From NCBI GenBank assembly GCA_964591925.1, contig CAZQCK010000003.1:2936-57767 (forward strand): DNA of 54,832 nucleotides, given 5' to 3'. A program made the translations under genes and the position numbers. This document shows, one piece after another, positions 1 to 54,832 of this stretch. How positions within the stretch are numbered: position 1 is the stretch's first letter; the number at the start of each line of letters is the position of its first letter. The notes below the pieces were generated by a model that saw only the letters and a list, made by a program, of their open reading frames with translations, did no database searches and had not been told where the DNA came from. Source of the DNA: an uncultured Desulfobacterales bacterium. GTDB lineage: Bacteria; Desulfobacterota; DSM-4660; Desulfatiglandales; HGW-15.

Positions 1-393
1 GTTTTCGCTTTCCGTATTCAAAGGAGGAACCGCCCCCTTTGCCAAAAAATCGCCCAGATCCTCATCAGCAAAATGAAATCCAAGCTTCGGCGTGGGAGGC
101 GCCTTCCATCTCGGTCGAATCTGATCCACCGACCTTCGCTCCGCCTTGGCCGGTTCCCGACCTACAGGCAGGGGGCAGGACAATGAAGTAAACCCGATTC
201 TCGCCCCTTCATTCGTATACAGGACATCATCGATAAACCACCCGAGGTGCTTTCCATTGATGCCGTAGACATGCTCCTGTTCGTGAAGATAGGCTACGGC
301 GTTGCCGTCCCAGAGATAGATACTGCCGTGATAATCATCATGAAGATAGCCCACCGGCCTGCCTTCCTGATCAAAAAGGGTTTGGTCCATCAT
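1..393 (-). CDS. 4-fold beta-flower-type repeat protein (3' end beyond the window edge)
   Basis: Not in the ORF track because there is no stop in the window. GGGGAG RBS, ATG at 393, 10 nt after the rny stop. The frame reads MMDQTLFDQEGRPVGYLHDDYHGSIYLWDGNAVAYLHEQEHVYGINGKHLGWFIDDVLYTNEGARIGF..., with four hydrophobic-aromatic-x3-G-x2-hydrophobic-G/A-aromatic repeats. Confidence 0.8.
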   Translation of the reverse strand, partial: MMDQTLFDQEGRPVGYLHDDYHGSIYLWDGNAVAYLHEQEHVYGINGKHLGWFIDDVLYTNEGARIGFTSLSCPLPVGREPAKAERRSVDQIRPRWKAPPTPKLGFHFADEDLGDFLAKGAVPPLNTESEN

Positions 394-402
394 GCTCCCC
401 GC

Positions 403-1965
403 TTACTTAGCGTAGTCTACGGCCCTAACCTCACGAATCACCGTGACCTTGATCTGCCCTGGATACGTAAGTTCCTTCTCGATCTTCTTGGCAATGTCGG
501 AGCAGATCACAAACGCCTCGTCGTCGTTGACCGCATCTCCTTCTACAAGAATCCTGATTTCCCGGCCGGCCTGAATGGCATATGTCTTACTGACCCCCTT
601 GAAAGAAAGGGCGATCTTCTCGAGATCCTCGAGCCTTCTCACATAGGATTCGAGCATCTCTTGACGGGCTCCCGGCCTGGCACCGGACAGAGTGTCCGCC
701 GCCTGAACCAGCACCGCCAGGGTGGTCTCGGGTGAGACTTCTTCATGGTGGGCGGCGATGGCGTGGATCACCTCCGCATCCTCTCCGTATTTCTTGGCGA
801 GTTCCGCTCCGATCCGGGCGTGAGGGCCCTCCACTTCGTGGTCCACAGCCTTTCCGATGTCGTGCAGAAGACCGGCACGCCGCGCCTTTTTTACATTTCC
901 ACCCAGCTCAGCCGCCATCATACCGCAGATAAAACTCACTTCCCTGGAATGCTGCAAAACATTCTGGGCATAACTGGATCGGTACTTGAGCCGTCCGATC
1001 AGCTTGACCACTTCGGGATGAATGCCGTGAACCCCCACATCAAAGGCCGCCTGCTCCCCGGCTTCCTTGATGCCGGCCTCAATCTCTTCCCCCACCTTGT
1101 GAACGATTTCTTCGATCCGCGCCGGATGAATGCGGCCATCCTCGATGAGCCTCTGCAGGGCGACCTTGGCCACCTCACGTCTGACAGGATTGAATCCGGA
1201 TAGAATTACGGCCTCCGGCGTATCATCAATGATCAAATCAATCCCGGTCGCAGCTTCAATAGCCCGAATATTACGCCCCTCACGACCGATGATCCTGCCT
1301 TTCATCTCTTCGTTCGGAAGATTGACCACTGAAACGGTTTTCTCTGCCACATAGTCCCCGGCATATCGCTTGATGGCCAGCGCCATAATCTCTTCCGACT
1401 TTCGCTTGGCCGTTTCCCTGGCTTCCGTATCGATTCTGCGAATAAACTTTACCGCCTCGTGCTTGGCATCCTCTTCCATGCTCTTCAACAGAAGCTCCTT
1501 GGCCTCCTGGGAAGACATGGCGGCCAGTTGTTCCAGGCGTTCCCGCTGCTCGGCGACCATTTGATCGTATTGGCTCTCCTTGCCCTTCAACTCCTCTTCC
1601 AATTGTTCGAGCCGGTTTTCCTGATCTGTGAGTTTCTTTTCCTTTCTGTCATAATGATCAATTTTTTTGTCCAGATTTTCTTCCTTGCTGAACAACCGCT
1701 TTTCCAGAAGCTGCAGTTGTTCCTTCTTCTCATTGCTGTCTTTCTCAAAGTCCAGCTTCATCTGGTAAAGTGTATCCTTGGCGCGAAGCATCGCCTCCTT
1801 TTTTATAGTCTTCGCCTTTTTGTGAGCATCATTGATGATCTTCTTCGAATAATTATTAATGGATTCTATCTGGTTTTCGACGATTTTCTTCCGGGTCCAA
1901 AACCCTACCATAAATCCGAGAATCACCCCGGCCACACTGCCCAGAATCAACTGTATAGTTAACAT
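403..1965 (-). CDS. rny: Ribonuclease Y
   Basis: N-terminal TM helix, coiled coil, KH domain (KGRIIGREGRNIR), HD motif (LLHDIGKA), C-terminal YPGQIKVTVIRE. Confidence 0.98.
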   Translation of the reverse strand: MLTIQLILGSVAGVILGFMVGFWTRKKIVENQIESINNYSKKIINDAHKKAKTIKKEAMLRAKDTLYQMKLDFEKDSNEKKEQLQLLEKRLFSKEENLDKKIDHYDRKEKKLTDQENRLEQLEEELKGKESQYDQMVAEQRERLEQLAAMSSQEAKELLLKSMEEDAKHEAVKFIRRIDTEARETAKRKSEEIMALAIKRYAGDYVAEKTVSVVNLPNEEMKGRIIGREGRNIRAIEAATGIDLIIDDTPEAVILSGFNPVRREVAKVALQRLIEDGRIHPARIEEIVHKVGEEIEAGIKEAGEQAAFDVGVHGIHPEVVKLIGRLKYRSSYAQNVLQHSREVSFICGMMAAELGGNVKKARRAGLLHDIGKAVDHEVEGPHARIGAELAKKYGEDAEVIHAIAAHHEEVSPETTLAVLVQAADTLSGARPGARQEMLESYVRRLEDLEKIALSFKGVSKTYAIQAGREIRILVEGDAVNDDEAFVICSDIAKKIEKELTYPGQIKVTVIREVRAVDYAK

Positions 1966-2414
1966 GCCCTGACACCTCTCTATTCTTTTCCATCATACCG
2001 CCCTGGATTTTACGCTGAAAATTTCGGCGGTACTCTGGTTTTCGTGGTTTTGAGGAGATCTGAAGAAAGCTCCACCCAGTAGATTGACATTGCTTTTCCT
2101 GCATTGAGTGTTTCAAGCTGCAGTCTATCGAATAAACTTGAATGATACTGCAGCAAAAAACGTGGATATTGCGTGCAGGAGGACACAGAGGCGAGAGACG
2201 CTGGGTGGAAACGGGTGAGAAAAGGGCTGAATTTCAAAAGGAGGGTAGGCTGGAAAAGGAAGAATCACATCAAGCCATACCGCATCCTCGAATCAAGTGG
2301 CCGCAGACGTTGGTGAACGATCCTCAAGTTCCTTGACGTTCGCAGGAAGCCGCATCGTTGTTGATCGCTTTGAGGCCGGCGAGCGCCCTGCGCCGATCCA
2401 AAACAAGAGAGCGT

Positions 2415-2696
2415 CTACGACCCGATAGCGGAATCAATGTCATAAATCATGGCCTTGATACGCTGGCTTTCCCTGCTTTCCTTGTCATCCAAAGACTTCA
2501 CTGCCTGGAAGTATTCTCCTGCAATGTGCATCGCGGCCAAGATAGCCACCTTTCGCTCACTCAGGGCTTCTGAGGACTCACGAATCTCTTTGGCAACTTG
2601 ATCCACATATGCGGCAACGCGCTGTACATCTTCGGCGTTGTCCACGCTCCGAACAAGGTATTCCCGATCAAGAATCTTGACTTTTTCTGTCTGCAT
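2415..2696 (-). CDS. zapA: Cell division protein ZapA
   Basis: VKILDREY...VAAYVD...VAILAAMHIA signature; zapB-zapA-rny synteny. Start placed at MQTEKV (2696). Confidence 0.9.
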   Translation of the reverse strand: MQTEKVKILDREYLVRSVDNAEDVQRVAAYVDQVAKEIRESSEALSERKVAILAAMHIAGEYFQAVKSLDDKESRESQRIKAMIYDIDSAIGS

Positions 2697-2773
2697 CGGC
2701 CCGGCCCCACCCTTTGAAGACATGCATAGTCTTCGTGCGAACGTCACACCTCAGGCGTCTGCCGTCCCTGGAG

Positions 2774-3010
2774 CTACACGTTCACTTGCTCGATCTTCTC
2801 GAGCAAGGAAATGATCCTCTGCTTGGCCTGGTCCCTGGCCGAACGCAGATTTTCGATCTCGCCCGTCAGGTCCGCAATCTTCTCCTCCTGAATCTGGACC
2901 TTCTCCGCCAGGGCATCCTTTTCCTTGGTCAAGGACTGCACATACCCGATAAGTCCGTCCAGTTTCTCCTCCAGCACGCGAAACTGGTCCAGTTCTTCTC
3001 CCTTTTCCAT
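2774..3010 (-). CDS. zapB: Cell division protein ZapB-like coiled-coil protein
   Basis: ~78-aa heptad coiled coil (LEEKLDGLI...AKQRIISLLEKI) directly upstream of zapA. Confidence 0.8.
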   Translation of the reverse strand: MEKGEELDQFRVLEEKLDGLIGYVQSLTKEKDALAEKVQIQEEKIADLTGEIENLRSARDQAKQRIISLLEKIEQVNV

Positions 3011-3118
3011 GCTGTTCCCCTGATCCGGCCCTGTTTGACCGGGTGTTTTATACACTGGTCGTTCTCGCCCGGTCATGGACCGGACAGGTCGCCATGTGCC
3101 GATTTCATTGAAATTTTT

Positions 3119-3146
3119 ATCTTATCCCGTGATGTCTAAAAGTCAA
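3119..3146 (-). promoter_or_regulatory. Putative sigma70 promoter for zapB-zapA
   Basis: TTGACT-N16-TAAGAT on the minus strand, overlapping the end of the atp terminator. Confidence 0.35.
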
Positions 3147-3179
3147 TAAAAAAGGCGAGCCCGTCCGGGGGCCCGCCTT
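3145..3179 (-). terminator. Intrinsic terminator of the atp operon
   Basis: Minus strand AAGGCGGGCCC-loop-GGGCTCGCCTT followed by a T-tract, just after atpC. Confidence 0.8.
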
Positions 3180-3210
3180 GCGCTTCACTGCTGTGTCAAA
3201 TGGTGTGGAA

Positions 3211-3618
3211 TCAAGCCTTTTCAGCTACTTTAAGTCTTATAATCGCTCTCCTGAGTGCGGCTTCCGCCCTCAAAAAATCCACGTCTTCCTCGCCGCGCTC
3301 CCGGGCCAGACGCTCCCTGGCACGCTCCAAGGCCCCTCTCGCCCGCTCCAGGTCGATGTCGGTGGCTCTTTCAGCGGCATCCACAAGGACCGAGACGCGA
3401 TCTTCAGAGACCTCGGAAAAACCCTCGGTCACGGCAAAAAAATCCCGCTTTCCATCCGCCTCGTACCGGAGTTCGCCTGGAATAATCCCGGATAGAAACG
3501 GAATATGTCCCGGCAGGATTCCAAATTCGCCCTGGCTGCCGGGGGCCACAACCGTATCCACTTCCCGGCTCACCAATACCTTTTCAGGGGTCACCACTTC
3601 CAGATGTAAGACTGCCAT
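3211..3618 (-). CDS. atpC: F1F0 ATP synthase epsilon subunit
   Basis: LHLEVVTPE...GEFGILPGHIP...RAEAALRRA. Confidence 0.97.
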   Translation of the reverse strand: MAVLHLEVVTPEKVLVSREVDTVVAPGSQGEFGILPGHIPFLSGIIPGELRYEADGKRDFFAVTEGFSEVSEDRVSVLVDAAERATDIDLERARGALERARERLARERGEEDVDFLRAEAALRRAIIRLKVAEKA

Positions 3619-3632
3619 GCGATTCCCTCTGC

Positions 3633-5961
<2,329 letters not shown>

Positions 5962-6051
5962 GGGTTCTTCTTCGCCTTCCCCCGGCTCGGTTGAGCGGTT
6001 CGTGATCTATTAAGGCTTCCGGCATTCCGCCGGCCCCACTGCTCTTTGGGA

Positions 6052-7566
6052 TCAAGTGGACGGCTGAAAGAGATTCTTGAACTCGTCCAGGGCCTTTTTC
6101 AGCTTCTCGTTCAGCTCGTCGCTTATGTCACCCTTGTCCTTGATCTCTGCCAGCAGTTCGGGATGCTTGCTGTCCACGAACTCGAGCATCTGCGATTCAT
6201 ACTCCAGGACCGAGGCCTCGGGCACTTCATCCAGGTACCCGTTGGCCCCCGCAAAGAGGATCATGACCTCGCGCTCCGCATCCATCGGTTGATACTGGGG
6301 CTGCTTGAGAACCTCGACGAGCCTTCGACCACGATTGAGCTGCCTCTGGGTGGCCTTGTCCAGATCGCTTCCGAACTGTGCGAAGGCCTCCAGTTCCCGG
6401 AACTGGGCCATGTCGATTCGAAGGGTACCGGCCACCTTTCTCATGGCCTTGGTCTGGGCTGCGCCGCCCACCCGGGAGACCGAAAGTCCCACGTTGATGG
6501 CGGGACGTACACCAGAAAAGAAAAGGCTCGGCTCCAGGTACACCTGCCCGTCGGTAATGGAGATGACGTTGGTCGGAATATATGCGGAAACGTCTCCTGC
6601 CTGGGTCTCGATGATGGGAAGGGCTGTAAGGGATCCGGCGCCGAGCTCGTCATTGAGCTTGGAGGCTCGTTCCAGAAGCCGCGAGTGGTTGTAGAAAATG
6701 TCACCGGGAAAGGCCTCACGTCCCGGGGGCCGCCGCAGGAGCAGGGAAACCTGACGGTAGGCCGTAGCCTGCTTGGAAAGATCGTCGTAGATGATCAGGG
6801 CATGCTTGCCGTTGTCCCGGTAGTACTCGCCGATGGAGCACCCGGCATAGGGTGCCAGATACTGCTGGGTGGCCGGGTCGCTCGCACAGGCGGCCACCAC
6901 CGTGGTATACTCCATGGCGCCCTGCCGCTCGAGCACGTCCACCACCTGCGCCACCGTGGATTTCTTCTGGCCTACGGCCACATACACGCAATAGATGTCC
7001 GTGTTCTTCTGATTGAGAACGGCGTCCACGCAGATGGCGGTCTTTCCGATCTGGCGGTCGCCGATAATCAGCTCGCGCTGACCTCGCCCGATGGGCGTCA
7101 TGGCGTCGATCGCCTTGATTCCGGTGTACATGGGCTCGCTCACCGGCTGACGAGCGATAACCCCCGGAGCCACCACCTCGATTCGTCTGGACTCGCTCGA
7201 ATCTATGGGCCCCTTGCCGTCGAGCGGGTTTCCAACCGCATCGATCACCCGTCCGAGAACGGCGTCGCCGACCGGGATTTCCGCGATCCGGCCGGTCCTC
7301 TTCACGACGTCACCTTCCTTGATCCGGGTATCATCTCCCATGATGGCCACGCCCACGTTGTCCTCTTCCAGATTCAGGCACAGACCAAAAACCTCGCCTG
7401 GAAACTCTAGCATTTCCATGGCCATGGCCTTCTCCACTCCATGAACGCGGGCAACACCGTCGCCAACGGACAGAACGACTCCGGTCTCGGTGACTTCGAC
7501 CTTCTTATCGTAGTCCTTAATCTGGCCCCTGATCACCTGACTTATTTCTTCAGCTCTAATTTCCAT
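6052..7566 (-). CDS. atpA: F1F0 ATP synthase alpha subunit
   Basis: [31 protein letters not shown]. Confidence 0.99.
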
Positions 7567-8117
7567 CAGTCGACCCCACCCCTTTTCAAAGATTCTTTGA
7601 GCCCTTCAAGCTGGGCCTTCACACTGCCGTCCAGAACCAGGTCCCCGATCTTTACCACAACCCCGCCGATCAGGGATGGATCCTCGTCCACCTCGGACTT
7701 GATCTTCTTCGAGGTCAGCTCTTCCAGCGAGGACTCCAGGGCCTTCAACGCCCCTTCCTTCAGGCGTCTTGCCGTGACAATCTTGGCCCTTGCAACGTTC
7801 ACTGCCTCGTCCCAAAGATTTTCATAGTAAACAGCGACTTCCGCAACGGCTTCCATGCGATCCTTGTCCAACAGAAGCTTCAGGAAGCGTTGCACCGTTT
7901 CGGAAAAACCGCTCCTTTCGAGCACCGCCAGGAGGATCTTTTTCCGGTCCTCCACCGCGAAAACCGGGTTCACCATCACGGCTTCGAATTCAGGCTGCTC
8001 CCGGCACAGGTCTGTGAACTCCTTGAGTTCCATACCATACTGCTCGAACCGCCCTTCCTCCTGCCCCAGGCTGAACAGGGCCTTGGCGTACCTTTTGGCA
8101 ATCCTTGAACTGCTCAA
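7566..8117 (-). CDS. atpH: F1F0 ATP synthase delta subunit
   Basis: [10 protein letters not shown]...[14 protein letters not shown]...DGSV; operon position. Confidence 0.97.
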
Positions 8118-8761
8118 TGTACTTTACCCACCCTTTCTATGAATTCATTCACCAGCCGGTCCTGGTCGTCCTCACCCAGTTCCCTTGAAATGATCTCACG
8201 GGCCTTGTCAGCCGCCTGCTCGGCCACCTCTTCCCGAAGACGGCTCTTTGCATCCTCCACTTCCTGCTGCACGGCCGATTCCACCTGCTCGAGCATCGAG
8301 GCCACCCGTTTTTCCGCCTCGGCAATAATCTTGGCCTTTTCGGACTCTCCGTCCTTGCGGGCCTCCTCCAGGATTTCCTTTTTCTCGGATTCGAAGTCCG
8401 CCAGTTTACGCTGGACCTCCCGATACTTGGCTTCGGCTTCTTCTTTCTGCCGCTGGAGCTGTTCCATGCGGTTCTTGATCTCATTCACGCGGTCGGAAAA
8501 GAACCCCAGGGCATTGGACTTCTTGAGAACCACCGCTAAAATGATCACCAGCAGAGCAAAGTTGATGAAGCGCGCGAGCAGGTCCAGCATGGCCCCGCTG
8601 TCGTGGTCCTCCCCCTGACCCGCCTCGGAGGCCTCCGCATATGCCGCTCCTCCCTGGGGGGATATCTGAGCAACCCCCGCAAGCCCGACCAGAAAGAGCA
8701 ATGCAAGCATCAGCGTCAGGCATGTCCGCTTCCCTCGAGATTTCCTGCTCCTTACGACCAT
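8114..8761 (-). CDS. atpF: F0 subunit b with the N-terminal extension typical of deltaproteobacteria
   Basis: RFINFALLVIIL TM helix followed by a coiled coil; operon position. Confidence 0.92.
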   Translation of the reverse strand: MVVRSRKSRGKRTCLTLMLALLFLVGLAGVAQISPQGGAAYAEASEAGQGEDHDSGAMLDLLARFINFALLVIILAVVLKKSNALGFFSDRVNEIKNRMEQLQRQKEEAEAKYREVQRKLADFESEKKEILEEARKDGESEKAKIIAEAEKRVASMLEQVESAVQQEVEDAKSRLREEVAEQAADKAREIISRELGEDDQDRLVNEFIERVGKVH

Positions 8762-9204
8762 CAGAAGCTCCTCCCCAGAATCTTCTCCGCGGCCTCCTGC
8801 GAGAAGGTATCCACTTCCCCCTGAAGAGCCTGGCGGGCGCCGGCAATCATCTGCTCTATCTCCGCCCGGGCCTTGTTGAGTCGTTCTTCTGTTTTGGAAG
8901 AGGCCTCTTCAAGCATGCCCTTTTCCTTTTCGCTTCCCTGCTGCTTGATCTCTTCCTTGAGACCGTGCCCCTCTTTTCGAGCGTTGATCACATTCTGTTG
9001 AAGGGCGGTTTCATCCTCTTCAAATTGTCCCTGAAGCGTTTCAGCCCGTTCCTCAAGCCCCGACATCTCTTCCTGCCTCCGGCGCATGATCCGGCGGATC
9101 GGCCGATAGGCAAGAATATTGAGAACGTAAAGGAGAATCAGGAAGTTGGCAACCTGAATCCAGAGAACGCCGATAGGCCATATCGAGTAATCAATATTCA
9201 ACAT
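8761..9204 (-). CDS. atpF2: F0 subunit b'
   Basis: IQVANFLILLYVLNILAYRPI...EKILGRS; second b-type subunit. Confidence 0.9.
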   Translation of the reverse strand: MLNIDYSIWPIGVLWIQVANFLILLYVLNILAYRPIRRIMRRRQEEMSGLEERAETLQGQFEEDETALQQNVINARKEGHGLKEEIKQQGSEKEKGMLEEASSKTEERLNKARAEIEQMIAGARQALQGEVDTFSQEAAEKILGRSF

Positions 9205-9331
9205 GGTCGCACTGTCCTTCTCTTTGTGAATGAATGATCAAGGGTAGTGCCTTTTATACAAAAAAAATCACCTTGTCAAAACTTTTTTGCCTGAAAACGG
9301 GAAGGTGGTTTCGCTCGCAAATCACCCGGTC

Positions 9332-9727
9332 TCATCGAACGGCCGCGAGTTTCTCCCCGTCGTCATCCACGGAGTCCACGGAGTCCCTGTCGGTTTCGCG
9401 CTTCATTCGGCAGTGACCCTCGAACACCACCCCTTCATCGATGACCACGACAGGGGCCTGAATGTTTCCGTACACCCTGCCCGGCGCGTGGATCTCGATA
9501 CGATCGTCGGCAATGATGTTGCCCCGGATCTCCCCACTGACAATGATGTGAGCGGCATGGATATCCGACTCAACGCTGGCCGATTCTCCGACGATGAGCG
9601 TTCCTTCGGTCAAGATCTCACCGCAGAAACGCCCGTCGATGCGAACGGCGCCCGTGAAAGAGAGCTTTCCTTCGAACTCCGTATCACGTCCTAAAAAGGC
9701 ATTTATTTCATTCTGCTTTTTCTTCAC
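9332..9727 (-). CDS. Bactofilin (polymer-forming cytoskeletal protein)
   Basis: INAFLGRDTEFEGKLSFTGAVRIDG...IDEGVVFEGHCRM. GTG start at 9727 preferred, because the ATG at 9757 lies inside a repeat. Confidence 0.93.
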   Translation of the reverse strand: MKKKQNEINAFLGRDTEFEGKLSFTGAVRIDGRFCGEILTEGTLIVGESASVESDIHAAHIIVSGEIRGNIIADDRIEIHAPGRVYGNIQAPVVVIDEGVVFEGHCRMKRETDRDSVDSVDDDGEKLAAVR

Positions 9728-9745
9728 TCCGGCACCCTTTTGCTC

Positions 9746-9801
9746 GTGCCCGTCCATAAACGAATTTTGGGCACTGCTAAGTTTCCAATTCAGAAAGGAG
9801 G
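9746..9801. repeat. Direct repeat copy 1 (GTGCCC...GGGCAC hairpin unit), uninterrupted
   Basis: GTGCCCGTCCATAAACGAATTTTGGGCACTGCTAAGTTTCCAATTCAGAAAGGAGG; near-identical to copy 2. Confidence 0.85.
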
Positions 9802-10053
9802 ATTTTTTGGAACCTCGCTGATCGACGATGAGATTGGCAAAAAAGACCCTTTCCGGATGGAAACCAGCTCATGTTTACGATCGCGCCTGCATACCACACC
9901 CCCCCAGCCATTGCAACAAAATTCCCCTTGAAGAACTCTTTGTGCGGTCAAAGCAGCCAATCCCGGCGTCTTCGGCCGAGCTGCACGACCCTCCATCCCG
10001 AGTCAATTTTGGACCCGGGCGGACTGAATCGCTCTGTTTCCTGCACTCAGCGA

Positions 10054-10245
10054 GTGCCCATACATAAAGGAATCTTGGGCACTGCTAAGTTTGAAGAAAT
10101 CGTAAAAACTGAATTCTCTCGCAAAGACGCCAAGACGCCAAGAAAAAACCGTTTAATATCAATCAAGTCACTTTGCGACCTTTGCAGCTTGGCACGAAAT
10201 CTTGGCTTTTTGCGAGGCCATCAAGTTTCCAATTCAGAGGGGAGG
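10054..10245. repeat. Direct repeat copy 2, interrupted by a MITE
   Basis: GTGCCCATACATAAAGGAATCTTGGGCACTGCTAAGTTT-[130-bp insert]-AAGTTTCCAATTCAGAGGGGAGG. Confidence 0.85.
10093..10222. mobile_element. MITE family A (130 bp, imperfect TIRs, 6-bp target duplication AAGTTT)
   Basis: Ends GAAGAAATCGTAAAAA / TTTTTGCGAGGCCATC; AAGTTT at 10087-10092 and 10223-10228; empty site visible at 9779-9784; internal CGCAAAGACGCCAAG...CTTTGCG inverted repeats. Confidence 0.8.
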
Positions 10246-10261
10246 CGGAACCCGCCCCGAG

Positions 10262-11368
10262 TCACTGAAACATGAATCTCCTCATACTGATATTCATCAA
10301 AATACCCATTCCGATCATGGTGGAAACCACTGAAGACCCTCCATAGCTGAAAAGCACCAAGGGGATCCCCACCACTGGAAGGAGACCGGTGGCCATGCTC
10401 ACATTGATGACGAGTTCCCAGAAGACCAGGGCCGTGATCCCCACCGCCAGGAAGGTGCCGAACCGATCCCTGGAGTTCCTGGCGATATTGATTCCCCAGA
10501 TGATCAAAAACAGGTAGAGGGTCAAAAGGAACAGAGAACCTGCGAACCCCCACTCCTCAGCAAGTACTGAAAAGACGAAGTCCGTGTGCTGCTCGGGAAG
10601 AAAGTGGAGCCGCGTCTGCGTCCCGTCGAGATAGCCCTTCCCCCACAGCCGGCCCGAACCGATGGCGATCTTGGATTGGTTTATATGATACCCCGCCCCC
10701 AGGGGATCCATGTCAGGCCTCAGAAAGGTGAGGATTCTCATTTTCTGATAGGCCTTGAGGGTGGACCAGACAAAAGGGACCGCGGCCAAAAAACCGGAAC
10801 CAAGCAGGGCCAGGGATTGCCAGCGGATCCCGGCGAAGAGAACCATGGAAAAGGAAACGATCACTATAAGCAGGGAGGTGCCCAGATCGGGTTCCTCGAG
10901 AATAAGAACGCACGGCAAAGCAATGATCAGGAATGGGCACCAGAGGTCTCGAAGGCGGTATGATTCCCGCTGTTCGCCGTGCTCGCTGAAAAACCTGGCC
11001 AACGCAACGATGAGGGCGAGCTTGGCCGGCTCGGAGGGCTGAAAACTGATTCCGCCGATGCTGAGCCAGCGTTGAGACCCGGAGGTCATGCCCCCCGCCG
11101 CAAGGACGAGCACCAGGAGCCCCAGAGAGATAAGGTAGGCCGGATAGGCCAGCTGCTCCAATCGGTGATAATCAAAAAGAAGCACCAGGAAAAAAACGCC
11201 GAATCCGATAAGAAACCAATAGAGCTGGCGGGTAAAGACGCGGGGAACCCCGCCTCCGTCGAGCCCGTGGGTGGCGCTGTAGAGGTTGACCAGGCTCACT
11301 GAGGCCAGAATGAAGAGCAACAAAAGCAGAATCCAGTCGAAATTCTGCACCAGACGCCGGTCGAACAT
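10262..11368 (-). CDS. rodA: Rod shape-determining protein RodA (SEDS glycosyltransferase)
   Basis: FQPSEPAK, PDLGT, FLPEQHTDF, LFSYGGSS. Start MFDRRL. Confidence 0.97.
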   Translation of the reverse strand: MFDRRLVQNFDWILLLLLFILASVSLVNLYSATHGLDGGGVPRVFTRQLYWFLIGFGVFFLVLLFDYHRLEQLAYPAYLISLGLLVLVLAAGGMTSGSQRWLSIGGISFQPSEPAKLALIVALARFFSEHGEQRESYRLRDLWCPFLIIALPCVLILEEPDLGTSLLIVIVSFSMVLFAGIRWQSLALLGSGFLAAVPFVWSTLKAYQKMRILTFLRPDMDPLGAGYHINQSKIAIGSGRLWGKGYLDGTQTRLHFLPEQHTDFVFSVLAEEWGFAGSLFLLTLYLFLIIWGINIARNSRDRFGTFLAVGITALVFWELVINVSMATGLLPVVGIPLVLFSYGGSSVVSTMIGMGILMNISMRRFMFQ

Positions 11369-11501
11369 CACGGATCCCTTTCTAAGGCGGGCCATGGCCC
11401 GCAACCCAACAGACGTTATGCAGGCTCCGGAGGTCGGGGCTTTCCTCCACTCCCTCCGCTCCCGGCCTCGGTACCGGGAGGAAATCATCAGCTCCACAGT
11501 C

Positions 11502-13382
11502 TCACGGACGTGCCTCCTCCGAGTGCTCCGCCATGGTGCCGATGGATTCGTGATCCACCGGCTCCTTTTGGAGATAATACTCGAGCAGGCGCCCGGCGAT
11601 AGGGGCCGCCACGCTTCCTCCGTGGCCGGAATTCTCCACGAGCACGGCAATGGTTAGCCTTGGGTTCTCCGCAGGGGCGACGGCCACGAACCAGGCATGA
11701 TCCCGGTATCTCACAGGAACGTCCTTGCCCTTGGACGCGGCTTTCTCCGCTTCCAGGTTGACGACCTGCGCAGTCCCGGTCTTCCCGGCTACCGTCACCT
11801 CCTTCATTTTCGCACGCCGGCCGGTGCCATGCGGTTCATTCACCGCGCCGATCAAGGCCCTCTGAATCAGCCGAAGGTTCTCAGGGGCCGCATCCACACG
11901 GGAGAGCACTGTAGGTTCGAACCGGTATTCGGTCCTCTCCCCTTTCCCCACCCATCGCACGACCTTGGGCTGATGCAGAACCCCTCCGTTGAACACTGCG
12001 CCTATCATCCGTGCCGCCTGGATCGGGGTCACAAGCACGAAGCTCTGACCTATGGAAGTGGAAATGGTCTCCCCTGTCTGCCAGGGGACACCGAACCGCT
12101 TCAGCTTCCATTGGCTCGTGGGAATCAGACCGGGACGTTCACTTCCGAGATTCAGGCCGGTCCGCTTGCCCAGCCCCAGCATCCCGGCGTACTTTGCGAT
12201 CCGGTCGACTCCGAGTCGCCGCCCGAGCTTGTAAAAGTAAACATCACAGGATTCCCGCAGGGCGCGGTGGAAATCCACTGTTCCGTGACCGTAACGTTTC
12301 CAACAGCGAAAGGAGTGTGAGCCGAGCTGATACACCCCTCGGCAAAACACCTCGTCCTCGGGCCCCACGATTCCTTCTTCGAGGCCGCCCAGGGCCGTTA
12401 CGATCTTGAAAATGGAACCCGGAGGGTACTGCCCCGCAATTACACGGTTCTGCAAGGGATAATCGCCGCCCGAGATCATCTGTCTCCAGGCCTCGCGGTC
12501 CATACGGCCGATAAAGGTATTCGGGTCGAAAGCCGGAGCGCTGGCCATGGCCAGCATTTCCCCGTTTCTTGGATTCATGGCCACAATGGCCCCTTTTCGC
12601 CCCTCCAAGGCCTCTTCCGCCAATGCCTGGAGGTCTTTGTCCAGGGTGAGGAAGACATTTAACCCGGACACGGGGGGCTTTCGAGAAAGCACCTTCAACC
12701 GGCGACCTGCGGCATCCACCTCAACCTGCTCTCCCCCTCGAGCCCCATGAAGGGATTTCTGCCGTTCGGCCTCCACGCCTGATTTCCCGATCAGATCTCC
12801 GGACCGGTTCTCCGGGTAGCGTCCGCTCTTCAACTGGTCCTCGCTGATCTCTCCGAGATAGCCGATCACATGGGCGGCCAGCTTTCCTCGAACATAGTGC
12901 CTCTGCGGCCTCACTTGAATCATGGCCCCCGGAAGATTGAACCGATGGCTCTCCACAACGGCCAAGGTTTCCCTGGAGAGGTCCCGCTTGACCAGCAGGG
13001 GTCGAAACGGTTGTCGCGGACCGGACTTGTGCAATCTCGATTGAACCGCCTCGCGATCAATGCCCACCAGTTCGTCCAGTCGCTCGAACAGCGGGTCCGG
13101 ATCTCCGACTTCCTCTGGAATTATGTAGAGGTTGTATGAGGGACGATTGTCCACCAGCAGGTGGCCGTTGCGGTCAAAAATCATTCCGCGAAACGACGGA
13201 ATGTCCTGCAGATGGATCCGATTGTTCTCAGACTTGATACGGTAATCCGGACCATGGACCACTTGCAGGAGCCAGAGCCTGAGTACAAGCAGGGCAAAGA
13301 CCAGAAACACCACATAGAGAACCCGACGAAGCCGGGTCTGAATCAGCTCACTCGTGATGGGATCGAAACCTGAGCTTCTCAA
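11502..13382 (-). CDS. mrdA: Penicillin-binding protein 2
   Basis: SxxK (GSIFK), SCD, KTG motifs; RGMIFDRNG. Start codon uncertain (TTG at 13382). Confidence 0.95.
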   Translation of the reverse strand: MRSSGFDPITSELIQTRLRRVLYVVFLVFALLVLRLWLLQVVHGPDYRIKSENNRIHLQDIPSFRGMIFDRNGHLLVDNRPSYNLYIIPEEVGDPDPLFERLDELVGIDREAVQSRLHKSGPRQPFRPLLVKRDLSRETLAVVESHRFNLPGAMIQVRPQRHYVRGKLAAHVIGYLGEISEDQLKSGRYPENRSGDLIGKSGVEAERQKSLHGARGGEQVEVDAAGRRLKVLSRKPPVSGLNVFLTLDKDLQALAEEALEGRKGAIVAMNPRNGEMLAMASAPAFDPNTFIGRMDREAWRQMISGGDYPLQNRVIAGQYPPGSIFKIVTALGGLEEGIVGPEDEVFCRGVYQLGSHSFRCWKRYGHGTVDFHRALRESCDVYFYKLGRRLGVDRIAKYAGMLGLGKRTGLNLGSERPGLIPTSQWKLKRFGVPWQTGETISTSIGQSFVLVTPIQAARMIGAVFNGGVLHQPKVVRWVGKGERTEYRFEPTVLSRVDAAPENLRLIQRALIGAVNEPHGTGRRAKMKEVTVAGKTGTAQVVNLEAEKAASKGKDVPVRYRDHAWFVAVAPAENPRLTIAVLVENSGHGGSVAAPIAGRLLEYYLQKEPVDHESIGTMAEHSEEARP

Positions 13383-13830
13383 CGGAGCGTTCGCTCCTTC
13401 CCTTCGAATAAATACGCTGAAAAACGCTCGAAGCCGCGTCATAGGCAAGGGACACTGCCGGCGACGCCACCGCCGTAAAGACGGCCGAGCAGACAAACGC
13501 AAAGAGGACCTGACCATCCATGGCGGTACGGAAGGAGAACAGGTTCAACAATCCGATGAACAAAAGCTTTTTCAGAAACACGGACAGGGAAACGACAATA
13601 AGTTGCCCCCTGACGGACTGCAGGTCGAACAATGCGTCCCCGATGCGAATTGCAAAAAACAAAAGCAGATAGATCACCGAAAAGAGCCCCAAGGGCGCAG
13701 CTGAAAGGATGTCTATCAAAAAACCCATCCCCATGGCGAACATCCCGGCCCACGGGTCTCCACGCCGGGCCACCAGGTACATCAAGGTGATGGCCACCAG
13801 ATCCACGTCAAAGTAGCCGGGCACCATCAT
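13348..13830 (-). CDS. mreD: Rod shape-determining protein MreD
   Basis: Hydrophobic protein with GFLIDILSAAPLG, between mreC and mrdA. An extra in-frame hydrophobic stretch runs up to ~13896 without a canonical start. Confidence 0.85.
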   Translation of the reverse strand: MMVPGYFDVDLVAITLMYLVARRGDPWAGMFAMGMGFLIDILSAAPLGLFSVIYLLLFFAIRIGDALFDLQSVRGQLIVVSLSVFLKKLLFIGLLNLFSFRTAMDGQVLFAFVCSAVFTAVASPAVSLAYDAASSVFQRIYSKGRSERSVEKLRFRSHHE

Positions 13831-13895
13831 GGCCCCCAGCCCGCCCTTTACGAGAACAAACAGCAGGCAGACCAGCCATAGGACCGAATAAAGCC

Positions 13896-14741
13896 CTACC
13901 CCTCTTGTCGGCTCCGGTTTGCGGATGTGTCCTCCTTCATGATCACCAGCACTTCTTCTAGACGACCGAAATCCACCAGGGGGCTGACTTGGACATCCTT
14001 GAACAGGGCGCCGGGCCGGTCCGAGACGCTGACCACCCGACCCACGGGTAGCCCTTTGGGAAAGATGCGACCCATTCCGGACGTGATGATCAGGTCCCCC
14101 CGGCCCATTCGGCTGGTCTTGAGGACATAGTCGAGCTCACAGATCTTGTCCGAGAAACCCCTGAGGACGCCCTGATCCCGCGTGACCTGATCGAGACAGT
14201 CGACGGCGCTGTTCTGGTCGATCACCAGCAGCACCTTGGCATAATTCGAACTGACCGAGACCACACGGCCCACCACGCCTTCCGCACTGACCACAGGCAT
14301 GTTGATCCCCAGCCCCGACCTCTTCCCCTTGTCGAGGATCACGGATTTGAACCACCCGGTAGGATCGCGGCCTATGACCTGCGCGGCCATCATAGGCCAA
14401 TCCGTCCTTTCCTTGAATTGGAGAAGCGCCTGAAGACGCTGATGCGTTGCCAGCCTCTCTCGATACCCGGCGTTCCGCGCCTTCAGGGTTTGGACCTCTC
14501 GGCGAAGCTTACGGTTCTCCTCGTACACACGGATCAAGCCGAAATACTTTTCCCAGATCCCTTCAACGCCGCGCACGGTCTTGGTCAGGACGTTTTGAAA
14601 CGGGGCGATGATCTCCACCACCACCTGCTCGATCGGGCTCCAAGATCGAGACCGCTTCATGTGAGAGGAAAGCAGGAAAAGTGCAAGAAGGGCAAAGAGG
14701 ATCCATATCCAAATGATTCTGATCCGTCGAAAGCTCACCAA
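13896..14741 (-). CDS. mreC: Rod shape-determining protein MreC
   Basis: TM helix, coiled coil, TSGMGRIFPKGLPVG, VDFGRLEEVLV. Confidence 0.96.
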   Translation of the reverse strand: MVSFRRIRIIWIWILFALLALFLLSSHMKRSRSWSPIEQVVVEIIAPFQNVLTKTVRGVEGIWEKYFGLIRVYEENRKLRREVQTLKARNAGYRERLATHQRLQALLQFKERTDWPMMAAQVIGRDPTGWFKSVILDKGKRSGLGINMPVVSAEGVVGRVVSVSSNYAKVLLVIDQNSAVDCLDQVTRDQGVLRGFSDKICELDYVLKTSRMGRGDLIITSGMGRIFPKGLPVGRVVSVSDRPGALFKDVQVSPLVDFGRLEEVLVIMKEDTSANRSRQEG

Positions 14742-14887
14742 GGGGAATCGTCTTTCTGCCGCACAACGGTGTTATGGGGTTGGTACGTTCGATTCGTCCG
14801 GCGCGGGCGGGTACCGCCCCACCCACAGGCAACCCACGATTGAAGACACCAAGGGTGGATCGGTCGAGCTCGCAGCCCAGGCGGGCA

Positions 14888-15934
<1,047 letters not shown>

Positions 15935-16114
15935 TCATGGTACCCGCCGCATTCCTGCGGGCGTCGGGTGCCGGTCCTGTTTTCCCTGCCCCTGAAGTCC
16001 CACCGCCGATGATCATTTCTCTTCTTGACAAGGCCGAAAATTATGGTTTAAATAGAAGTTTGTTCTTAAGCAATCCGAACCAACAACCTTAGCGCAAATC
16101 GGAATCAGTGAGCC

Positions 16115-16249
16115 ATGAAACGAACGTATCAACCCAGCAAGATCAAGCGAGCCCGCACACACGGTTTCAGGGCCAGAATGCGGACCAACGGCGGAACCCG
16201 GGTGATTCGACGACGACGCGCCAAAGGGCGCAAACGGTTGTCCGTGTAA
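16115..16249 (+). CDS. rpmH: 50S ribosomal protein L34
   Basis: Below the ORF-track cutoff; reads [44 protein letters not shown]. Confidence 0.98.
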
Positions 16250-16295
16250 TGTCCGCCACACGGCAAAGTTCCCATTGAAAAGTGTTTCATTCCGG

Positions 16296-16676
16296 ATGGG
16301 CTCCTTTTCGTTTCCAAAAACGCGAAGAATACTGAAGCGAAAGGATTTTGTCAATCTAAATCGCTCCGGCAAGAAGGTCCACACCGAACATTTTTTGGTG
16401 ATGGTGGGGCGGAGTGGGACAGGCACGAGCAGGCTGGGGATCACGGCGAGCAAACGAACCGGAAACGCCGTCCGGAGGAATCGAATAAAACGGCTTGTCC
16501 GGGAATTCTTCCGACTGAACAAGAGCCGCCTCCCACAAGGTGTCGATCTGGTCATAGCAGCCAGAAAGGGGGCTGCGGACCTCGACTCCCTGAACGTATA
16601 CGAGGAACTGGGTGCAATCCTTTTTGATAAAGCGTGCCGTCATGGGGCTGCGCATCATCCCCATCGCTCTGATTGA
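16296..16676 (+). CDS. rnpA: RNase P protein component
   Basis: [28 protein letters not shown] (RNR motif). Confidence 0.96.
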
Positions 16677-16857
16677 CCTGTATCGAGTCGGGATTTCTCC
16701 GTTCTTCGGTTCAGCCTGCCGATTTCACCCCACATGTTCCGCTTATGCCCGCCTTGCCATTTCCGAGTACGGCGTGATCCGGGGGAGCCTGAAGGCGCTC
16801 GTGAGGATCTCCAAGTGCCACCCGTTCCACCCCGGCGGCTATGACCCCGTGGACTGA
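16642..16857 (+). CDS. yidD: Membrane protein insertion efficiency factor YidD
   Basis: [11 protein letters not shown]...[13 protein letters not shown]. Confidence 0.95.
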
Positions 16858-16939
16858 TCCGGGTCCATGAAAACCATGATGTTCGGCACTGAAGCGCCTT
16901 CGGGCCCCATGGAATTATACAAAGCCCTCGAGTGACTGC

Positions 16940-18610
16940 ATGGAAAAACGTACTTTGGTTGCGTTCGCGCTCTCCTTTCTCGTTCTGATTCTCTGGTCGA
17001 CGCTATACGCCCCCCAGGGAAACCGTCCCCCCTCCCCGGACGGCCGGTCTTCCGACACGGAAACACGTCAGCCCTCTGTACAGCCGGCCCCAACCCGGAC
17101 GGAAACGCAACCCTCTGTTGCTTCTCCACCTGGAACCGCCGCCCCTCAGCCTTCTACCGAGCCCGTCGACGAGCAGGACATTCGTGTGGAGACCCCGCTG
17201 TACTCAGCAACCTGGAGCAACGTAGGGGGGGAACTCAAGCGCTTTCAGCTCAGGCAGTACCGCGAAACCGCCGAACCCGATTCTCCCATGATCGACCTGG
17301 TCAATCCGGACGACCCCGGGAACGGCCTTTTGGCCTTCCACTTCGCCCGTGAAAGCACCGAGACCACTCGACCTATTGTGTACGAATTCAGCGATGCCGG
17401 GCTCAAGGTGACACCGGAATCCGGGCCTCGCACCCTCGTCATGACCGGATCCAGCCCCACAGGCGTCACCCTGGAGCACACATACCGTTTCCATCCGGAT
17501 CACTACCGCATCGATGTGGAGACCCGCATTGTGAATCGCGGGGACCTTCCCGTCGAAGGCGCCGTATCGGCCAGGCTGAGAAACCTCCCGCCTCAAGACA
17601 AGAAAAGTTATTACGGATTTGTCGGGCTGGCTTTACTCCTGAACGATGAGCTGGAGGAAATCAAGCCCAAAAAAATGAAGGACGAGGAAAAGCGGTTTTC
17701 GGGGAACATACAATGGGTGGCTTATGAAGACGACTACTTCATGGCATCGGTACTCCCTTCAACCCCGAACCAGGGACGCTTTCGAGGCAAGCTCCTACCC
17801 TCCGGGGTCCTCGAGGCCCGCTATCTGGAACCCGCTGTAACCATCGGCCGGCAGGAACAGGTCTCGGTCGACTTCTCCCTTTATCTGGGGCCTCGTGATC
17901 TCGAATTCCTGAACGCCGCGGGAAACGACCTGGAGAAGGCCTTAGATTTCGGGTGGACGGACATCATTGCCAAACCTCTCCTGCATGCGCTTCGATTCTT
18001 CAACGGCTATGTGCACAACTACGGTTTTTCCATCATCATCCTCACGGTGCTCATCAAAATTCTGTTCTGGCCACTGACGCATAAAAGCTACAAGTCCATG
18101 AAGGAAATGCAAAAAATTCAGCCTCTCATGGCCAAGCTGCGGGAAAAGCACAAGGGCAACAAGGAACAGATGAATCGGGAATTGATGCAGCTCTATAAAA
18201 CATACAAGGTCAACCCCATGGGAGGTTGCCTTCCCATGTTGATTCAAATACCTGTTTTTCTAGCTCTTTTCAGAATTTTAAGCAGTTCCATCGAGCTGCG
18301 TCATGCACCCTTTATTTTTTGGATCAATGATCTGTCCACGCCTGACCGGCTGTTTACATTTCCGTTCCAGATTCCGTTCATGGCCCCGCCCTCCGGCATA
18401 CCTGTGCTCACCCTCCTGATGGGGGCCTCGATGTTCCTTCAGCAGAAGATGAGTCCTGCGCCCGGCGATCCGACTCAGGCCAAGGTGATGATGTTTCTTC
18501 CTTTGATTTTCACCTTTGTTTTTATCAATTTTCCTTCCGGGCTGGTGCTCTACTGGCTGACAAACAATATTCTCTCCATTGGTCAGCAGTATCGAATCCT
18601 CAAAAAGTAA
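16940..18610 (+). CDS. yidC: Membrane protein insertase YidC
   Basis: NYGFSIIILT, NPMGGCLPMLIQIPVF, FPSGLVLYW. Confidence 0.98.
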   Translation: MEKRTLVAFALSFLVLILWSTLYAPQGNRPPSPDGRSSDTETRQPSVQPAPTRTETQPSVASPPGTAAPQPSTEPVDEQDIRVETPLYSATWSNVGGELKRFQLRQYRETAEPDSPMIDLVNPDDPGNGLLAFHFARESTETTRPIVYEFSDAGLKVTPESGPRTLVMTGSSPTGVTLEHTYRFHPDHYRIDVETRIVNRGDLPVEGAVSARLRNLPPQDKKSYYGFVGLALLLNDELEEIKPKKMKDEEKRFSGNIQWVAYEDDYFMASVLPSTPNQGRFRGKLLPSGVLEARYLEPAVTIGRQEQVSVDFSLYLGPRDLEFLNAAGNDLEKALDFGWTDIIAKPLLHALRFFNGYVHNYGFSIIILTVLIKILFWPLTHKSYKSMKEMQKIQPLMAKLREKHKGNKEQMNRELMQLYKTYKVNPMGGCLPMLIQIPVFLALFRILSSSIELRHAPFIFWINDLSTPDRLFTFPFQIPFMAPPSGIPVLTLLMGASMFLQQKMSPAPGDPTQAKVMMFLPLIFTFVFINFPSGLVLYWLTNNILSIGQQYRILKK

Positions 18611-18637
18611 GCATAAGAATAGGATCGGAGGACATAT

Positions 18638-19414
18638 ATGGAAACCATGGAATTTGAAGGCAAAACCACAGAGGAGGCCATTGAAAACGCCTCCAGGCAT
18701 TTGAACCTTCCTGTCGAAGATTTGGATATCGATATTATCGAACCTGGTTCCGCTGGTATTTTTGGATTGGTAGGAACAAAAAAGGCAAAAATAAAGGTCA
18801 GCTATTCCCCTCAGGACGATCAGGAAGAAGAGGATGAATTCTTGGAGGAGCCGGGTTCCCTCGCCGGGACCCCGGCCACTGCGGAAAAGCACCTGGAGGA
18901 GAAAACAGAGGAAACCGCACCTCCGGAGCCCCCTAGCGAACCCACACTCGACACCCCGGAGCAGGAAGAAGAGCTGCGTATCGCCAAGGAGGTTCTGGAA
19001 AACATTCTCGACCTGATTCCCATGGACACCACGGTGTCTGCGCAGCGGTCGGACGGCAACGTCAGCCTGAATATCGAAGGGGACAACTCCGGTCTCCTGA
19101 TCGGCCGCCGAGGCAAGACGCTCGATGCGATTCAATTCATTGTGAACAAGATCGTCAACAAGAGCCTGGAACGCAAGGTCCGGGTGGTCGTAGACTCCGA
19201 GCGCTACCGCGAGCGCCGCAGGGAATCCCTTGAACAACTGGCCCTGCGTATGGGAGAAAAGGCCAAGCGAATTCAAAAGCCGCTCACAACGAACCCCATG
19301 AACCCCGGTGACCGCCGCATAGTCCACCTGGCCCTCAGGAACGACGAACAGATCGACACCCGAAGCCGGGGCGAAGGCCTGATGAAAAAAGTGGTGATAA
19401 TTCCGCGAAAGTGA
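18638..19414 (+). CDS. jag: Jag/KhpB (EloR) RNA-binding protein
   Basis: Jag_N (EGKTTEEAIE), KH (LIGRRGKTLDAIQ), R3H (RRIVH). Confidence 0.95.
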   Translation: METMEFEGKTTEEAIENASRHLNLPVEDLDIDIIEPGSAGIFGLVGTKKAKIKVSYSPQDDQEEEDEFLEEPGSLAGTPATAEKHLEEKTEETAPPEPPSEPTLDTPEQEEELRIAKEVLENILDLIPMDTTVSAQRSDGNVSLNIEGDNSGLLIGRRGKTLDAIQFIVNKIVNKSLERKVRVVVDSERYRERRRESLEQLALRMGEKAKRIQKPLTTNPMNPGDRRIVHLALRNDEQIDTRSRGEGLMKKVVIIPRK

Positions 19415-19510
19415 CGCGGGGAACCCTTTTCTCCCGGCTTCCTGCTCCGGATGGAAACTCGCTCGCTGTCCCGAGCGCCGGGCAGCAGATCGGGACGCCC
19501 CGGGTCATGC

Positions 19511-20905
19511 ATGATGGATCCCTTTGCACCCACCGATACCATCGCCGCCCTGTCCACGCCCCCCGGCCAAGCAGGAATCGGTATCATCCGCATCAGCGGT
19601 CCGCTCGCTCTCGTCATCGCACAGCGCATTTTTCGTCCCCGTCATCCCATTTCCACCTGGCTGAGCCATAGGCTCTACCTGGGAAGCATCCTGGATCCAG
19701 TCACCGGCAACCTGGTGGACGAGGTCCTCGTCTCCACTATGCACGCCCCCCATTCCTACACCCGGGAGGACGTGGTGGAAATCAACGCTCACAGCGGCTA
19801 TGCCCTCATGGGACGAATCCTGGACATTGTTCTGGATTCGGGAGCCCGGCAGGCAAAACCTGGGGAGTTTACGTTCAGGGCCTTTGTGAACGGCCGGATC
19901 GACCTCACCCAGGCCGAGGCGATCATGGACCTCATTCAGGCAAGATCCGAACGAGGCGTCGAACTGGCCTCCCGACAGCTTCGTGGAAGCCTGAAGCGGC
20001 GGATCCACGAGGTTCGAGAGGCCTTGCTCACGATACTCGCCCACACAGAGGTGGCCATAGACTATCCCGAGGAAGGGTACGGCCTGGTTCCGGGTGAAGA
20101 GGCCTCCACCCGGGCGAGGGCCGAGATTCTGGACCCGCTGGAGGAGATCTGCGCGGATCACGGGAGAAACCGCATCTGGGTGGAAGGGGGCCGGGCCGCG
20201 ATCGTGGGGCGGGTCAACGTGGGCAAATCAAGCATACTGAACCGCCTCGTTGGAAACGACCGGGCGATCGTCACCCCCGAACCGGGAACCACACGCGACG
20301 TCATCGAGGAGACCATCCACATCGAAGGGCTTCCGGTTCGCCTTCTGGATACGGCCGGCTACCGGACCCCTACAAGCCGGGCGGAACGTATAGGGATAGG
20401 CCTCATGGAGCAATGCATCGACGACGCTGATCTCGCGTTGTGGGTAGTGGACCGGAACAGCACCCTGGAGCACGAGGACCGTCGAATCCTGGAGCGATGC
20501 AAAGGAAAACCCACCCTGGCAGTGGTGAACAAGGTCGATCTTCCACCCCGATTACATGATTCCGAGATCAAGGAGGCGTGCGGCGAGCTTCCCGTTCTCC
20601 GCGTTTCCGCACACTCCGGAGAGGGCGTGAACGGTCTCCTTCAAGCCATTCGAAACTCGCTCCTGGCGGAAGGCGGCGGGGCGGAGGAGACGGTCTTCGC
20701 ACCCAACGCCCGCCAGAACAGGGTGTTGAAGGAGGCCTGCAGCCACATGCGTCGAGCCGTGGAAAATCTGCACCAAGAGGCGCCGCTGGAGATCGTGGCG
20801 ATGGATCTCCAGGGCGCACGTTCGGCTCTGGACGAAGTCAGCGGGGTGCACGCACCCGAAGACGTCCTGGAAAGGATTTTCAGTGAATTCTGCCTGGGCA
20901 AATGA
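19511..20905 (+). CDS. mnmE: tRNA modification GTPase MnmE
   Basis: DTIAALSTP, GRVNVGKSS, PGTTRD, DTAG, C-terminal FCLGK. Confidence 0.97.
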   Translation: MMDPFAPTDTIAALSTPPGQAGIGIIRISGPLALVIAQRIFRPRHPISTWLSHRLYLGSILDPVTGNLVDEVLVSTMHAPHSYTREDVVEINAHSGYALMGRILDIVLDSGARQAKPGEFTFRAFVNGRIDLTQAEAIMDLIQARSERGVELASRQLRGSLKRRIHEVREALLTILAHTEVAIDYPEEGYGLVPGEEASTRARAEILDPLEEICADHGRNRIWVEGGRAAIVGRVNVGKSSILNRLVGNDRAIVTPEPGTTRDVIEETIHIEGLPVRLLDTAGYRTPTSRAERIGIGLMEQCIDDADLALWVVDRNSTLEHEDRRILERCKGKPTLAVVNKVDLPPRLHDSEIKEACGELPVLRVSAHSGEGVNGLLQAIRNSLLAEGGGAEETVFAPNARQNRVLKEACSHMRRAVENLHQEAPLEIVAMDLQGARSALDEVSGVHAPEDVLERIFSEFCLGK

Positions 20906-20937
20906 GTAAACCGGAATCGGTGTGTGCGGTTCCCGAA

Positions 20938-22224
20938 TCATTCGGTGTCGAAATACTCGCGCACCTGCTTGATGGCGCAGAACTTTCCGCACATGGTGCA
21001 CACATCGTCCTCGCCGGGGAGATTCGCTTCCCTGATCCGCCGCGCCTTGACCGGGTCGATGGCCAGGGACATCTGTGCGTCCCAGTCGAGACGTTTCCGC
21101 GCCTCGCTCATCTTTCGGTCCCGCTCCATGGCCCCCTGGTGACCGCGTGCAATGTCCGCCGCATGAGCGGCGATCTTGGTCACCACGACTCCTTCCCGAA
21201 CCTCCTCCGGACCCGGAAGGCACAAGTGTTCCGACGGCGTCACGTAGCAAAGAAAATCGGCCCCGGCCTCCCCGGCCACGGCCCCGCCGACGGCACAAGC
21301 CACATGGTCGTATCCCGCGGCCACGTCCGTGACCAACGGGCCGAGCACATAAAAGGGGGCACCCCTGCACAGCTGCTTCTGAAGCAATACGTTGGCCCGG
21401 ATCTGGTTCAAGGGGACATGGCCGGGGCCTTCGATCATGACCTGGACGTCCCGGGCCCAGGCGCGGTCCGTCAGCTCCCCCAGGGTCATGAGCTCATGGA
21501 TCTGCGCCCGATCGGTCGCGTCCGCAAGACACCCCGGCCTCAATCCGTCCCCCAGGCTCAAGGTCACATCGTAGGCGCGGGCGATGTCCAGCAACCGGTC
21601 GTACTGCTCATAGAGCGGATTCTCTTTTTCGTGATGCAGCATCCAGGTGGTCAAAAAGGCGCCCCCACGGCTGACAATGTCCGTAACGCGACCCTGTGAT
21701 CGAAGGGCTTCCAGGGCTGCCATGGTCAGGCCGCAATGAACCGTGATAAAGTCCACGCCGTCCGCCGCCTGCCGCTCGATCACATCGAACAGCCGATCCG
21801 CCGTCAGATGTACCAGCCCGCCCTCTTCATTCACCACTTCCACAACCGCCTGATACACCGGGACGGTCCCCACCGGGACGGGACAGTGCTCCAGCACATT
21901 CCTCCTGCATTGGTCGATATCCCCCCCGGTGGAAAGATCCATCACGGCATCCGTGCCCGCCTCCAGCGCGGCCTGCAACTTGGCCCTCTCCTCCTGGAGA
22001 GAGGCCTTGTCTGAAGAGGTGCCGATATTTGCATTCACCTTGATGGTCAACCCCGCACCAATGCCGCAGGGTTCGAGTCCCTCGTGCAAGGGATTGGCAG
22101 GAATGGCGACGCGACCCGCAGCGACCTGCCGTCTGAGCCACTCGACCTCAACCTGCTCCACCAATGCAACATGATCCACGGCGTCGGTCGTGAATCCATC
22201 TCTTGCCTTAGATATCTGCGTCAT
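20938..22224 (-). CDS. thiC: Phosphomethylpyrimidine synthase ThiC (short form)
   Basis: KVNANIGTS, SLGDGLRPG, EGPGH, CTMCGKFC. Adjacency to thiD favours ThiC over the Bza paralogues. Confidence 0.9.
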   Translation of the reverse strand: MTQISKARDGFTTDAVDHVALVEQVEVEWLRRQVAAGRVAIPANPLHEGLEPCGIGAGLTIKVNANIGTSSDKASLQEERAKLQAALEAGTDAVMDLSTGGDIDQCRRNVLEHCPVPVGTVPVYQAVVEVVNEEGGLVHLTADRLFDVIERQAADGVDFITVHCGLTMAALEALRSQGRVTDIVSRGGAFLTTWMLHHEKENPLYEQYDRLLDIARAYDVTLSLGDGLRPGCLADATDRAQIHELMTLGELTDRAWARDVQVMIEGPGHVPLNQIRANVLLQKQLCRGAPFYVLGPLVTDVAAGYDHVACAVGGAVAGEAGADFLCYVTPSEHLCLPGPEEVREGVVVTKIAAHAADIARGHQGAMERDRKMSEARKRLDWDAQMSLAIDPVKARRIREANLPGEDDVCTMCGKFCAIKQVREYFDTE

Positions 22225-22248
22225 GATTTCCGTTCCTCGGTCCTGTTA

Positions 22249-22427
22249 GGAGACCGGCAGAAATAAATTGGACAAATTTGCGCTCAGATTTGGGTCATAT
22301 TTGGATGCGGCGATTGAGCAAAACCGCAGGCGTAGCTGGACTACGTCGAGGATTTTGCGATTGAGCCGCAGCCGAAGATGGCCTGAAGATGAGATGCAAG
22401 ATGTTCAAGTTATTTTTGCCGGCCTCC
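22249..22427. mobile_element. MITE family B (179 bp, 18-bp TIRs, TTA target duplication)
   Basis: GGAGACCGGCAGAAATAA...TTATTTTTGCCGGCCTCC flanked by TTA at 22246-22248 and 22428-22430; central CGTAG-CTGGA-CTACG palindrome. Confidence 0.8.
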
Positions 22428-22446
22428 TTAATTCAGCAAGGTCTTC

Positions 22447-22471
22447 TCTTGGCGTCTTTGCGAGAGAATAC
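22447..22471 (-). repeat. Fragment of the MITE family A interior
   Basis: TCTTGGCGTCTTTGCGAGAGAATAC matches 40257-40281 and the reverse complement of ~10112-10134. Confidence 0.7.
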
Positions 22472-22504
22472 CGTGTTGTACGATTTGGTCATGGGTTATT
22501 TTCC

Positions 22505-23317
22505 TTATCGGGCCCCGGACCATCCCTCCGCTTTGTCGAATGCGCATTCACCCAAGGGATTGACCACGCCCGCACCCTCCCCGCAAATATACCCCCTCTT
22601 GAGGGCCTCCCGGGTCATCTCGCGAGCGCGGGCCGCCGCCTCACGAAAATCCGCGCCCAGGCCCAGGGATGTTGCCAAGGCGGAGGAGAACACGCAACCG
22701 CTTCCATGGGTGAAGGGGACATCAAGTCGGCTCCCGTGGAGTCGCGTCAGGCCTTGCGCATCGCACAGGACATCCACGCACGAACCGGGAAGATGTCCGC
22801 CCGTGACCACGACATCAGGCCCCAGATCTTGGAGGACACGGGCTGCCTCTTCCGCCTCCCGCAGGGTGGTAACGGGTCTCCCCGCCAGGGCGGAGGCCTC
22901 ATGGAGATTGGGCGTCATCACATCCACCTTTGGGACCAGCTCCTCCAGAAAAGATTCCAGGGCGTCAGGATCCAGCAACCAGCCTCCGGCCGAAGCCTGC
23001 ATGACGGGGTCCAACACCACATTCACCAAATGGTGACGCTCCAGGAGAGAGGAAACCTCCCGCACGGCGTCGAGCGTTTTCAGCATGCCGATCTTCACCG
23101 CTCCGGGAAATGCATCGGCCACCACGGCTTCCACTTGCCTGGAAATCCAGGGGCCGGGAATCGGAAAAACCGCGGACAATCCTTGGGAGCCCTGAGCGGT
23201 CACTGCAGTGACCGCGATCGAGGCATGGGCGCCCAAACGATGAATGGTCTTGATATCGGCCTGAATTCCCGCGCCTCCGCTGGAATCCGAACCGGCTATG
23301 GTCAGGACGGCGATCAT
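22505..23317 (-). CDS. thiD: Hydroxymethylpyrimidine/phosphomethylpyrimidine kinase
   Basis: LTIAGSDSSGGAGIQADIKT, KIGML, TPNLHEA, THGSGC. Confidence 0.96.
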   Translation of the reverse strand: MIAVLTIAGSDSSGGAGIQADIKTIHRLGAHASIAVTAVTAQGSQGLSAVFPIPGPWISRQVEAVVADAFPGAVKIGMLKTLDAVREVSSLLERHHLVNVVLDPVMQASAGGWLLDPDALESFLEELVPKVDVMTPNLHEASALAGRPVTTLREAEEAARVLQDLGPDVVVTGGHLPGSCVDVLCDAQGLTRLHGSRLDVPFTHGSGCVFSSALATSLGLGADFREAAARAREMTREALKRGYICGEGAGVVNPLGECAFDKAEGWSGAR

Positions 23318-23448
23318 TTTCTCTCCCGGACAAGGTTTGGTCCTAATCATATAGAATATTCCTGATTCGGCTTTCTGTCAATGAGGCTTCGAGCCCCACA
23401 CACGGCCGGTTTTGTGGATTATCACAAAGAAAATCAAGCGGTTTCCTG

Positions 23449-23477
23449 TTGACTTTAACACGATCATCGCCTATAAA
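23449..23477 (+). promoter_or_regulatory. Putative sigma70 promoter of the cyclase gene
   Basis: TTGACT-N17-TATAAA, 37 nt before the ATG; upstream palindrome TTTGTG-N6-CACAAA at 23411-23428. Confidence 0.55.
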
Positions 23478-23514
23478 CAATGGCCACCCTCTCAAGCGTT
23501 ACGGAGATGCTCTC

Positions 23515-25785
23515 ATGAAACCGGATCAATGGAAACGCCTCTTCAACCTGAATCCACGCTCCATCGTGTTTATTTCCATTGTCCTCACCCTGTGCCTCTT
23601 CGTCGTAGGCGTGCCCATCCTGGATATGGTGGAGCTCAAGACGTATGACCTGCGTTTTCGCTCCCGGGGCGTCCACCCCCCGTCCCCCCATGTGGTCGCT
23701 GCGGTTCTCGATGAAAAAAGCCTGGACCAGGAGGGCCGCTGGCCCTGGCCTCGAGCCAAACTCGGACGAATCATCGATATTCTAGACCGGGACGGGGCCA
23801 AGGTGATTGCGCTGGATATCGGATTTCTCGAGCCGGACGAAAACAACAACCTCCGCCTCATCGAAAAAATCAACCGCCGGCTCCAAGCCCACGAGGTCAA
23901 CAACCCCGAGCTCAATCGCTTCATCGAAGCCCAACGCCGAGAGGCGGACAACGACCTTATGCTGGCCCGGAGCATGGAAGAGGCCGACATGAAAGTAGTT
24001 CTCGGCTATTTCTTCTACATGCGAAAGGCCTTTTTGGAGTACAATCTGGACGAAGAGGACATCGAGCGCCGGCTCGAAACCATTGCCGACTCCAAATACC
24101 CCCTGATCATTTACAATCAGGAAAACATGACGTTCGAGCCCTTTCGTTCGGCCTACGCCCCGGAGACCAACCTCCCACGGCTTCACCGCGCCGCGGATGC
24201 GTCGGGTTTCTTCAACATGGAACCCGACCCTCAGGACGGTATTGTTCGCACCATGCCCCTTATGTACAAGTGCGGTGACGAGGTCTATGCCCCCCTGGCC
24301 GTTCAGGCGGTTTGGCATTACCTGGACCAACCCCAGCTCCTGGTCCGGGTGGCCTCTTACGGAATCGAGGGACTGCAGATGGGCGGCCGCCGGGTGCCCA
24401 CGGACGAGATGGGCTTCATGCGCATCAACTACCTGGGCCCGGAGAAGACCTTTCCTCAATACTCTCTCAGTGATATTCTTCGAGAAAAGTTCCCCAAGGG
24501 AACCTTTCAGGACAAGATCGTGGTGGTGGGGGCGACCGCCATCGGTATCGGCGACATACGGAATACTCCTTTCTCCAGCACGGGCGAATACCCGGGCCTG
24601 GAGATCCATGCCACGGTCATGGACAACATCCTTCGAGGAGATCACATCAGCAAGCCCAAGTGGGCGACCATCTTCGACGTGGCGGCCATTCTTCTGCTGG
24701 GCTTGCTCACCGGTCTGATCGTACCCAGGCTCAGCGCGGTAAAGGCGATCACAGCCACCATCGCCATTCTGGTGTTTTACACTCTGGTAAGCCGCTGGCT
24801 CTTTGTCAAGGCCGGCCTGTGGGTCAACCTGGTTTACCCCCTCCTTACCGTGGTCCTGGTCTACACCTGCCTCACGGTGTATCACTATCTGACCGAAGAG
24901 AGGGAACGAAAAAAAATCCGCGGGGCGTTCAGCCGCTATGTGTCCAGCAGCGTGGTCAACGAGATGCTCAAGGACCCGGACAAGCTCAAGCTCGGGGGGG
25001 ACAAAAAGGAGATCTCGGTCCTGTTCTCCGACATTAGAAGCTTTACATCCATCTCCGAAGGCATGACCCCTGAGGGTCTCGTCCAACTGCTCAATGAATA
25101 CCTCACCGTCATGACGGACATCGTGTTCAAGTACGAAGGCACGCTGGACAAGTACATCGGCGACGCCCTCATGGCGTTTTACGGGGCCCCCCTGGATCAG
25201 CCGGACCACCCCCGGCGAGCATGTTTGTCCGCCCTCGAAATGATGGAAGGTCTAAAAGCGCTCAATGAAAAATGGATCAAGGAGGGCAAAAAACCCCTGG
25301 ATATCGGCATCGGGATCAACACGGGTCCCATGATGGTGGGCAATATGGGATCGGAACAAAGGTTCGACTATACGGTCATGGGAGACGCCGTGAACCTGGG
25401 CTCCCGCCTCGAAGGGGCCAACAAATCATACAAGACCCATATTCTGATCAGCGAGTCCACCTATGAGCAGGTCCAAGACGAGTTCGTGTGCATGGAGCTC
25501 GACAGCGTCCGCGTCAAAGGGAAAAAACAGCCGGTTCACATCTTCGAACTGGTGAGTCGAAAAGAGCTCCTTGCGCGCGACATGGAAGCCATCGCTCGAT
25601 TCCACGAAGGCCTTCACCTCTACAAGGAGCAGCAATGGGATCGGGCCATCGAAACCTTCGAGAATGTCAACGCCATGGACCAGACCCTGTATGCGGCCCG
25701 GCTCTACATTGAGCGCTGCAACGAGCTCAAGGCCGCCCCCCCGGGTGCGGATTGGGACGGGGTGTTCACCATGACCACCAAATAG
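23515..25785 (+). CDS. CHASE2-domain class III adenylate/guanylate cyclase
   Basis: GRWPWPR and YPGLEIHA (CHASE2); three TM helices; FSDIRSFT, DKYIGD, DYTVMGDAVNLGSRLE; C-terminal TPR-like tail. The K/D residues suggest ATP specificity. Confidence 0.95.
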   Translation: MKPDQWKRLFNLNPRSIVFISIVLTLCLFVVGVPILDMVELKTYDLRFRSRGVHPPSPHVVAAVLDEKSLDQEGRWPWPRAKLGRIIDILDRDGAKVIALDIGFLEPDENNNLRLIEKINRRLQAHEVNNPELNRFIEAQRREADNDLMLARSMEEADMKVVLGYFFYMRKAFLEYNLDEEDIERRLETIADSKYPLIIYNQENMTFEPFRSAYAPETNLPRLHRAADASGFFNMEPDPQDGIVRTMPLMYKCGDEVYAPLAVQAVWHYLDQPQLLVRVASYGIEGLQMGGRRVPTDEMGFMRINYLGPEKTFPQYSLSDILREKFPKGTFQDKIVVVGATAIGIGDIRNTPFSSTGEYPGLEIHATVMDNILRGDHISKPKWATIFDVAAILLLGLLTGLIVPRLSAVKAITATIAILVFYTLVSRWLFVKAGLWVNLVYPLLTVVLVYTCLTVYHYLTEERERKKIRGAFSRYVSSSVVNEMLKDPDKLKLGGDKKEISVLFSDIRSFTSISEGMTPEGLVQLLNEYLTVMTDIVFKYEGTLDKYIGDALMAFYGAPLDQPDHPRRACLSALEMMEGLKALNEKWIKEGKKPLDIGIGINTGPMMVGNMGSEQRFDYTVMGDAVNLGSRLEGANKSYKTHILISESTYEQVQDEFVCMELDSVRVKGKKQPVHIFELVSRKELLARDMEAIARFHEGLHLYKEQQWDRAIETFENVNAMDQTLYAARLYIERCNELKAAPPGADWDGVFTMTTK

Positions 25786-25791
25786 CGCCGG

Positions 25792-26550
25792 TCACCAGAA
25801 ATACTTGAGGGCATAGTAAATAAGCTTCTGGTACTCCACGATCACCTCCTTGACGTAGCGCCTCGTCTTCCACCAGTTCTCCGCTCGAAACCCGCTGTAG
25901 GAGCCGGCGGCCATTTGAATCCTCACATCGTCTTTCTTGGTAGCCTCACGAAAGGTCCACAGGGCTCTGCGGGTGTGGGTGGGCGAGGTCACCACGATGA
26001 TAGAACGGTATTCCCGCTCCCGAGCGATAGCCGCCGCCATCCGGGCCTCATCCATGGTGCTTTCCGCCGGGTGCTCCGCCATCATGATCGCTCGATCCGG
26101 GACGCCGCTCTCCACCAGAATCTTTCTCAGGACATCCACGGTTCCCGGAATCTCGATCCCGGCTCGAGCAAGGACCTCATAGCCGTCCGGGGGAACCTCC
26201 GGTGCGATGAACACCACAGGGGCCAAATCCCTGCCATAAAGATCGGCAGTGGCCAGACCCCGCTCCACTGCACCGCCGGACATGCAAACGATCAGGTCCG
26301 AAGTCTCCAGTTCTTGGGAGACGACCAGGAAGCCCCCCACCCGCGAGAGGATCGGTCCATGGTAAGCCGTGAGCACCGCCCATAGGACAAAGGCCACAAA
26401 GAGGGCCCAGCGCAGGACCGGCTTTCGCTTCCGCCCTCCCTCGGGCTCGATGGGTTCGGCTCCGGGCTGCGGCGTTTCCGTCTCCTGGAATCCGGTATCC
26501 TCGCCCTGCGCCCCGTCCTCGTGCCGGGATGTTCGCCTCGCTCCGTTCAT
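25792..26550 (-). CDS. YdcF/DUF218 family membrane protein
   Basis: TM helix, DLIVCMSGG, ESTMDEA, VTSPTHTRRA, EYQKLIYY. Confidence 0.88.
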   Translation of the reverse strand: MNGARRTSRHEDGAQGEDTGFQETETPQPGAEPIEPEGGRKRKPVLRWALFVAFVLWAVLTAYHGPILSRVGGFLVVSQELETSDLIVCMSGGAVERGLATADLYGRDLAPVVFIAPEVPPDGYEVLARAGIEIPGTVDVLRKILVESGVPDRAIMMAEHPAESTMDEARMAAAIAREREYRSIIVVTSPTHTRRALWTFREATKKDDVRIQMAAGSYSGFRAENWWKTRRYVKEVIVEYQKLIYYALKYFW

Positions 26551-26554
26551 GGGC

Positions 26555-27004
26555 TCAGAACCCTTTCTCGCTGTCGATCAACAAGGTCACCGGGCCGTCG
26601 TTGATCAAATGAACGTCCATCATCTCCTGAAACACGCCTGTTTCCACCACCAGGCCCAGGCCTCGCAACAGATCGGCCACACGCTCGTAGAGCACGCGCG
26701 CGGTTTCCGGCGATGCGGCACGGACAAAGGAGGGTCTTCGCCCCTTTCGGCAGTCTCCCCACAGGGTGAACTGAGAAACCACCAGAACGCTTCCGCCCAC
26801 ATCGCTCACGGAACGGTTCATCATGCCTTGCTCATCCGGGAAAACCCGAAGGTTCGCGGCCTTGTTCGCCACGTATGCGCAGTCCTTCTCCGTGTCCCCC
26901 CTTCCGACGCCCAGAAACAGGAGCAAACCCGGGCCGATTTCGCCCTGAACGCCCCCACGCACCTCGACTCGGGCCTGCTTGACCCGCTGAACCACGGCTC
27001 TCAA
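26555..27004 (-). CDS. dtd: D-aminoacyl-tRNA deacylase
   Basis: RAVVQRV, SQFTL, NDGPVT. Confidence 0.97.
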
Positions 27005-27260
27005 CAGCGCTCTCCTTCATCCATCCTGAATCCGACCGGTTCTTTGCAAACACCTGAATGGATTATGTCACAACCAGAGAACGGTTTCAAATTTATCCGC
27101 CAATGGAGCAGCAGGCATCATGACCCCTGGTAAAACCGTGTCATTCAAAAAACGGCAAATGGAATTAGAGATTGACTCCATCTTGCGATTTGTTATACAA
27201 GGATGTTCGAGCATCCCAAGCATTGACGTTTCGCAAACACCTCAGCTCAACCGCATTCGG

Positions 27261-27330
27261 GAAGGCTGTAAGGAGTCGGAATCTCAGCGGGGGACGGATG
27301 AGCCGGTTCCCGGCTCTTTACGACCCCATC
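27261..27330. repeat. Degenerate short relative of MITE family A (long inverted repeat)
   Basis: GTAAGGAGTCGG pairs with CCGGCTCTTTAC; the right end TTTACGACCCCATC resembles TTTGCGAGGCCATC. Confidence 0.45.
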
Positions 27331-27371
27331 AATGCTCACATTCAAACGATGATTCGTGACCAGCGATCAGC

Positions 27372-27602
27372 ATGACATCCACTTCTTCAGAGACCCCAAC
27401 CGATTCTCAAGGCTGCTCCGATCCCGAGGACGACCCCGGGGAAACGCAGCCGGAAGCCGAGGTTTATGTGGAGAGCATCTTAAGCTCGCTGCGAAGAATC
27501 ATTCGCGCCGGCGATCGGCACAGCGGCCACCTGAGTCGCACGTTCCACCTCACCGTATTCCAGTTGGTCTTTCTCAAACAGCCCACAGTCTCCCGGCCCT
27601 GA
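27372..27602 (+). pseudogene. Truncated MarR-family regulator (N-terminal helices only)
   Basis: SILSSLRRIIRAGDRHSGHLSRTFHLTVFQLVFL resembles MarR helices 1-2. The ORF stops before the winged HTH and I see no continuation in other frames. Confidence 0.6.
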
Positions 27603-27673
27603 TTTCGTAACGGACACGATCCCTCGGGATCCATCGGCAATGCCTACGTTAACCTTTGAACAAGGAGGAGATC

Positions 27674-29329
27674 ATGAAAAAGAACAAAAACGAGGTTCAT
27701 CCCTGGATTCCAGAGCTGGTCAACCAGATGGAAAAGGGAAAACTGAGCCGGAGGGAATTCCTTCGGTACACCACCCTGCTGGGCGTGAGCGCGGCCGCAG
27801 CCACCTCTATGGCCGGACTGGCCCTGCCCGGCAAAGCAAGGGCCGCCGAGATCCGCCGAGGAGGCACATTGAGGATCGCATCTTCGGTCCAGAAGGTCAC
27901 CCACCCGGCCCAGTTCTCCTGGGTGGAACCCTCCAACATGCTTCGCCAGGTGGGTGAGTACCTCACCCAAACGGACAACCAGAACATCACCCATCCTTAC
28001 CTGCTCAAAAACTGGCAAGCCAGTGACGACCTCAAGACCTGGACCCTGAACCTGAGAAAGGGGATCAAGTTCAACAACGGAGACGAGTTCAACGCGGACG
28101 ACGTGGTCTTCACCATGAACCAGTGGCTGAACGAGGACGTGGGATCCTCCATCGAGGGCATGATGGGGGCCTACCTGAGCCCCTCGGGCATTGAAAAAGC
28201 AAACGACTACCAGGTGGTTCTTCACCTGAGCGTCCCGGAAATCGCGGTCCCGGAGCACCTCTTCCACTACCCGGCCCTGGTCCTCAATCACCGGACCTTT
28301 GAAGGGGACTTCATCAAGGCGCCTCACGGAACGGGTCCTTTTACCCTCGAAACCTACCGCGAGGGAGAGCGCTGCGTGCTCAAGGCCCGCAAGGACTACT
28401 GGCAGAAGGGCGCCGATGGAAAGCCCCTTCCCTACATGGACCGCATCGAGTTCGTAGACATGGGCGACGAGATGTCCCCGCGCATAGCCGCCATCAAGGC
28501 CGGCGAGATCGACTCCATCGATCTGGCCACTACGGGCGGTACCTCCGCCTACAAGGCCCTCAAGGACGATGCCGGCATCAACGTCAAGCCCATCGGCACG
28601 GCCCAGGTGCGGCTGCTCCGCATGCGGGTGGACCTGGATCCCTGGAAGGACAACCGTGTGCGCATGGCTCTCAAGCTCTGCCAGCACCGCGAGAAGATCC
28701 TGGGGCTGGCCTACTTCGGCCAAGGTGTGCTGGGCCACGACTTCCACGTCTCCCCGGTGCATCCCGAGTACTGCGAGAAGCCGGTGCCCGAGTACGACCC
28801 GGAGCGGGCCAAGCAGCTCCTCAAGGAGGCGGGGTATGAAAACGGCCTGGACGTGAACTGCGCAGTGGGCAGCGAGTGGACCGACGTGGTGCGCTACATC
28901 GAGGTCCTGAAGCAGGACGCCGCACCGGCCGGGCTCCGCATCAACATCCAGACCATGCCCACCAGCCAGTACTGGGAGAAGTGGACAGAGGTGGACCTGG
29001 GCGTGACCCCCTGGACCCACCGCCCCCTGGGCACCATGGTCCTTAACCTGGCCTATGTAACGGACGAGGAAGGCAAGCCCGTGGCCTGGAACGAGACCAA
29101 CTGGTCCGACCCGGAGTTCAGCAAGCTGCTCACGGAGGCGAACGGCACCCTGGACGTGGACGAGCGGCGCAAGATCATGTGCAAGCTCGAGCAGATCCAG
29201 TGGGACCGGGGATCCATCGGGGCTCCCTTCTGGCAGTACAACTGGCAGGTCACCACCAAAAGGGTGAAAGGCTCCGAGCCTCACCCCACCGGGTACTACC
29301 TTCTGAACGAGGCCTGGCTGTCCAAGTAG
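27674..29329 (+). CDS. ABC transporter substrate-binding protein (family 5, Tat signal)
   Basis: SRREFLR twin-arginine motif, RGGTLR, LRKGIKFNNG...ADDVVFT, GTGPF; GGAGGAG RBS. Confidence 0.95.
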   Translation: MKKNKNEVHPWIPELVNQMEKGKLSRREFLRYTTLLGVSAAAATSMAGLALPGKARAAEIRRGGTLRIASSVQKVTHPAQFSWVEPSNMLRQVGEYLTQTDNQNITHPYLLKNWQASDDLKTWTLNLRKGIKFNNGDEFNADDVVFTMNQWLNEDVGSSIEGMMGAYLSPSGIEKANDYQVVLHLSVPEIAVPEHLFHYPALVLNHRTFEGDFIKAPHGTGPFTLETYREGERCVLKARKDYWQKGADGKPLPYMDRIEFVDMGDEMSPRIAAIKAGEIDSIDLATTGGTSAYKALKDDAGINVKPIGTAQVRLLRMRVDLDPWKDNRVRMALKLCQHREKILGLAYFGQGVLGHDFHVSPVHPEYCEKPVPEYDPERAKQLLKEAGYENGLDVNCAVGSEWTDVVRYIEVLKQDAAPAGLRINIQTMPTSQYWEKWTEVDLGVTPWTHRPLGTMVLNLAYVTDEEGKPVAWNETNWSDPEFSKLLTEANGTLDVDERRKIMCKLEQIQWDRGSIGAPFWQYNWQVTTKRVKGSEPHPTGYYLLNEAWLSK

Positions 29330-29465
29330 TGCCGTGACCCTCGACCGGCCCGGGATCGGGATACGAACGGCGCGCGCCGCTGATCCCCAACCGGGAACGG
29401 ATTAGAGGCGGCCCGGTTCACGGGCCGCCTCGCCTCACGCAAACGCATCGAGAAAAGGGCCGGCT

Positions 29466-30764
29466 ATGGCGAAGTTCATTGTAAGGCGCTTTTTCCTTTT
29501 GCTTCTGACCATGTTCCTGGTCTCCATCGCGGTCTTTTTGATCACAGAGTCCTCGCCCGGAAACGTGGCCCGAAACGTGCTCGGGGCCTTTATCACGCCG
29601 GAGCAGGAAAAGTCCTTCCTGGCCCAGATGGGCCTCGACAAGCCCGCATACGTCCGTTACGCCTACTGGCTCATTGGAAGCGACTGGCAGGCCGAAAGCA
29701 AGGTGGGCTTTCCCCTGAAACGCACCATGACCGAAAAAGAGTTCGTGGAGTGGTGGGCCGAGCGCGACAACGGGAACCTCATCCGCTGGAAGCTCGAGGG
29801 GGAGGACCTGATCGCAGTGGAGAAGACCCCGGACGGACCCGTGCGAGAGTACAAGGACAATGATCGCTGGAAGACCAATGAAAAGGGCGTGAGCACCTTT
29901 TGGGGGATCGACACTTATAACCACGCCGTCCGGTGGGAAAAGGGGGCTGACATCAAGGTCTGGACCTTTGTGATCGGAACGGGCTGGATGGAGACCTCCG
30001 GCGGGCCCATGGAGTACATTCCCCTCAAAAAGGGGTTCATTCGAGGAGACCCCGGCATCAGTCTCCGCACGGGACGACCCGTGAGCAAGGCCCTTTTCAC
30101 CCGCCTCAGGAACTCCCTGGTCCTGGCCGGCATCGCCTTTGTCCTCGTAATGCCCGTGGCCCTGCTCCTGGGCATGATCGCAGGGTTGCGGGAGGGAAGC
30201 CTGCGGGACCGGATTCTCTCCATCGGGGGCATGACGTTCTCGGTTATTCCGGAGTTCGCCACCGGCATCTTTCTCATCCTGATCATGGCCGTGTGGCTCA
30301 ACCTCGTACCCGGGGCCACGGTCTTCGGAGAGCAGGCCCCGTGGCAACGACCGGACATGCTCATTCTGCCCGTTCTCACTCTGACCCTGGTGGAGCTGGG
30401 GTACATCCTGAGGATCACCCGGGCCAGCATGGTCGAGGTCATGCGCTCCCCCTACATCCGGACCGCCTTTCTGAAGGGGCTTCCCTACTGGCGCATCGTG
30501 TTCAAGCACGCCGTGCGAAACGCTCTCATGGCGCCCATCACCGTGATCATGCTCCATGTGAACTGGCTCATGGGAGGCATCGTGATCGTGGAGGTGGTGT
30601 TCGGATACCCGGGACTCGGCAAGTACCTGCTGGACTCGGCCATGTTCAAGGACATCAACGCCCTCGAGGCCGGGGCCATGATCCTGGTCACCCTGGCTGT
30701 GGGCACGCAGCTCATTGCGGACATTGTGTACACGTTCCTCAATCCGCGTATCCGGTACACATGA
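29466..30764 (+). CDS. ABC permease, DppB/OppB type, with a large periplasmic insertion
   Basis: GLDKPAYVRY, YIRTAFLKG (EAA loop), VEVVFGYPGLG, NPRIR; ~120-aa Trp-rich insert before GDPGISL. Confidence 0.93.
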   Translation: MAKFIVRRFFLLLLTMFLVSIAVFLITESSPGNVARNVLGAFITPEQEKSFLAQMGLDKPAYVRYAYWLIGSDWQAESKVGFPLKRTMTEKEFVEWWAERDNGNLIRWKLEGEDLIAVEKTPDGPVREYKDNDRWKTNEKGVSTFWGIDTYNHAVRWEKGADIKVWTFVIGTGWMETSGGPMEYIPLKKGFIRGDPGISLRTGRPVSKALFTRLRNSLVLAGIAFVLVMPVALLLGMIAGLREGSLRDRILSIGGMTFSVIPEFATGIFLILIMAVWLNLVPGATVFGEQAPWQRPDMLILPVLTLTLVELGYILRITRASMVEVMRSPYIRTAFLKGLPYWRIVFKHAVRNALMAPITVIMLHVNWLMGGIVIVEVVFGYPGLGKYLLDSAMFKDINALEAGAMILVTLAVGTQLIADIVYTFLNPRIRYT

Positions 30765-30825
30765 TCTTTTTGGGCGGACTCGAACCGAACAGCACGTCGG
30801 TCATCAAGTGAATTCAAAAGGAGAC

Positions 30826-31782
30826 ATGATGACGGAGCATCAAGAAGCAGCCGCCGGAGGAGACCAGGAAATCGCCCCGGAGGAGACCGTACCGAGGACC
30901 CGGCGCCTACAGCGGGTCTGGGGCGGGTTCCGGGTCCTGTTCGCCTCCAAGACCGCCATGGTGGGCGTCTTCATTGTTTTTTTCTGGGTCTTCGTGGCCC
31001 TGTTCGCCCCCTTGCTCACACCCTACACCCCGCTGGAGCAGGACTGGAAAGCGCCCAATCAAGGGCCTTCCGCAAAGCATATCCTGGGTACGGACGAATT
31101 GGGCCGGGATCTTTGGTCCCGCCTGATCTATGGAGCACGGGTGGTTCTGGTGATCCTCCCCATCTCGGAAAACGCCTGGATACCGGGAGGGACCGCCATC
31201 TGGGGCGTGGCCGTGGCGCTGGTGGCGGGCATCTTTCTGGGGCTGGTCGGAGGGTATTATGGAGGATGGTTGGACGAGGTCGTGATGCGCGCATTGGACG
31301 CCATGATGGCCGTGCCCATCATCCTCCTCTTTCTGATCATCATGGCGGCCCTCGGGCAGTCCGCCGTGAACGTGGTGATCGCCATGACCATCGTGGGGAC
31401 ACCCGGCATCGCCCGGCTGGTCCGGAGCCTGACCCTGGACATCAAGACGCGCGAGTACATCCGGTCTGCGGAAACCCGGGGGGAAAGCCCCTGGTACATC
31501 ATGTTCGTGGAGATCCTGCCCAACGCCCGCGGTCCGATCATCGTGGACGCCATGCTGAGGGTGGGATACGCCATCTTCGCCATGGGAACCCTCGGGTTCC
31601 TGGGCCTCGGCCTCCCGCCTCCGTCACCGGACTGGGGCAGCATGGTGGCCAAGGGCCGGGAGTTCATCCTGGCCGGAAGCCCGTGGGCGGCCCTGTGGCC
31701 TTCTGTGGCCATCGGCACTCTGGTGGTGGGCTTGAACATCTTTGCGGACGGGCTCCGCGAGGAGTCCATGCGCTACCAGTAG
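30826..31782 (+). CDS. ABC permease, DppC/OppC type
   Basis: HILGTDELGRD, EYIRSAETRG, FLGLGLPPPSPDWG. Confidence 0.95.
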   Translation: MMTEHQEAAAGGDQEIAPEETVPRTRRLQRVWGGFRVLFASKTAMVGVFIVFFWVFVALFAPLLTPYTPLEQDWKAPNQGPSAKHILGTDELGRDLWSRLIYGARVVLVILPISENAWIPGGTAIWGVAVALVAGIFLGLVGGYYGGWLDEVVMRALDAMMAVPIILLFLIIMAALGQSAVNVVIAMTIVGTPGIARLVRSLTLDIKTREYIRSAETRGESPWYIMFVEILPNARGPIIVDAMLRVGYAIFAMGTLGFLGLGLPPPSPDWGSMVAKGREFILAGSPWAALWPSVAIGTLVVGLNIFADGLREESMRYQ

Positions 31783-31910
31783 CCTCGGCAAGGCTTCCCC
31801 GAGCGCTGAGCCTTACTCGAGCACGGCATGCTCGTACATGCCGCCCGCCAACCCCGCCGTAAGCCGGCGGAATTCGCGGGCGGCGCATTTTCACAACACG
31901 GAGTGGCCTC

Positions 31911-34037
31911 ATGAACGATTCATCCGGCAAGGGCCAAAACGCGCCGGTCATTGAGATAGAGAACCTCGGAATCGCCTACGAAACCCGCACAGGAGATGTG
32001 CAGGCCGTGCGCAACATCAACTTTTCCGTGCGAGAGGGCGAAACCATGGGGCTCGTGGGGGAGTCCGGTTGCGGAAAGAGCACCATCGCCTTCGGCATCG
32101 TGAACTTTCTCGGCCCCAACGGCAAGATCACCGAAGGGAGCGTCCGATTCCAGGGTCACGAGCTCGTGGGCCGCTCCGAAAAGGCGCTCAAAAGGCTTAG
32201 GGGCGACCGCATCGCCATGGTGTACCAGGACCCGATGCAGGCGCTCAACCCGTCGATTCGGCTGGGCGAGCAGCTCACCGAGGTGCTCACCTGCCACACG
32301 GACCTGTCCCAGAAACAAGCTCGGGAACGCTCCGTGGAGATGCTCAAACGGGTGTACATGCCCGATCCGGGCGACGTGATGAATCGCTACCCCCACCAGA
32401 TCTCCGGCGGACAACAGCAGCGCGTGGTCATCGCCATGGCCATGCTGAACAATCCGGCCCTGCTCATCATGGACGAGCCCACCACGGCCCTGGACGTGAC
32501 CGTGGAGGCGGCGGTCCTCGACCTCATCGAGGACCTGAAGAACGACTTCAAGGCCGCCAACATCTTCATCACCCACAACCTGGGAGTGGTGGCCCGCGTG
32601 AGTGACCACATGTGCGTCATGTACGCCGGAGAGATGGTGGAGCGGGGTACCGTCGAGGAGATCTTCAAGCAACCTTCCCACCCTTACACCCGCGGGCTCC
32701 TGGCCAGCGTGCCCAAGCTGGGAGAAAGCAAGCTCGAGTCCATTCTGACACCCATTCGAGGACGGGTCCCTCCCCCGGACAAGCGTCCTGAGGACGCCTG
32801 CGTGTTCGCTCCCCGCTGTGACTATGCTACGGACGACTGCCTGAAATCCAAGCCCCGGCTGGAGGACGTGGCGGAAGGACACGCAGCCCGGTGTATTTAC
32901 GCCCGGGAAATCGAAGACCGCGCCAGAACAACCCGCCGCCGCCCGCAGGAAGCCCGGCTCGAGGCCGAGGAAACGACTGAAAAGGACGGCCGAATCCTGG
33001 GAATCAAAGGCCTCAAGGTCTACTATCCCCAGGAATCCCAGTCAGTGGCCAGCCTCTTCGGGCTGGGCGAAAAGAAGTACGTCAAGGCCGTGGACGATGT
33101 GAGTCTCCGCCTCCAGAAAGGACGCACCCTGGGGGTGGTGGGGGAATCAGGGTGCGGCAAGTCCACCCTGGTCAAGGGACTGATCGGACTGGAACCGGTC
33201 ACCGGCGGGGATTTTCAGTTCATGGGCATCGACGTGCAGGACACCGTGTCCGACCGGGACACCAGTCTGATTAAAGAGATGCAGATGGTGTTTCAGAACC
33301 CGGACTCCACCCTGAATCCCTCCTATCCTGTGGGCAAGCAGATCGCGCGACCCATAAAACGGTTCAAGACCGTGCCCCGGCGTCAGGTGAAAGAGGAGGT
33401 GATCAGGCTGCTGAGGGCCGTACGTCTCAGCGCGGCTTACTATGATCGGCTCCCCAGGCAGCTCAGCGGGGGGGAAAAACAACGCGTGGGGATCGCCCGG
33501 GCCCTGGCCAGCCGGCCGGACCTGATCATCTGCGACGAGCCGGTCTCCGCACTGGACGTCTCGGTTCAGGCGGCGGTGATCAACCTGCTCCTGGAGATCC
33601 AGCACACCTTCGGGTCCTCCATGATCTTCATCGCCCACGACTTGAGCGTGGTGCGCTTCTTCTCGGACGACATCGCCGTCATGTACCTGGGTCAGGTGGT
33701 GGAGGTGGGCCCTGCGGACGCCATATACGATCCCCCCTACCATCCCTACACCGAGGCCCTGCTATCAGCCGTTCCCATCCCCGACCCGGAAGCCGAGCAA
33801 AAGGACTTGCGTCTGAGCGGAAACGTGCCCAGCGCCCTGAACCCGCCTTCGGGGTGCCGCTTCCACACTCGGTGTCCTCGCAGAGCGCAGATGCTTCCGG
33901 ACGGCGGCAAAATCTGCGAAACCGAGGTACCGCCCTGGCAGGCCACCGAAAAGGGCCATCGCATTTTCTGCCACATTCCCCTGGAAGAGCTGGCCAAGAC
34001 CGAACCGGTGATCCACAGCAAGAATGCGGCGGCCTGA
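31911..34037 (+). CDS. Fused ABC ATPase (DppD-DppF type)
   Basis: Two GESGCGKS P-loops, two signature motifs (ISGGQ, LSGGE), two C-terminal Cys-rich oligopeptide-transporter domains. Confidence 0.96.
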   Translation: MNDSSGKGQNAPVIEIENLGIAYETRTGDVQAVRNINFSVREGETMGLVGESGCGKSTIAFGIVNFLGPNGKITEGSVRFQGHELVGRSEKALKRLRGDRIAMVYQDPMQALNPSIRLGEQLTEVLTCHTDLSQKQARERSVEMLKRVYMPDPGDVMNRYPHQISGGQQQRVVIAMAMLNNPALLIMDEPTTALDVTVEAAVLDLIEDLKNDFKAANIFITHNLGVVARVSDHMCVMYAGEMVERGTVEEIFKQPSHPYTRGLLASVPKLGESKLESILTPIRGRVPPPDKRPEDACVFAPRCDYATDDCLKSKPRLEDVAEGHAARCIYAREIEDRARTTRRRPQEARLEAEETTEKDGRILGIKGLKVYYPQESQSVASLFGLGEKKYVKAVDDVSLRLQKGRTLGVVGESGCGKSTLVKGLIGLEPVTGGDFQFMGIDVQDTVSDRDTSLIKEMQMVFQNPDSTLNPSYPVGKQIARPIKRFKTVPRRQVKEEVIRLLRAVRLSAAYYDRLPRQLSGGEKQRVGIARALASRPDLIICDEPVSALDVSVQAAVINLLLEIQHTFGSSMIFIAHDLSVVRFFSDDIAVMYLGQVVEVGPADAIYDPPYHPYTEALLSAVPIPDPEAEQKDLRLSGNVPSALNPPSGCRFHTRCPRRAQMLPDGGKICETEVPPWQATEKGHRIFCHIPLEELAKTEPVIHSKNAAA

Positions 34038-34038
34038 A

Positions 34039-35499
34039 TCAAACCGCATTCTTTTTCTCGAATCGGCCCGTTCTTTCCTCCAGGGCCAGTGCAAGCGCAG
34101 GCGGCACCGGAGAGGGCTGGTGGAATTTCAGGATCCTGTTGAGCCGATCCACGGCACGATCCATCAAGCCGGCTCTTCCCGCCTGCTCCCAGGCATGAAA
34201 TCCCCGCCGGTTCAAGAGCTTCGGACGCCACTGGGTGGATGAAAAGTGCTCCAGCGTGTGCGGATGCTCCAGGAAGTTCCCCTTTTCGGCCACGTCGGCT
34301 ATGACCTCCAGGGCCAGGGAGTCCTCATTCACAGGGACGCCGCGCTTCAGGCGACGGGCCTGGTCGATGAGTTCGTCCAGGACCACGATCATCTCCAGGC
34401 TGCCGGTACGCCCAAAATCCAGGTAGCCCACATCATGATTCAGGTTCGAGCCGATCATAACGGAGATCAAGGTCAAGACGCCGGCCTCGACCACGGCCTG
34501 ACCGTCCGGCACCTGGGAGTCGCTGGTGCCGGCATAGCCCCAGTTCGGAATGTCGTAGTATCGGCTCATCTCCACCAGGGCCACATAGGAAAGATAGTAC
34601 TCCGGGGCGTTGTATGAGCACTGGGCCGTGGACATGTCCAGAACGGCCGGTCCCATGCCCATGAGAAACGGCGCCCCCGGTGACCGGAGCTGATGGACCA
34701 CCAGACCGCAAAGGCATTCGGCCACGCCCTGGGCCACGTGCCCGGCCATGGTCATGGGGGCCGTGGACCCGGCGATGGGCGCCGGGGAGTACACCAGGGG
34801 GACCCCCTTGTCCGCGCAGAACAGCAGCTTGTCCACGCTCGAGAACGGATGTTTCAACGGACTAGCGGGTTCGGCATAGTGCAGAATGTACGGTCGCTCC
34901 CTGAGCGCGCTTTCACCGCCCCTGGCCTCGGCCGCCAGTGCCCACATTTCGTGCAGGTCCCCTCGGTCTTCGGCCGTGGTTACGATCGGCTTGGACGCGT
35001 TCTCCACCATGGCCCGAAAGCTTTGCAAATAGGCGTGATGCGGCGGCACATCGGAAGGATGGGCAAAGGACATGATGAAATCGATGTTGGAGAGCGCATC
35101 GCAGACCCGGGCGGCACGGGCCACGTCCTGGATTCGGCAGCGGTGCCTTTGCAGGGTCTTTCCGTCCAAGGCATATAGCAAATCAGACCCCGGGCCGAAG
35201 TACGACCGCGTCCCGCCGAGATCCATGGCCTGGTTTCCTTCCCGGTCATAAACCTCAACCGATCGGGGCACCGTCTCCAAGGCTTGCCCAAGGAGCGATT
35301 CCGGAATGCGCACCCTGGTTTTGTCCTCGATCCGGCATCCCGCCTTTTGCAGAATATCAACGGCCTCCTCATGAAACACGCGCATGCCGATGCGATCCAG
35401 AATGTGACAGACCGCATGGTGGATTCGATCCAGGTCCTCCTGCGATAGAAACCGCATGTAGGGAAAGCCGGTGGGAATGATATCACCCGAGTCGTTCAT
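34039..35499 (-). CDS. Trimethylamine methyltransferase (MttB) superfamily protein, non-pyrrolysine
   Basis: RIHHAVCHIL..IG, SPL, GSTAPMTMAG, SDSQVPDGQA, HDVGYL, GNFLEHPHT; no in-frame amber codon. Confidence 0.92.
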   Translation of the reverse strand: MNDSGDIIPTGFPYMRFLSQEDLDRIHHAVCHILDRIGMRVFHEEAVDILQKAGCRIEDKTRVRIPESLLGQALETVPRSVEVYDREGNQAMDLGGTRSYFGPGSDLLYALDGKTLQRHRCRIQDVARAARVCDALSNIDFIMSFAHPSDVPPHHAYLQSFRAMVENASKPIVTTAEDRGDLHEMWALAAEARGGESALRERPYILHYAEPASPLKHPFSSVDKLLFCADKGVPLVYSPAPIAGSTAPMTMAGHVAQGVAECLCGLVVHQLRSPGAPFLMGMGPAVLDMSTAQCSYNAPEYYLSYVALVEMSRYYDIPNWGYAGTSDSQVPDGQAVVEAGVLTLISVMIGSNLNHDVGYLDFGRTGSLEMIVVLDELIDQARRLKRGVPVNEDSLALEVIADVAEKGNFLEHPHTLEHFSSTQWRPKLLNRRGFHAWEQAGRAGLMDRAVDRLNRILKFHQPSPVPPALALALEERTGRFEKKNAV

Positions 35500-37436
35500 A
35501 TCCTTTCTTCTCCCTCGTCCACCCCGTGATGATGGTGTATCTCAAAGGATGGGGCGGCTTCTGCACCGGCACTCGAGGACCCCTCCGCCGACGCGTGCCG
35601 CGGTCGCCCCTGCTCGTCCCATCCCATCAGCACGTAGAACTCTTTGAGCATGGTTTCGTAACGATCTGAAAGAGGCTCACCCAACCCACTCTCCCGGCTC
35701 GCGAACATGCCGGGAAGCCGGTCGTCCAGTGCAACGGCCCCGTTTTCCACATTAAAGAGGCGCTCCAGGTCGGCGACCCGCTTTCCCACGCGCATCAGGT
35801 CTTCCACTCGAATGTTTATACCTGTGAGCTCCCGGGCCAGCTCGGCCTCGGCTTCGAGATCAAAGCCCCGCTTGAGAGACAGGGCGGGAACCTTGCACAG
35901 GCCCAGGCAGTCCAGGGCGATGTTCACCAGGACGGCGCATCTAACGAGAAACGCCTTTCCTTGAATCTCCTCGAGATGGGGGGAAAAGCCTTGCCCGAAG
36001 GCGGCTTCAGCCCGCTCCGAAGACCAGGTATACTCCAGGGACGCGTAGACATTGCTGAAGTCCCCGCCCCTCGCCGAAACCATGTAGCCCAGGGCCGTGC
36101 CCATAATGTGGCCGGGATGATAACCCGGCAGCTCCAGCCCTTTGACATGCGGTGCAAAACGTTCCGCTCCGCGCCCGAGCCTCCGGGCGGCCCCTCGCAC
36201 GCCAAGGGCGAGAATTTCCCCCAAACCCTCTCGCCGGGCGATTTGCCCGATCAAGGCCTCCATGGCCTGTTTGTTCCCCCAGGAAAGATCGAGCCCGCCC
36301 GTGTCTTCAGGACCGATAATCCGCCGGTCGAAGAGATCCATGGCAAAGCCCACAACGGTTCCGGCGGAGATGCAGTCCATGCCGAGCCTCGAGCACAGGT
36401 TGTCCAGCCGCACCAGGGCCTGAAGATCGTTCAGCCCGCACTTGGCACCCAGGTTCACCATGGATTCGAACTCAGGGCGGTTGAACGTCTTTAACCCCCC
36501 TTCGGGATTTTCGAATTGCAGCTCCGCCTTGCAGCGTACCGGACAACCCGGACAGCCCCGGCTCCGGACCGTTCGAACGCGGAGCTTTCTTCCGTCGATG
36601 TCCTGAGCCGATTCGAAGCGGTTGGAGCGATAGTTCCTGGTGGCCAGAATGCCGATGTCATTGCACCAGGTCACGTATCCTGCGCCCCCGTGATCCCTGA
36701 AAAACCGGAACTCGGGCGCCTCGCGAATCCGCCGGGCGTAGGTTCTCACCGCCCTTCCGGCCCCTGCTTTTGGCCTGCCGGGTGAAAGGCCCTCGTCTCT
36801 AACCACAATGGCCTTCAGCCGCTTGGCCCCCATGACCGCACCCAGTCCGGTCCGGCCCGCTGCGTGATCGTAATCGCTCATGGCGCAGGCAAAGGCCACG
36901 CCGTTCTCCCCGGCCGGTCCGATGGTCAGGATGCCCCCTTGCGCAGGGCCCAGCCCTTCCCGCAGGCGAGACTCGGCCCGCCGGGTGTCGAGCCCCCACA
37001 GGCCCCCGGCCTCTTGTATTCGAACTTCATCCTTTAGAATGGAGAGAACCACCGGAATACGCGACCTGCCTCGAATCACGATTGCCTGCACCCCACATGA
37101 ACGAAGGGCGCGCCCGAGACTGCCGCCCACATTGGAGCTACCCATAATACCCGTCAGAGGGGATCGGGCGCTGATATGAACGCGGGATGAGGCGGGAGCC
37201 GCAGTCCCCGTGAGGAGGCCGCAAGAGAGGACCAGAAGGTTTTCAGGACCCAGGGGCTCGGTGCCCGGCGTCAGCCCTTCTCGAAGCAGGAGCGCATTGT
37301 ATCCCCTTCCTGCCATCACCTCTTGGAGAGCCCGCTGAGGATAGGGTTTTCGTGTCCACCGGCCGCAGGCCAGATCCACCTCCAGGATGTCGCCGGTACG
37401 CATCATGATACATGCCTCTATGACAATGGCTTCCAC
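35496..37436 (-). CDS. Aldehyde:ferredoxin oxidoreductase family protein (W/Mo-bis-pterin, [4Fe-4S])
   Basis: RSPLTG, AAGRTGLGAVMGAKRLKA, CPGCPVRC, PEFES, GMDCIS, DCLGLC, GWDEQGRP; ATGA overlap with mttB. Confidence 0.93.
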   Translation of the reverse strand: MEAIVIEACIMMRTGDILEVDLACGRWTRKPYPQRALQEVMAGRGYNALLLREGLTPGTEPLGPENLLVLSCGLLTGTAAPASSRVHISARSPLTGIMGSSNVGGSLGRALRSCGVQAIVIRGRSRIPVVLSILKDEVRIQEAGGLWGLDTRRAESRLREGLGPAQGGILTIGPAGENGVAFACAMSDYDHAAGRTGLGAVMGAKRLKAIVVRDEGLSPGRPKAGAGRAVRTYARRIREAPEFRFFRDHGGAGYVTWCNDIGILATRNYRSNRFESAQDIDGRKLRVRTVRSRGCPGCPVRCKAELQFENPEGGLKTFNRPEFESMVNLGAKCGLNDLQALVRLDNLCSRLGMDCISAGTVVGFAMDLFDRRIIGPEDTGGLDLSWGNKQAMEALIGQIARREGLGEILALGVRGAARRLGRGAERFAPHVKGLELPGYHPGHIMGTALGYMVSARGGDFSNVYASLEYTWSSERAEAAFGQGFSPHLEEIQGKAFLVRCAVLVNIALDCLGLCKVPALSLKRGFDLEAEAELARELTGINIRVEDLMRVGKRVADLERLFNVENGAVALDDRLPGMFASRESGLGEPLSDRYETMLKEFYVLMGWDEQGRPRHASAEGSSSAGAEAAPSFEIHHHHGVDEGEERI

Positions 37437-37496
37437 CTGTCAAGAGAATAGGCCGCCCCCTTTACTTATGAGCGGCTTGCGTGTAGGAGTGGCACT

Positions 37497-38873
37497 ATGG
37501 GCAAGACTCCCACCCTCATCCTGGTCAACCCCTGGATCACCGACTTTGCGGCCTACGATCTGTGGTCCAAACCGCTCGGGCTCCTGACCCTGGCCGGCGA
37601 GCTCCGCCACAGGGGATACCGGGTTCACCTGATCGACTGCCTGGACGTGCACCATCCCGCAATGGCCCGGGAGGACTCGGCCGTGCGACCGGTGAGGCGC
37701 GCCTACGGTACAGGGAAGTTCTGGCGGACGGTCGTGGATCCTCCCGCCCCCCTGGCCTCCGTTCCGCGCCCGTACAGCCGCTACGGAATCTCACACGATC
37801 TCTTTGTCGAGGCCCTGGAGGCCGTCAAAAACCCTGCGGCCGTGCTGGTCACCTCCCTGATGACCTATTGGTATTCAGGTGTTCAGGAAGCCGTGTCCCT
37901 CATCCGCAAGGTCCACCCCCGCACGCCCGTCATCCTGGGGGGCATCTATGCGAGCCTCTGCCGCAAGCACGCCGTCCGGCATTCCGGTGCAGACAGGGTG
38001 GTGAGCTCGGCGGAGGGAAACTGCCTCGAGACGGCATGCCGCATCCTCGATGCCGCAGGTGTTTCCCGCCCCCCCACGGTTTCGGCCGGCACCCCGGTTT
38101 ATCCGGCCTTTGACATGCTCCGCCGGCCGGATTCGGTATGCATCACGACCTCCATGGGTTGCCCTTATCGTTGCGGTTACTGTGCGAGCGGCTTTCTCAA
38201 TCCCTCATTCCGGCAACGCCACCCGCAAGCGGTGATCGATGAAATCCTTCACTGGCACGAAACTCTCGGAATCCGGGATATCGCGTTTTACGACGACGCC
38301 CTGCTGGTGCGTGCCCATGCCCACATTCGCCCTGTGCTCAAAGAGCTGGCGGCCCGGGCCCCCAACCTCCGCTTCCACACACCCAACGCCCTGCACCTGC
38401 GCGAAATCACGATTGCCACGGCCCGCCTCCTCCATACCGGCTTCCGAACCATTCGACTCGGCCTGGAAACGACGGACTTCGAGTTCAGAAGGGGCCTGGA
38501 CGGAAAGGTTCGCCCCGGGGAGTTCGAGCAAGCGGTGCAAAACCTTCGAGACGCGGGATACGGGCGCGAAGAAATCGGAGTGTACGTGATGATGGGCCTG
38601 CCGGGGCAATCCGTGGATTCCGTGAAGCAGACGTTGAAGGCGGTGGACAGTGCGGGAGCCGTCCCTTTCCTGGCGGAATACTCACCTATTCCTCATACGG
38701 CCCTGTGGCCCGAGGCGGTTGCAGCATCGGCGTGGGATCTCACCGAACCCCTTTTTCAGAACAATACCCTGCTGCCTTGCTGGAGCGGAAGGAAACAGGC
38801 CCGTGCACCCGGGCTTCGAGCCCTGGCGCGCGACATTCGCAGACCCAGGGATCAGGCAAGGGGCACCCTCTGA
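37497..38873 (+). CDS. B12-binding-domain radical SAM protein
   Basis: NPWITDFAAYDLWSKPLGL, ILGGIYA, GCPYRCGYC, FYDD, TPN. Confidence 0.92.
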   Translation: MGKTPTLILVNPWITDFAAYDLWSKPLGLLTLAGELRHRGYRVHLIDCLDVHHPAMAREDSAVRPVRRAYGTGKFWRTVVDPPAPLASVPRPYSRYGISHDLFVEALEAVKNPAAVLVTSLMTYWYSGVQEAVSLIRKVHPRTPVILGGIYASLCRKHAVRHSGADRVVSSAEGNCLETACRILDAAGVSRPPTVSAGTPVYPAFDMLRRPDSVCITTSMGCPYRCGYCASGFLNPSFRQRHPQAVIDEILHWHETLGIRDIAFYDDALLVRAHAHIRPVLKELAARAPNLRFHTPNALHLREITIATARLLHTGFRTIRLGLETTDFEFRRGLDGKVRPGEFEQAVQNLRDAGYGREEIGVYVMMGLPGQSVDSVKQTLKAVDSAGAVPFLAEYSPIPHTALWPEAVAASAWDLTEPLFQNNTLLPCWSGRKQARAPGLRALARDIRRPRDQARGTL

Positions 38874-39629
38874 TCAGCGCTCACCCCGATTGATCAGCGC
38901 CGCGGCATAACCGGCGCCGAAGCCGTTGTCGATGTTGACCACGGTCACCCCGGCGGCGCACGTGTTGAGCATCCCGAGCAGTGCGGCTATGCCTCCAAAG
39001 CTTGCCCCGTACCCCACGCTGGTGGGCACGGCGATCACGGGTTTGTCCATGAGACCGGCCACCACACTCGGCAGGGCCCCCTCCATTCCGGCCACCACCA
39101 CCAGAACCTCGGCCCGCACGATCCGGTCACGGTGGGCGAGGACCCGATGAATCCCGGAGACCCCCAGGTCGTGGAGGATTTCCACGTCATTCCCCATGAA
39201 CCGGGCCGTGATCGCCGCCTCCTCGGCCACGGGGACATCCGAGGTCCCGGCGCTGATCACAAGGATCGTTCCCCGCCCCACGGCCTCGTTCTGATGCCGC
39301 ACCAGGGTCAGGCACCTGGCCCTGTCATGGTATTCACTCTCCGGATAGGCCTTCTTGATCTCCTCCGCCTTGCGGTTGGAGAGCCGGGTGACAAGGATGT
39401 TCTCACCACGCTCGAGCATCCGCTCCATGATCGCCAGGATATCCCCGGCCCGCTTTTGTTCACCGAAGACCACCTCGGACATGCCGCGCCGCAAAGAGCG
39501 GTGGTGGTCGATGCACGCAAACCCGATATTCTCGAAGGGAAGGTCCCGCAGGGCGGCCAAGGCCTCTTCCACACCGACCCGGCCTGCATGCACCTCCGCC
39601 AGAAGCCTTCTCATACGTTCTTTGCCCAC
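38874..39629 (-). CDS. larB: Nickel pincer cofactor biosynthesis protein LarB
   Basis: IDHHRSLRRG, AGTSDVPVAEEA, AGMEGALPSV, VPTSVGYGA, VVNIDNGFGA. Confidence 0.95.
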   Translation of the reverse strand: MGKERMRRLLAEVHAGRVGVEEALAALRDLPFENIGFACIDHHRSLRRGMSEVVFGEQKRAGDILAIMERMLERGENILVTRLSNRKAEEIKKAYPESEYHDRARCLTLVRHQNEAVGRGTILVISAGTSDVPVAEEAAITARFMGNDVEILHDLGVSGIHRVLAHRDRIVRAEVLVVVAGMEGALPSVVAGLMDKPVIAVPTSVGYGASFGGIAALLGMLNTCAAGVTVVNIDNGFGAGYAAALINRGER

Positions 39630-39642
39630 GGACCCTCCCCCT

Positions 39643-39999
39643 TCAGGCCAGACCTTCACTGCGAAGAAACGTCATGGCCCGCTGAAGAATGTCGGTCGTC
39701 ATGCTCAAGGCCTTGGACAGGTGACCCACAGACTCCTCGGGGACACCCGATTCCATCATCACCAGGGCTCGCTCCAAGGGAGGGAGCACTTCCCCCCAGG
39801 CGGGATCCCCGGTGATGGACCGAACAAGGGACACCTCGTTTCCAACCATGGCGCAGAGCCCCTTGACCACCTGCAGTCCTCCGGATCGTTCCACGCCGCC
39901 CAATCCCTCGAGCATCTGAATGCCCTGAGAGGCCCAAATCAACCCGGCCTTGATCTTCTCTCCCTGGGAGAGGGCGGAAACTGCTGCTTGTTTGTCCAT
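39643..39999 (-). CDS. Hypothetical helical protein upstream of larB
   Basis: AAGGA RBS, 118 aa, typical codon use, ends 13 nt before the larB start. Confidence 0.75.
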   Translation of the reverse strand: MDKQAAVSALSQGEKIKAGLIWASQGIQMLEGLGGVERSGGLQVVKGLCAMVGNEVSLVRSITGDPAWGEVLPPLERALVMMESGVPEESVGHLSKALSMTTDILQRAMTFLRSEGLA

Positions 40000-40217
40000 C
40001 GGTTCGTCCTTTTCGAATCATCTGCCCGGCCCCGGTAGGTCCCGGTCAGGAACACGCTGGAACATGACCCTACCACCACCCCAGACCCAAAAGCAAGCCG
40101 GTGCGACACTCCACGCCCGGGCCCGCTTTACGGTGTTGAAAAACCCGCTCAAGCTCCACCGCCGGCCTCAGTACCGGAAGCCAATCATCAGATCCATGAA
40201 TGCCGGTCCTCAAATCC

Positions 40218-40296
40218 ACTTGATAATGTTGATATCAATAGGTTTTTTTCTTGGCGTCTTGGCGTCTTTGCGAGAGAATACAGTTTTTTCGTCTTC
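40218..40296 (-). repeat. Partial copy of MITE family A (left half, inverted)
   Basis: Reverse complement AAAAACTGTATTCTCTCGCAAAGACGCCAAGACGCCAAGAAAAAA nearly matches 10104-10150. Confidence 0.85.
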
Positions 40297-40484
40297 GTAA
40301 TACGTATGGCACTGAAAAGGTGGAGCGTGGCCACCCGGTACAAGATCATTGGATGGTGTTGACAACAAACCCCTATCTGTTGTTATATGTGGGTATAAGG
40401 AATGGAGCAACGCTCTTGGAATCGGATGCTCTTTCTATCATTGCATGACGGTGTTGGAAGTGCCCCCTTGAACAGGAAAAGGAC

Positions 40485-40820
40485 ATGACTGCCTTTCGGT
40501 GGGAGACGGAGAAAGAGAAGCGAGAGCAGGCGGCATTGGAAAGACACGCCAGGCTTGCCAGGCTTTTCAAGGAGGATCGTTTCACGTTTGAACGGGAACG
40601 TCGCCGCATGATCGATGAGGTTATTCAATCCGCCGAAGACGACGATTTGAAAGCGAAGCTGCACGCGATGCAGGACGAGTGGAACCGAAGAATGCAGGGC
40701 GCCGGTTCTCTCCACAACCGTTTCGTGCTGGCCAAGACCTTTTTCTGGGAGCATTTCCACGGCGTCTGGCAACCGGCCGTCCAGGAAATGAACCGGTTGC
40801 TCAACCGTTCCGAGGAGTAG
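40485..40820 (+). CDS. Hypothetical protein, DUF3135-like
   Basis: AAGGA RBS; LFKEDRFTFERERRRMIDEVIQSA...LHAMQ pattern resembles DUF3135. Confidence 0.7.
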   Translation: MTAFRWETEKEKREQAALERHARLARLFKEDRFTFERERRRMIDEVIQSAEDDDLKAKLHAMQDEWNRRMQGAGSLHNRFVLAKTFFWEHFHGVWQPAVQEMNRLLNRSEE

Positions 40821-40974
40821 CGCTCTTTTCGGCCGTTGCAACCACAGCGGCGATCCGCCTGTGCAGGAACTCCCCTATCCGCAGTGCAAACGGCTTGCCC
40901 GCTTCACCCATTCTGGCGGCCTCGAACGCCGCATTCAAGGCGATGAGTTCGGCTTCGAGCCGTTGCTCTTTCAT
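40801..40974 (-). CDS. 57-aa micro-protein resembling the MCP signalling hairpin tip
   Basis: Not in the ORF track. MKEQRLEAELIALNAAFEAARMGEAGKPFALRIGEFLHRRIAAVVATAEKSATPRNG*; GAGGGAGG RBS; compare MCP consensus LLALNAAIEAARAGExGRGFA. Confidence 0.7.
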   Translation of the reverse strand: MKEQRLEAELIALNAAFEAARMGEAGKPFALRIGEFLHRRIAAVVATAEKSATPRNG

Positions 40975-41057
40975 GCGTTCCCTCCCTCACGTCCGCCGGA
41001 TTCGCGACCCATGCACTCCAGTGAAAACGACCTGCCGGCCTCTTGTAATGTGAAGCA

Positions 41058-41072
41058 GCATGAAACGTGCCA
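41058..41072 (-). promoter_or_regulatory. Sigma54 (-24/-12) promoter
   Basis: TGGCACGTTTCATGC versus consensus TGGCACG-N4-TTGC, with correct GG-N10-GC spacing; ~84 nt upstream of the micro-ORF ATG. Confidence 0.7.
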
Positions 41073-41209
41073 CATTGGAGGCAGACCTATCGCCCGGTTT
41101 TTCAAAGGATTCAACAACGGACCTTCCTGAGCGGAGAGGAGGCGTCAACTTTCGGGGTATTTTCCGCCGCACACACGTCAATTTCCTGACTGGCCTGAAC
41201 ATCCACGCC

Positions 41210-41238
41210 TTGACACCAAAGCGGCGGGCTCCTATAGT
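41210..41238 (+). promoter_or_regulatory. Sigma70 promoter of hdrB
   Basis: TTGACA-N17-TATAGT. Confidence 0.65.
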
Positions 41239-41377
41239 CGAGCTGAAAATTGATCGCCCGGCAAGGCACCTTCTTTCCCGGCGTTCTTTGGTTCCGGGCC
41301 CCAGACAAAAAGCGCTCTTTGAACTCGTCAAGGGGTGTCACCACAATCACGGCGATGCGCACAAATCGAGGTATTCG

Positions 41378-42253
41378 ATGAAATACGCCCTCTTTCTCGG
41401 CTGCACCATACCGGCACGTTCCCGCAACTACGAACTCTCTTCTCGAAAGGTGGCCGAACGGTTGGGGTTGGAGCTGGTGGACCTGGACTCCTTCATATGC
41501 TGCGGGTTTCCCGTTCGAAGCGCAGATCTTCGATCAGCCACACTCCTGGGGGCCTACAATCTCGCCCTGGCGCAAAAGCAGGGCCTGGACATCTGCACCT
41601 TGTGCAGTTCCTGCACTTCCGCACTCACGGAGACGGTCCATCGTCTGGATCACGACGATTCTGAACGGAAAGCCGTAAACCAGGACCTCGATCGGTTGGG
41701 ACTGCGGTACGAGAAAGGGACCCGGGTCCGCCATTTCGCCCGGGTGCTCTACGAAGAGATCGGGAAGAACGAGATCGAACAACATATTCAAAAGCCGCTC
41801 GACGGGCTGAGGGTGGCCGCCCACTACGGCTGTCACTACCTGAAGCCCAGCGAGATCTACGATGCATTCGACGACCCGGAAAACCCCAGGACGCTGGACG
41901 AGCTGACCGCTTTGACCGGAGCCGTTCCCGTACATTACAAAGACAAAAAGCGGTGCTGTGGTGGACCGTTGTTGCCCGTAGACGAGAAGGTTTCCATGTC
42001 CGTGGCCAAAGAGAAGCTCGAGGACATCAAGGAGGCGGGAGCCGACGCAATCACCCTGGTTTGCCCCTTTTGTGCGGTCATGTACGACAGCAACCAGAAG
42101 GGGATCGAATCGGAGTTCGACGCGGAATACAACCTACCGGTCCTCTACCTCCCCCAGCTTCTAGGCATGGCCATGGGATTCGACCGCAAGGAATTGGGGC
42201 TGAACATGAACGTGGTCAAGACGAAAAAGCTCCTCGCACGCTTTTTCGAATGA
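41378..42253 (+). CDS. hdrB: Heterodisulfide reductase subunit B family protein
   Basis: FLGC, two CCG motifs (ICCGF, RCCGG), CSSC, AHYGCH, CPFC. Start MKYALF with GAGG RBS. Confidence 0.93.
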   Translation: MKYALFLGCTIPARSRNYELSSRKVAERLGLELVDLDSFICCGFPVRSADLRSATLLGAYNLALAQKQGLDICTLCSSCTSALTETVHRLDHDDSERKAVNQDLDRLGLRYEKGTRVRHFARVLYEEIGKNEIEQHIQKPLDGLRVAAHYGCHYLKPSEIYDAFDDPENPRTLDELTALTGAVPVHYKDKKRCCGGPLLPVDEKVSMSVAKEKLEDIKEAGADAITLVCPFCAVMYDSNQKGIESEFDAEYNLPVLYLPQLLGMAMGFDRKELGLNMNVVKTKKLLARFFE

Positions 42254-42304
42254 TGACCGCCTGTTGTACCGATACTCGGCGAAGCTCCACGCGCTTTGAC
42301 CTTT

Positions 42305-43021
42305 CTATACAGAAAACAGCCCTGAGTCGATAACGGACGGGTCCTCGTCTTTCAGCACTCGAAGGATCCTTTTATGGGTCCTTTGCTTCATCTCCAGAAT
42401 GACCTCCCGGCGCTTTCCCAACCCCGCTGCAAACCCTTCGGCCTCCGGCATCAGGTCCTCCAGCGCGCAGGCCCTGGTGACGAAACCTTTTCCCACGCAT
42501 TCCTCCGCGGTCAGGCGCTTGCCCGTGTACTGCATCTCCTCAAAGACCTGCCACGAAAGGGCCCGAGTGATGATCGCGATCATTCCAGGAAGAAAGGGGA
42601 TGCCCAGGTCCACTTCCGGGAAACAGAAGAAGCCCCGGTCCGAGCGCATGAAACGAAAATCAAAGGCACAGCAGAGAATGGCTCCGCCTGCGAACGCGTG
42701 TCCCGATACAGCGGCGATCGTCGGCATGGGATAGACCAGCACCCTTTGAAACAGGGCCATCATCTGACGGAAAAAGGCCTTGGCCTCCTCCTGTTGGCCG
42801 CCCTGAATCACCGGGACCAGCCATTCCAGATCGATGCCGTTGGAGAAAATCTTCTCGTGAGCCGAGGTCACCACCAGGGCGCCGGCCTCGGTCTCTTTCT
42901 CCACCTCGTCCAGCGCCTCGAGAAATGACGCCAGAAACGGAGGGTTGAATCGGTTCTCTCCGTCGCTGAGCGTGATCACGGCCACATTTCCCTTGTTCAC
43001 CGTCCACGTCACTCGATTCAT
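42305..43021 (-). CDS. Enoyl-CoA hydratase/isomerase family protein
   Basis: ENRFN, FSNGIDL, AAVSGHAFAGG, PEVDLG. Confidence 0.92.
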   Translation of the reverse strand: MNRVTWTVNKGNVAVITLSDGENRFNPPFLASFLEALDEVEKETEAGALVVTSAHEKIFSNGIDLEWLVPVIQGGQQEEAKAFFRQMMALFQRVLVYPMPTIAAVSGHAFAGGAILCCAFDFRFMRSDRGFFCFPEVDLGIPFLPGMIAIITRALSWQVFEEMQYTGKRLTAEECVGKGFVTRACALEDLMPEAEGFAAGLGKRREVILEMKQRTHKRILRVLKDEDPSVIDSGLFSV

Positions 43022-43350
43022 ACAAGCATCCCCTTCCTGGTTTGAACGGCGTTGCGTCAACACAAACGCCACAGCAAGTTGATTCGACACCAATCGCCTT
43101 CCCACCCCTCATCCCCTATGTCGTAGGTATCACCTGATCCCGGCGGATGAAGAGCGGTAGGGGTTGAACAGGAAAGATCGAGCATAAGCGCCCCCGCCGG
43201 ACGTGTCAAGACGGGCATTGGTTTTCACACTCTTTCACCTTGACCCTCCCGGGTCTTTTGGTTATGGAAAAGAGGGTATCCTTTGAAGCAACATCGGCAT
43301 TCAGGAGTCCACCTTTGCAGAATCCCGCCGAAAACACCCCAGCAAGCGCG

Positions 43351-43494
43351 GCCGGAGTGGCGGCCATCCCTTGCTCCATGTTCCGGGAAGAACGACACAG
43401 CGGAAAGACGCTCGTAAGGTTTTGTTTCTGCAAGCGTGAGGCCACCCTCGAACAAGCCGTGGACCGCCTCGAGGCGTGGCTCCGGAAAAAATGA
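43351..43494 (+). pseudogene. C-terminal remnant of a class I PLP aminotransferase (YbdL/kynurenine-glutamine transaminase type)
   Basis: GVAAIPCSMF...LVRFCFCKREATLEQAVDRL is the typical C-terminus; the stop overlaps the nitrilase ATG (ATGA); upstream sequence is unrelated. Confidence 0.75.
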
Positions 43495-44297
43495 TGCCTT
43501 TGAAGCTCGCCCTCGCCCAGATGGACATCGCCTGGCACGACCGGGAGGCGAATTACGATACCGCCCGGCGGCTCGCCCTGCAAGCAAAGGGTTCCGGGTC
43601 CCGGTATTTGGTCCTGCCGGAAATGTTCTCCACGGGTTTTTCCATGGACACGGAGACCACCGTGGAACCCCTTACCGGGCCTACGCCCTCTTTTTTGCGC
43701 TCTCTGGCCTCGGATCTCGAGCTGTGGATTACAGGGGGTTTTGTCCTCGCCCGCGAAAACGCACCTCCTCAAAATGTCTCGCTGACGGTGAACCCCGATG
43801 GATACGATGCGGCCCTGTATGCCAAGATTCACCTGATCGCCCTCCTCGACGAGCACCTCCACTACGGGCCGGGCCGTGTTCCGGTCCCATTCGACCTGGA
43901 CGGTATGAAAACCGCCTGTTTCATCTGCTATGATCTTCGGTTTCCCGAGTTATTCCGCTCCGTGGCCGACGACTGCGAACTGATTCTGGTAATCGCCTCC
44001 TGGCCTCAGACGCGCCAGGCCCACTGGGAAACCCTTCTCAAGGCCCGCGCCGTGGAAAACCAGTGCTATGTGGCAGGCGTCAACCGCGTGGGCGAAGGCG
44101 GAGGCCATGCCTTTGCAGGCGGCTCCGTGATCCTGGACCCTATGGGGGAACCATTGGCGCAGGCGGGCGACCAGGAGGCCTTGATCACGGCGCAAATGGA
44201 TCCCCGTCTCGTCCACGAGGTCCGCCGCGACTTCCCTTTTCTGCGAGACCGTCGCCGTCACCTCTTTGAAAAGGCCCGCGACTTTTCTCCATCTTAA
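43491..44297 (+). CDS. Carbon-nitrogen hydrolase (omega-amidase YafV/Nit-like)
   Basis: Glu-Lys-Cys triad: LPEMFSTGF, YAKIHL, ICYDLRFPE; ARAVENQ. Confidence 0.94.
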   Translation: MMPLKLALAQMDIAWHDREANYDTARRLALQAKGSGSRYLVLPEMFSTGFSMDTETTVEPLTGPTPSFLRSLASDLELWITGGFVLARENAPPQNVSLTVNPDGYDAALYAKIHLIALLDEHLHYGPGRVPVPFDLDGMKTACFICYDLRFPELFRSVADDCELILVIASWPQTRQAHWETLLKARAVENQCYVAGVNRVGEGGGHAFAGGSVILDPMGEPLAQAGDQEALITAQMDPRLVHEVRRDFPFLRDRRRHLFEKARDFSPS

Positions 44298-44336
44298 AAT
44301 CACAGCCTCCTCGACAATCGCTCAATTCAGGTTTGT

Positions 44337-44353
44337 CTTTTTGCGAGGCCATC
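44337..44353. repeat. Solo right end of MITE family A
   Basis: CTTTTTGCGAGGCCATC is identical to 10206-10222. Confidence 0.6.
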
Positions 44354-44402
44354 GGAAGTGTCAACTTCAACCATAAAACTCACCAATGCTTTCTCCTTGA
44401 TT

Positions 44403-44437
44403 ATGGCGCTTCCGCTCCGAGTACGCGGAAGCGCCAT
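44403..44437. terminator. Perfect 13-bp hairpin between convergent genes
   Basis: ATGGCGCTTCCGC-N9-GCGGAAGCGCCAT; the U-tract is weak. Confidence 0.55.
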
Positions 44438-44467
44438 TATATTTGACCCTTCTACTGGAACAAACAG

Positions 44468-46114
44468 TTACTTCCCGGCCATCATGGCCGCGATGTCCTC
44501 ATCCACAGTGCCGATTGGTTTGATATCGAATTTCTCCACCAGCACGTCAGCCACATTGGGTGACAGGAATCCCGGCAGAGTCGGCCCCAGCCTGAGCCCC
44601 TTGACCCCGAGGGAAAGCAGCGCCAGAAGCACGGCCACCGCCTTTTGCTCGTACCAGGCGATATCGTAAGACACGGGCAGCTCATTTATGTCGTTCAGGC
44701 CGAAGGCCTCCTTCAGCTTCAGTGCGATCACGGCCAGGGAATAGCAATCATTGCACTGACCGGCGTCCAGGATCCGGGGAATGCCGCCGATATCGCCGAG
44801 GTCCAGCTTGTTGTAACGGTACTTGGCACACCCGGCCGTGAGAATCACCGTGTCCTTGGGCAGGTTCTCCGCTACTTCGGTAAAATAGCTTCGAGCCTTC
44901 TGGCGGCCGTCGCACCCGGCCATGACCACAAAACGTTTGATCGCTCCCGACTTCACCGCGTCGATCACCTTGTCCGCCAGGGCCAGGACCTGGTTGTGTG
45001 CGAAACCTCCCACAATCTTTCCTGTCTCGATCTCTTCCGGCGGCGGGCACTTTTTGGCCGCTTCGATCACAGGCGAAAAATCCTTGGATCCGCCTTCGAG
45101 TCTGTCGGCGATGTGCTTAACCAAAGGGTAACCGACAACTCCGGTGGTAAAAAGCCTGTCCTGGTATGAATTGTCCTTTTTTATGGGAATCAGGCAGTTG
45201 GTAGTCAGAATAATCGGGCCGTTAAAGGACTCGAATTCCTTGTTCTGCTGCCACCACGACCCGCCGTAGTTGCCCACGAAATGGTCATACTTCTTGAATG
45301 CCGGATAGTAGTTGGCCGGCAACATTTCCCCGTGGGTGTAGACATCCACACCTGTTCCTTCGGTCTGTGCGAGCAGCTCTTCCATGTCCTTCAGGTCATG
45401 GCCGGAGATCAGGATCCCCGGGTTTTTGTTGACACCGATGTTTACCTCGGTGATCTCGGGATTGCCGTAGGCGCCGGTATTGGCCTCATCCAGAAGGGCC
45501 ATGGTATTGACCGCAGTCTCTCCCGCCTTCATGACCATGGCGATCATCTCATCCGTTGAAAGATCCCTGGTGGTGGATGCCAGGGCCTCCATGAGAAAGC
45601 CGTAGATATCATCCTTTTCATGATCGAGGATTGCGGCATGGTCGGCGTAAGCGGCGATTCCCTTGCACCCGATGGTGAGCAGTTCTCTGAGTGAGCGCAC
45701 ATCCTCGTTTTTCACGGACGTAATACGCACCTCATCGGCCATGGCCTTGGCCATCATTTCTTCCTTGTCATTCGAGGCCCATGTGGCGCAATCCGGGAGT
45801 GAATCGGGAACGGCTGCACCGACCTGTTCCTTTACCGCCTCCCGAACCTTCAGGGCCTCCCTGATACGGTCGATAATGACATCGTCGTCCCAGGCCACAT
45901 TGGTGATGGTGGTGAAGAGGGCCTTACAGATAAAACGGGCCGCGTCTTTATCCACAGAGCCCTGTTCTTTCAGCTTCTCTCCGTAGACCGATATGCCCTT
46001 GCACACATAAATGAGCAGGTCTTGAAGGTCCGCGGTCTCCTCGGGCTTGCCGCACATGCCTTTTACCGTGCAACCCTGGTTCTTTGCGGTTTCCTGACAT
46101 TGAAAACAAAACAT
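44468..46114 (-). CDS. hcp: Hybrid cluster protein (prismane; NO/hydroxylamine reductase)
   Basis: MFCFQCQET...[37 protein letters not shown]. Confidence 0.98.
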
Positions 46115-46180
46115 GGCGCATTCTCCTTTTTTTAGTGTTATGGATCCGTATTCCCTAACCCGACTTTACGGCCGAAAATA

Positions 46181-46200
46181 AAGACCTGGTGCTTGGTCTT
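46181..46200. promoter_or_regulatory. Inverted repeat upstream of hcp (candidate operator)
   Basis: AAGACC-N8-GGTCTT in the DUF1858-hcp spacer. Confidence 0.3.
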
Positions 46201-46257
46201 AATTCCGGAGTTAAAGGCCTATTTGAAACTCCGGCCAGCCGGTCCGGGGACTCGAAA

Positions 46258-46455
46258 TCAGGCGCCGACAGCCTCTCTCAGGTCTTTCAGCAAGTGCTCC
46301 AAATCGATGCCGTATATGCGGGCTACGTCCTCGAGAGTATGAAACGTTTCACTCTGACACCCTACGCAAAGCATCCTTCTCCTGATAAAGACGTCTATCG
46401 CGGCCGGATGGCACTTCAAAAACTCGCTGACCGTCATTTTCGAATCAAGCTTCAT
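46258..46455 (-). CDS. DUF1858 domain small protein
   Basis: MTVSEFL..HP.AIDVF....MLCVGC.....TLEDVARIYGID; this family is often found next to hcp. Confidence 0.88.
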   Translation of the reverse strand: MKLDSKMTVSEFLKCHPAAIDVFIRRRMLCVGCQSETFHTLEDVARIYGIDLEHLLKDLREAVGA

Positions 46456-46463
46456 GATAACCC

Positions 46464-46505
46464 ATTATAGTTCGCTCAGCATCTTTGTCTTTGCGCCGGC
46501 GCAAA
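46464..46505 (-). promoter_or_regulatory. Class II Crp/Fnr-type promoter with an NnrR-type box
   Basis: Perfect palindrome TTTGCGCCGGCGCAAA (46490-46505) centred about -41 relative to a perfect TATAAT (46469-46464). Confidence 0.8.
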
Positions 46506-46581
46506 CAACGGAAATAAAACGACGCGGGTTGATATTTATTAATGAGGCGAAATAAGGACCACGAAACAGGAGGGAAATGGG

Positions 46582-47283
46582 TCAACCGGTCTCTGCAAAC
46601 GCCACCAGGGCATGGGGGTCTGTAACAACGATACGCTCTCGACCGGAAGCGACCCAGCCTCTTTTCTTCCAGTTGCTGAGCGCCCGGCTCACCGTATACA
46701 GGGTGGTGCCGGTGTAGTCGGCCAGATCTCGGCGGCTGAGGCGGAAATCAATGAGAACGCCCTCGTCGGTCTTCCTTCCGGATTGCCTCATGATGCGCAA
46801 AACAGCCCGGGCGATGCGCTGCTCCACACGTTCCGCCTGAAGCTCCAGATAGCGGTTCTGAATATCATCCAGACGATCCAAGGCCGTACGCAACATGTTG
46901 ATTGCCAGCGGCGGATGAGCCGCCATGAGTCCTAGTATGGTTTTTCGGTCCCACGAAATCACTTCGGATGGGCCGACGGCAACCGCAGTGGCCGGGTAGT
47001 CTTTTTCACAAAAGACAGCTACGGCTGCTGTTATTTCACCGGGATGGATATAGCGTACAATGGCCTCCCTGCCCTCTTCGTGCAGTTTGCCCAGCTTGAG
47101 ACGGCCATGCTGGACCCCATAGCATCGAACCGCTGGATCTCCTTGGGAAAAAAGCGTTTCTTCCGATTCGAGAAGGGTCCGGCGGCCGCTGTTGAGGATA
47201 TCGGCATGCTCTTCAGCGGGAATGCCGGAAAACAAGGCTGACCGGGAAAAGGTGCCGGTATAAAGTGGCGTTTCCCTGTTCAT
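46582..47283 (-). CDS. Crp/Fnr family regulator, NnrR-like
   Basis: YPATA in the sensor domain, ERVEQRIARA, IDFRLSRRDLADYTGTTLYTVSRALS HTH, DPHAL. Confidence 0.9.
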   Translation of the reverse strand: MNRETPLYTGTFSRSALFSGIPAEEHADILNSGRRTLLESEETLFSQGDPAVRCYGVQHGRLKLGKLHEEGREAIVRYIHPGEITAAVAVFCEKDYPATAVAVGPSEVISWDRKTILGLMAAHPPLAINMLRTALDRLDDIQNRYLELQAERVEQRIARAVLRIMRQSGRKTDEGVLIDFRLSRRDLADYTGTTLYTVSRALSNWKKRGWVASGRERIVVTDPHALVAFAETG

Positions 47284-47394
47284 TCTGTCCCCTGAATTGC
47301 GTTTCAGGTCAGGTAAGAATCTCCTCGGCTATATCGGAATAAAGCATATGGGCGAGCCTCAGACCCCGGCTTGCGGGTGGAGCGTTTCACCGGC

Positions 47395-48102
47395 TCACTG
47401 CACCGGGAAGTCGAAGTAGGTACCGGGAAAGGGCTCCGGCTTCAACATGAAGTGCCACCATTCCTTTGAGTAGGGCTCGAACCCGTGCCGCATCATGGCC
47501 ATGCGAAGCAGCAGTCTATGGGCGCGCTGCTCAGGACTCATGGCCGGATGGTCAGGCCATGAGGCCCGCCCGAAAAAATCGAAGCCCGAGCCCATGTCCA
47601 GCTCCCGTCCTCCGCCCTCACCGTCCAGGGCGATCAGGGTCAGATCCACCGCACTGCCCCGGGTGTGACTGGAACGGGCTGCGATGTATCCCTGCTCGAA
47701 CAGGCCGGCCTTGTCCACGTCCGGGTAGTAGCGCGGCTTCATTCGGGTGTCATCCAGGTCCTGGGCCCAGCGAACGAAATGATCCACTGCACTTTGGGGC
47801 CTATACGCATCGAACACCTTGAGGCCGAGCCCGAATCGCTTCAGGTCGCCCTGCACCTTGGAGAGGGCGACGGCGGCCTGCATGGACAGGATGCAGCGGG
47901 GTGCCAGATACCCGTCGATCCGCTCGCCGATGAAGTTCTCTCCGCTGTAGTACCGCAGGTCCACCACGATGTCGGAGGCCACGTCTTTCAGGTACACGAA
48001 GCCCTCCGGGAGATCGCCGGCCTGGGAGTGCGCTGCGGCCGCCCAGCACCCTATCACCAAAACCAGCATTCCGATCCACAACCGTTTTCCGTACCTGCTC
48101 AT
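47395..48102 (-). CDS. D-Ala-D-Ala dipeptidase (M15D, VanX/DdpX family) with signal peptide
   Basis: DAYRP, SSHTRGSAVD, DMGSGFDFF, EWWH. Confidence 0.93.
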   Translation of the reverse strand: MSRYGKRLWIGMLVLVIGCWAAAAHSQAGDLPEGFVYLKDVASDIVVDLRYYSGENFIGERIDGYLAPRCILSMQAAVALSKVQGDLKRFGLGLKVFDAYRPQSAVDHFVRWAQDLDDTRMKPRYYPDVDKAGLFEQGYIAARSSHTRGSAVDLTLIALDGEGGGRELDMGSGFDFFGRASWPDHPAMSPEQRAHRLLLRMAMMRHGFEPYSKEWWHFMLKPEPFPGTYFDFPVQ

Positions 48103-48345
48103 GCTCGGCCTCCTCCATGCTTTTCTTCCGGAACACGTGAAAGGTAGTTGCTTTTTGAGTGGCAGGATACCGAAAGACATCTTTGGGCGTCAACCAGAAC
48201 GCATAACACCTGAAAGCGATTGTCGAGTTTGCCGAAGATGCAAGAGTTTCGGGGTTTTTGCAGGCCGTCAAAAGTTCGGCTTCCTGCGCCTCTGTCGATC
48301 ATGTATACTCCCCCGAAAACAAACAATTCATTAAAGGAACCAGCC

Positions 48346-49419
48346 ATGGCCGAAGACGTCTATCAAAAGCTCTGCGACGCGCTGGAGAAGCGCCCCGGCA
48401 GGTACCGGGGCCTGGACATCCCCGAGTTCTACGAGCTCGCCCGGGAGCTCTTCACGCCCGAGGAGGCGGCCATGTGCACGGCCCAGCCCCGCGGCCTTCA
48501 GACCGCCGCACGCATCGCCGGCGAGATGGGAAAGGACGAGGCCGAGGCGGCCCCGGTCCTGGAACGGATGGCTGAAAAGGGTCTCTGCTTCACCATGGAA
48601 AAGGACGGACGAACCCTGTACGCCCCCCTCCCGCTGGTGCCGGGCATCTTTGAGTACCAGTTCATGCGCGGCACGGACACGGACCGGGACCGGCGCATCG
48701 CCCGGCTCATTCGGCGATACAAGGAAGCCTTTGACGCGGCCCGGGGCGTGCCCGAGGAGACCTTCCCCTCCACCCGGGTGATCCCGGTGGACCGCAAGAT
48801 CGAGGCGGGCAGCCGGATCCACACCTACAGCCAGGTTCTCTCATACATCGATCAGTTCGAGCCCATTGCCGTGGCCACCTGCTACTGCCGCCACCAGGCC
48901 CGGCTCATCGACGAGAGCGACCACTGCGGAGCTCCGGACGAGGTGTGCCTCCAGTTCGGGGCGGGCGCCCGCTTCGTGATCGACCGGAACATGGGGCGGG
49001 AGATCGACAAGGACGAGGCCCGAGAGATCCTCCAGCGCAGCGAGGAGGCCGGCCTGGTCCACTCCACCGTGAACCGGCAGGACATCGACTGGCTCTGCAA
49101 CTGCTGCTCCTGCCACTGCGTGCTGCTCAAGACCGCCCTGGCCACACCTAAACCCGGCCTCTTCATGAACTCAGGGTACCGACCCCGGGTGGATGCGGAC
49201 CTATGCACGGCCTGCGGCCTCTGCGTAGAGCGCTGCCCGGCCTCGGCCCTCTCCCTGGAAGCGGACACACCCGACCTCGACCTGGACCGGTGCATCGGGT
49301 GCGGGGTGTGCGCCACCGGTTGCCCCGAGGAGGCGGTCACCCTGGAGGAGCGGCCGGGCTTTGACCCCCCGCCCCAAAATCGCAAGGCCTATCGCGAGGC
49401 CCTTCAGGCCAACCGCTGA
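48346..49419 (+). CDS. 4Fe-4S-binding protein of unknown function
   Basis: CYCR...C...C...CNCCSCHC cluster plus two CxxCxxCxxxCP motifs; AAGGA RBS. Confidence 0.88.
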   Translation: MAEDVYQKLCDALEKRPGRYRGLDIPEFYELARELFTPEEAAMCTAQPRGLQTAARIAGEMGKDEAEAAPVLERMAEKGLCFTMEKDGRTLYAPLPLVPGIFEYQFMRGTDTDRDRRIARLIRRYKEAFDAARGVPEETFPSTRVIPVDRKIEAGSRIHTYSQVLSYIDQFEPIAVATCYCRHQARLIDESDHCGAPDEVCLQFGAGARFVIDRNMGREIDKDEAREILQRSEEAGLVHSTVNRQDIDWLCNCCSCHCVLLKTALATPKPGLFMNSGYRPRVDADLCTACGLCVERCPASALSLEADTPDLDLDRCIGCGVCATGCPEEAVTLEERPGFDPPPQNRKAYREALQANR

Positions 49420-49455
49420 GCGTGAATTCCAACCTCTCTCAGAGGAGCATAGCTG

Positions 49456-50556
49456 ATGAACGGAAAGCAGAGAATCCTCACCGCGCTCGAGCTCAAGGAA
49501 CCGGACCGCGTTCCCCTGTACATCCACGGGATCAACGAGGCCCCCATCATAGGGATCGGCAGGCACCTCACCACCGGCCTTCCTGAACCCCGGGATTTCC
49601 GGCTCATGAATGAGGCGGACAAGCTCAAGCTCGTAGACACCCTGTTCATGATCCACGAGCAGTTCGACATCGACGGCATCACGACCTTCGAGATCGGCCA
49701 CGAGACCCGAGTGGACGACCTGCACGTGAAGGACGGATTCGGCGTGGTCTACAAACTGTCCGAGCACGGCATCCCCGTACCCGTGGGCCACCCCGTGAGC
49801 TCCCTGGAGGAGCTGAAAGCCTTCCAGCCCCCAGCGCCCAAACCAGAAGACCTCGGGCTCCTGTACCTGGCCCTTGACCGGTTCAAAGGGGAGAAGGCCG
49901 CCTTCTGGCTCATGAGGGGCTCGTTTGTCCGTTCCTGGCGTCTGATCGGCATGACCAACTTCATGATGAGCATCTACAACTGCCCCGAGCTCATCCACGA
50001 GGTCGCCCGAATGATGCTCGAGTTCAACCTCGCCCAGCTCGACCTGCTGGCCGAGGCCGGTCTGGACGTGCTGGTCATTGAGGACGACATCGCAACGGTC
50101 GACCGGCCCATGATCTCCCTGGATCATTTCAAGGAGTTCGTAAACCGCTACAACCGGCCCCTCGTCGAGAAGGCCCATGAAAAGGGCCTGAAGGTGGTCC
50201 GCCACTCGGACGGCAACCTCTGGCCCCTGATGGACACCCTCCTGGAGACCGGCTACGACGGCATCAATCCCCTGGAACCCCAGGCCGGCATGGAGATCAA
50301 AAAGGTGAAGGCCTGGTGCGGGGACCGCATCTGTCTCCTGGGCAACATCGACTGCGTGGACCTCCTGCCCTCGGGTACCCCGGAGCAGGTGGAGCAAGCG
50401 GTCATACAAGTCATCGAGGACGGGGCCGAGGGAGGCGGCCTGATCATCTGCTCGTCCAACTCCCTGCACCCGGGCGTCAACCCGGAGAACTGCATGGCCA
50501 TGTTCGAGGCCGTGCGCAAACACGGCCGGTACGAAGGGACCACAGCCCATGCCTAA
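49456..50556 (+). CDS. UroD/MtaA-like (corrinoid methyltransferase family) protein
   Basis: EPDRVP, DDIA....MIS, HSDGN, GINPLEP, LLGNID, GGGLIICSSNSL. Confidence 0.88.
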   Translation: MNGKQRILTALELKEPDRVPLYIHGINEAPIIGIGRHLTTGLPEPRDFRLMNEADKLKLVDTLFMIHEQFDIDGITTFEIGHETRVDDLHVKDGFGVVYKLSEHGIPVPVGHPVSSLEELKAFQPPAPKPEDLGLLYLALDRFKGEKAAFWLMRGSFVRSWRLIGMTNFMMSIYNCPELIHEVARMMLEFNLAQLDLLAEAGLDVLVIEDDIATVDRPMISLDHFKEFVNRYNRPLVEKAHEKGLKVVRHSDGNLWPLMDTLLETGYDGINPLEPQAGMEIKKVKAWCGDRICLLGNIDCVDLLPSGTPEQVEQAVIQVIEDGAEGGGLIICSSNSLHPGVNPENCMAMFEAVRKHGRYEGTTAHA

Positions 50557-51805
50557 ACAGTCCTGGACCGTCTTCTGGCTGCTGTTCCTTCTGTACATGT
50601 TCGATTACATGGATCGTATGGTGATCGTGTCCCTGTTCCCCTTCCTGAAGAGGGACATGGGCATGACCGACGCCCAGTGCGGTCTCCTGGTCTCCGCGGT
50701 GTACTGGTCCATCCTGGCGTTTTCCTTTCCTGTATCCATCCTGGTGGACCGCTGGAGCCGCACCAGAAGCATCTCCATCATGGCCGCCTTCTGGAGCCTG
50801 GCCACCCTGGCCTGCGCGTTCACCAGAACCTTTCCGCAGCTATTCATGGCCAGGACTGCCATCGGCGTGGGGGAGGCCGGCTACGCCCCGGGCGGAACCG
50901 CCATGCTCTCGGCCCGTTTCCCCAAGGAGCAGAGGGCCAGGATCCTCGGGCTGTGGAACGCCTCCATTCCCCTGGGGAGCGCACTGGGCATCGGCATCGG
51001 CGGGCTGGTCGCCCAGCATTTAGGCTGGCGACACGCGTTCGGGCTCGTGGCCCTCCCGGGCATGATCCTGGCTGTGTGGTTCTACTTCGTGCAGGACTAC
51101 GAAACCATCCGGCTCACCCGCAAGGAAAAAACCGGACAAGAGGTCAAGATGCAGTTCGGGGACATTGCCCGGCAGTTCACCCACAACCGGACCCTGCTCT
51201 GCAACAACCTGGCCTTTGCCCTGAACGTCTTCGTCACCACGGCCCTCCTCACCTGGCTGCCCACCTACTTTCACCGCTTCGGCCACCTGGACATGGACAA
51301 GGCGAGCATGAAGGCCGGCTCCGTCATGCTCCTCGCCATCATCGGCGCGCCCCTGGGCGGATTCCTGTCCGACGCGTGGATGAAAAGACGGGAGAACGCC
51401 CGCCTACTGTTCCCGGCCGCATCCTCCGCTCTCACCGGGCTTCTGCTCTACATCGCCTTCTCCTTCCTCCACGGAAACGCCCAGTACCTCCTCCTGCTCC
51501 TCATCGGCGTGACCGCCGTGGGCTTCGTCCCCTCGGGCGTGGCCGTGACCCAGGACGTAGTGCACCCGGGGCTCCGCGCGATCTCCCTGAGCGTGAGCAT
51601 CGTCATTCAGCACCTTCTGGGCTCGAGCCTCGCGCCCGTTGTCATCGGCAGGCTCTCTGACGCCTACGGCCTCGAGACCGCCATGACCTTACTACCCCTG
51701 TTCGCAGGCCTTGCCGGGGTGCTACTCCTGCTCGGATCCTTTTCCTACAAAAAGGACCTGTATGAGGAGATACCGGAGCCCTTCGAAGCCGTTCCCACCC
51801 CCTGA
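50549..51805 (+). CDS. MFS transporter
   Basis: FDYMDR, DRWSR loop, ARTAIGVGEAGY, about 12 TM helices. Confidence 0.93.
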   Translation: MPKQSWTVFWLLFLLYMFDYMDRMVIVSLFPFLKRDMGMTDAQCGLLVSAVYWSILAFSFPVSILVDRWSRTRSISIMAAFWSLATLACAFTRTFPQLFMARTAIGVGEAGYAPGGTAMLSARFPKEQRARILGLWNASIPLGSALGIGIGGLVAQHLGWRHAFGLVALPGMILAVWFYFVQDYETIRLTRKEKTGQEVKMQFGDIARQFTHNRTLLCNNLAFALNVFVTTALLTWLPTYFHRFGHLDMDKASMKAGSVMLLAIIGAPLGGFLSDAWMKRRENARLLFPAASSALTGLLLYIAFSFLHGNAQYLLLLLIGVTAVGFVPSGVAVTQDVVHPGLRAISLSVSIVIQHLLGSSLAPVVIGRLSDAYGLETAMTLLPLFAGLAGVLLLLGSFSYKKDLYEEIPEPFEAVPTP

Positions 51806-51820
51806 GCGAAAGGACACACC

Positions 51821-52276
51821 TTGCTGCATATCTTTATCGATGCGGACGCCTGCCCGGTAAAGCAGGAGATCTACCGGGTTGCAGAGAGACACGGCCTACA
51901 GGTCACCCTGGTGTCCAACGCCTGGATGCGGGTTCCGCCGGAACCGTGGGTCACCCTCGAACTGGTGGCCGAAGGCCCAGATGCGGCGGACGACTGGATC
52001 GCAAAGCACGTTCAGCACCACGACATCGTGGTCACCGCCGACATCCCCCTCGCCGACCGCTGCCTGAAAGCGGGCGCCCGGGTGCTCGGCACCACTGGAA
52101 AGCCCTTCACCGAGGACAACATCGGCCCGGCCCTGGCCACTCGGAACCTCCTCTCGGACCTCCGGGACGAGGGTTTGGTCGCGGGCGGCCCACCTCCCAT
52201 GCAGAAACGCGACCGATCGCGGTTTCTCCACCAGCTGGACGAGATGATCCACGCCATCCGGCGCGACCACCTCTGA
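51821..52276 (+). CDS. YaiI/YqxD (UPF0178) family protein
   Basis: IDADACPVK, DAADDWI, VTADIPLA. Confidence 0.95.
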   Translation: MLHIFIDADACPVKQEIYRVAERHGLQVTLVSNAWMRVPPEPWVTLELVAEGPDAADDWIAKHVQHHDIVVTADIPLADRCLKAGARVLGTTGKPFTEDNIGPALATRNLLSDLRDEGLVAGGPPPMQKRDRSRFLHQLDEMIHAIRRDHL

Positions 52277-52291
52277 ACGCCCCCGAAGATT

Positions 52292-52471
52292 TTATTCCTT
52301 TTCCATGATCCGGCAGACCGCTATCCGGTGTTTCCCGTCCGCCTCGAAATAGCAGACTTCCATCCTGTCCCCGATCATGCCGGCCTCAAAATACCCGTCA
52401 TGATCAGCCATGCGGATCTCACCGTTGGATTTGATCACCCCGACTACGTCCTCGCACTCGTGCTGGCTGAA
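52292..52471 (-). pseudogene. 3' remnant of an unidentified gene fused at the fdh breakpoint
   Basis: Start-less, protein-like open frame ..EDVVGVIKSNGEIRMADHDGYFEAGMIGDRMEVCYFEADGKHRIAVCRIMEKE* that begins where Fdh similarity ends. Confidence 0.55.
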
Positions 52472-54253
52472 ATACTTCAGTATTGATTCTTTCTGCTTCA
52501 GTCATGTCTTTCTGCCAGAAACAGGCGGTCTCCGTTTCAAACAGATCCACGGCCACGATCCAGTCAAGTTTTGCCAGAGCCTCCTGTTCCCTTCCAGCAT
52601 TGGGGCCGCTGACCACCGGGTTCTGGCCGAAGAGAACCAGCCCTTTCACAACCTCGTGGTCAATGTCCTTGAAAAGAGACATGTAGGAATGATGGCCGCT
52701 TCTTCTGGGCAGATAGTCGTAGCAGAAACCGTTTTCCGATGTGGCCCGATACCCATACCAGGCTTTCAACAGTGAGACCATATAGTCCGGCGTATGCTGC
52801 CACCAGTTGGCGGATTTGAGGTCAGGGGAGGTCGGCGTGTAAGCCTTCGGATATGCTTCCAGGCTGTCGTCTCTTGAAGTCGGGGATTTGAGATATCCGG
52901 GCAGCAGGTGGTAGAGAATGGCCATGTCCGTGGACCCCTGGACATTGGATTCCCCCCGCAGGGCGTTAATGCCGCCGCCGGCAATTCCGATGTTCCCCAG
53001 CAGAAGCTGGAGGATAGAATAAGATCGAATGTTCTGGACCCCGTGACTGCTCTGGGTGGCGCCCATGGCATAGAGCCATGTTCCGGACTTGTCGTTTCGA
53101 AAGGTGCGGGTGAAAAGATCGCAGATTTTTTCATACTGGTCCGTCGGCGCGCCGGTGATGTCGCACACGGTTCGAAGGTCATAGCGTTTGAAATGGTTTT
53201 TCAGAAGCTGAAAGACACAGCGGTCGTTTGAAAGGGTTTCATCTTTTTGCGGCAGGCCTGACCCGTCCAGTTCAAAAGACCATTTGGATTTGTCATATCT
53301 AAAGCCGGCCGGGTCAAATCCGGAAAACAGGCCTTCATGAAACCGAAAGTCTGTTCCCACCATAAAAGCGGCATTTGTGTTATCTATCAGGTATTGCGTG
53401 TTAATTCTTTGATTCTCTATAGCATAATTGATCATGCCGCCCACAAAGGCGATATCGGTTCCGCTTCTTATTGTGCAGTAATGGTCGGCAAATGCCGAGG
53501 TCCGGATGAAGCGGGGATCAACGGAAAGGATGACGGCGCCCCTGCTTCTGGCCGCTTCCAGCCACCTGGTCGCGACCGGGTGGTTCTCGGCGACATTGGA
53601 GCCCATGATCATAACCATGTCGGCATTGGCCAAGTCGATCCAATGGTTGGTCATGGCGCCCCGGCCGAAACTGGCCGCCAGACCGGCAACCGTGGAGCTG
53701 TGTCAGATTCGGGCCTGATGTTCGATACGGGTGACGCCCAGGGAGCGGGCAAGTTTAACGTAAAGGTAGCACTCCTCATTATCCAGGGCCGCGCCGCCCA
53801 GGCAGGCAATGGTATCGGTGCGGTTGACGACCGTGTCCTCTTCTTTATGGATAAAACCGGCATCCCGGGTATGTTTGATCCGTTTGGCGATCTGCTCCAG
53901 CGCCCAGGGCCAGGATTTTTCCTCAAAGGATGTTCCGCCCGGCGGGCGGTAGAGGACCTTGTCCAGGCGGCGGGGGTTGTTGACCATCTGCGGCAGCGCC
54001 TGTCCCTTGGCGCATAAGGCGCCCTGGTTAACGGGGTGGTCCGGATCGCCGCAGATATCCGTAACCCGGTTTTTTCCCGATATACCAGAAGTCCGCAGCC
54101 CACGGCACAGAAAGGGCAGACGGAAGTGACATAATCTGATTGTTGATCCGGAAGTTTGCTCCGGCATCTGGCTGATGTGTTGTTTCCGGCTGTGCCGATG
54201 CCCAGCGCACCCAGGCTGCTGATCTTCAGGAAAGACCTTCGAGAAATATCCAT
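52419..54253 (-). pseudogene. fdnG: Selenocysteine formate dehydrogenase alpha subunit (FdnG/FdhA type), frameshifted and 3'-truncated
   Basis: Tat signal SRRSFLK; CPFCAVGC...LCAKG split by a frameshift at the A6 run 54070-54075; EHQARI-U-HSSTV...GRGAMTNHW; ALRGESNVQGSTD; similarity stops at NTEVF (~600 of ~1000 aa). Confidence 0.9.
53673..53705 (-). promoter_or_regulatory. In-frame UGA (Sec) and bacterial SECIS hairpin
   Basis: TGA (53705-53703), 11 nt, then GGTTGCC-GGTCT-GGCGGCC; resembles the E. coli fdhF element GGTTGCAGGTCTGCACC. Confidence 0.85.
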
Positions 54254-54487
54254 ATGGTTAAACCGATACCTTTTGAATTTGTTAAGGATAAGATTTTTTT
54301 ATTATGACCATCCTCTATAACAAGACCGAGATTGTGTGTCAATATTTTCCGGGTCACAATATGTTAAAAAGCATTTCAGATAAGTGTGGCAGGGCGTTTT
54401 AAGAAGAAAAGAGAAATCGGGAAAAGCATTCAGCCTAACTCCGTTAAATAATTGGCGTCAAATTGCTTTAAATATGAATATAGGGCA

Positions 54488-54516
54488 TTGACAATCTGTT
54501 ATAATTTCGGTATATT
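54488..54516 (+). promoter_or_regulatory. Sigma70 promoter divergent from fdh
   Basis: TTGACA-N17-TATATT in AT-rich DNA. Confidence 0.6.
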
Positions 54517-54575
54517 ACCTTGCCAAAGCACTTTATTATCGGGTTCACCCTCAGGGTGAAAGGAGGTTGGCGAGC

Positions 54576-54689
54576 ATGGGCCATGGGGGCCTGGTACTCA
54601 TTCTGGAGATGACTCACCTGTGCGGCCTTTACGATTTGTGTCGAGAAGTGAGTACGAACAAGCAGGCACTGAGAGAAGTGTGCTCATAA
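54576..54689 (+). CDS. Possible 37-aa small ORF
   Basis: AGGAGG 9 nt before the ATG, downstream of the promoter; MGHGGLVLILEMTHLCGLYDLCREVSTNKQALREVCS; no recognised family. Confidence 0.25.
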   Translation: MGHGGLVLILEMTHLCGLYDLCREVSTNKQALREVCS

Positions 54690-54832
54690 GCGACATATCT
54701 TTGCAATATATGCTTGTTAAAACGCTTCTGTAATGCTCTTGCCTGCATTGATAGGCACTGATTGAATCAGGACGTTGCGCACATCTTCGATTTTGCTCTG
54801 AATGCGCGAGAAGTGGGTCTCGGGGCGGAGGC

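Follow-up and report, generated by a model that had tools for sequence, protein, structure and literature searches.

In chemosensory arrays, which rank with the most thoroughly studied signalling machines, the known components that bind the tips of chemoreceptors (MCPs) are CheA, CheW and CheW-like proteins. The locus described here raises the question of whether such a tip can also be a gene product in its own right and, if so, what it would act on. It lies in a stretch of 54,832 nucleotides of DNA from an uncultured Desulfobacterales bacterium, the whole of which is called the window below. The genome of this bacterium (3.31 Mb in 215 contigs) carries seven full-length MCP genes together with CheW and CheA genes, and it also carries one short frame, here called the mini gene, whose 57-aa product matches an MCP tip. 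The first-pass annotation of the window had suggested that this frame may be a deliberately expressed small gene and not an internal MCP fragment.

The mini gene encodes a chemoreceptor-tip hairpin

The frame, its strong ribosome-binding site and its near-consensus -24/-12 site, as proposed at first reading, were all located on the minus strand. The mini gene itself, identified by the ORF call and a Pfam tip match, occupies 40801..40974 with the stop codon included; the Shine-Dalgarno sequence GAGGGAGG lies at 40981..40988, 6 nt before the ATG; and the sigma54-type promoter TGGCACGTTTCATGCT lies at 41057..41072. The gene is single-copy, without mini paralogues in its own genome. The protein begins with MKEQRLEAELIALNAAFEAARMGEAGKPFALRIGEF, and its residues 9-36 align with positions 50-77 of the 172 positions of the MCPsignal profile (Pfam PF00015; E 8.4e-6, 26.2 bits). 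This score, as well as the 22.5 bits obtained in the genome scan, is below the gathering cut-off of 34.6 bits, which some relatives of the mini protein pass (56.3 bits in G060 and 48.9 bits in G032). A profile search against PDB sequences aligned the mini family without gaps to Tsr 372-416, and therefore residue i of the window's mini protein corresponds to Tsr residue i+367.

The hairpin-tip motif and the U-turn of MCPs are present in the profile match, in the Tsr alignment and in the helices of the AF2 model (59-row alignment), which span residues 2-21 and 23-51 with a mean pLDDT of 85.6. Foldseek with this model placed MCP tips at the top (6s1k, 1qu7, 2ch7 and 3g67), at E values of 0.6-4 that are not significant for a 57-residue hairpin. 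No second Pfam domain was found in the protein at E <= 1 except a chance-level HicB match, and the Pfam scan detected no sensor, TM, HAMP or PAS input module. The methylation (adaptation) helices and the flexible bundle are likewise absent from this 57-aa product, which leaves only 28 of the 172 MCPsignal positions matched and bears out the first description of it as a tip without transmembrane, HAMP, sensor or methylation segments. Further MCP similarity was not found in the DNA flanking the mini gene, nor was an MCP remnant on either side. The mini protein is a soluble helical hairpin and an evolutionary derivative of the MCP tip: it shares both its sequence motif and its predicted hairpin with the tip described by PF00015, but keeps only ~35 of the ~300 residues of the signalling domain.

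The window around the mini gene contains housekeeping and metabolic genes. Neither a chemotaxis gene nor a sigma54 activator was found among the ORFs scanned, in agreement with the earlier remark that chemotaxis genes are missing nearby (none among 42 ORFs scanned; 57 called plus three extra frames). An Rfam scan of 39500-42000 gave no match, and the terminator scan returned a weak hairpin with a poor T-run at 40794-40807 (-), just past the mini stop codon. Several features of the surroundings may be recorded for their own sake. A 118-aa ORF without Pfam match (39643-39999, -) lies downstream of an AIR-carboxylase-like (LarB-type) gene and is kept beside the same pair of genes, mini and its DUF3135 neighbour (see below), in G016. 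On the other side, the longest frame of a CCG/HdrB-like gene (41060-42253, +) begins at 41060, within the mini promoter; the conserved part of this gene starts from an ATG at 41378, and such a shorter gene agrees with a TTGACA-17-TATAGT site seen at 41210-41238. A dispersed repeat of 45-60 nt with the core TTTTCTTAGCGTCTTGGCGTCTTTGCGAGAGAATACAGTTTTT occurs in the window at 40229-40288, ~10104-10148 and ~22447-22471. It gave 108 blastn hits across the genome contigs, often near sigma54-like sites, and one copy lies upstream of the DUF3135 gene.

Conservation and selection of the mini family

All nine genomes of the genus, and three families of the order, contain short homologues of 52-80 aa with their own start and ribosome-binding site. 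At the equivalent position, a short frame carrying the core of mini is found in 8 of 8 other genomes of the genus, in G016 from another genus and in G032 from another family, and in each of the 10 relatives first inspected the product has 52-76 aa and the start codon stands behind a G-rich Shine-Dalgarno sequence. G016, G032, G048, G060 and G110 also have short homologues with their own Shine-Dalgarno sequence and start, and further mini genes adjoin a DUF3135 gene in G042, G108, G015, G181, G010, G024 and G009; counts over such related genomes are not independent of one another. With the mini profile, the short frames in the 209 genomes of the order score 66-88 bits versus at most 62 bits for full-length MCPs. 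When all representative proteins were searched, the best 150 matches included 15 of at most 100 aa that align to the mini profile end to end. Many proteins of 52-85 aa from public metagenomes match the profile as well, with the core L..LLALNAAFEAARAGE.G.EF.V.VDE, and the homologues in public records are called 'hypothetical protein' where they are named at all.

The dN/dS ratio (Nei-Gojobori) over the 30-codon core is 0.07-0.47 in 15 non-independent pairs, and 0.16-0.79 across whole mini ORFs, with one pair saturated. Both checks suggested at first reading, for short homologues and for dN/dS, therefore point the same way: homologues with their own start and ribosome-binding site are present in three families, and the core evolves under purifying selection. 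Since the start, the Shine-Dalgarno sequence and the sigma54 site are kept in relatives as well, the original view of a deliberately expressed small gene stands. The mini ORF represents a real gene that is conserved and subject to purifying selection.

Parts of the window were also found in four RNA-library runs (X17-X20) at 90-99% identity. A 211-nt contig from X18 covers 40778-40988, which includes the entire mini ORF; another RNA-library contig covers 40406-40658, and two more run from 40685 and 40723, respectively, to 40873. The stretch 40989-41359 has no RNA-library contig, a gap to which no weight attaches, and the contigs are uninformative about transcript ends and strand. Variant copies of mini in the RNA libraries carry 4-5 substitutions with the frame still open. 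These contigs support transcription of the mini gene weakly, because they are unstranded and could stem from DNA carry-over or from the 3' UTR of DUF3135.

A sigma54-type promoter and an upstream palindrome

The promoter of the window has the form GG-N10-GC with one mismatch to TGGCACG-N4-TTGCW, and from its position the mini transcript would start near 41046 and have a 5' UTR of ~70 nt. The pattern alone is at chance level, with 0.57 matches expected per window and at least one match in 47 of 100 shuffles, so that the weight of the window site comes from its conservation in relatives. We scanned 20 mini loci, with G015 left out, using the motif TGGCAYG-N4-YTGCW, in which GG and GC were fixed and Y at two positions was added once the first loci had been inspected. 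A site of at least 10/12 lies within 500 nt upstream of mini in 16 of the 20 loci and one of at least 11/12 in 14, against backgrounds in this genome of 0.044 and 0.006, respectively, per 500 nt per strand. No site of at least 10/12 was found within that distance in G016, G042, G108 and G024.

Alignment of the mini upstream regions brought out a second element, the palindrome GTCAGGAAATTGAC (41177..41190, -), which lies 118 nt upstream of the -24 element, has the FleQ-box pattern and is a candidate enhancer (bEBP) site. Of the 16 mini loci with a sigma54 site, 11 have a GTC[AG]-N6-[CT]GAC palindrome 85-124 nt upstream of -24, against a background of 0.008 per 190 nt. The GTCA-N6-TGAC palindrome agrees in form with the FleQ consensus of P. 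aeruginosa, GTCaNTAAAtTGAC, as quoted in section 9 of PMC6120874, and a passage of the same paper gives hundreds of matches to this consensus in another genome. The mini gene thereby resembles the sigma54 flagellar regulons of FleQ in having a -24/-12 promoter and an upstream GTCA-N6-TGAC box, a likeness of pattern alone.

Across the whole genome (G000), we found 80 sigma54-like sites of at least 11/12, of which 8 have the palindrome 30-220 nt upstream. The combination of palindrome and sigma54 site precedes the mini gene, cheA on C31 with the same spacing of 118 nt, an MCP gene on C63, a gene with a CheZ domain (cheZ-like) on C61, flgN and its divergent neighbour on C34, and a PAS kinase gene near cheW on C104; one further site is on C98. 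The Pfam identities of the targets come from 20 downstream ORFs chosen by eye from the 80 sites. Classical sigma54 targets, amtB and glnA among them, were recovered by the same site set. Strong sigma54-like sites before amtB, glnA, NifX-like and PilZ genes (C2, C117, C113 and C120) trace the outline of a regulon, and the genome encodes one rpoN (Sigma54_DBD gene) and 22 strong Sigma54_activat genes. Because the architecture of palindrome and sigma54 site is common to che and flagellar genes, the mini gene looks like a member of their sigma54 regulon. Judged by this shared architecture in front of chemotaxis and flagellar genes, it is probable that the cell produces the mini protein along with the chemosensory apparatus.

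An invariable convergent neighbour, DUF3135

A feature absent from the first-pass annotation is the convergent neighbour of the mini gene, a DUF3135-family gene (Pfam PF11333) of 111 aa at 40485..40820 (+), the 3' end of which overlaps mini by 20 nt. It matches profile positions 6-76 of 81 with 27.8 bits versus a gathering cut-off of 22.7 bits and represents a distant PF11333 branch, members of the family in another class scoring 70-105 bits. The mini gene is convergent with DUF3135 at 21 of 21 genome loci and at 15 of 15 assessable metagenome loci, that is, those with downstream DNA present (one more is at a contig end), many of which are close relatives of each other. The same pair occurs in L163, another named deltaproteobacterial record. 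The link of the mini gene to DUF3135 is obligate.

Of the 209 genomes of the order, 58 contain PF11333, at 61 loci in all. When these were scanned in six frames with HMMs, 21 showed a mini gene and 5 a full-length MCP no more than 1.5 kb away. At the 40 loci without mini, the convergent neighbours include kinases, a small Cys-rich ORF and TraB-like genes. The Cys-rich ORF encodes 67-78 aa, is convergent with DUF3135 at L073, L087, L072, L074, L077 and L080 (G151, G152, G082, G084-G086) and has the pattern ..VRCGDC..F..FPN.KGHN.PQ.LGKCLA..WDGN.GQWP.L.HPC..; it may be another family of small DUF3135 partners.

In G194, DUF3135 is next to a cheY-Z-B-X-D-A-R cluster. At this locus (L145, G194:C11), the gene has a receiver protein on one side and a sigma54 activator without receiver on the other, and the adjoining che cluster starts with another activator. 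An MCP-tip match is present in all 58 genomes with DUF3135 versus 92 of the 151 others, a comparison uncorrected for kinship. G060, which is 93% complete, contains the pair and CheA, and a full-length MCP was not found in it. In another class, DUF3135 occurs in 50 of 151 genomes. No tip-like frame was present at the 30 DUF3135 loci fetched from that class, and 12 annotated loci had no chemotaxis neighbours, rho and SNase being among the genes found there. We therefore rejected a general chemotaxis link for PF11333; the link to chemotaxis is specific to the present lineage.

A predicted complex on the CheA/CheW-binding face

The AF2 model of DUF3135 has four helices with a pLDDT of 90.1, and Foldseek found no significant PDB neighbour for it. 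Complex prediction with DUF3135 (61-row alignment) and mini gave a score of 0.64 versus 0.01 for the best control. Among solved complexes, 116 of 157 attain this mark, as do 2 of 215 mismatched pairs; since the alignments used for the prediction were our own, these counts apply only approximately. Three runs agree in at least 90% of contacts, with a partner pLDDT of at least 64. Since there is no solved fold like that of DUF3135, it is unlikely that the prediction passed on the strength of a memorised complex.

In the predicted interface, mini residues 2-38 face DUF3135 residues 13-98, and the contacts of lowest error involve L6, L10, L13, N14, F17, A20 and R21 of mini, which correspond to Tsr 373, 377, 380, 381, 384, 387 and 388. 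All seven Tsr positions appear among the MCP/CheA-P5 or MCP/CheW interface residues given in Table 1 of the review PMC13098124, so that the tightest mini contact positions (7/7) fall among MCP residues that touch CheA-P5 or CheW. On the DUF3135 side, the interface holds 16 of the 25 conserved positions (P = 0.001). The mini protein is thus predicted to bind DUF3135 via the face that MCPs use for CheA and CheW. The conserved interface positions are kept also in DUF3135 copies without a mini gene, which hints that DUF3135 may bind something tip-like in those genomes too. DUF3135 is predicted to lie on the same N-helix face of the tip as CheW, CheA-P5 and CheV but is an all-helical protein of 111 aa and does not have the SH3-like fold of CheW.

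Origin from full-length chemoreceptors

The first-pass annotation had named a full-length MCP at this locus in relatives as the sign of a decay product. Such MCPs do exist: in G129, G153 and G146 a full-length MCP stands beside DUF3135 in place of mini, the order in G129 being cheW-MCP convergent with DUF3135, and in G108 and G024 an MCP gene on the strand of mini immediately precedes it. What had been named as a refutation is thus in part observed, with three MCPs in place and two upstream, but they show the origin of mini, not its decay. The family covers a range of divergence from its parent. The mini proteins P0054 and P0059 and that of G060 are close to the tip sequence of host MCPs, and the mini protein of the window is a diverged member.

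Short tip-like frames (66-112 aa) without DUF3135 nearby were also seen at L156, L160, L154, L194 and L213, in unrelated lineages, with records labelled Proteobacteria, Burkholderiales and Paraburkholderia and metagenome contigs. These frames could represent either tip-only genes of independent origin or broken MCPs.

Discussion

What could a receptor tip do when it is made on its own? Our preferred reading, which we put forward tentatively, is that the mini protein is a mimic of the receptor tip, made with the chemosensory apparatus and partnered by DUF3135, and that it modulates access to the tips. The sigma54 promoter and the candidate palindromic enhancer site upstream would drive transcription of mini, and the conserved face of its product, equivalent to the residues with which MCPs touch CheA-P5 and CheW, would be clamped by the four-helix DUF3135. 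The mini protein might then compete with real receptor tips for DUF3135, or with DUF3135 for a tip-binding surface, and such competition could tune the coupling of receptors to CheA and CheW, the effect on arrays being the most conjectural step. A more specific version, which we regard as possible but doubtful, would make the DUF3135 of this lineage a non-CheW class of tip-binding protein and mini its tip decoy, the two forming a partner-switch of the sigma54 motility regulon that gates the tips for CheA and CheW.

The parent family of the mini protein and the logic of a decoy are already known. Soluble cytoplasmic MCP fragments of E. coli, laboratory constructs of well over 100 residues, activate or jam CheA signalling. 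Like mini, they are receptor pieces without input domains that can occupy the binding sites of partners, but mini occurs naturally, is much shorter, and comes with a promoter of its own and a dedicated neighbour. Eukaryotic microProteins retain the interaction domain of a larger family by itself and act by titration. The mini gene follows the same logic of an interaction-domain derivative expressed separately; it differs in being bacterial and apparently sigma54-controlled, and in its predicted binding to DUF3135, which is not its parent. The texts reached by full-text literature searches held no description of a natural tip-only chemoreceptor protein and no functional study of DUF3135, which is mentioned in one unrelated paper among them.

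Among the alternatives, the one that survives best, although we think it rather unlikely, dispenses with DUF3135 as a target: the mini hairpin, probably as a dimer, would itself bind CheW or CheA-P5 or enter receptor trimers-of-dimers and so titrate or poison arrays, and DUF3135 would serve as its antagonist or chaperone. The residues that do not vary among minis match MCP positions in contact with CheA-P5 and CheW, the gene appears to be co-regulated with che genes, and the minis P0054, P0059 and that of G060, compared with host MCP tips, are ~85% identical to a real tip over ~40 residues, all of which would suit such a direct action. It accords poorly with family-specific changes at contact positions, however, since nearly all minis have F for the V or I of MCPs at Tsr position 384 (V384 in Tsr) and L for F at 373, and the equivalent of Tsr R404 is missing from the minis of this genus. 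Moreover, DUF3135 is far more conserved than mini and often occurs without it, a poor fit to a mere antidote.

It is less probable again that the mini-DUF3135 pair acts outside arrays, for example in feedback on the sigma54/enhancer-binding-protein hierarchy or on another helical-bundle target, with the tip recruited as a convenient scaffold. The DUF3135 genes of the other class without chemotaxis neighbours, the two sigma54 activators that flank DUF3135 in G194 and the lack of a detectable MCP in G060 would agree with a role of this kind. Yet MCPs are adjacent at five loci and a che cluster at one, every one of the 58 genomes with DUF3135 has MCP tips, and the residues retained in mini are specifically those of the CheA/CheW-binding face.

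The two remaining explanations deny the mini protein a main role or any role. That the chief function of the sigma54 transcript is to act as an antisense RNA on the mRNA of the convergent DUF3135 gene, with the ORF secondary, is very improbable: the convergence is invariable and the genes overlap by 20 nt in the window and by 13 nt in G110, but the overlap is not kept, with gaps of 17-94 nt in G005, G048, G060 and G032, and the selection acts at codon level and the Shine-Dalgarno sequence is conserved. Scarcely credible is a relic without function, left behind by the deletion of an MCP gene, since despite the full-length MCPs at the same position in G129, G153 and G146 the short form persists in three families with its own start, Shine-Dalgarno sequence and promoter and a core dN/dS of 0.07-0.47, and further MCP remnants are absent from its flanks.

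If the preferred reading of a receptor-tip mimic partnered by DUF3135 is true, the mini protein would offer structural biology a natural and minimal means of probing the receptor tip interface, and the pair would provide the first functional lead for the DUF3135 branch in this lineage. A tip-only protein with a dedicated partner in a chemotaxis and flagellar regulon would then constitute a new layer of control on chemosensory arrays.
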